A program made the translations under genes and the position numbers. From assembly GCA_018825925.1 (NCBI GenBank), contig JAHKAT010000211.1, forward strand, positions 1-31,283: a stretch of DNA of 31,283 nt, in the 5' to 3' direction. Source of the DNA: Bacteroidota bacterium (lineage in GTDB: Bacteria > Bacteroidota > Bacteroidia > Flavobacteriales_D > Crocinitomicaceae). Below are positions 1 through 31,283 of the stretch, one piece after another (the stretch's first letter is position 1; every line of letters starts with the position of its first letter). The notes below the pieces were generated by a model. It had not been told where the DNA came from. It did no database searches and was given only the letters and a program-made list of their open reading frames with translations.

Positions 1-51
1 ATATTAATTTGTTTAACTTCTTTTATTTCGTTAATCATCTGAATTACAGAT

Positions 52-83
52 AAAAAAACACACCCGCCATATTAACGGGAGTG
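52..83 (-). terminator. Intrinsic terminator-like hairpin downstream of HU gene
   Basis: Minus strand reads CAC-T-CCCG-TTA-ATA-TGG-CGGG-T-GTG followed by T7. Confidence 0.6.
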
Positions 84-91
84 CAAAAATA
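84..91 (-). promoter_or_regulatory. Bacteroidota sigma70 -7 element (TATTTTTG) for a gene leaving the window to the left
   Basis: Matches TAnnTTTG followed by C; no -33 TTTG at canonical spacing. Confidence 0.45.
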
Positions 92-139
92 AGAATTATT
101 TTAATTATTTTCCAGTTGAATCAACTGAAGAATGCGAAA

Positions 140-430
140 TTATTTCACTTTGTTCTTCGTTTTCACCTCCTCAACAAAAGTTTTTGCTGGTTTAAAAGCA
201 GGAATGTTGTGAGCTGGAATCAGAATTGTCGTGTTCTTTGAAATGTTACGACCTGTTTTTGCCGCACGTTCTTTAACGATAAAGCTACCAAAACCTCTTA
301 AATAAACATTATCCCCTGCTGCTAATGAGTCCTTCACGCAAGACATCATAGACTCAACAGTTTTCAAAACCTCATTCTTCTCCAAGCCCGTTTCGCTTGC
401 GATTTTATTTACAATATCCGCTTTTGTCAT
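140..430 (-). CDS. HU/IHF-family DNA-binding protein
   Basis: 96 aa; MTKADIV N-terminus, VYLRGFGSF, RAAKTGRNI and PAFKPAKTF motifs. Confidence 0.95.
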   Translation of the reverse strand: MTKADIVNKIASETGLEKNEVLKTVESMMSCVKDSLAAGDNVYLRGFGSFIVKERAAKTGRNISKNTTILIPAHNIPAFKPAKTFVEEVKTKNKVK

Positions 431-474
431 TTTGTAATACTTTTGTTTGTAATTATCCTTGTAAAATCAGGGTG

Positions 475-482
475 CAAAAGTA
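475..482 (-). promoter_or_regulatory. -7 element (TACTTTTG) of HU gene promoter
   Basis: TAnnTTTG+C 44 nt upstream of ATG; TTG about 21 nt further upstream. Confidence 0.6.
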
Positions 483-540
483 TCAAACCTTGTTGACATA
501 AATCAAGTTATTTTTGCTTTTTTTTATTTTTTTTAGTTTT

Positions 541-1545
541 ATGTTACAACAAATCAAGACAATACTTCTAAAATGGTACTCTCAAAATCAACGAGAACTG
601 CCTTGGCGAACAACAAAAGACCCTTATTTTATTTGGTTGTCAGAAATTATTCTTCAACAAACCAGAGTTCAGCAAGGACTCTCTTATTATCAATTGTTTA
701 CTGAGAAATTTCCTACGATTTTCGATCTTGCAAATGCCGATGAACAAACTGTTTTAAACACTTGGCAAGGCTTAGGTTACTATTCAAGGGCCAGGAATTT
801 ACATGCAACTTCTCGCATTATTGTCCATCAATACAAAGGAGTATTTCCATCTAGTTTTGAAGAAATAAAATCGTTGAAGGGTATAGGGAATTATACTGCC
901 GCTGCAATAAGTTCTTTTGCCTTCGACTTGCCTTATGCCGTTGTGGATGGAAATGTCTACCGTGTGCTGAGTCGTGTTTTTGACGAGGATTCACCTATTG
1001 ATTCATCTGCTGGACAAAAATTATTTCAAAATTTAGCAAATAATCTACTCAACACCTCTTTTCCGGCTAATCACAATCAAGCCATTATGGAATTCGGAGC
1101 TTTACAATGTGTGCCTGTAAATCCCAACTGCGACATCTGTGTTTTAAATCAGCACTGTTTAGGGCGCCAAAACAATAGAATCAATGTTCTCCCTGTGAAA
1201 GAAAAGAAAACAAAAGTGTCGAAAGTACAAATTGACTATTCTATTCACTTCGATGAAAATAAAATATTACTCAGGAAAAGATTGGGTAAAGGAATTTGGC
1301 AACATTTATACGAATTCCCGCATTGCATAGACATGCCCAAAGACCCTCCTGTTTTCAGTGAAACACATTTACTTTCCCATCAAAAACTTACTCTTAATTA
1401 TTATCGAAACGTAAACAATACAATAGCCTTTGAAGAAAATGGTCTAGAATGGGTAAATATTAAAGACCTAGAATCATACCCCAAACCCAAGCCAATTCAA
1501 TCATTTATAGATAATTACTTAGATGAATTAAATTCTGAAAATTGA
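541..1545 (+). CDS. mutY: A/G-specific adenine glycosylase MutY
   Basis: RELPWR, WLSEIILQQT, GLGYYSRARNL, HhH GIGNYTA, VDGNVYRVLSR and 4Fe-4S C-x6-C-x2-C-x5-C motifs; ATG at 541 preferred over ORF-track start 514. Confidence 0.95.
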   Translation: MLQQIKTILLKWYSQNQRELPWRTTKDPYFIWLSEIILQQTRVQQGLSYYQLFTEKFPTIFDLANADEQTVLNTWQGLGYYSRARNLHATSRIIVHQYKGVFPSSFEEIKSLKGIGNYTAAAISSFAFDLPYAVVDGNVYRVLSRVFDEDSPIDSSAGQKLFQNLANNLLNTSFPANHNQAIMEFGALQCVPVNPNCDICVLNQHCLGRQNNRINVLPVKEKKTKVSKVQIDYSIHFDENKILLRKRLGKGIWQHLYEFPHCIDMPKDPPVFSETHLLSHQKLTLNYYRNVNNTIAFEENGLEWVNIKDLESYPKPKPIQSFIDNYLDELNSEN

Positions 1546-1560
1546 ATTCTGAATTCATTT

Positions 1561-1593
1561 TTTGGCTTTCACAAGGTCATTCTCCTATATTTG
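1561..1593 (+). promoter_or_regulatory. Consensus Bacteroidota promoter for ssb-gldE-gldD-folK
   Basis: TTTG (1561-1564), 21-nt spacer, TATATTTG (1586-1593), 14 nt before ssb ATG. Confidence 0.75.
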
Positions 1594-1607
1594 TAATAAA
1601 ATAAATA

Positions 1608-2054
1608 ATGGCTGGAAGCGTAAACAAAGTTATTCTTATCGGAAATTTAGGGAAAGACCCCGAAGTTCGGAAACTTGAAAGCGGAGCAACTGTGGCCAAT
1701 TTTTCTGTTGCTACATCAGATAATTACACGGATAAAAGTACTGGCGAAAAGAAAGAAATTACTGATTGGCACGACATCGTGGTTTGGAGAGGACTTGCCG
1801 AAGTAGTAGAGAAATATGTGCGAAAAGGAATGAAGGTCTATATTGAAGGCCGTTTAAAAAAACGATCTTGGCAAGACAAAGAAGGTCAAACGAGATATAC
1901 TACCGAAGTTTTAGCCGATAACCTCACCATTTTATCTCGCCCTGATAATCAAGAGCGAAGTAATCTGCCCAATTATTCGTCACAAGATACCCCGCCAGCG
2001 CCAAGCAAGATTGATGAATTGCTTAATGACGACCCTAACGATCTTCCATTTTAA
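1608..2054 (+). CDS. ssb: Single-stranded DNA-binding protein
   Basis: [25 protein letters not shown], acidic C-terminal tail ending DLPF. Confidence 0.97.
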
Positions 2055-2063
2055 TTATATCAC

Positions 2064-3440
2064 ATGGACGAATCGATGCCCCAACCCATTATTGACCCTC
2101 TGGTCACCTTTTTACAAAGTGGATTTGCAAGTAACGACTGGATAAGCCTGTTTGTTGTTTTTATTTTACTAGCTTGCTCAGCTCTTATTTCAGGTTCAGA
2201 AGCTGCGTTTTTTTCCTTAAGTCCCGCCGAAAAAGATTGTCTCAAAGTAGATGAATCTAAAAAAGGTAAAACAGCACAAAACTTATTAAAAAAACCACAA
2301 GAATTACTAGCTACAATACTAATAGTCAATAACTTTGTCAATGTAGGACTTGTAATCTTGTCAAGTGCTTTGTTACAAAAGATCTATCCACCTGCCCCTG
2401 GAAATGAAACAATAAGATTGGTGGTTGAGATTTTTTCTATCACCCTTACCCTCTTATTGATTGGGGAAGTTATTCCGAAAATTTACGCCACAAAAAACGC
2501 ATTGAAATTCTCGCTTTCAATGTCGGGAACTCTCTTCAATTTAAGTAATTTACCGCCAATTTCTTGGTTGAAATCATTTTTAGTTAACGGCTCCAATATT
2601 ATCCACAAAAAAGCGAAAAGAAAAGGTATAAAAATCTCTTCGGATGAATTGGAACAAGCCTTAGCACTGACTAAAGAGGATCACACATCCAAAGAAGAGC
2701 ATAAAATTCTTGAAGGTATAGTCAAGTTTGGCAACACTGAAGTTTGCCAGATAATGCGCTCAAGAATGGACGTAGTAGCCCTTGAAAACGACCTAAAGTT
2801 CACAGAAGTAATGAACATCATTTTGAATAGCGGTTACTCAAGGATTCCTGTGTTTAAAGAAAGTTTTGATGATGTTATAGGTATCTTATTTGTTAAAGAT
2901 TTACTTCCCTATTTGAATCAAACTGAAAACGAAGAATTTAATTGGATCAGATTAATTAGAAAGCCATTCTTTGTGCCTGAGAATAAAAAAATTGACGACC
3001 TTTTAAAAGAATTTCAAGGTAAAAAAGTCCATATGGCGGTTGTCGTTGATGAATATGGTGGTTCAAGCGGGGTTTGTACGCTGGAAGATATTTTAGAAGA
3101 AATCGTAGGAGATATCACCGATGAATTTGATGCAGATGAAATTGCTTTCACAAAAATTGATGATCGAACATATATTTTTGAAGGCAAAACTGCATTGGTG
3201 GACCTTTATAAAGTAATAGACATTGACGGAAGAGAATTCGAATCCAACAAAGGTGATGCTGATAGTATCGGTGGTTTTATTGTAGAAAATGCAGGGAGAA
3301 TTCCACGAAACAATGAATATATTGACATTGACTCATTTAGATTGATTGTGGAATCTTCAGACAAAAGAAGGGTTAAACTCGTTAAAGTTATTTGTCCTTT
3401 AGATGAAACCCCTGTAACGATTATTGGAACAAATGAATAG
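2064..3440 (+). CDS. gldE: Gliding motility-associated CNNM/CBS/CorC-domain membrane protein GldE
   Basis: SALISGSEAAFFSL, GEVIPK, CBS pair (GYSRIPV, VVDEYGG, LEDILEEIVGDITDE), CorC domain; directly upstream of gldD. Confidence 0.9.
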   Translation: MDESMPQPIIDPLVTFLQSGFASNDWISLFVVFILLACSALISGSEAAFFSLSPAEKDCLKVDESKKGKTAQNLLKKPQELLATILIVNNFVNVGLVILSSALLQKIYPPAPGNETIRLVVEIFSITLTLLLIGEVIPKIYATKNALKFSLSMSGTLFNLSNLPPISWLKSFLVNGSNIIHKKAKRKGIKISSDELEQALALTKEDHTSKEEHKILEGIVKFGNTEVCQIMRSRMDVVALENDLKFTEVMNIILNSGYSRIPVFKESFDDVIGILFVKDLLPYLNQTENEEFNWIRLIRKPFFVPENKKIDDLLKEFQGKKVHMAVVVDEYGGSSGVCTLEDILEEIVGDITDEFDADEIAFTKIDDRTYIFEGKTALVDLYKVIDIDGREFESNKGDADSIGGFIVENAGRIPRNNEYIDIDSFRLIVESSDKRRVKLVKVICPLDETPVTIIGTNE

Positions 3441-3441
3441 T

Positions 3442-4023
3442 ATGAAGATTTTAAGTCTCGTTTTAATTTCCTTATTTCTCGCTGGCGCTTTTTCATGCTC
3501 TGGCGACAATAACTTTATTCCTAAACCGCCTACTTATTTAAAATTAGATTTACCCACTCCAAAGTACATTTCTTTTAGCGATTCTTGTCCTTATACATTT
3601 GAAATACCAAGTTTTTATTCATTAAAAACTGTCCTTGCTGGTGAGTGTCATAAAGATATAGACCTTGGTCCTTTAAATGGTGTTATTCATTTTTCGTACA
3701 TCCCCATGGTAGAGCCGCTTTCAGCCTACGTGAACTACTCGATAGATAAAGTTGACGAACACAAGATAAAGGCAACCGCAATCAATGACACTCGATTTAT
3801 TGATACTGCCCATCATGTTTTTGGGACTTTGTTTGAATTAAAAGGAGACGTAGCTTCTCCCTTTCAGTTTTATTTAACTGATTCGACAAAAAATTTCGTG
3901 AGTGGCGTTGTTTATTTCAATAGTCAACCCAACTATGATTCTTTAAAACCTTCTTTGGACTATTTAAAAAAAGATTTACTCCATATGATTGAAACTTTCA
4001 GATGGAAAAAACAGCAACCATAG
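3442..4023 (+). CDS. gldD: Gliding motility lipoprotein GldD
   Basis: Lipobox AFSC; PKPPTYLKLDLP, GDVASPFQFYLTDS and PNYDSL motifs; ATG 3442 (or 3433) preferred. Confidence 0.9.
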   Translation: MKILSLVLISLFLAGAFSCSGDNNFIPKPPTYLKLDLPTPKYISFSDSCPYTFEIPSFYSLKTVLAGECHKDIDLGPLNGVIHFSYIPMVEPLSAYVNYSIDKVDEHKIKATAINDTRFIDTAHHVFGTLFELKGDVASPFQFYLTDSTKNFVSGVVYFNSQPNYDSLKPSLDYLKKDLLHMIETFRWKKQQP

Positions 4024-4514
4024 TTTATATAGGTTTAGGCACCAACATAGGCAATAAACCTCAAAATCTTTTTGACAGCATCAATTTTATTGATCAACGA
4101 ATAGGAAGGTTAGTAAAATCGTCAAATTTTTATTCCACGCCACCTTTTGAAATGCAGAGTAAGAATGACTTCTGGAACGCCTGCATCCAGATAGAAACCT
4201 ACTTGAATCCATTCGAAATTTTAGAAGAAATACAGAAAATAGAGCAAGATATGGGTCGAGCGGCTAAGTCCATCAATAAAAATTACCAAGATCGGATCAT
4301 AGACATTGACCTCTTGTTTTTTGGAAATGAGTGCATTGAAGACCCAAAGCTAACCCTTCCTCATCCTGAATGGCAAAATAGACTCTTCGTTTTAGTACCA
4401 CTAAATGAACTGATCGACCGTTTAAATATTTCTGGAAATTGTCACCATTTAGCCAAACTTATTAACAAACTTGGGTCTCAAGCCATTCCAAAACAGGAAT
4501 TAAAGTTTTTTTAA
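4002..4514 (+). CDS. folK: 2-amino-4-hydroxy-6-hydroxymethyldihydropteridine diphosphokinase (HPPK)
   Basis: YIGLGTNIG, RIIDIDLL, LTLPHP and RLFVLVPL motifs. Confidence 0.92.
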   Translation: MEKTATIVYIGLGTNIGNKPQNLFDSINFIDQRIGRLVKSSNFYSTPPFEMQSKNDFWNACIQIETYLNPFEILEEIQKIEQDMGRAAKSINKNYQDRIIDIDLLFFGNECIEDPKLTLPHPEWQNRLFVLVPLNELIDRLNISGNCHHLAKLINKLGSQAIPKQELKFF

Positions 4515-4599
4515 ACAAATTGTAATTCACAAATACTTGCTTTAAACCAATTTTTTTTTGTTAATATTGCATTTCATTTGAAGAAATTAATAAAATAAT

Positions 4600-6294
4600 A
4601 TGAAAAAACAATCTCTAACAGGCTTAGCTTTCTTAGCTCTAACAGGTTCGTTAATAACAAGTTGTGACCTACTAAAAGACCTTGAGTATACTGTTACACC
4701 TTGTCCGCTTGAGTTACATGGTGACTCCGTTCGTGTGAAAATCGATGTTGATTTTCCAGAAAAAGGAATTCGTAAAAAAGTTAGAGCTGAAATTCAACCG
4801 ATGTTAGGTGATGTGGCTCTTAAGCCAGTTACCGTTCAAGGTGAAAAGGCTACTGGCAACGGTTCTGTTGTTCAATTCAAAGCAGGAGGAAAAATCTCTT
4901 ACTACGATGTAGTTCAGTATCAATCTTCATTTGAAAATACAGAATTAAACATTACTGGTAAAGTTTTTAAAGGAACAAAAGAAAAAGAAGAATTAGGTCC
5001 TATCAAAATTTGTGATGGAACTGTAATCACTCCATTATCAGTAAGCAAAGATTTCAAAGTAATTATGGAGAAGGACAACTTCAAAAGAGTTACTGAGCAG
5101 TCTTACAACGCTATGATTAACTTTGAAAAAGGGAAATCAGTTGTACGTCCAGGTGAGTTGAAAGATAAAGATATTATCGACTTAGCAAATTGGATGAAAA
5201 ATGCTGAAGGGAATGCAAAAATCAAAATTAACTCTATAGACGTTATTGGTTATGCTTCTCCTGAAGGTGAAGAAGACAAAAACAACACTTTGTCTACTGA
5301 CCGTTCAACTAGCGCTAAAGATGCAGCAATGAACTTGGCTAAAACTTCAGGTAACAAAATCGGACAAACTGAAATCTACAAATTAGATGGACGTGGTGAA
5401 GATTATGCTGGATTTAAAGTTGAATTGGAGAAGTCTTCAATGAACACAGACGAGAAAAACTTGGTGATCCGAGTATTAGAAATGCATAAAGATCCAGCAA
5501 CTCGCGAAACTGAAATGCGTAACATGGGTAAAACATTTAGCTATTTAGATGCTAACATCTTCCCTAAATTACGTCGTTCTGAAATCAAAGTTAACTACGA
5601 GAAAAATGGTTATTCTGACGAAGAATTGAAAACGATTGGTTCTGCAACTCCTGAGAAATTAGAATTAGAAGAGTTATTGTTCGGAGCAACTTTAGTTTCT
5701 GACATGGATACTAAATTGAAAATGTACAAAGCTGCTCAAGCGAAGTACCCAACTGATCACAGAGCTTATAACAATGCAGGTGGTATCTTATTCATGCAAA
5801 ACAAAATGGCTGATGCTAAAGCGATGTTTGAAAAAGCAAACAACATGAAAGACAACGCTATCGCTAAGAATAACTTAGGTGCAGTAGCTGGTGTTCAAGG
5901 AAATCGTGCTGAAGCAGTTAAATTGTTAGCGCAAGGAAAAGGTTCTGGTGCTGAAAATGGTTATAACTTCGGTATCTACAATGTATTGGATGGGAAATAT
6001 GCTGAAGCAGTTTCTAACTTCGGTTCTGAGCCTTCTTACAACAAAGCATTGGCAACAATGTTGAATGGTAGCCCAGAAGCAGCAATCAAAACTATCAACG
6101 AATCTGTAGACAAAGAAACAGCAAGAGGTTACTACCTTAAAGCAATTGCTAATGCTCGTTTGAACAAAGCTGGTGAAATGGCTTCAAACTTGAAAACGGC
6201 AATCGATAAAGATTCTTCAATGAAAGCGAAAGCTGCTAAAGACATGGAGTTTTTCAAATTCAGAGAAGATAGCGCTTTTATAGCTTTGCTATAA
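4600..6294 (+). CDS. Lipoprotein with OmpA-like peptidoglycan-binding domain and C-terminal TPR repeats
   Basis: Lipobox ITSC; GYASPEG...N..LS..R OmpA_C-like motif; Ala/Asn/Tyr-rich TPR helices (RAYNNAGGILF, AKNNLGAV). Confidence 0.75.
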   Translation: MKKQSLTGLAFLALTGSLITSCDLLKDLEYTVTPCPLELHGDSVRVKIDVDFPEKGIRKKVRAEIQPMLGDVALKPVTVQGEKATGNGSVVQFKAGGKISYYDVVQYQSSFENTELNITGKVFKGTKEKEELGPIKICDGTVITPLSVSKDFKVIMEKDNFKRVTEQSYNAMINFEKGKSVVRPGELKDKDIIDLANWMKNAEGNAKIKINSIDVIGYASPEGEEDKNNTLSTDRSTSAKDAAMNLAKTSGNKIGQTEIYKLDGRGEDYAGFKVELEKSSMNTDEKNLVIRVLEMHKDPATRETEMRNMGKTFSYLDANIFPKLRRSEIKVNYEKNGYSDEELKTIGSATPEKLELEELLFGATLVSDMDTKLKMYKAAQAKYPTDHRAYNNAGGILFMQNKMADAKAMFEKANNMKDNAIAKNNLGAVAGVQGNRAEAVKLLAQGKGSGAENGYNFGIYNVLDGKYAEAVSNFGSEPSYNKALATMLNGSPEAAIKTINESVDKETARGYYLKAIANARLNKAGEMASNLKTAIDKDSSMKAKAAKDMEFFKFREDSAFIALL

Positions 6295-6317
6295 TCTGAG
6301 CAATCTCAAATTATTTC

Positions 6318-6351
6318 AAAAGGCTTCGAATTATTTCGAAGCCTTTTTTTT
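6318..6351. terminator. Bidirectional intrinsic terminator between convergent genes
   Basis: AAAAGGCTTCGAA-TTAT-TTCGAAGCCTTTT with T8 on plus strand; overlaps the stop codon of the minus-strand gene. Confidence 0.85.
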
Positions 6352-7278
6352 GTGCAATTGATTTAAATAAATCTGTTCGTATTGTCCGGCCGTTGGATAA
6401 TTCACCATTTCAAAACCCAAATACTGTTGATCCAAAAAAGTGCTATATCCTCCTCTAGAATGAATTATTCGAGATTGCACCAGTATGTTGTCCAAAAGAA
6501 CTTGTTCGAGGCTAGAGATTACCTCTACGCTCGAATTTTGGGGTACTCTATAGTTTTCATTCACTCCAATCAACTTTGAGTCACTATCACTCCAATCTAT
6601 TTGCTTCTCAAACTGTGCTAGTAATTGCGAGCGAAAAGGCTCTGGACCAGTCAGTAAATAGGTAATGAATTTTTTATCTTTTGAAGACTTGTTTTCAAAC
6701 CGACTCGGCCATCCTACAAAAAACAATTTCATTGGAGGTGTTTTCCCAACAGCTGTCATTTTTCCCGATAACAAACTCTGCTCATTGTCCAACAACCAAA
6801 TTTCATCAAATCTCAAAACCGCCTTGTGATGCATCTTATTTACAAGACAATTTAATGAAGGGGTGATATAATTCAATTGATGGGTTATAAAAACTGACTT
6901 TATATTTTTAGAATGCAAACCATAAATGTGGTCTGAGAGAATCAAATCAATTTTATGTGCTTTAATCAAAGCTTCTGCTTTTTTTTGCAAATCCTTTAGT
7001 TGATTTTTCCATTTGGGATACTTCAATAAGATTTCCACTCCAAAAGAATTCAACCCATTAAAATCTACCGAAAAGCCCTCCCAAACTTGAGACGAATAGG
7101 GCGATAAGTACGTTTTTAGCTGATTTAACTGTCTGTTTGTTCCAATAATATGAATTTGATTGTTTTGATTTTGTAAAACCTTTAAAATTGGAATACTCCT
7201 CATTAAATGACCATCTCCCCAATTTAATGCGACAAATAAAATCTTTCTCTCAGAAATTGGATATGGTAGACTAAACAT
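6331..7278 (-). CDS. GT-B glycosyltransferase (GT28 C-terminal-like / MurG-related family)
   Basis: N-terminal WGDGHLMRS, C-terminal SRGGYST and PTAGQYEQ motifs. Confidence 0.7.
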   Translation of the reverse strand: MFSLPYPISERKILFVALNWGDGHLMRSIPILKVLQNQNNQIHIIGTNRQLNQLKTYLSPYSSQVWEGFSVDFNGLNSFGVEILLKYPKWKNQLKDLQKKAEALIKAHKIDLILSDHIYGLHSKNIKSVFITHQLNYITPSLNCLVNKMHHKAVLRFDEIWLLDNEQSLLSGKMTAVGKTPPMKLFFVGWPSRFENKSSKDKKFITYLLTGPEPFRSQLLAQFEKQIDWSDSDSKLIGVNENYRVPQNSSVEVISSLEQVLLDNILVQSRIIHSRGGYSTFLDQQYLGFEMVNYPTAGQYEQIYLNQLHKKKASK

Positions 7279-7388
7279 CGTTAATGTTGGTTAAAATTCT
7301 TCGGAAAAACACCAAAGAAACCTTTTAATTTCAAAACGTTCCAAATCAGTTTCAATAAATTTCTAATTTTATGTACAAAATTGAAAAA

Positions 7389-8054
7389 ATGGACAAAAAC
7401 GAATTTACAAAATATGCTACTAAGCACATGGGTATTAACAGTACCTATTTAGGGCATTACATAGAATCATCAATGACTCCTTACATTATTGAGGAACGTC
7501 CGATGAACATGACTCAAATGGACGTGTTTTCTCGTTTAATGATGGATCGTATAATTTTTTTAGGAACAGGAATAAACGACCAGGTTGCCAATATTATTAA
7601 TGCTCAGTTATTGTTTTTAGAGTCAGTAGACCCTAAAAAAGACATTCAAATTTACTTGAATTCTCCAGGAGGTTCGGTTTATGCAGGATTGGGTATTTAT
7701 GATACTATGCAGTTTATCAAGCCGGATGTAGCAACAATTTGTACTGGTATGGCAGCTTCAATGGGCGCTGTATTGATGTGTGCAGGTGCAGCAGGTAAGC
7801 GTTCTGCCTTAAAACATTCACGAGTTATGATTCACCAACCCTTAGGAGGCGCACAAGGTCAGGCATCAGATATCGAAATCACCGCAAGAGAGATTCAAAA
7901 GTTGAAAAAAGAACTTTATGAAATTATCGCTCATCATTCTGGACAGACTTACGAAAAAGTTTGGGAGGATTCTGATAGAGATTATTGGATGACCGCAGAA
8001 GAGTCGAAAGCGTACGGTATGATTGATGATATCTTGGTTAGAAATCCTAGATAA
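7389..8054 (+). CDS. clpP: ATP-dependent Clp protease proteolytic subunit
   Basis: DVFSRLMMDRIIFLG, LNSPGGSV, catalytic Ser (AASMG), His (MIHQP), Asp (RDYWM); start 7389 or 7371. Confidence 0.97.
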   Translation: MDKNEFTKYATKHMGINSTYLGHYIESSMTPYIIEERPMNMTQMDVFSRLMMDRIIFLGTGINDQVANIINAQLLFLESVDPKKDIQIYLNSPGGSVYAGLGIYDTMQFIKPDVATICTGMAASMGAVLMCAGAAGKRSALKHSRVMIHQPLGGAQGQASDIEITAREIQKLKKELYEIIAHHSGQTYEKVWEDSDRDYWMTAEESKAYGMIDDILVRNPR

Positions 8055-8069
8055 TTTTTATATTTAATT

Positions 8070-8102
8070 AAGAAGACCAACCTAGCCGTTGGTTTTCTTT
8101 TT
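8070..8102 (+). terminator. Intrinsic terminator after clpP
   Basis: 12-bp stem AAGAAGACCAAC/GTTGGTTTTCTT (one G-U), 6-nt loop, T-tract. Confidence 0.7.
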
Positions 8103-8116
8103 CTGTAAAATATCAT

Positions 8117-8124
8117 TAACTTTG
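8117..8124 (+). promoter_or_regulatory. -7 element (TAACTTTG) of a separate clpX promoter
   Basis: Exact TAnnTTTG just after the clpP terminator, 48 nt before clpX ATG. Confidence 0.6.
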
Positions 8125-8172
8125 TCGCTACGGGTCGTTGGTGTATGCCAAGGACCTTTTTATTTTGAAAAC

Positions 8173-9396
8173 ATGAAGAAAGATACAGGGTGTTCCTTTT
8201 GTGGAAGAACAAGAAATGAGGTTGGGATTTTAATAGCTGGTGTTACAGGCCATATCTGTGATGGATGTATTACCCAGGCGCATGCAATTATAAAAGAAGA
8301 AGAACATAACTTACCTAAATCAAGTAATTCTGTTGTAAATATTCTTAAGCCAAAAGAAATTTTAGAAAAATTGAATGATTATGTCATCGGTCAGATGGAT
8401 GCGAAGAAGGTTCTTTCCGTGGCTGTTTATAATCATTACAAAAGACTAAATCAAGTTGCTAAATCCGACGATATTGAAATTGAAAAATCGAATGTTATTT
8501 TAGTCGGTAGAACTGGTACGGGTAAAACTTTACTTGCAAAAACCATTGCAAAAATGCTCAATGTACCATTCTGTATTGCCGACGCTACCGTACTAACAGA
8601 AGCGGGATACGTTGGTGAAGATGTGGAAAGTATTTTGTCACGTCTCTTACAAGCAGCAGATTACAATGCCCAAGCGGCTGAACAAGGAATTGTTTTTATT
8701 GATGAAATTGATAAAATCGCTCGAAAAAGTGACAACCCTTCAATTACAAGAGATGTTTCAGGAGAAGGGGTTCAACAAGCTTTATTGAAATTATTGGAAG
8801 GGACTGTTGTTAATGTTCCACCACAAGGAGGAAGAAAACATCCAGAACAAAAAATGATTCAAATCGATACTCGAAACATACTATTTGTTTGTGGTGGTGC
8901 TTTTGATGGTATTGAGAAAATTATATCCAATCGCGTGAACCGTCAGACCATTGGTTTCGCGACTAAGAATGAAGAAAACATAGATCAAGAAACAATTCTA
9001 CGCTATGTAAATCCTACCGACATCAAAACTTTCGGTTTAATACCTGAATTAATTGGACGTTTCCCTGTGTTAACTTACTTGGAACCATTGGATGCAGCGA
9101 GTTTAAAACGAATTTTAACAGAGCCTAAAAATGCTATTGTAAAACAGTACATAAAGCTTTTTGATATGGATGGTATCAAGTTAACTTTTGACGCAAATGT
9201 TTTGGATTTTGTGGTTGAAAAAGCAATCGAATTTAAGCTAGGTGCTCGTGGTTTACGATCTATCTGTGAAGCAATCTTAAACGATGCGATGTATGAATTG
9301 CCTTCAGATAATTCAACAAAAAGCTACAAGCTAACTTTGGATTATGCCATGAGCCAATTCCAGAAGTCAAAAATGGCTAAATTGAAAGTCGCTTAA
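8173..9396 (+). CDS. clpX: ATP-dependent Clp protease ATP-binding subunit ClpX
   Basis: Zn finger CSFC...CDGC, Walker [33 protein letters not shown] loop, GARGLR; ATG 8173 preferred over 8089. Confidence 0.97.
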
Positions 9397-9467
9397 TTTA
9401 AAGAGGGAAAGTTTCAGGCCTTATTCTGTAATTCTGTCGGCTTGGTTGAACCACTGACCGTAACCTT

Positions 9468-10133
9468 CTAGTTTATTTTAAACTTACAATACTTGATAAT
9501 ACTTCCTTTGGCTGTAAATAGCTTTTCGTAGTGTGTTTTTATATGTAGAATTTCCTTGGTCACTTCGTCCAATTCATCAGTCATATCCTTGTATAAATCC
9601 CACGTTATCAACAAAGGCTCATAATTGTGTAATTTAATTTCATCAACCGTTGATTCAAAAAGTAAATCACTATCTGTTTTAAGATGAACCAAACCACCTT
9701 TTTTCAAAATCTGACGATATCGATTGATAAAAAGAGTTGAGGTCAATCTTTTTCTTGGTTTTTTGGGTTGAGGATCCGAGAAAGTCAACCAAATTTCATC
9801 AATTTCATCTTGACCAAAAGAGTCGAGTATAAAATCAATTTTTGTTCTACAAAAAGCAACATTTTTCAATCCAGTAGCTAAGGCTTCTTTCGCTCCAATG
9901 TACATTCTATTGCCCTTTATATCCACTCCAATGAAGTTTTTATTTGGATATTGTCGCGCCAAGCCAATACTATATTCACCTTTGCCACAACCCAATTCTA
10001 GAACTATGGGATTATCGTTTCCAAAGAACTCTTTCCAATTTCCTTTTTTCTCAAACTCTTGACCCACTTCCGGTTCAAAAAAATTATCAAACGTTTTGAC
10101 AACGGCAAATCTTCTCAACTTGTCCTTTCCCAT
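9468..10133 (-). CDS. trmB: tRNA (guanine-N7)-methyltransferase
   Basis: LELGCGKGEY SAM motif, GVDIK, FSDPQPK, HLKTD, KTHYE. Confidence 0.93.
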   Translation of the reverse strand: MGKDKLRRFAVVKTFDNFFEPEVGQEFEKKGNWKEFFGNDNPIVLELGCGKGEYSIGLARQYPNKNFIGVDIKGNRMYIGAKEALATGLKNVAFCRTKIDFILDSFGQDEIDEIWLTFSDPQPKKPRKRLTSTLFINRYRQILKKGGLVHLKTDSDLLFESTVDEIKLHNYEPLLITWDLYKDMTDELDEVTKEILHIKTHYEKLFTAKGSIIKYCKFKIN

Positions 10134-10151
10134 CTTATTTTAAACTTTACC

Positions 10152-10946
10152 TTAAACTTCTATTTGCACTAAATATCCAGTGTGCTTGCGAATATTCAAC
10201 ACTCGGCCATCTTCGAAAAGAAAATATTGACCTTTAATTCCCTTTAAAACTCCTGCAATTTCTGGAAATTTATCAAAAGATACGCTTGTCACTTTCGTTG
10301 GGTACTGTTGAACTGGAAAATTCAATGACCAAATTGTATCATCTTCTGAGAAAAACTCTGTCAAGTCTGAAGGCAAGCGCTCGTGTAACGACCATTTCTC
10401 CTCCTCTAAATCGATAGTCTCATCCAATACATTGCTAAGCATCTTGCGCCAATTTGTTTTATCGGCAAACTCACTTTTTAAAGCAACCTCCAACTTTCCT
10501 GCTTCATATCGGTTTGGAGTAACCGCCAGTACTATAGCACTTGATGCACCTTGGTCTATCCAACGTGTAGGAATTTGCGTTGTTCTTGTGACTCCAACTT
10601 TTACTATATCACTAGCTGCAAGATACACCACGTGCGGTTGATTATGATGCTCTTCTTCCCACAAAACATCACGACCTTCACCTAAATGTGCCTTGCATAA
10701 TTCTGGCCTAATAATGCATTCTGCAGCTTCGGGGGCTGAAATAAAACAAGTATAACAAAACCCTTCACCAAAAGAGTTTTTAGTAATCTTTCCACATTTA
10801 CTGCAGTTTATTTTACCATCGAAACGCAGGGTGATTTTTTTACCTATCCAATCATTTATAATAATGTACTGGTCATTGTGTTTGAATGAATACAATATTT
10901 CGGCACCAATTTCAGTATGCATTTTATTCAAATTCAATTCGATCAT
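10152..10946 (-). CDS. DUF2797-family protein (Cys-rich N-terminal half)
   Basis: CSKCG...KNSFGEGFCYTCF...CIIRPELCKAHLG, KVGVTR, RWIDQGA, KGIKGQY; ATG 10946 overlaps the gldC stop (ATGA). Confidence 0.75.
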   Translation of the reverse strand: MIELNLNKMHTEIGAEILYSFKHNDQYIIINDWIGKKITLRFDGKINCSKCGKITKNSFGEGFCYTCFISAPEAAECIIRPELCKAHLGEGRDVLWEEEHHNQPHVVYLAASDIVKVGVTRTTQIPTRWIDQGASSAIVLAVTPNRYEAGKLEVALKSEFADKTNWRKMLSNVLDETIDLEEEKWSLHERLPSDLTEFFSEDDTIWSLNFPVQQYPTKVTSVSFDKFPEIAGVLKGIKGQYFLFEDGRVLNIRKHTGYLVQIEV

Positions 10947-11269
10947 TCTGGCAAAATTTCCATTTTTTCTGCGAAATGAAAGCAATAATCTCTTAAATCT
11001 TCACAGATATTGGTTTCTCCTGTTGCTTTTTCGAAGGTATCAGCCATGGTCATCAATGTTTGATGAAAAAACTGTTTCATTTCCTCTATGGACATTTCTT
11101 TTACCCATAAATCCAATTTCATAGTGTTTTTTTCATCACCATCCCAAAAAGACAATAGCATGGCTTTAGCATCCTTTACAGCGCCTTGATCCTCTGCTTT
11201 CCATTTCATTTCAACTGGAAGTTGGTTTTCGTCCAACAATACTTCTATATTAATCTCTGATTTTTTCAT
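10943..11269 (-). CDS. gldC: Gliding motility protein GldC
   Basis: KSEINIEVLLDENQLP, AKAMLLSFWD, LDLWVKEM, FFHQTL motifs; follows gldB; ATG 11269. Confidence 0.92.
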   Translation of the reverse strand: MKKSEINIEVLLDENQLPVEMKWKAEDQGAVKDAKAMLLSFWDGDEKNTMKLDLWVKEMSIEEMKQFFHQTLMTMADTFEKATGETNICEDLRDYCFHFAEKMEILPE

Positions 11270-11270
11270 G

Positions 11271-12281
11271 TTAATCAATTTCAAACTCTTGTAAAATTTT
11301 GGTGTAAGGAGTTTCCATTAAAGTGGCCAAAGATACTTCATTCTTCTCCAAAAACGAATGAACCATTCGCCATCCTAAAAACTGCCCCAAACGATCTGGC
11401 CCTTTTTCTGGCAATCCTACTGTAAAAGGTCCAGGGTTCAAAAAATTCATTTTATCTCTTTCGTCGTTCTTGAAAAGCAAATTCTCATTCTTAAGGTAGT
11501 CCCAGAAAGCAAAAATATGATCGTTTGCCCACTCCAAATCTTCTTTCTTGTAACGCAGTATCGTTTCCTTCAGTAAATCTGGGAAAGCAGCCTCCACTAA
11601 CACTAGTATTTTTCCATAACGAACCATCTGTTCGGCCAAATTACCATCCGTTTCTTCTACAACATGAGTCATTAGCCAAGTCGTGATGATATCTCTGTGT
11701 AAATATTTCACGTCCATACCTTCTTTGATCCATTCAAAAAACACATCTGTTGGCAATTGCTGAACCAGTGGGTGTTTACCACCTAAATATCTTTCCATGC
11801 CGACTACGAGATCCGTTTCAGTTGCAAAAACACTGCTGTTGAACAAGGTATTGGCCCAAACAATCCTTTTCGGCAAAGCAGCTTGAGGTAAATGAAATTT
11901 CAATCGTCTGAAAGCAGAATCAAGCGCACCGTTCATTTCCCTTACTGGATAAAATTTCTTTTTGATTTCTTTTTCCAGTTTTGAAATATATGGATCAGAT
12001 TTAAATCGTTTTAAAGAATTTGCTACCACAGTATCAGAAGGAGAGCTGATGTTCAAACAAGTTCCGAGCACATACCCATATGCATCGCCTAACTCAATTT
12101 GTAATGCGCTATTGATTCTCAATATTTCATTCCAATCAGACGCAATCAAAACACTGTCTAAATTGTATATTTCGAGCTTATGTGTTATATTCGATATATC
12201 GTTTTTAAATGGATCGCTTTTACAGGCATAAAACCCAAGTATCAATAACGAACCTAGGGCAAAAAGAATTAATTTTGTCAT
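11271..12281 (-). CDS. gldB: Gliding motility lipoprotein GldB
   Basis: Lipoprotein signal ending FYAC; MERYLG, GKILVL, PDRLGQFLGWRMVHSF motifs; upstream of gldC; ATG 12281 supported by promoter position. Confidence 0.88.
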   Translation of the reverse strand: MTKLILFALGSLLILGFYACKSDPFKNDISNITHKLEIYNLDSVLIASDWNEILRINSALQIELGDAYGYVLGTCLNISSPSDTVVANSLKRFKSDPYISKLEKEIKKKFYPVREMNGALDSAFRRLKFHLPQAALPKRIVWANTLFNSSVFATETDLVVGMERYLGGKHPLVQQLPTDVFFEWIKEGMDVKYLHRDIITTWLMTHVVEETDGNLAEQMVRYGKILVLVEAAFPDLLKETILRYKKEDLEWANDHIFAFWDYLKNENLLFKNDERDKMNFLNPGPFTVGLPEKGPDRLGQFLGWRMVHSFLEKNEVSLATLMETPYTKILQEFEID

Positions 12282-12299
12282 ACACTTTTGAATTCGGTT

Positions 12300-12307
12300 C
12301 AAAATTA
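12300..12307 (-). promoter_or_regulatory. -7 element (TAATTTTG) of gldB-gldC-DUF2797-trmB promoter
   Basis: Exact TAnnTTTG 18 nt upstream of gldB ATG. Confidence 0.6.
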
Positions 12308-12345
12308 ATTAATCTAAAGGCAATGCCTTTATTAAAAACTATAGA

Positions 12346-13152
12346 ATGAGAAAAATTATCATATTTGCCTTTCTTACGGCTACTAACTTTATATTGGCTC
12401 AAGAAGAAACTGAAAAAAAATTCCAAGCTGGGTTAACCTTTGGAACAGGAGTAAATCTGAATAAAACTGCCACAAAAAAAATGGCGGTAAATGGAGTCGG
12501 TTCAAATTTATCTGTTGGCGTTGGCTTAAACTACTTCATGACCAACTCTATCGGTGCTCATTTCGGTTTGGAGTTAGATTTTGAAAACAACAAAATTCGT
12601 CCAAGTGATGTCACCTCTCCTTCATACTACCAATTCAGCGATACTAAAATTTTAAAAAGTGATGAAGCGGAAGGAGGAACTTACTTTCAATATACGAACA
12701 GAACTCAAAAGCCAATTTATTTAACCATTCCAACTGAATTATATTTTAGAACGAAGTACTTTGGATATTTGAGATTTTTTGGAAAATTTGGTTTAAGATC
12801 GAGCTTTTTATTAGGAAATAAAATATTTGACGAAGGATTTATGTTTGAGAATAACAGTCTAGCAGGCAATAAGATAGCCGCAGAAAACAACACCATGAAA
12901 GCGGCGGGCGACATGAGTTTTTTGCGTGAAACTGTTGGTTTTACCTTAGGTGCAGAATATAACTTTTCTGGTTCAACTAGTGTTTTCGCAGAGCTTGGAT
13001 ATTATTACGGATTTATTCCTGTCTACCGAAGTAACAAAGAAAAAAATCAAACCTTGTTTTATTTCGATCAAACAAACAATGGTCAACGCACCTATTATTC
13101 AAACGACATGACACAAAGCCAACTACACATAAAAATAGGACTACTTTTTTAA
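12346..13152 (+). CDS. Outer-membrane beta-barrel protein (porin/PorT-like family, unassigned)
   Basis: Signal peptide, alternating beta-strand patterns (LSVGVGLNYF, GFTLGAEYNF, VFAELGYYYG), C-terminal Phe. Confidence 0.65.
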   Translation: MRKIIIFAFLTATNFILAQEETEKKFQAGLTFGTGVNLNKTATKKMAVNGVGSNLSVGVGLNYFMTNSIGAHFGLELDFENNKIRPSDVTSPSYYQFSDTKILKSDEAEGGTYFQYTNRTQKPIYLTIPTELYFRTKYFGYLRFFGKFGLRSSFLLGNKIFDEGFMFENNSLAGNKIAAENNTMKAAGDMSFLRETVGFTLGAEYNFSGSTSVFAELGYYYGFIPVYRSNKEKNQTLFYFDQTNNGQRTYYSNDMTQSQLHIKIGLLF

Positions 13153-13928
13153 TGAATAAAGCCAAAGAAGTTGCGCTTCATATAGTAGATTGGCTAAGGA
13201 ATTATGCCGAAAGCGCGAAGGTGAATGGATATATAATCGGAATTTCTGGAGGTATCGATTCTGCCTTAACATCTACGCTTTGTGCACTCACAGGAAAAAA
13301 AGTGATTGTATTGAGCATGCCTATTCGCCAAGGAGATCTTGAATATACACGAGCCAAAAATCATATCGATCATCTTTTGTCAAAATTTGAAAACGTTCAA
13401 GCTTTAACGATTGATTTAACACCATCTTTTGAGCAAATAGAAAAGGATTTACCTGTGAGTACCTCAGGTCATTTTCTTTCTATGGCAAATACTCGATCTC
13501 GCTTGCGCATGTTGACTTTATATGCTGTCGGACAATCAAATGGTTTATTGGTTGCTGGAACAGGTAATAAAGTAGAAGATTTTGGAATTGGATTTTACAC
13601 GAAATACGGTGACGGGGGTGTAGATGTTAGTCCAATTGCAGACCTAATGAAAACAGAAGTTTGGGAATTAGCAGCAGAAGTGGGTGTTTTAAAAGATATA
13701 ATTGAAGCCAAACCAACTGATGGCCTTTTTGACGATGGACGAAGTGATGAGGATCAAATTGGTGCGTCGTATCCAGAACTAGAATGGGCCATGGAATACC
13801 AAGGAGATTCAACAGGTTTATCGCCTCGCCAAAAAGAAGTGCTTGATATTTACAAAAAACTAAACACATCTAACAAGCATAAAATGAACCCAATACCCGT
13901 ATGTATTATTCCTAAAAACCTGAGATAA
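13152..13928 (+). CDS. nadE: NH3-dependent NAD+ synthetase
   Basis: GISGGIDSA, ANTRSRLRM, GTGNKVE, FYTKYGDGG, PIADLMKTEV, DEDQIG; no glutaminase domain. Confidence 0.95.
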   Translation: MNKAKEVALHIVDWLRNYAESAKVNGYIIGISGGIDSALTSTLCALTGKKVIVLSMPIRQGDLEYTRAKNHIDHLLSKFENVQALTIDLTPSFEQIEKDLPVSTSGHFLSMANTRSRLRMLTLYAVGQSNGLLVAGTGNKVEDFGIGFYTKYGDGGVDVSPIADLMKTEVWELAAEVGVLKDIIEAKPTDGLFDDGRSDEDQIGASYPELEWAMEYQGDSTGLSPRQKEVLDIYKKLNTSNKHKMNPIPVCIIPKNLR

Positions 13929-13937
13929 AAGAGATTT

Positions 13938-16121
13938 ATGAAAATATTTAGTTTTATTATTATTCTTTTTGTTGCTCTAAATTCACTGGCGCAAAAAAAT
14001 TTCGATTCCTACACTACCATTCAAGCGGAAGGTAAAATCCCAAATGACTTCACTATTCTTAGTTCTTCGAAAGTAAAAACCGGCATGGAAGAACAAAACA
14101 CGACGCTTAGTTCACGAGAGCGAAAGGTTTTTTTAGAAGGTATACATTATGGCATTGACGAACTGCTTCAGAGCGGTTTAGTTATTTATGGTGATGAAAT
14201 TTCAAAGTACATCAATGATGTTGCCGACAAATTACTTGCAAAGGAGAAGAAATTAAGAGATCAACTTCGTTTTTACACGATAAAATCCAATGCCACCAAT
14301 GCTTTTTCGACAGACCAGGGAATTATTTTTGTAACCACAGGATTGGTGTCACAATTGGTAAATGAGGCCCAACTGGCATTTATTTTGGCACACGAAATTG
14401 CGCATTTCACAGAAAAACACGTTATTGAAACCTTTGAATACAAGAGTAGAAACAAGGGTATCAATTATCAAATTACCCAGCTGGCCACCTATTCGAAAGA
14501 TAAAGAGTTTGAAGCAGATATTCTAGGTATTGAATTTTATCAAAAAGCCGGATATACAAAAAAAGACATTCTTCGTGTATTTGATGTGATGATGTATTCC
14601 TATTTACCAATTGACGAAGTACCGATTGGAAGAAGCTATTTTCAAAGTGAATTGTGCTATTTACCATCCAATTTATTCCCCACAGATAAATTCGAAATTA
14701 AAGCAGCAGAGGATTACGATGACTCGCGAAGTTCACATCCGAATATTAAATCGAGAAAAGAGAAAGCATTATTAAAAATTGAATCACTAAAAGATTGGGG
14801 CAGCAACTCTGCTTATTTGGCAGAAGGTCGCTTTGAATATGTTAGAAATATTTCTCGATTTGAAGGAGTGCGTTTAGATTTAATTAACCAAAACTTTTTA
14901 GCTGCGCTATATACCATTTTCATTCTTGAAAAGGAATTTCCAAAATCCAACTACTTGAATAGAATGAAATCACAAGCATGGCTGAATATTGCATCCTATA
15001 AAAAAGAAGGAAAACTAGATCAAATCATTCCTAAGAAATCCGATTGGGAAGGTGAAATTTCTTCACTGTATTACTTTATTCGAAATATGCGAAATAAAGA
15101 GTTGGAGATTATGGCTATGAGAACCATTGAAGACTGTCGTTTAAAAGACCCTGAAAATGAGGAGCTCAATTTGATTTGGAAAAAAATGATCAATAGTCTT
15201 TACACCTCTGAAGGATTTAAAAAAGAAGATTTAAAAAGTCAAACCTTTCAGCAAGCAACAGATTCGTTGAGCCTTATACTTTCTGAAAACAAGGTGGACT
15301 CTGTTGTAACTTTACCGAGTGAAGAGCTTAGTAAATACGATAAGATTAAAAAGAAAGTGAATACCATTGAAAATGGGTCTATCGATAGCACCAAATTTTA
15401 CTTGTATAACTTATCTGACCTCGTTTCAAACGAATTATTCAATCGAGAGTGGGAATTGTTGGACCAAGCTAATCTGCGTAATGAAAAATTGAAGGATAGT
15501 ATCAATGATCTTTCGAATCGAGCATACAAAAGATACATTAAAAACAAAAATGAGCAAACGGATTTATCCAAGTACATTTTGGTAGATCCATCGGCTGTGA
15601 GTTACACCAAACGCTCTGTTAACTATGAAAAATCTGAAGCTCTCAAAATTAAATACAACGAAGCTTTTAAGAATGCAAGTGATTTACTGGGGCTTGAGTT
15701 GATCTCTATTGATCGATTCAATTTAGCAGCACAAGGAACAGAAAGCTTTAATGACCGTGGGATATTAACTTCCTTACTCATACAAATCACAAATTCTCCA
15801 AAAGAAAAAATGCTGGTTGACTATGACATCATCCAAAATTTAACCAAGAAATACGGCACCTCTAAATTGGTCTTTACCATCGTTGAACACTTGTATTATC
15901 CTGAATTTTCTGGCAATATTTTTTACTCCATTTTATTCCCTCCCTTGTTCCCATATTTCTTCGCAGCTCCATTTATAAAAGGAAATAACACTGAAATAAA
16001 CGTTTTAGTTTTGGATACAAAAAAAGGTGAAATTACCGCTGTTGGACAATACTTTTTTGAAGAACCTTCTACCAAATTGGTTTTGCAAGCTCATTTATAT
16101 GACATTTTGAAAAACCTTTAA
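13938..16121 (+). CDS. Exported M48-family zinc metallopeptidase with large uncharacterised C-terminal region
   Basis: Signal peptide; NAFSTDQG.IFVTTGL, LAFILAHEIAH (HExxH), EFEAD and SHP motifs. Confidence 0.8.
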   Translation: MKIFSFIIILFVALNSLAQKNFDSYTTIQAEGKIPNDFTILSSSKVKTGMEEQNTTLSSRERKVFLEGIHYGIDELLQSGLVIYGDEISKYINDVADKLLAKEKKLRDQLRFYTIKSNATNAFSTDQGIIFVTTGLVSQLVNEAQLAFILAHEIAHFTEKHVIETFEYKSRNKGINYQITQLATYSKDKEFEADILGIEFYQKAGYTKKDILRVFDVMMYSYLPIDEVPIGRSYFQSELCYLPSNLFPTDKFEIKAAEDYDDSRSSHPNIKSRKEKALLKIESLKDWGSNSAYLAEGRFEYVRNISRFEGVRLDLINQNFLAALYTIFILEKEFPKSNYLNRMKSQAWLNIASYKKEGKLDQIIPKKSDWEGEISSLYYFIRNMRNKELEIMAMRTIEDCRLKDPENEELNLIWKKMINSLYTSEGFKKEDLKSQTFQQATDSLSLILSENKVDSVVTLPSEELSKYDKIKKKVNTIENGSIDSTKFYLYNLSDLVSNELFNREWELLDQANLRNEKLKDSINDLSNRAYKRYIKNKNEQTDLSKYILVDPSAVSYTKRSVNYEKSEALKIKYNEAFKNASDLLGLELISIDRFNLAAQGTESFNDRGILTSLLIQITNSPKEKMLVDYDIIQNLTKKYGTSKLVFTIVEHLYYPEFSGNIFYSILFPPLFPYFFAAPFIKGNNTEINVLVLDTKKGEITAVGQYFFEEPSTKLVLQAHLYDILKNL

Positions 16122-16131
16122 AACCTATCCT

Positions 16132-16998
16132 ATGAATCGTATTTTATCATTGTTTATAATTTTCATTTTTTGCACTTCGCTATCAATCAGTCAAACTTCG
16201 GGATATTTAGGAAAACGAAACTTGATTGGCTTCAATCTGATTGGAAGTATTCCCTTAACCTATAATTTGTTCGTTCTTAATAGTAGCACAGCATACGGTC
16301 AATATAAAGTCGAAAATGGAAAATTTGAGGAAGCTTCTAATTTGTTTTCAAGTGGGTTCTCATTTTCAGCGAGTAGAGTTTTAAAAAATAGATTTGCCCT
16401 TGGACTGGAATTCCGATCTGTAAATTACAAAACACTAATGCCTTATTCTATAAATATTCGCAAACAAAATAGCCAGTTTGCATTTTCAGGAGAGCTATTA
16501 AGAGCGCCTTATTTAAAAGTGAACGATATCACTTTTTCACCATACGTTGAATGGACGAAAGAAGGAGGGTTATTGCCTATAGGACTTGTACATCAATTGG
16601 GTATTAATATACATTCGCTTTCCCTTGAAAATCCAAAATCAGACTTCTTAATGAGATATCAATATTTTGATGAAAACTCAAATTATACAATGGAACAAAG
16701 CAATGAAACTCCTCTTGATATTGATCAAATTAATCTTTTAGCATTTGGTGTAAATTATAAATTACAGTTACGCGTTCCTATCAATGAATACTTACTTTTT
16801 CACGTAGGTGTCAGATATCAAATGAACATATTTATGTCTCAAAATTATACCGGATTTGACTGGCTTTATACCACAAACGGAACGTATGAAGGAAAGGATG
16901 TTACCTTTTTCTCGAGTGATGAAATAATGTTTAATATACGCAGAAGTTACCGACTCAACATCGCTCAAATCGAATCCGGAATATCGTTCGCTTTTTAG
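16132..16998 (+). CDS. Hypothetical exported protein, probable outer-membrane beta-barrel
   Basis: Signal peptide, aromatic alternating strands, C-terminal ISFAF. Confidence 0.6.
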   Translation: MNRILSLFIIFIFCTSLSISQTSGYLGKRNLIGFNLIGSIPLTYNLFVLNSSTAYGQYKVENGKFEEASNLFSSGFSFSASRVLKNRFALGLEFRSVNYKTLMPYSINIRKQNSQFAFSGELLRAPYLKVNDITFSPYVEWTKEGGLLPIGLVHQLGINIHSLSLENPKSDFLMRYQYFDENSNYTMEQSNETPLDIDQINLLAFGVNYKLQLRVPINEYLLFHVGVRYQMNIFMSQNYTGFDWLYTTNGTYEGKDVTFFSSDEIMFNIRRSYRLNIAQIESGISFAF

Positions 16999-17318
16999 TC
17001 TACTTCAGGCGCCAAACGTAAAACGATACCGTCTATTTCATCCGAAATTTGAATTTGGCAACCCAAACGACTGTTGTTTTTAACATGAAAAGCTTGGTCT
17101 AACATATCAAGTTCCATATCACTTTGCTCAGCAAGTACATGGTCCGACTCCAAATAACATTGACAAGTAGCGCACATCGCCATACCGCCGCACTCACCTT
17201 TTACTGGTAAATCGTAGGATTTACATACTTCCATGATATTCATACTCATATCTGTAGGTGCAACTAGCTCGTGTGCTACATTTTCACGATCGATAATTGT
17301 TACTGTAATTTCACTCAT
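16995..17318 (-). CDS. fdx: [2Fe-2S] ferredoxin (adrenodoxin/Fdx type)
   Basis: C-x5-C-x2-C (CGGMAMCATC), E.DMLD and SRLGCQ. Confidence 0.92.
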   Translation of the reverse strand: MSEITVTIIDRENVAHELVAPTDMSMNIMEVCKSYDLPVKGECGGMAMCATCQCYLESDHVLAEQSDMELDMLDQAFHVKNNSRLGCQIQISDEIDGIVLRLAPEVD

Positions 17319-17376
17319 GTCTAAAAATTCTCCAAATGTTAAAATATACGGCTTATCGACCGTTTTAGTTGAGTTG

Positions 17377-17384
17377 CAAAATTA
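17377..17384 (-). promoter_or_regulatory. -7 element (TAATTTTG) of ferredoxin promoter
   Basis: Exact TAnnTTTG+C in the intergenic gap. Confidence 0.55.
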
Positions 17385-17421
17385 GAAAAGAAAAGGGTAA
17401 AAAGAATTGAAAATTTAGGTC

Positions 17422-17847
17422 TTAATTAAAAATACGCAGTAAATTACTTCCGTTCCAAGCCGTTTGAAAAAGGCGCAAGCCAAATTCACTATTTGAAATT
17501 GGCGAACCATCGTATAAAGAAAAAGTAGCCTCGTTACACGAATCTCGCAGTACTAAAAAATTTTCCTTTGTGGGGTACAAAGGCTGATCACATTCGCCCT
17601 TGGGATCAGAAGGTGAATGTCTATCAAAAGCAATAAAATCATTCTCCGCTCGACGATAAACAATTAAACCTCGCGAACCACCATTCACATAGGTCCAACC
17701 TCCTACCCCTGTCAAAGCATTGTATGATGGTAGATTAATATCGATAGTAACATCGGTTGCAACCGAAGGAACTGGGTGATTTTTATTCTTTCGACACGCC
17801 GTTGAAATGATTATAAAAAGCGAAAACAAAATAATTAGTACCTTCAT
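17422..17847 (-). CDS. Lipoprotein of Bacteroidota Rieske-like family, degenerate cluster ligands
   Basis: Lipobox STAC; GGSRGLIVYR, FIAFDRHSP, FSLYDG.P, LRLF pattern; ATG 17847 supported by promoter. Confidence 0.65.
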   Translation of the reverse strand: MKVLIILFSLFIIISTACRKNKNHPVPSVATDVTIDINLPSYNALTGVGGWTYVNGGSRGLIVYRRAENDFIAFDRHSPSDPKGECDQPLYPTKENFLVLRDSCNEATFSLYDGSPISNSEFGLRLFQTAWNGSNLLRIFN

Positions 17848-17865
17848 GTCGTTATAAAGTAAAGA

Positions 17866-17873
17866 CAAATATA
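17866..17873 (-). promoter_or_regulatory. -7 element (TATATTTG) for the Rieske-like gene
   Basis: Exact TAnnTTTG 18 nt upstream of ATG 17847, abutting the start of the divergent gene. Confidence 0.6.
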
Positions 17874-17875
17874 GA

Positions 17876-18142
17876 ATGAAAACGCTTCAAATACTGGCTT
17901 TATTGTTGACCTTTTGTACAATGCAGAGTTTTTCTTCATTGGCACAAGGCAAAAAGAATGCAACATCGGTAGAAGCAGCTCAAAAAGAGTTAGCTAAAAA
18001 AAACAAGAAAAAACGAAAGTTGAGCATAAAAGCAAAAAAGGAATCCAAAAAGAACTTTGCTAAAATGCAAACTAAAGAGTTTCGGAAATCACTGAAACGG
18101 AATAAACGCAATCAAAAGAGAAGAGCGAAGGGCTTGCAATAA
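17876..18142 (+). CDS. Small exported, extremely Lys/Arg-rich hypothetical protein
   Basis: Hydrophobic signal peptide ending SLA-Q; mature 65 aa has 21 K + 6 R versus 4 E. Confidence 0.7.
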   Translation: MKTLQILALLLTFCTMQSFSSLAQGKKNATSVEAAQKELAKKNKKKRKLSIKAKKESKKNFAKMQTKEFRKSLKRNKRNQKRRAKGLQ

Positions 18143-18287
18143 ACTTTTAGTCGACTGAACGAGCTTTAGAATTTGATTAGGTGTTTGTTGCGCAACTTTG
18201 TTGTTTGGTCGGAGACTATTTTGGGCTGTTTTTTTCTGGGGTTATGTTTTTAGCCAAAATCACTAATCTACTGAAAATCAATTATAA

Positions 18288-18318
18288 TAGTCGTTGACTA
18301 ACGGTTAATCAACGACTA
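18288..18318. repeat. 31-bp near-perfect inverted repeat without U-tract
   Basis: TAGTCGTTGA-C-TAA-CGG-TTA-A-TCAACGACTA. Confidence 0.8.
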
Positions 18319-18519
18319 GAGTGTTGAATGATGTACCGTTTTTCTTTCTCTAAAATCCCTCTCAACACTATTCCTAAAACCAAAAAAACTAGCCATTTCC
18401 ATTCTACTTAAAAAAAATGAATACCCTCTCGTTTTAACCTACCTTACTCTCCAATAACCTCCTCATTTCGACCAATTCAAAATAGATCCATTTTTTTGAA
18501 AATTTAATAAAGGAGTTAT

Positions 18520-18639
18520 ATGTTAAAAAAATACTTACAATTTATTGAAGTAATTAGTGTTCGCTATTTTGATTTAAAATATTGGGTCTCGGGCTCAGCT
18601 CACGCTAATCCAAAGGTAAACTTAGGTCCAGCAATTTAA
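18520..18639 (+). CDS. Candidate 39-aa small ORF (MLKKYLQFIEVISVRYFDLKYWVSGSAHANPKVNLGPAI)
   Basis: Open frame preceded by AAAGGAG (18509-18515) with a short 4-nt spacer; no homolog recognised; no canonical plus-strand promoter found. Confidence 0.3.
   Translation: MLKKYLQFIEVISVRYFDLKYWVSGSAHANPKVNLGPAI
18525..18606 (-). ncRNA. Candidate ~80-nt small RNA
   Basis: Lies between a consensus promoter (18611-18643) and a weak AT-rich hairpin TACTTCAAT-AA-ATTG-T-AAGTA plus T7 (18552-18525); ends are inferred. Confidence 0.35.
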
Positions 18640-18643
18640 CAAA
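18611..18643 (-). promoter_or_regulatory. Orphan consensus sigma70 promoter
   Basis: TTTG (18643-18640), 21-nt spacer, TACCTTTG (18618-18611); no downstream minus-strand ORF of 60 aa or more. Confidence 0.6.
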
Positions 18644-18684
18644 GCAGTATCAGAGTCAAAAAGATGAAGCTGAAGTGGCACTCT

Positions 18685-20613
18685 CTAGTCCAAAGCCAAC
18701 AAATCCTCTGTCGCTTGTTCCCAAATAGCCATTTGTTCATCAAGCATTGCTTTCTTGTCTGCGAAATTTTTAAGCACACCTTCTGCTTTCGCTTCATCGC
18801 TATAGTCAAGTCGCTCCACTTCTTGTTGCAAAAGATGATTTTCTTTTTCAAGATTCTCAATTAACTCCTCTGTCTTTTTTATCAAATTCGCTAATTGAGT
18901 TTTTTTCTTTTTTAATTCTTTTTGTTCTTCAAAATTCTTCTCCGGCTTCGGTTCTTCTATTTTCTTTTCTACTTTTTTTGCTTGGAGGGAATTATTTTCG
19001 TCGGACATCGACATTTTTCGTTCCAAGAATTCATGTACTCCGAAATGGTGAATTTTCAAGCCATAATCTTCAATATCCCAAATACGATTGGTCAATCCTT
19101 CTAAAAACTCTCTGTCGTGTGAAACAACGATGAACGTTCCTTCATAATTCTGCAGAGCCGTTTTTAAAACGTGTTTTGATTGTAAATCAAGATGATTGGT
19201 CGGCTCATCCAAAATCAAAACATTACTGGGGCTCAATAACAACTGACACAAAGCTAGTCGCATGCGCTCTCCACCGGATAAAACAGCCACTTTTTTATCT
19301 ACGTCTTCACCAGAAAACAAAAAAGCTCCAAGAATAGAGCGTAGGTCTTTTCGAATATCTCCAACTGCCGTTTCATCTACCGTTTCATAAATGGTTTTAG
19401 TGGTGTCCAATGCCTCTGCCTGCCCTTGGGCAAAATACGATACTTTCACGTTGTGCCCGTATTCAACAATACCTTCTCCTTCTAAAGAACCGATTATCCG
19501 CGCCAATAAGGTTGATTTCCCAACACCGTTTGCTCCAAGCAACGCTATTTTCTCCCCTTTACCAACCGTGATATTTATGTTTTTGAAAAGTAATTTGGGA
19601 CCATAGGTTTTCCCCATGTCCTTCATATCCAAAACCCATTTACCTGGCTGATTACTTAAAGGAAACGCAATACGCATTTTTGCAACGCTATCATTTTCAA
19701 CCTCAATTCGCTCCATTTTATCGAGTTTTTTAATCAAACTCTGAGCAAACGCAGCTTTATTTTTCTTTGCTCTAAACTTTGAAATTAATTCTTCCGCGTG
19801 CTTTATGTCTTTGTCTTGTTGTTTTTTAGCACTTCCCAAACGATCAATTTCTTCCGCTCTAGCAATTTTATATTTAGAATATGAAAATGGATAATCCACA
19901 ATTTTCCCCATCATAATTTCAAGGGTTCTTTTCGTTAAATTGTCCAAAAACAAACGGTCGTGAGAAATAACAATTACTGCACCTTCAAAGTTTTTTAAAT
20001 AGTTCTCCAACCATGCAATGGACAGGATATCCAAGTGGTTAGTAGGCTCATCAAGCAGTAAAATATCCGGCTGATTAACCAATATTCTGGCCAATTCCGC
20101 TCTCATTTTCCACCCTCCAGAAAAGGTATCCAACGGTCGGGGTAACTCATCATCTTGAAAACCCAAACCTTTCAGAATCGATACAATTTTTTCCTCCCAA
20201 CTATATCCGTCTTGTAATAAAAATTGGTGGTTCAAATCGCTCATTTCATCCAAAAGCGACAAATAGGATTCGCTTTCGTAATCACTTCGTTCAACTATTT
20301 CGTGATTAATAACATCCAAACGCGTTTTAATACGGGTCAAGGTTTCATTACTTTGATTCAAGAATTCAAAAACAGACAATGTTGTATCAATTCGATTGTC
20401 CTGAGTCAAATAACCAATAGTCGTATCTTTTGGCATGTGCACCTTTCCTTCAGACGGTTTGTCCTTTTTAGAAATCAAACGCAACAAAGTAGATTTACCT
20501 GCTCCATTTTTTCCAACCAAGCCGATTTTATCTCCGCGATTGATTTGTAGATTAATATTTTGAAATAAATATCCTTGTGGAAGGTAAACGCCTAAGTTGT
20601 CCAATTGAATCAT
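18685..20613 (-). CDS. ABC-F family ribosome-associated ATPase (YheS/Uup-like) with C-terminal coiled coil
   Basis: Two ABC cassettes (GKNGAGKST/FSGGW/LLDEPTNHLD; GANGVGKST/LSGGE/ILDEPTNHLD), helical linker, no TM segments. Confidence 0.92.
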   Translation of the reverse strand: MIQLDNLGVYLPQGYLFQNINLQINRGDKIGLVGKNGAGKSTLLRLISKKDKPSEGKVHMPKDTTIGYLTQDNRIDTTLSVFEFLNQSNETLTRIKTRLDVINHEIVERSDYESESYLSLLDEMSDLNHQFLLQDGYSWEEKIVSILKGLGFQDDELPRPLDTFSGGWKMRAELARILVNQPDILLLDEPTNHLDILSIAWLENYLKNFEGAVIVISHDRLFLDNLTKRTLEIMMGKIVDYPFSYSKYKIARAEEIDRLGSAKKQQDKDIKHAEELISKFRAKKNKAAFAQSLIKKLDKMERIEVENDSVAKMRIAFPLSNQPGKWVLDMKDMGKTYGPKLLFKNINITVGKGEKIALLGANGVGKSTLLARIIGSLEGEGIVEYGHNVKVSYFAQGQAEALDTTKTIYETVDETAVGDIRKDLRSILGAFLFSGEDVDKKVAVLSGGERMRLALCQLLLSPSNVLILDEPTNHLDLQSKHVLKTALQNYEGTFIVVSHDREFLEGLTNRIWDIEDYGLKIHHFGVHEFLERKMSMSDENNSLQAKKVEKKIEEPKPEKNFEEQKELKKKKTQLANLIKKTEELIENLEKENHLLQQEVERLDYSDEAKAEGVLKNFADKKAMLDEQMAIWEQATEDLLALD

Positions 20614-20617
20614 GCCG

Positions 20618-20625
20618 CAAAATTA
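20618..20625 (-). promoter_or_regulatory. -7 element (TAATTTTG) only 4 nt before the ABC-F ATG
   Basis: TAATTTTG-CGGC-ATG. Confidence 0.6.
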
Positions 20626-20747
20626 CGGTTTCAAAGTGGAAAGTCATGAGAGTTGTAGGTATTCTCTACTCTAAAACATAAAACAATTCCATATCCGCAA
20701 CTTTACCAGTGCGTTTTTTTTTATTTCGGAACCACGAATCTATCGAA

Positions 20748-22487
20748 TTATTTGATGAAACTAGATTTAACCACTACTATTTCACGGGCCACATTCAAAA
20801 CCTTTGCGCGTATTTCGACTATTTTACCGGCTGGAAGTTGCCTAAATAAACTTAAAGCTGCTGGAGATAATTCATCCCCAGTTCCTTTGATTGGCAAAAC
20901 CCCCGTATTGACAAACTCAACCGACCATTCCAAAATTTCAAAGGGTGCGTCGAGCGGCACTTCTATCGGAAATTTGACAATAATCTTTTTCGTTGATGGA
21001 GGTAATTTGTCGCCATCCTTTGATCCGCCTAATTGTAAGTCAGGTTTAGGCAATCGACTTACCCTATATTTTACAGATCCTAAATTAACTGTTCGGTTGG
21101 TCAATGATGACTTTCCATAGATTGAAATACTACAATCACGACTGGCACTCATTGGTTTAGCAATCCATGAGTTTCCATTCTGAGTGATTACTACATTCTC
21201 GCCTCTTAATTCCGATTGATCGTATCCCGAAACAGACGCTTGTAAAACATTATTATATCCTTTGTATAAAATATTGTAGGCAGGAATGGAAATAGTGCCC
21301 ATTGGCTGAATAACCTTGACATTTTTACTCCACGGCAATAATTTTTTCACCCCATGTTTATTGGTTATCGAGATCGTTCCATTCAAATTTAAATCACCAC
21401 CTCTCGATGCAGGAATACTAATTTTTCCTTTACCAAAAGCAACATCAGGCACAGTGGCTCCATTCATCGTTACTGACGGCTGTATATCTGTATCATAAGC
21501 CGCCATAAGTACTTCAACGTTAATTGTTTCCCCTTTGGCAACCAATTCCGGTCCGTAAGCCAATGCTATAATTTTATTGAAGGAATATTCACCTCCACCC
21601 ACTCTTTCGAACAAATGTGATACAGCATCCGCTCGAGCTGCTAAAATTTCCTTTTGCAAGGACGACAGAGAAGCAATTGAAGCCACTACGGGCGAATGAT
21701 CGAACGTTTTTCCCAACCAATGAACTCCAGTGACATCATTAACCGTATATCTCTCATTTTTGGACATAGAGCTATATATTTTAAAAAGCACTTCACGATC
21801 CGATGGATTCACATTCCCTTTCAAAACTTCACTTTGAAATTTAGCATTCAACCCTTTTTGATCTTTAAATTCACGAATATCGGGTGTTTTAAAATGGTAT
21901 GAATTGTCTCCGTCTATAGACTCATAATTCGCTACCTTGTTGCATAAAAACGTTTTAAATTGATGATAGTTTTCCCACATCACTAAACCCTTTCCTTGTG
22001 GAGTTTTGATATTATCACCAAACATAATCCGCATGCTCTCGTCGTATTTATCTTGGCCATTTACCTTATTCAAATTCATTTTCCAAGGAATTAATGGAGT
22101 TCGAGGGTTCTTTTTTTCTAAAAGAATTTGATCAGAACCAATTTTTGTTATTTCCTCTCCACTTGCCTTTAAAATTTCCAATTTCAAAGCATCAATTTCA
22201 TTTATTCTTAAGGCTGCCGCACTATCAATTTGATCTATCATCATTAACATGTTTTTAGCACGTACAGCTTTTTCAGCATTTTCTCCACTAGAAGCCACAC
22301 CTTGTAGTTCCATTCTTTTTGCATCTCCTCGGAAATATTCAGATTCATTAGATCGCTGAATATTTTCTTCTATTGAGATAAACGCATCTAATATTGCTTT
22401 TGACACATTTAAAGCTAACAATGCTGTAAGCACCAAATACATCATACCTACCATTTTTTGTCTTGGAGTTTCTTTTCCGCCAGCCAT
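20748..22487 (-). CDS. gldM: Second, stand-alone GldM/PorM paralog (T9SS motor subunit)
   Basis: First 30 aa identical to the operonic GldM (incl. R9, Y17); TFDHSPVVA, YSFNKI.ALAYGP, MAAYD and LPKP motifs; intact 579-aa frame. Confidence 0.88.
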   Translation of the reverse strand: MAGGKETPRQKMVGMMYLVLTALLALNVSKAILDAFISIEENIQRSNESEYFRGDAKRMELQGVASSGENAEKAVRAKNMLMMIDQIDSAAALRINEIDALKLEILKASGEEITKIGSDQILLEKKNPRTPLIPWKMNLNKVNGQDKYDESMRIMFGDNIKTPQGKGLVMWENYHQFKTFLCNKVANYESIDGDNSYHFKTPDIREFKDQKGLNAKFQSEVLKGNVNPSDREVLFKIYSSMSKNERYTVNDVTGVHWLGKTFDHSPVVASIASLSSLQKEILAARADAVSHLFERVGGGEYSFNKIIALAYGPELVAKGETINVEVLMAAYDTDIQPSVTMNGATVPDVAFGKGKISIPASRGGDLNLNGTISITNKHGVKKLLPWSKNVKVIQPMGTISIPAYNILYKGYNNVLQASVSGYDQSELRGENVVITQNGNSWIAKPMSASRDCSISIYGKSSLTNRTVNLGSVKYRVSRLPKPDLQLGGSKDGDKLPPSTKKIIVKFPIEVPLDAPFEILEWSVEFVNTGVLPIKGTGDELSPAALSLFRQLPAGKIVEIRAKVLNVAREIVVVKSSFIK

Positions 22488-22589
22488 CTTCTTCGTTTTA
22501 AGGGTTTAAGAAATAACCTCTAGTTTTAGAAAATGTTACAACTATATTTTTTTAACATAAAAGTTAATCTTTGTTAGCTTAAAACTTAT

Positions 22590-22597
22590 TATATTCG
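22590..22597 (+). promoter_or_regulatory. Probable -7 element (TATATTCG) of phhAB leader
   Basis: One mismatch to TAnnTTTG, 5 nt before leader ATG; a TTTG at 22570-22573 has a shorter than canonical spacer. Confidence 0.45.
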
Positions 22598-22602
22598 TCG
22601 AA

Positions 22603-22659
22603 ATGAAAATGCAAAACACATATTATTATCGAATCCAAAACATGGAATCGATCATATAG
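22603..22659 (+). CDS. Attenuator leader peptide MKMQNTYYYRIQNMESII (Tyr x3)
   Basis: ATG...TAT TAT TAT...TAG; alternative start at ATG 22609; overlaps RNA segments 1 and 2 of the attenuator. Confidence 0.7.
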   Translation: MKMQNTYYYRIQNMESII

Positions 22660-22718
22660 TGTCTTAAAATAAAGATTTACTAACGCAGCCCGATTCTACA
22701 TAGAATCGGGCTTTTTTT
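22628..22718 (+). promoter_or_regulatory. Transcription attenuator (1:2 / 2:3 antiterminator / 3:4 terminator) upstream of phhA
   Basis: 1:2 ATCGAATCC/GGAATCGAT; 2:3 TGGAATCG/CGATTCTA; 3:4 AGCCCGATTCT/AGAATCGGGCT plus T7 ending 8 nt before phhA ATG. Confidence 0.75.
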
Positions 22719-22726
22719 ATTCCCCT

Positions 22727-23455
22727 ATGAAACAACAATTTGAAAAGTACACAGATGAAGATTTACTAGTTTGGCGAACCTTATTTGATCGACAAATACA
22801 TAATCTACAAGACAAATCATGTAAAGAATACCTCATTGCCATTCAGCAAATGGAAGAAATTCTGAACCCTAATAACTTGCCCAATTTTGTGAAAATCAAT
22901 AATTGGTTTGAAACAACTACTAAGTGGGAAATTAAATGTGTACCAGGTTTGATACCCGTTGATGAGTTTTTCTCCTTACTTTCTAAAAAGAAGTTCTGTT
23001 CATCCACTTGGTTGCGTTCTCTGAAACAACTGGATTATTTGGAAGAGCCTGACATGTTTCACGACATATTTGGCCATATTCCACTTCTAAGCCAACCCAT
23101 ATTCTCTGATTTCATGCATGAGTTTGGTAAACTGGGAGCTATATACTCGAGCAATGAACAATTACTCATTCAACTTCAGCGTCTGTACTGGTTTACCATT
23201 GAGTTTGGCTTAATTCAGCAAAATGGTTTAAAAATTTATGGCGCAGGTATAGCCTCTTCTTTTGGCGAATCGAACAGTAGTTTAAGTGTTGGACCGCAAC
23301 GAATCAACTTCGATCTTGAGCAAATACTGAATACCCCTTTCAAAAATGATGAAGTTCAAAATGCTTATTTTGTAATTGAATCATTTGAAGAATTATTTGA
23401 TTCTATTGTTCTTCTCACTAAAAAATGGAAAAACCATGAACTGGCAATTAATTAA
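22727..23455 (+). CDS. phhA: Phenylalanine 4-hydroxylase
   Basis: YLEEPDMFHDIFGHIPLL (His-x4-His) and LYWFTIEFGL (Glu) iron ligands, YGAGIASSFGE. Confidence 0.92.
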   Translation: MKQQFEKYTDEDLLVWRTLFDRQIHNLQDKSCKEYLIAIQQMEEILNPNNLPNFVKINNWFETTTKWEIKCVPGLIPVDEFFSLLSKKKFCSSTWLRSLKQLDYLEEPDMFHDIFGHIPLLSQPIFSDFMHEFGKLGAIYSSNEQLLIQLQRLYWFTIEFGLIQQNGLKIYGAGIASSFGESNSSLSVGPQRINFDLEQILNTPFKNDEVQNAYFVIESFEELFDSIVLLTKKWKNHELAIN

Positions 23456-23666
23456 TGATCATTACATCTATGAAAGAAAGTTCAAGTCACAGACAGAACT
23501 TGCAGAATTTCTAATGAAAATCGCGGTGATTTCAGATCAATTAAATCATCATGCCGATTGGACAATTACCAAGGCTTATCATCTACGAATGCAGGTTTAT
23601 ACCCACGATACTGGTACATTGACAAGCCTCGACCATGAATTGGTCAAACAATTAGAAAAAGTCTAG
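23436..23666 (+). CDS. phhB: Pterin-4-alpha-carbinolamine dehydratase
   Basis: ERKF, LNHHADW, YTHD..TLT.LD motifs; ATG 23436 overlaps the end of phhA. Confidence 0.85.
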   Translation: MNWQLINDHYIYERKFKSQTELAEFLMKIAVISDQLNHHADWTITKAYHLRMQVYTHDTGTLTSLDHELVKQLEKV

Positions 23667-23671
23667 ACATA

Positions 23672-23699
23672 AAAAAGGGAAGCTTTCACTTCCCTTTTT
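23672..23699. terminator. Bidirectional terminator between phhB and gldN
   Basis: AAAAAGGGAAG-CTTTCA-CTTCCCTTTTT. Confidence 0.85.
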
Positions 23700-23716
23700 A
23701 TTGTAAAATCTACACG

Positions 23717-24730
23717 TTAGAACTGCCAAACATCATGTTCTATCGTTCTTATTTCTTCTTTTATTTTTTGACTTTCCATCAAAGCATCTACTCCAGTTCG
23801 GTAGGATTCAATCTTACGATCAAAAACACTACTTTCCTTATAGATAATTGCATTGAAGCGACGTTTCCAAAACAAGTCATCAAAACTCATCCATTGAGCA
23901 TCATTTTGCTCATTGTAAACCAAATAGTTGTTAAAGTAAAAACGACAATGTGGGAAATACAACCAGAATAATTCTTTCAAACCAGTTATTTTTTCAACTC
24001 CACCTTCATCTACTTTATCATAAACTACTGGTGCAATGGCAATAATACGAACATCTAATTGAGAGCGTTCTTTGTCAAAGAACCAATCTTCTTTAATTCG
24101 ATATTGAACAATATCCCCAGATGTATAATAAGTTGTATCACGAGGAGGATAGACGAATTCTTCAACTCCATCAGAGTTAATAAATGTTTTTGGATCACCA
24201 AATTCATCTGTTAAAGCTATATCACTTTGCGCCCCTAATCGACCGAAGTAATACAAAACTGCATCTCTGAAGATTGAATCAGTATAATAATTCTGTCCTG
24301 GAAGTGGATCAATAGGGTATTTTAACTGGTCACCATCTTTTTCACCAAAAACATTGTTTGGGTTATAAGGAGAGAACAATCTCAAGTCACCAAGTAAAAC
24401 GTGATTTCTTATCACTGTCCACAAAGACCATCGATCTGTGTTACGAATCCATTCTCCAGTTGTTGAAATTTCATCCAAAGGAAAATACAATGAGTGATTA
24501 ATTTTTTCACGCAAGTCTATATATTCCCATGCACGTTTTCCCCAGATATAATCTGCCTCACGTACATATTCATATGGTACTAAACGTTTGGTTGGAATAT
24601 GTTCACGAATGTAAACTCCATCAACAATACCATCAGATGGTACATTAACCGGTCCACCGTTTAGTTCAGGTTGCGCATACGCTACCCCAACTAATCCAAT
24701 CGCAATGATGTTAATAAATAGACTTTTCAT
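23717..24730 (-). CDS. gldN: Gliding motility/T9SS protein GldN (PorN)
   Basis: READ..WGKR.WEYIDLREKINH, YRIKEDWFFDKERS, LFWLYFP, SFDDLFWKRRF; last gene of gldKLMN. Confidence 0.92.
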   Translation of the reverse strand: MKSLFINIIAIGLVGVAYAQPELNGGPVNVPSDGIVDGVYIREHIPTKRLVPYEYVREADYIWGKRAWEYIDLREKINHSLYFPLDEISTTGEWIRNTDRWSLWTVIRNHVLLGDLRLFSPYNPNNVFGEKDGDQLKYPIDPLPGQNYYTDSIFRDAVLYYFGRLGAQSDIALTDEFGDPKTFINSDGVEEFVYPPRDTTYYTSGDIVQYRIKEDWFFDKERSQLDVRIIAIAPVVYDKVDEGGVEKITGLKELFWLYFPHCRFYFNNYLVYNEQNDAQWMSFDDLFWKRRFNAIIYKESSVFDRKIESYRTGVDALMESQKIKEEIRTIEHDVWQF

Positions 24731-24742
24731 ACTCTTTTCAAT

Positions 24743-26479
24743 TTATATAGTAAACGCTCCCGTTTTCTTTCTTTTCACCCCATCCGGACCAACTACCTCT
24801 GTAAAGAAAGTAATCACTGAACCAGGTTTTGCTTGTTTTAATAAAGACGACGCTGGTCCATTTAAAACATCTCCAGAACCTTTCGGAGGAGCACCAGGAT
24901 TACCTGGAATAATCAACTCCCAAGAAACAATTCTAAATGTTGCATTCAAAGGAATTTCAGGTGGATATTTCGAGAACAATCTTGTTTCAGCTCGCGAAGC
25001 TTTTTCACCTGCTTGAGCTGCACCAAAGTACAGTTCAGGATTTGGTAAATTTGAAACTCTAAATTCAAATGAACCCAAAGAAACAGTTTTATTCGTTATT
25101 GAAGATTTACCCGAAACATTGATTTTTGCCACTTTTACTTTATCAGGCGAAGCGATCCATCCAGTGCCAGATTTTGACAAAGAACCACCATTCATAGTTA
25201 AAACGGTTTGGTCGTAACCTGAAGCAACTGCATCTACTTTATTCGGATAACCTCTGTACAATACATTCAACTCAGGTAAAGAAACCGTACCCATTGGTTT
25301 CATAATCTTGATGTTTTTCTCCCAAGGTAAAGTTTTCGGAATACCCGATTTGTTTCGTATAGTTATTGTCCCTTTCAAATTCATTTCTGTTGCTCCTGAC
25401 GCCTTTGTTTTCACAAAACCTTTTCCGTCTCTAACTTCTGTAACGTTAGCTCCGTTTAAAGTTACACTCGGTTGTTTATCTGAATCATACGCAGCCATTA
25501 AAACCTGTACTTCAATTTCATCACCTGAGTTTGCTAATTCCGGACCGTAAGCCAAAGCCATGATCTTATTAAATGAATACTCTCCACCAGAAATACGACT
25601 ACGAATCAAAGCTACAGCATCTGCTCGGGCTGTCAATATTTCTTTTTGTAATGAAGATAAAGATGCAATTGCAGCAACGACTGGAGAGTGGTCAAAAGTT
25701 TTACCAATCCAGTGAACATTTTTCACTTCATGTACTTCTGATCTTTCTTCTTTCGTTAAAGAACCATAGATTTTTTTAATGGCCTCTTTATCATCTTGGT
25801 TAACGTTGGATGCAGCGATTGCTTTATCTACTTGTTTATTCAAATCTGCTTGATCTTTAAATGCCGTTACATTTGGGGCTTTAAAATAAAAACTTGGTTG
25901 ACCTTCACCTCCAGGATACTTCGCAATCAACTCTACCAAATCATTTCTGTATTTGTTAAAGTTATTCCAAAGCAATAAACCTTTTCCTTTTGGATTGGTT
26001 GTTTCCTCTCCAATTAAAATTTGCATTGGTTCATCGTACTTATCCATACTTTGAACATGTGACAAATTCATTCTAATTGGTTTTAGTGGACGAGTTGGAT
26101 CATATTTTTTAGTGATTATCGCCTCCTCTCCTGTCAACGTTAAATCTTCACCACAAACAGTTAAGATTTCCAATTTCAAGTCATCTATTTCTTTGATTCT
26201 CGCCGCGGTAATTTTATCTATTTCCTCAACTATTTTCACCAAAGTTTTTGCCTTTTTCGCACGCTCAGGCACCGAATTATCTACCGCTACTTCTTTCAAT
26301 TCAGACTCTTTCTCATTTCCACGGAAAAATTCTGTTTCGTTCGCTTTTTGGATATTTTCTTCAATTGCTACGAATGCATCCAATATGGATTTTGATACGT
26401 TCAAGGCTAACAATGCGGTGAGTACCAAGTACATCATCCCGACCATCTTCTGCCTCGGCGTTTCTTTACCTCCTGCCAT
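24743..26479 (-). CDS. gldM: T9SS/gliding motor subunit GldM (PorM), operonic copy
   Basis: MAGGKETPRQKMVGMMYLVLTALLALNVS single TM helix; NVLYRGYPN and LPNP motifs; between gldL and gldN. Confidence 0.95.
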   Translation of the reverse strand: MAGGKETPRQKMVGMMYLVLTALLALNVSKSILDAFVAIEENIQKANETEFFRGNEKESELKEVAVDNSVPERAKKAKTLVKIVEEIDKITAARIKEIDDLKLEILTVCGEDLTLTGEEAIITKKYDPTRPLKPIRMNLSHVQSMDKYDEPMQILIGEETTNPKGKGLLLWNNFNKYRNDLVELIAKYPGGEGQPSFYFKAPNVTAFKDQADLNKQVDKAIAASNVNQDDKEAIKKIYGSLTKEERSEVHEVKNVHWIGKTFDHSPVVAAIASLSSLQKEILTARADAVALIRSRISGGEYSFNKIMALAYGPELANSGDEIEVQVLMAAYDSDKQPSVTLNGANVTEVRDGKGFVKTKASGATEMNLKGTITIRNKSGIPKTLPWEKNIKIMKPMGTVSLPELNVLYRGYPNKVDAVASGYDQTVLTMNGGSLSKSGTGWIASPDKVKVAKINVSGKSSITNKTVSLGSFEFRVSNLPNPELYFGAAQAGEKASRAETRLFSKYPPEIPLNATFRIVSWELIIPGNPGAPPKGSGDVLNGPASSLLKQAKPGSVITFFTEVVGPDGVKRKKTGAFTI

Positions 26480-26520
26480 TTCTTTCTACTTTAAAGTTTA
26501 GTTATGTTTCTTTTACAGTA

Positions 26521-27342
26521 TTAAGCTTTGGTAATTGTCATCGCCTTCAACATATTGCCGTAAACTGTATTCAAGTCTGAAAGATTTTTAGACAAGGTAG
26601 CCATGTTTTCTTTATATAAACGAGTGTCTTCAGCCGACGCAGATAAATCTGACATCAATTTAGTAACTTGACCTTGGAATTTCTCTGTTGCCTCTAAATG
26701 AGCTGATGAGCCTTTCAATTGCAATTCGTAAACGTTATTTAACGCTGACAAATTCTTAGAAACTTTTTGCATTTGTTCTCCAAATGACTCACCTTCTTTT
26801 TGAGAAGAAGTGATTCCAGCAATTGTTGAAGAAGCTCTTTCGTAAGATTCAGACAAAGAAGTAACTTTTTCAGAAGCCGCTTGCAAACTAGATACGTAAG
26901 AATCTGTTGCTGCTGCTGCTGTGGTAACACCTTTTAATTGCGCTGCATTTTCACCCAACGCTCTCATTCCATCGCCTAATCTCTCAATTAAGTGGCTATC
27001 AATTTTTGCTTCTTCAAGCATTTTATCTAATTCACCAGAAATACCAGTTCCACCACCTTTCATTTTGTTACGAGCATTTTCTGCTAAAGCTTCGTGGTCT
27101 AATTCTTCTGAGTGTCCTAAAGCCAACTCTGGATAAACTAATTCCCAGTTTGGATCTTCATGAATAGGCTCAAAGGCTGAAAAGATAAAGATTAATGCCT
27201 CAGTGGATAAACCAACAACCAACATCGCTCCTGCAAATGGCCAGTGCATAATCTTAAACATTGCACCAATGATTACGACAGCTGCACCAAAACCGTACAG
27301 TTTCGCCATAAACAATTTCCATCCTTTACTTCCTGGTTTCAT
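26521..27342 (-). CDS. gldL: T9SS/gliding motor subunit GldL (PorL)
   Basis: YGFGAAVVIIGAMFKIMH, TEALIF.FSAFEP, NWELVYPEL, LN.VYGNML.AM; Y16/K30/E48 conserved. Confidence 0.95.
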   Translation of the reverse strand: MKPGSKGWKLFMAKLYGFGAAVVIIGAMFKIMHWPFAGAMLVVGLSTEALIFIFSAFEPIHEDPNWELVYPELALGHSEELDHEALAENARNKMKGGGTGISGELDKMLEEAKIDSHLIERLGDGMRALGENAAQLKGVTTAAAATDSYVSSLQAASEKVTSLSESYERASSTIAGITSSQKEGESFGEQMQKVSKNLSALNNVYELQLKGSSAHLEATEKFQGQVTKLMSDLSASAEDTRLYKENMATLSKNLSDLNTVYGNMLKAMTITKA

Positions 27343-27383
27343 AATTTCAATTTTTTTTGGGTTTTTAAATTTTTAGTTGTGTC

Positions 27384-28928
27384 TTATCTTAATTGAATGT
27401 CGCTTTGAATTTCCTCATTTCCTTCTTGAGAGAAATCTTTTCCTCCTCGACCTAGGTGAGTCATTACATTTCGATAACCAATAAAAGATTTTGCTGTATC
27501 CTGATACTCATACGATCTAGTACCATTATTCAAATAATATCCTATATCTTTCCAAGAACCTCCTCTTAAAACTTTACGCTTCATTGAAGGTGGATCCCAG
27601 TCCATTGCATCATATCTGTGCTCTGAATTCAAATCATTCGAAAACTCATACATTGATTCATCATATGCAGTTTCACACCACTCTGCAACATTTCCTGCCA
27701 TACAGTACAAACCAAATGCATTCGGGTTGTACGAGAATACTTTAACTGTTTGGAAACCTCCATCCTCAAAATATCTACCACGCATTGGCTTAAAGTTACC
27801 CAAGAAACAACCTGCTTCATTTCTAATATATGGTCCACCCCATGGATAAGGCTGTAAAGCCAAATCACCACGTGAACCTCTTTCCCATTCTGACTCAGAT
27901 GGCAAACGGAAATCGTTCACAAAGATTTCACCCATACTAATCAAAAAGTTGTTCAACAATTGTGTTCTCCAAATTGAGAAAGCACGCGTTTGTTGCCAAG
28001 TCACACCAACAATAGGATAATTATCATAGGCTGGATGCCAGAAATACATGTTGGTCATCGGGTCATTAAAACTGTATGTGAAGTCACGCACCCAGCAAAG
28101 AGTATCTGGATATACATTGATCACTTCATCAATCACAAATCTTGAACGATCTTCATGACCACGAATAGCATTATTTTGTCCCTTCTCATTGAAGAATCCC
28201 ATATCCTTATCCAATCCTTGAGGATTGTTATTGAAAGGATTTGGTGGAGTCTCCAAATTACGGTGTTCTTCCACAAGTTTATTTCCTTGACTGTCAAAAC
28301 CATCAGGAATGATATTGATTCTACCTCTTTTAGCAGCCTCACGGTAATCAATCCAATAGTATTTGTACATCAATTTACGCACATCTATTTCTCTTCTTTT
28401 AAAGAAACGCTCTGGTGAAGGATAATACATATCCGCCAACAATGGAACTAATTCTTTATCGTTGTAATCGAAACTACGATCCCAATTCAAATTGAAAATA
28501 GTTCTGTTAAGCTCTCTATCCGAAGGATCGAATTCAACATACTCTAAACCGCCTTCATCAAAATACTCATCCTCGTAGTTGATGTAACGACTCGCGTCAT
28601 CATCATCCTCTAGATTATAGTAAATTTTGTCTCTTGCGATAGAATCACGCACCCATTCCACAAACTGACGATACTCGTTGTTTGAAATTTCGGTTTGATC
28701 CATGTAGAATGCCGCAACAGAAACTGTCTTTGCACGCGATTGATGCAAGAATGGAACGTCTTGATCGTTCTCACCCATCGTGTAACTGCCCCCAGGGACA
28801 TACACCATACCAAGTGGGATTTCAGGAATATAGAGTGGCCTGTTCAAAACGCCTGTTAGGTCACCTGATCTGGTGCTACAAGCGCCAATAATCGAACCAA
28901 TCACTCCAATAATAAATAGTCTTTTCAT
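27384..28928 (-). CDS. gldK: T9SS/gliding lipoprotein GldK (PorK), FGE-sulfatase-like fold
   Basis: Lipobox IGAC; FYMDQTEISNNEYRQF, NVYPDTLCW, FRLPSESEWE, LYCMAGNVAEW, RGGSWKD. Confidence 0.95.
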   Translation of the reverse strand: MKRLFIIGVIGSIIGACSTRSGDLTGVLNRPLYIPEIPLGMVYVPGGSYTMGENDQDVPFLHQSRAKTVSVAAFYMDQTEISNNEYRQFVEWVRDSIARDKIYYNLEDDDDASRYINYEDEYFDEGGLEYVEFDPSDRELNRTIFNLNWDRSFDYNDKELVPLLADMYYPSPERFFKRREIDVRKLMYKYYWIDYREAAKRGRINIIPDGFDSQGNKLVEEHRNLETPPNPFNNNPQGLDKDMGFFNEKGQNNAIRGHEDRSRFVIDEVINVYPDTLCWVRDFTYSFNDPMTNMYFWHPAYDNYPIVGVTWQQTRAFSIWRTQLLNNFLISMGEIFVNDFRLPSESEWERGSRGDLALQPYPWGGPYIRNEAGCFLGNFKPMRGRYFEDGGFQTVKVFSYNPNAFGLYCMAGNVAEWCETAYDESMYEFSNDLNSEHRYDAMDWDPPSMKRKVLRGGSWKDIGYYLNNGTRSYEYQDTAKSFIGYRNVMTHLGRGGKDFSQEGNEEIQSDIQLR

Positions 28929-28940
28929 GCTACCTCTTTA

Positions 28941-28991
28941 ATTAACATTTTCCAGTCACCAATGAACATTCTACAGGTTTCATTTAACATT
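28941..28991. repeat. Three 9-bp direct repeats at 21-bp period upstream of gldK
   Basis: ATTAACATT (28941), ATGAACATT (28962), TTTAACATT (28983). Confidence 0.7.
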
Positions 28992-29045
28992 GGTATAACG
29001 GAATGTTTTACAAAATAGTTACAAAGATTAGAAAAAAAAATCAAA

Positions 29046-29996
29046 TTACAACCATCTAGGATGTTTTGAAGGTGTTTTCTTTAATGGTGGAAGATAATAA
29101 CAATACTTCAATAGTATTTCATGGCTTCCACGTGATACGGTACTTAATTTATTTACTGTTAAGTCATACGAATATCCGACCGTAAAATTGTTTTTAGAAC
29201 CGCCTATCATGATCGCTATCGCGTCATTGGTTCTATAGGTCAACCCACCATATGCATCTAATGGACCGATTGGTAAAATATATCTTGCGTTAAAATCCAT
29301 AGAAGATTTAACGGCATCTGTTCTAAATAAAAAATTACCATTAATTACACCAGGCCCTAATGGATCTGTTGTATAGCCTCCCATTATGTAATAATGTCTT
29401 GCGCTGTTATAGGTTTGTTCAAATTTTGCAGTACCTAAATCAACCGTTTGAGAAAGTCGTGGTGCATTAGCATGAGTTGTTGAGATTCCAACATAATAAT
29501 TCTCAAGGCCCTTAAAATACACACCGAAATTAACGTCAAGACTGTTTGCTTTAAAACCAACAGGTAGTGACGGATCAAAATCGTTGGTCGGTGGAATCCA
29601 ATCTGGATTAATACCAAAATTAAAGAGACCTGCTCCTAATCCTACTTGTAAAGTACCATAGTCGGTATATACAGGGTACGCATAATTTAATAATACGTTG
29701 TTTTGCTTTGCAAAGCCAATGCGGTCATGAAAAAACGACAAACCAACACCTCCTGGAAAATAGCGATTTATATTTGCCTCAACATTAAATACCATGGAAA
29801 CAGGAGCACCTGTTACTTTATCCCATTGATTTCTATAAATGGAAGTTCCACAAATACCTTCGTCTATACCAGTTTCACCTGGGTTAAGACTCATTTTATC
29901 ATAAATAAAATGGGTGATAATTTTGTCTTGCTGAGCATTAAAACCTAAGGAGATCAAGGTCGTAGCCAGTAGGAACGCATAACGAAGTTGTACCAT
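29046..29996 (-). CDS. porP: T9SS outer-membrane PorP/SprF-family beta-barrel
   Basis: Signal peptide; QD...THF.Y...SLNPG.TG, YRNQW, GYSYD, GSHEI motifs; directly upstream of gldK. Confidence 0.85.
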   Translation of the reverse strand: MVQLRYAFLLATTLISLGFNAQQDKIITHFIYDKMSLNPGETGIDEGICGTSIYRNQWDKVTGAPVSMVFNVEANINRYFPGGVGLSFFHDRIGFAKQNNVLLNYAYPVYTDYGTLQVGLGAGLFNFGINPDWIPPTNDFDPSLPVGFKANSLDVNFGVYFKGLENYYVGISTTHANAPRLSQTVDLGTAKFEQTYNSARHYYIMGGYTTDPLGPGVINGNFLFRTDAVKSSMDFNARYILPIGPLDAYGGLTYRTNDAIAIMIGGSKNNFTVGYSYDLTVNKLSTVSRGSHEILLKYCYYLPPLKKTPSKHPRWL

Positions 29997-30135
29997 ATAT
30001 TGTTTAATATTCTAGTCTTTCAATAACCTAATCTAAGGTGGTCTATAACTTTTGAGCCACTAAAATAAGGAAAGTTGCTTAAAAAAATAAAAAAGTCGTT
30101 AATTATTCTACTTTATTTTAAAGCCTTTTTTTTAA

Positions 30136-31278
30136 TTATTCTAGTTTTTGATAAGTTTTCCACCATAAATCGGGAATTTCATTTTTCATTGAACGCTGAT
30201 AATCTTCAAAATCGCAAGGTACCAAATGATGCCTTAGATACCGTTGTCCATTTTGGGACGGATATGGCACCTCCATCCACCAACGCTCACTTTTATTGCT
30301 TTTGTAAAACACAATTTCATCCTCTACCCCTTCATCCATATGCACTGCAAATCGAATATACTCCTTTTTAGAACCGATAGGAAAGTCTCCCTTTCGCTGT
30401 GTATACCCTTCAATAAAGTACCAGATCATTTGAGCTACCAATTCATGTGCTGTATCTGAATCTTGGTCGGGCTCTAAATTAAAAATGCCCAGCGACATTA
30501 ATTTATCACTGATCCCTGCATATCTCGTTATTTGACAAATTTGATCTGCATAAAAACCATTTGGATTTTGTCCTTTTTGACCTGGAAAATCTGAATTTCG
30601 TATGCTTTTCACATCAACACTCAAGATATCTGAATTTCGCAAATGTGGCTCTGCTCGTTTAAAATCAGTGTTGAATTCTCCCAAACGGCAATAATCGAAA
30701 TATAATTTATCGAACAATTCCATTTCATGCTTGCCATTCATTGGTGCCTGACAGCCAATATTAGCGAAATTAAAGAGGTAACATGGTCGCTGAACCAATA
30801 GGTGACTTACATAATTTTGAGCGGTAAAGGGCTCGTCTGGTCTTCCTATATCTAATTTGCTATCTACTGAGCAAATGTTAATTAATTGCTCCAACTGCTC
30901 AAACCCCTGGTAAACACCGTATGTAAGGTCTTGTGAACCGCCTATAACTACTGGGATAATTTCATTTTTCACTAACTCTTTGCAAACAGTTGCAATAGCG
31001 AAATAAGTATCTTCTATATTTAGACCTGGTTCAATGGTTCCTAAATCATAAATATTTGTTTTCCAAAGATCTCCTGGAAACAATTTATAAAAAGCATGCC
31101 TGAATCGGTCGTCAGAATTATTGGCAATTGTTTTGCCAGAATTTCTAAATTCCGGAACGTAAATTAATGCTACTCCTCCTTTTGAAAACTCTGGAAACGA
31201 TCCTGTCGTATGAATTTTCAAGAAATCACCCAAGGTACCTTCATTCGAAGCTACAGTTTCAACGGGAGCAAAATACAT
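30136..31278 (-). CDS. Arginase/formimidoylglutamase-fold protein with C-terminal extension; start may lie beyond the window edge
   Basis: YDLGTI, VIGGSQD, SVDSKLD, SVDVK, PNGF, QITRYAG, AQMIWYFIEG; frame stays open upstream of ATG 31278 (..E-M-Y-F). Confidence 0.75.
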   Translation of the reverse strand: MYFAPVETVASNEGTLGDFLKIHTTGSFPEFSKGGVALIYVPEFRNSGKTIANNSDDRFRHAFYKLFPGDLWKTNIYDLGTIEPGLNIEDTYFAIATVCKELVKNEIIPVVIGGSQDLTYGVYQGFEQLEQLINICSVDSKLDIGRPDEPFTAQNYVSHLLVQRPCYLFNFANIGCQAPMNGKHEMELFDKLYFDYCRLGEFNTDFKRAEPHLRNSDILSVDVKSIRNSDFPGQKGQNPNGFYADQICQITRYAGISDKLMSLGIFNLEPDQDSDTAHELVAQMIWYFIEGYTQRKGDFPIGSKKEYIRFAVHMDEGVEDEIVFYKSNKSERWWMEVPYPSQNGQRYLRHHLVPCDFEDYQRSMKNEIPDLWWKTYQKLE

Positions 31279-31283
31279 TTCCA

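Follow-up and report, generated by a model that had tools for sequence, protein, structure and literature searches.

In a bacterium from the Crocinitomicaceae (Bacteroidota), the supply of charged tRNA-Tyr very likely controls the phhA-phhB operon through a transcription attenuator of the classical, ribosome-mediated leader-peptide type. The operon and its candidate switch lie in contig JAHKAT010000211.1; by "the window" we mean the whole stretch of DNA that was analyzed, which is 31,283 nucleotides long. A short ORF with three tandem tyrosine codons and an intrinsic terminator precede phhA, and phhA has similar leaders in several Bacteroidota orders. Judging by these sequence comparisons, the tyrosine switch in the leader is not due to chance. 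We infer where transcription starts, that the leader is translated, and that the operon responds to tyrosine.

A tyrosine leader and a terminator precede phhAB

The leader ORF (MKMQNTYYYRIQNMESII; 22603–22659, + strand) has 18 codons followed by a stop codon, with its ATG at 22603 and its TAG at 22657–22659. Codons 7–9 are TAT TAT TAT (22621–22629), and these three tyrosines are the putative regulatory codons. The leader has no phenylalanine codons and no tryptophan codons. A short ORF with clustered tyrosine codons just upstream of phhA is what an attenuator of this type should have, and every coordinate of this ORF that was given in a preliminary description of the locus was reproduced.

The terminator is formed by segment 3, which is its 5' arm (AGCCCGATTCTA, 22687–22698), and segment 4, which comprises its 3' arm and a run of seven T (22702–22718); both were identified from the sequence, by folding, and by a terminator scan. 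The stem has 11 base pairs (AGCCCGATTCT at 22687–22697 with AGAATCGGGCT at 22702–22712) and the loop is ACAT. The seven T are at 22712–22718, and another 8 nt (22719–22726) lead to the ATG of phhA at 22727, so the stem, the T run, and the spacing to phhA are all as first described. When we scanned 22400–23800 for terminators, 22687–22718 was the sole terminator-like site. The terminator follows the leader ORF and precedes the first structural gene, as in known attenuators.

The first gene of the operon, phhA (22727–23455, + strand), encodes a monomeric-type phenylalanine 4-monooxygenase of 242 amino acids (Pfam Biopterin_H, E = 1.5e-43). The invariant residues H112, H117, and E159, which we take to be the iron ligands of this enzyme family, are present. 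PhhA scores 258 bits against TIGR01267, which is below the cut-off of 264.75 bits, and its best relative of solved structure is phenylalanine hydroxylase (PAH) from Chromobacterium violaceum (1LTU, E = 4.5e-61). The second gene, phhB (23436–23666, + strand), encodes a pterin-4a-carbinolamine dehydratase of 76 amino acids (Pfam Pterin_4a, NCBIfam NF002018); its true start is the ATG at 23436, which gives a 20-nt overlap with the end of phhA. Just beyond phhB, a GGGAAG/CTTCCC hairpin lies between a run of A and a run of T (23671–23699), and it is likely to be a bidirectional terminator that closes both the phhAB operon and the convergent gene gldN. The terminator scan did not call this hairpin because its T window falls short of what the scan requires. 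The upstream neighbor of phhAB is a divergent GldM-like gene.

The candidate promoter is very close to the leader ORF. A -7 box of the Bacteroidota type (TATATTCG, 22590–22597, + strand) has one mismatch to TAnnTTTG and lies 5 nt before the leader's ATG; an alternative -7 box (AATCTTTG) can be read at 22567–22574 on the same strand. Among 37 related loci with leaders (described below), 26 have an exact TAnnTTTG box at most 60 nt upstream of the leader's ATG, and in 22 of the 37 the exact box is 4–9 nt before the ATG, which matches the position of the window's candidate box. The spacing from the -7 box to the transcription start site is 4–5 nt (PMC6847099). These positions predict that in most relatives, the mini-ORF begins at the 5' end of the transcript or within about 5 nt of it, so that the transcript would be leaderless or nearly so. 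One RNA run, reached via a related protein and mapped at 80% similarity, had coverage restricted to the conserved N-terminus of GldM and zero coverage at the leader and phhA.

The leader RNA has mutually exclusive folds

Besides the two arms of the terminator, two other segments of the leader can pair. Segment 1 (ATCGAATCC, 22628–22636, + strand) overlaps the last tyrosine codon, and segment 2 (TGGAATCGAT, 22643–22652, + strand) can pair either with segment 1, as in the minimum free energy (MFE) structures, or with the 5' arm of the terminator to form an antiterminator, as in constrained folds. Unconstrained folding of 22590–22729 with RNAfold gave the 1:2 hairpin plus the terminator (z = -5.0 compared to 200 shuffles). 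The 1:2 helix pairs 22628–22636 with 22644–22652, has one A·A mismatch, and has a folding energy of -9.6 kcal/mol. With segment 1 blocked by a ribosome on the tyrosine codons and the RNA ending before the terminator's 3' arm, the MFE structure was the predicted 2:3 helix (22643–22650 with 22691–22698).

All three of the helices that had been proposed (1:2, 2:3, and 3:4) were therefore found both in the sequence and by RNAfold. For the 2:3 helix, the core was as proposed, but the TAGT/ACTA and TCTT/AAGA pairings, which had been viewed as extensions of it, form a separate small hairpin that is nested in the loop of the antiterminator and is present in both states. At -11.3 kcal/mol, with 8 pairs of which one is G·U, the antiterminator state is weaker than the terminator (-18.2 kcal/mol), and the terminator is thermodynamically favored in the full-length leader RNA. 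Read-through would therefore rely on kinetic trapping, as it does in classical attenuators. Position, co-variation, and folding all indicate that the antiterminator and the terminator are mutually exclusive, and a ribosome stalled at the tyrosine codons would cover the 5' strand of the 1:2 helix.

We propose that the switch would work as follows. Judging from the promoter boxes, transcription would start at the leader's AUG or just upstream of it, and a ribosome would translate the 18-codon leader while RNA polymerase proceeds. If Tyr-tRNA is plentiful, the ribosome would reach the stop codon at 22657 and cover segment 2 (22643–22652), which would allow the terminator (22687–22712 plus the T run) to form, and transcription would end 8 nt before phhA. 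If the leader is not translated, segments 1 and 2 would pair with each other and the terminator would form as well. If Tyr-tRNA is scarce, the ribosome would stall at the TAT codons (22621–22629) and mask segment 1, whereas segment 2, about 16 nt farther downstream, would remain accessible. The latter could then capture the 5' arm of the terminator before the 3' arm is transcribed, and read-through would lead to the production of PhhA and PhhB and the conversion of phenylalanine to tyrosine.

The switch is conserved across orders of Bacteroidota

To examine the distribution of the leader, we considered 80 phhA loci from Bacteroidota; the carriers of the leader include Flavobacteriales, Cytophagales, Chitinophagales, and Sphingobacteriales. 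We searched for short ORFs just upstream of phhA that start with ATG and have at least 3 tyrosines within 5 codons. Such mini-ORFs were present at 35/80 loci, compared to 0.9 expected from dinucleotide shuffles (maximum of 3 in 50 shuffles), and the reverse strands of the same 80 loci had none. This enrichment of tyrosine upstream of phhA is specific to the frame as well as the strand, and no other amino acid is comparably enriched. By strict criteria, 37 of the 80 loci have leaders with a run of tyrosines, and among 14 phhA loci of relatives, 12 have both the mini-ORF and a terminator. Culturable carriers of the leader include Psychroflexus tropicus, P. gondwanensis, Planktosalinus lacus, and Marivirga aurantiaca. 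The leader is missing from about half of the sampled phhA loci, including that of one congener (G005), so the switch is not obligatory.

In the 37 leaders, the tyrosine cluster spans 3–5 codons, always has at least 3 tyrosines, and begins at codon 7 or 8 in most cases. Tyrosine makes up 21% of the residues of these peptides, as against 2% for phenylalanine and 1% for tryptophan. The peptides are 14–27 amino acids long, share little sequence beyond the tyrosine run, and vary in their number of tyrosine codons. In short, the tyrosine-rich leader and the terminator are kept across orders, and the peptide has otherwise diverged.

The layout of the segments is retained as well. Segment 1 abuts the last tyrosine codon across the 37 loci, and its strand of the 1:2 helix, the upstream partner of segment 2, is at about +3 to +10 from that codon in most loci (32/37 paired). 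At nearly all 37 loci, segment 2 is about +16 to +26 nt from the last tyrosine codon and 5–15 nt before the stop codon. The stop codon is thus placed so that a terminating ribosome would cover segment 2, which is within its footprint.

Base pairing is also conserved. Across 36 leaders, 90% of the cells in the terminator stem are paired and compensatory changes occur in 10/10 stem pairs (alignment A2). Segment 2 and the 5' arm of the terminator co-vary across the 37 loci, and the cognate combinations of these two elements pair better than non-cognate ones (permutation p < 1e-4). On an unfitted MAFFT alignment, 71% of the cells in the antiterminator are paired, with the maximum at slide 0. The co-variation of the antiterminator on this alignment is moderate: its score was reached by 5/500 shuffles, in a type of test that related sequences inflate. 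The number of antiterminator pairs with changes on both sides was matched by 163/500 shuffles, and this comparison too is inflated by kinship. Because segment 1 has too many gaps in the MAFFT alignment, the 1:2 helix was assessed by folding each locus instead of by column-wise co-variation.

We folded the leaders of the 37 loci in three states. As full-length RNAs, 32 had the 1:2 helix and the terminator in the MFE structure. With a ribosome on the last tyrosine codon, at least half of the terminator's 5' arm paired upstream in 37/37 loci, compared to 55% of shuffled controls, and the energy of this fold was -14.1 kcal/mol compared to -8.1 kcal/mol in the controls. When the ribosome was placed at the stop codon instead, 36/37 loci left the 5' arm free. 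The conserved geometry, the co-variation, and the folding in three states all support the ribosome-mediated attenuator that the preliminary description proposed.

Alternative explanations for the leader

We considered whether the switch might sense aromatic amino acids in general, with stalling at tyrosine, phenylalanine, or tryptophan codons opening it alike. Some of the related phhA leaders do have phenylalanine or tryptophan beside the tyrosine run (FYY, YYYW, YSYWF, YYWLY), and the pheA(-tyrA) operons of relatives have truly mixed F/Y/W leaders. However, the window's leader has neither codon, phenylalanine and tryptophan are rare in the 37 phhA leaders (2% and 1%, against 21% for tyrosine), and it would be counter-productive for phenylalanine starvation to induce an enzyme that consumes phenylalanine, so we view a general aromatic signal as quite unlikely. 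It is very unlikely that the nascent peptide itself acts, as in TnaC or other arrest peptides, or that the tyrosine run is intrinsically slow to decode, so that free phenylalanine or tyrosine would be the ligand, or read-through would be constitutive, and the charging of tRNA-Tyr would not be sensed. A weak N-T/A-Y-Y-Y context does recur in many leaders, but outside of the tyrosine run, the length and the sequence of the peptide vary freely, as does the number of tyrosine codons, and what is conserved is the distance in nucleotides from the tyrosine codons to segment 2. Such a pattern is characteristic of codon-based sensing. Also, the terminator is intrinsic and not of the Rho type.

If the ORF were incidental, then the terminator might be controlled by a riboswitch, by a T-box-like contact with tRNA, or by an RNA-binding protein. 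We consider this highly improbable: the conserved features are an in-frame start, a tyrosine run, and a stop codon that is set for the ribosome to cover segment 2, the tyrosine enrichment is specific to frame and strand, and there is no visible conserved sequence that resembles a ligand pocket. We scanned the whole window against Rfam with gathering thresholds, as well as 22400–22800 with E ≤ 10. No family reached its gathering score, no T-box was detected in the window, and the resemblances to a PyrR site (24 bits; cut-off 54) and to the trpB motif (22.5 bits; cut-off 59) were sub-threshold. We rejected the known riboswitch, T-box, and leader families, as these scans gave sub-threshold noise only; Trp_leader (RF00513; 16.2 bits against 41) and Thr_leader (RF00506; 15.4 bits against 55) also scored below their cut-offs. 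Finally, TAT is common in AT-rich intergenic DNA and the upstream gene is divergent, which makes for a promoter-rich spacer, so one could imagine an orphan terminator or a small RNA beside phhA with an accidental AT-rich ORF. The comparative data contradict this (35/80 loci against 0.9 expected), the architecture is kept across orders, and there is no upstream + strand gene for the terminator to terminate. Recent horizontal copies of one element are argued against by the low similarity of the related loci (45% mean column identity; PhhA identities of 44–68%). An accident of this kind is scarcely credible.

Tyrosine synthesis in organisms with the leader

The attenuator would make sense if PhhA supplies tyrosine, which is how the preliminary description interpreted phhAB. 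We did not find tyrA (PF02153) in the window's genome, which is 87% complete, or in any of 10 congeners, so the comparative data favor that interpretation. Neither pheA nor hmgA was found in the window's genome, and tyrA, pheA, and hmgA were all not found in a congener whose genome is 99% complete. At 87% completeness, the absence of tyrA and pheA from the window's genome is not proven. The homogentisate pathway was not found in the window's genome and was found in only 1 of 11 relatives that carry the tyrosine leader.

In a class-wide sample of genomes with phhA, whose tally counts the unpublished genome G146 but uses none of its sequence, the tyrosine leader is present in 21/39 genomes that lack tyrA and in 1/15 genomes that contain it, so the leader is mostly restricted to genomes without tyrA. 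This association, together with the homology of PhhA and PhhB, indicates that the regulated genes supply the amino acid that is sensed. Because pheA was not found, the phenylalanine is probably imported rather than made, and with neither tyrA nor pheA found in the genome, the cell probably depends on PhhA alone to make tyrosine. Fitness data exist for the PAH gene of Echinicola vietnamensis.

Apart from the leader at phhA, a scripted scan of the genome for tyrosine leaders returned only two ORFs, one on contig C29 and one on C193, and neither was convincing. A leader with five histidine codons (His5) and a terminator precede hisG in the window's genome, so the leader-peptide mechanism appears to be used elsewhere in this organism.

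Comparison to known regulatory systems

The textbook leader-peptide attenuators sense Trp, His, Phe, Leu, Thr, or Ile/Val. As in trpL-trpEDCBA, pheL-pheA, hisL, thrL, and ilvL (the Yanofsky model), the phhAB leader includes a short ORF in which codons for the end product form a run. It also has four segments with 1:2, 2:3, and 3:4 alternatives, the position of the ribosome would decide the fold, the terminator is intrinsic and ends shortly ahead of the first structural gene, and the antiterminator is weaker than the terminator. Unlike these enterobacterial attenuators, the phhAB switch would sense tyrosine, and its target is a phenylalanine hydroxylase and its pterin-recycling partner instead of an operon of the chorismate pathway. 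The host belongs to the Bacteroidota, and the predicted position of the mini-ORF in most relatives is near the 5' end of the transcript.

In the literature apart from Vitreschak et al. 2004 (FEMS Microbiol Lett) and Lopatovskaya et al. 2010 (Mol Biol), we found no published tyrosine leader on phhA, in line with the preliminary description, whose author knew of none. Our search also found no description of a tyrosine-specific leader-peptide attenuator. The aroR leader that precedes aroF in Corynebacterium glutamicum is another leader-peptide attenuator of an aromatic gene with a tyrosine codon. According to PMC11802643, which summarizes Neshat et al. 2014, the aroR leader contains Phe-Tyr-Phe and responds to phenylalanine limitation, and tyrosine availability is reportedly without effect. 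Unlike in aroR, the regulatory codons of the phhAB leader are all for tyrosine.

A leader-peptide attenuator has been described for ilvE in Flavobacterium psychrophilum (PMC9723704). This leader, the histidine leader of the window's genome, and the mixed F/Y/W pheA leaders of its order share their phylum, mechanism class, and promoter type with the phhAB leader, but they control canonical biosynthetic operons and, in the cases that we read, have ordinary 5' leaders with at least 17 nt from the -7 box to the ATG. F. psychrophilum's own phhA differs from the window's: it encodes a long form of about 585 amino acids and has a 20-nt UTR and no attenuator.

The PhhA and PhhB enzyme pair is also found in the phhABC operon of Pseudomonas, which is induced by phenylalanine or tyrosine for catabolism via the sigma-54 activator PhhR. 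In contrast, the geometry of the phhAB switch predicts induction by a lack of tyrosine, and among the neighboring genes, there is no phhR-like regulator adjoining phhAB of the kind that control by PhhR would lead one to expect. The Tyr-specific T-box leaders of Firmicutes (at tyrS and other genes) are analogous, in that a choice between terminator and antiterminator reads the charging of tRNA-Tyr, but T-boxes bind uncharged tRNA directly and do not need translation.

Implications

Bacterial phenylalanine hydroxylases are usually regarded as catabolic. A conserved switch that responds to tyrosine starvation would be regulatory evidence that PhhA is an anabolic or salvage route to tyrosine in the many Bacteroidota in which tyrA was not found. 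This agrees with genetic hints in the GapMind preprint, and it matters for predicting auxotrophy and for modeling the metabolism of marine and freshwater flavobacteria. More broadly, we find it plausible, if somewhat doubtful, that in many Bacteroidota without an identified tyrA (and often without an identified pheA), PhhA is the sole source of tyrosine and is controlled by a Tyr-specific attenuator on a leaderless transcript, with the AUG at +1 or a few nucleotides from it. If this is true, then the leaderless leader would tie the loading of the ribosome to the very first nucleotides made, and it would be the first leader-peptide attenuator that is specific for tyrosine, as well as the first attenuator to be based on leaderless initiation. 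The predicted leaderless mini-ORF would be a simple test case for the coupling of transcription and translation in the Bacteroidota, which lack Shine-Dalgarno-led initiation. The motif could also be added to libraries of RNA families, which would allow these 5' regions and their mini-ORFs to be annotated.

The tyrosine leader of phhAB

An intergenic region at 22488-22726 separates phhA (22727-23455, plus strand; Biopterin_H 1.5e-43) from a divergent GldM-like gene (20748-22487, minus strand). This region contains a plus-strand leader ORF at 22603-22659 that encodes MKMQNTYYYRIQNMESII and includes the putative regulatory codons TAT TAT TAT (22621-22629). These are followed by an 11-bp terminator hairpin with loop ACAT (22687-22697 / 22702-22712, plus strand), by seven T (22712-22718), and by 8 nt before the ATG of phhA. 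All of these elements had been reported in a preliminary description, which proposed a tyrosine-sensing attenuator, and all are present. A pattern scan identified the terminator at 22687-22718 as the sole terminator-like site within 22400-23800, and there is no plus-strand gene upstream that it could serve.

The start codon of phhB (Pterin_4a; ATG at 23436, plus strand) overlaps the end of phhA, and phhB ends at 23666. Between the convergent phhB and gldN is a hairpin (GGGAAG/CTTCCC, 23671-23699) with A6 on one side and T5 on the other, which is probably a bidirectional terminator common to both genes. In order, the unit thus consists of a leader, a terminator, phhA, phhB, and a probable second terminator. 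Beyond gldN (23717-24730) is a second GldM-like gene (24743-26479), so phhAB sits between two full-length GldM-like genes and in the opposite orientation to them.

The nearest family of the window's PhhA is the monomeric bacterial phenylalanine 4-monooxygenases. It scores 258 bits against TIGR01267, slightly below the cut-off of 264.75, and it matches the phenylalanine hydroxylase (PAH) of Chromobacterium violaceum (1LTU) at 4.5e-61.

Tyrosine codons are conserved upstream of phhA

When phhA upstream regions are compared across relatives, as the preliminary description had suggested, tyrosine-rich leader ORFs recur in many of them. An orthologous short phhA is present in 14 of 60 relatives, and 12 of these 14 loci have a short ORF with a tyrosine cluster (YYY, YYNY, YLYY, FYY, YYRY, YYYY, or YYWLY) and then a terminator directly upstream. 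Scanning a single genome for each species gave 80 further phhA loci, from the Flavobacteriales (Crocinitomicaceae, Vicingaceae, Cryomorphaceae, and Flavobacteriaceae such as Psychroflexus and Planktosalinus), the Cytophagales, the Chitinophagales/Saprospiraceae, and the Sphingobacteriaceae. We searched these for an ATG-initiated ORF of 8-45 codons, within 200 nt of phhA, with at least 3 tyrosines in 5 codons. Such ORFs were found in 35 of the 80 loci, versus 0.9 expected from dinucleotide-preserving shuffles (maximum 3 in 50), and on the reverse strand there were none. We did not find a comparable enrichment of any other amino acid at these 80 loci. Strict criteria (a tyrosine cluster and then a terminator at most 80 nt past the stop) gave 37 loci, and several of the “negatives” have variants, with a GTG start or with YY or YxYW clusters.

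The 37 leader peptides are 14-27 amino acids long and have little in common except the tyrosine run, which usually starts at codon 7-8. Their residues are 21% tyrosine, 2% phenylalanine, and 1% tryptophan. At the level of sequence, regulatory codons that are kept in an otherwise drifting peptide are the signature of a codon-sensing leader.

One locus from the same genus (L015, from genome G005) keeps the -7 box and the terminator upstream of phhA, and its mini-ORF is only MILI*, with no tyrosine codon. This looks like a decayed leader that would leave phhA permanently terminated, or like an assembly-edge effect, as the contig ends within phhA. Also, two loci from a tyrA-containing family (L129 and L131, from genomes G319 and G216 of family f26) have leader-like ORFs, MNPTPRTYIHHSHYYLQ and MNPTPRTYVHHSYHFLQ, in which histidine and tyrosine codons are mixed; each has a terminator, 95-163 nt upstream of phhA.

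Three alternative helices

Without constraint, 22590-22729 folds into the terminator and an anti-antiterminator hairpin, which pairs segment 1 (22628-22636) with segment 2 (22643-22652), at -33.6 kcal/mol (z = -5.0). On their own, the hairpin and the terminator have -9.6 and -18.2 kcal/mol, respectively. If a ribosome footprint is placed on the first or last tyrosine codon, with the 3' arm of the terminator untranscribed, then the minimum free energy (MFE) structure is the proposed antiterminator, which pairs segment 2 with the 5' arm (22643-22650/22691-22698, -11.3 kcal/mol). With the ribosome at the stop codon, the 5' arm is not paired with anything. The antiterminator had also been described as extendable by TAGT/ACTA and TCTT/AAGA. 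These pairings exist, but as a small hairpin of their own, which is nested in the loop of the antiterminator and is present in both states. Once the whole leader has been made, the terminator is thermodynamically favoured even with a stalled ribosome, so read-through would have to be kinetic, as in classical systems.

This geometry is conserved across the 37 loci, which supports the proposal of three alternative helices. Counted from the last tyrosine codon's first base, the segment that pairs best with the terminator's 5' arm lies at roughly +16 to +26 nt, and it is 5-15 nt upstream of the leader's stop. Segment 2 pairs more strongly with the terminator arm of its own locus (-10.1 kcal/mol) than with those of the others (-8.2 kcal/mol; permutation p < 1e-4). 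In a plain MAFFT alignment of 36 leaders, the terminator is 90% paired, with compensatory changes in 10 of 10 stem pairs. For the antiterminator, pairing reaches 71% and peaks clearly at slide 0, but column-wise co-variation is only moderate.

We also folded the 37 loci in three states. At full length, the terminator forms (96% of arm positions), and in 32 of 37 MFE structures segment 2 pairs with an upstream partner, mostly some +3 to +10 from the last tyrosine codon. With the ribosome on the last tyrosine codon, all 37 loci have half or more of the 5' arm paired upstream; with the ribosome at the stop codon, just 1 of the 37 does. As a control, we shuffled the stretch between the tyrosine codons and the terminator. 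The “on” state then falls to 55% of cases, its energy goes from -14.1 to -8.1 kcal/mol, and the partner's position scatters (median +32 versus +19 in the real loci).

A predicted leaderless mini-ORF

In 26 of the 37 loci, the 60 nt upstream of the leader's ATG include an exact Bacteroidota -7 box (TAnnTTTG), and in 22 of those 26, the distance from the G of the box to the ATG is only 4-9 nt. In Flavobacterium johnsoniae, the -7 box spans -12 to -5 and the start site is 4-5 nt away (PMC6847099), so for a gap of 4-5 nt the AUG is predicted to be at the very 5' end. Leaderless mRNAs are only ~5.5% of the mRNAs of F. psychrophilum (PMC9723704). The window has a candidate box with one mismatch, TATATTCG (22590-22597), 5 nt before the leader's ATG and at the same position as a congener's exact box, and a second candidate, AATCTTTG (22567-22574). 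Both candidates precede the mini-ORF, and it is there that we infer the promoter and the start site to be.

Other known and probable attenuators

The window's own genome also has a His5 leader, MNFLNLHHHHHKCPQA, and a terminator directly upstream of a hisG-like gene (contig C6, minus strand; leader at 7261-7311 and terminator at 7349-7376 in reverse-complement coordinates). A -7 box, TACATTTG, lies 17 nt before its ATG. This looks like a classical histidine attenuator.

We fetched eight pheA loci from relatives (L167-L174, from G056, G013, G046, G002, G038, G017, G058, and G060). Seven of the eight have mixed Phe/Tyr/Trp leaders and terminators before pheA (for instance, MKTNKTFFFWYFYYGLDHRG and MVSFHPSRFYYFFYTQPPARD); in the exception, L172, pheA abuts another gene. 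L171 has two leader-terminator units in tandem. In the three of these genomes in which tyrA was found (G056, G013, and G058), it is ~2 kb downstream of pheA. In contrast to the phhA mini-ORFs, these are ordinary 5' leaders. Mixed aromatic codons at pheA(-tyrA) and almost pure tyrosine at phhA are expected if each leader reports its operon's product.

In its architecture, the phhAB leader shares every sequence-level feature of classical leader-peptide attenuators, and it matches no Rfam family. The nearest published leader with a tyrosine codon is that of Corynebacterium glutamicum aroR (Phe-Tyr-Phe), which responds to phenylalanine and reportedly not to tyrosine (PMC11802643). Leader-peptide attenuators have been reported in flavobacteria, with none for phhA (PMC9723704). 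The phhA of F. psychrophilum (THC0290_0759) is a long paralogue whose UTR measures 20 nt and whose expression is flat (PMC9723704), and we saw no attenuator there. Many relatives (L017-L024) have such a long (~590 amino acids) aromatic amino acid hydroxylase, which replaces the short phhA or occurs alongside it. A full-text literature search found no published tyrosine leader on phhA, although older comparative predictions might not be covered.

Tyrosine supply

We did not find tyrA (PF02153) in the window's genome (87% complete), which the preliminary description had singled out as worth checking, or in any of 10 other genomes of its genus, including one that is 99% complete. Above the cut-off, tyrA occurs in just 5 of 61 relatives. 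In G058, the sole relative where tyrA and phhA occur together, there is no tyrosine leader. Neither pheA (PF00800) nor the homogentisate dioxygenase domain (PF04209) was found in the window's genome at this completeness, and among 11 relatives with the tyrosine leader, two have pheA and one has the dioxygenase domain. PhhA's substrate, phenylalanine, is probably imported.

Among 401 evenly drawn Bacteroidia genomes, each at least 90% complete, 56 have phhA and 85 have tyrA. We fetched 54 of the phhA loci, and a tyrosine leader with a terminator occurs in 21 of 39 tyrA-less genomes versus 1 of 15 tyrA-containing genomes; we give these as counts instead of a test because related genomes are not independent. 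In loci that have no leader, phhA is often directly next to another gene. One such locus comes after a fumarylacetoacetase-like gene, which is suggestive of a catabolic context. As a side observation, pheA is found in 8 of the 61 relatives. The scarcity of tyrA (85/401 Bacteroidia) and pheA (8/61 relatives) suggests that, in this class, auxotrophy for aromatic amino acids is widespread or the routes to them go unrecognised.

The comparative loci, the geometry, the folding, and the tyrA pattern uphold the original observation and support its interpretation: the phhAB leader is very likely a functional tyrosine-sensing, ribosome-mediated attenuator. The attenuation mechanism is textbook. As far as we found, there is no earlier description of tyrosine as the sensed amino acid, of phhAB as the target, of a leader associated with tyrA-less genomes, or of the predicted leaderless mini-ORF. 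A role for PAH in tyrosine biosynthesis is backed by genetic data from Dyella and from a member of the Bacteroidota, Echinicola vietnamensis (GapMind preprint, 10.1101/741918). Together with the failure to find tyrA and the association of the leader with tyrA-less genomes, these data support the preliminary inference that phhAB is an operon for supplying the cell with tyrosine.
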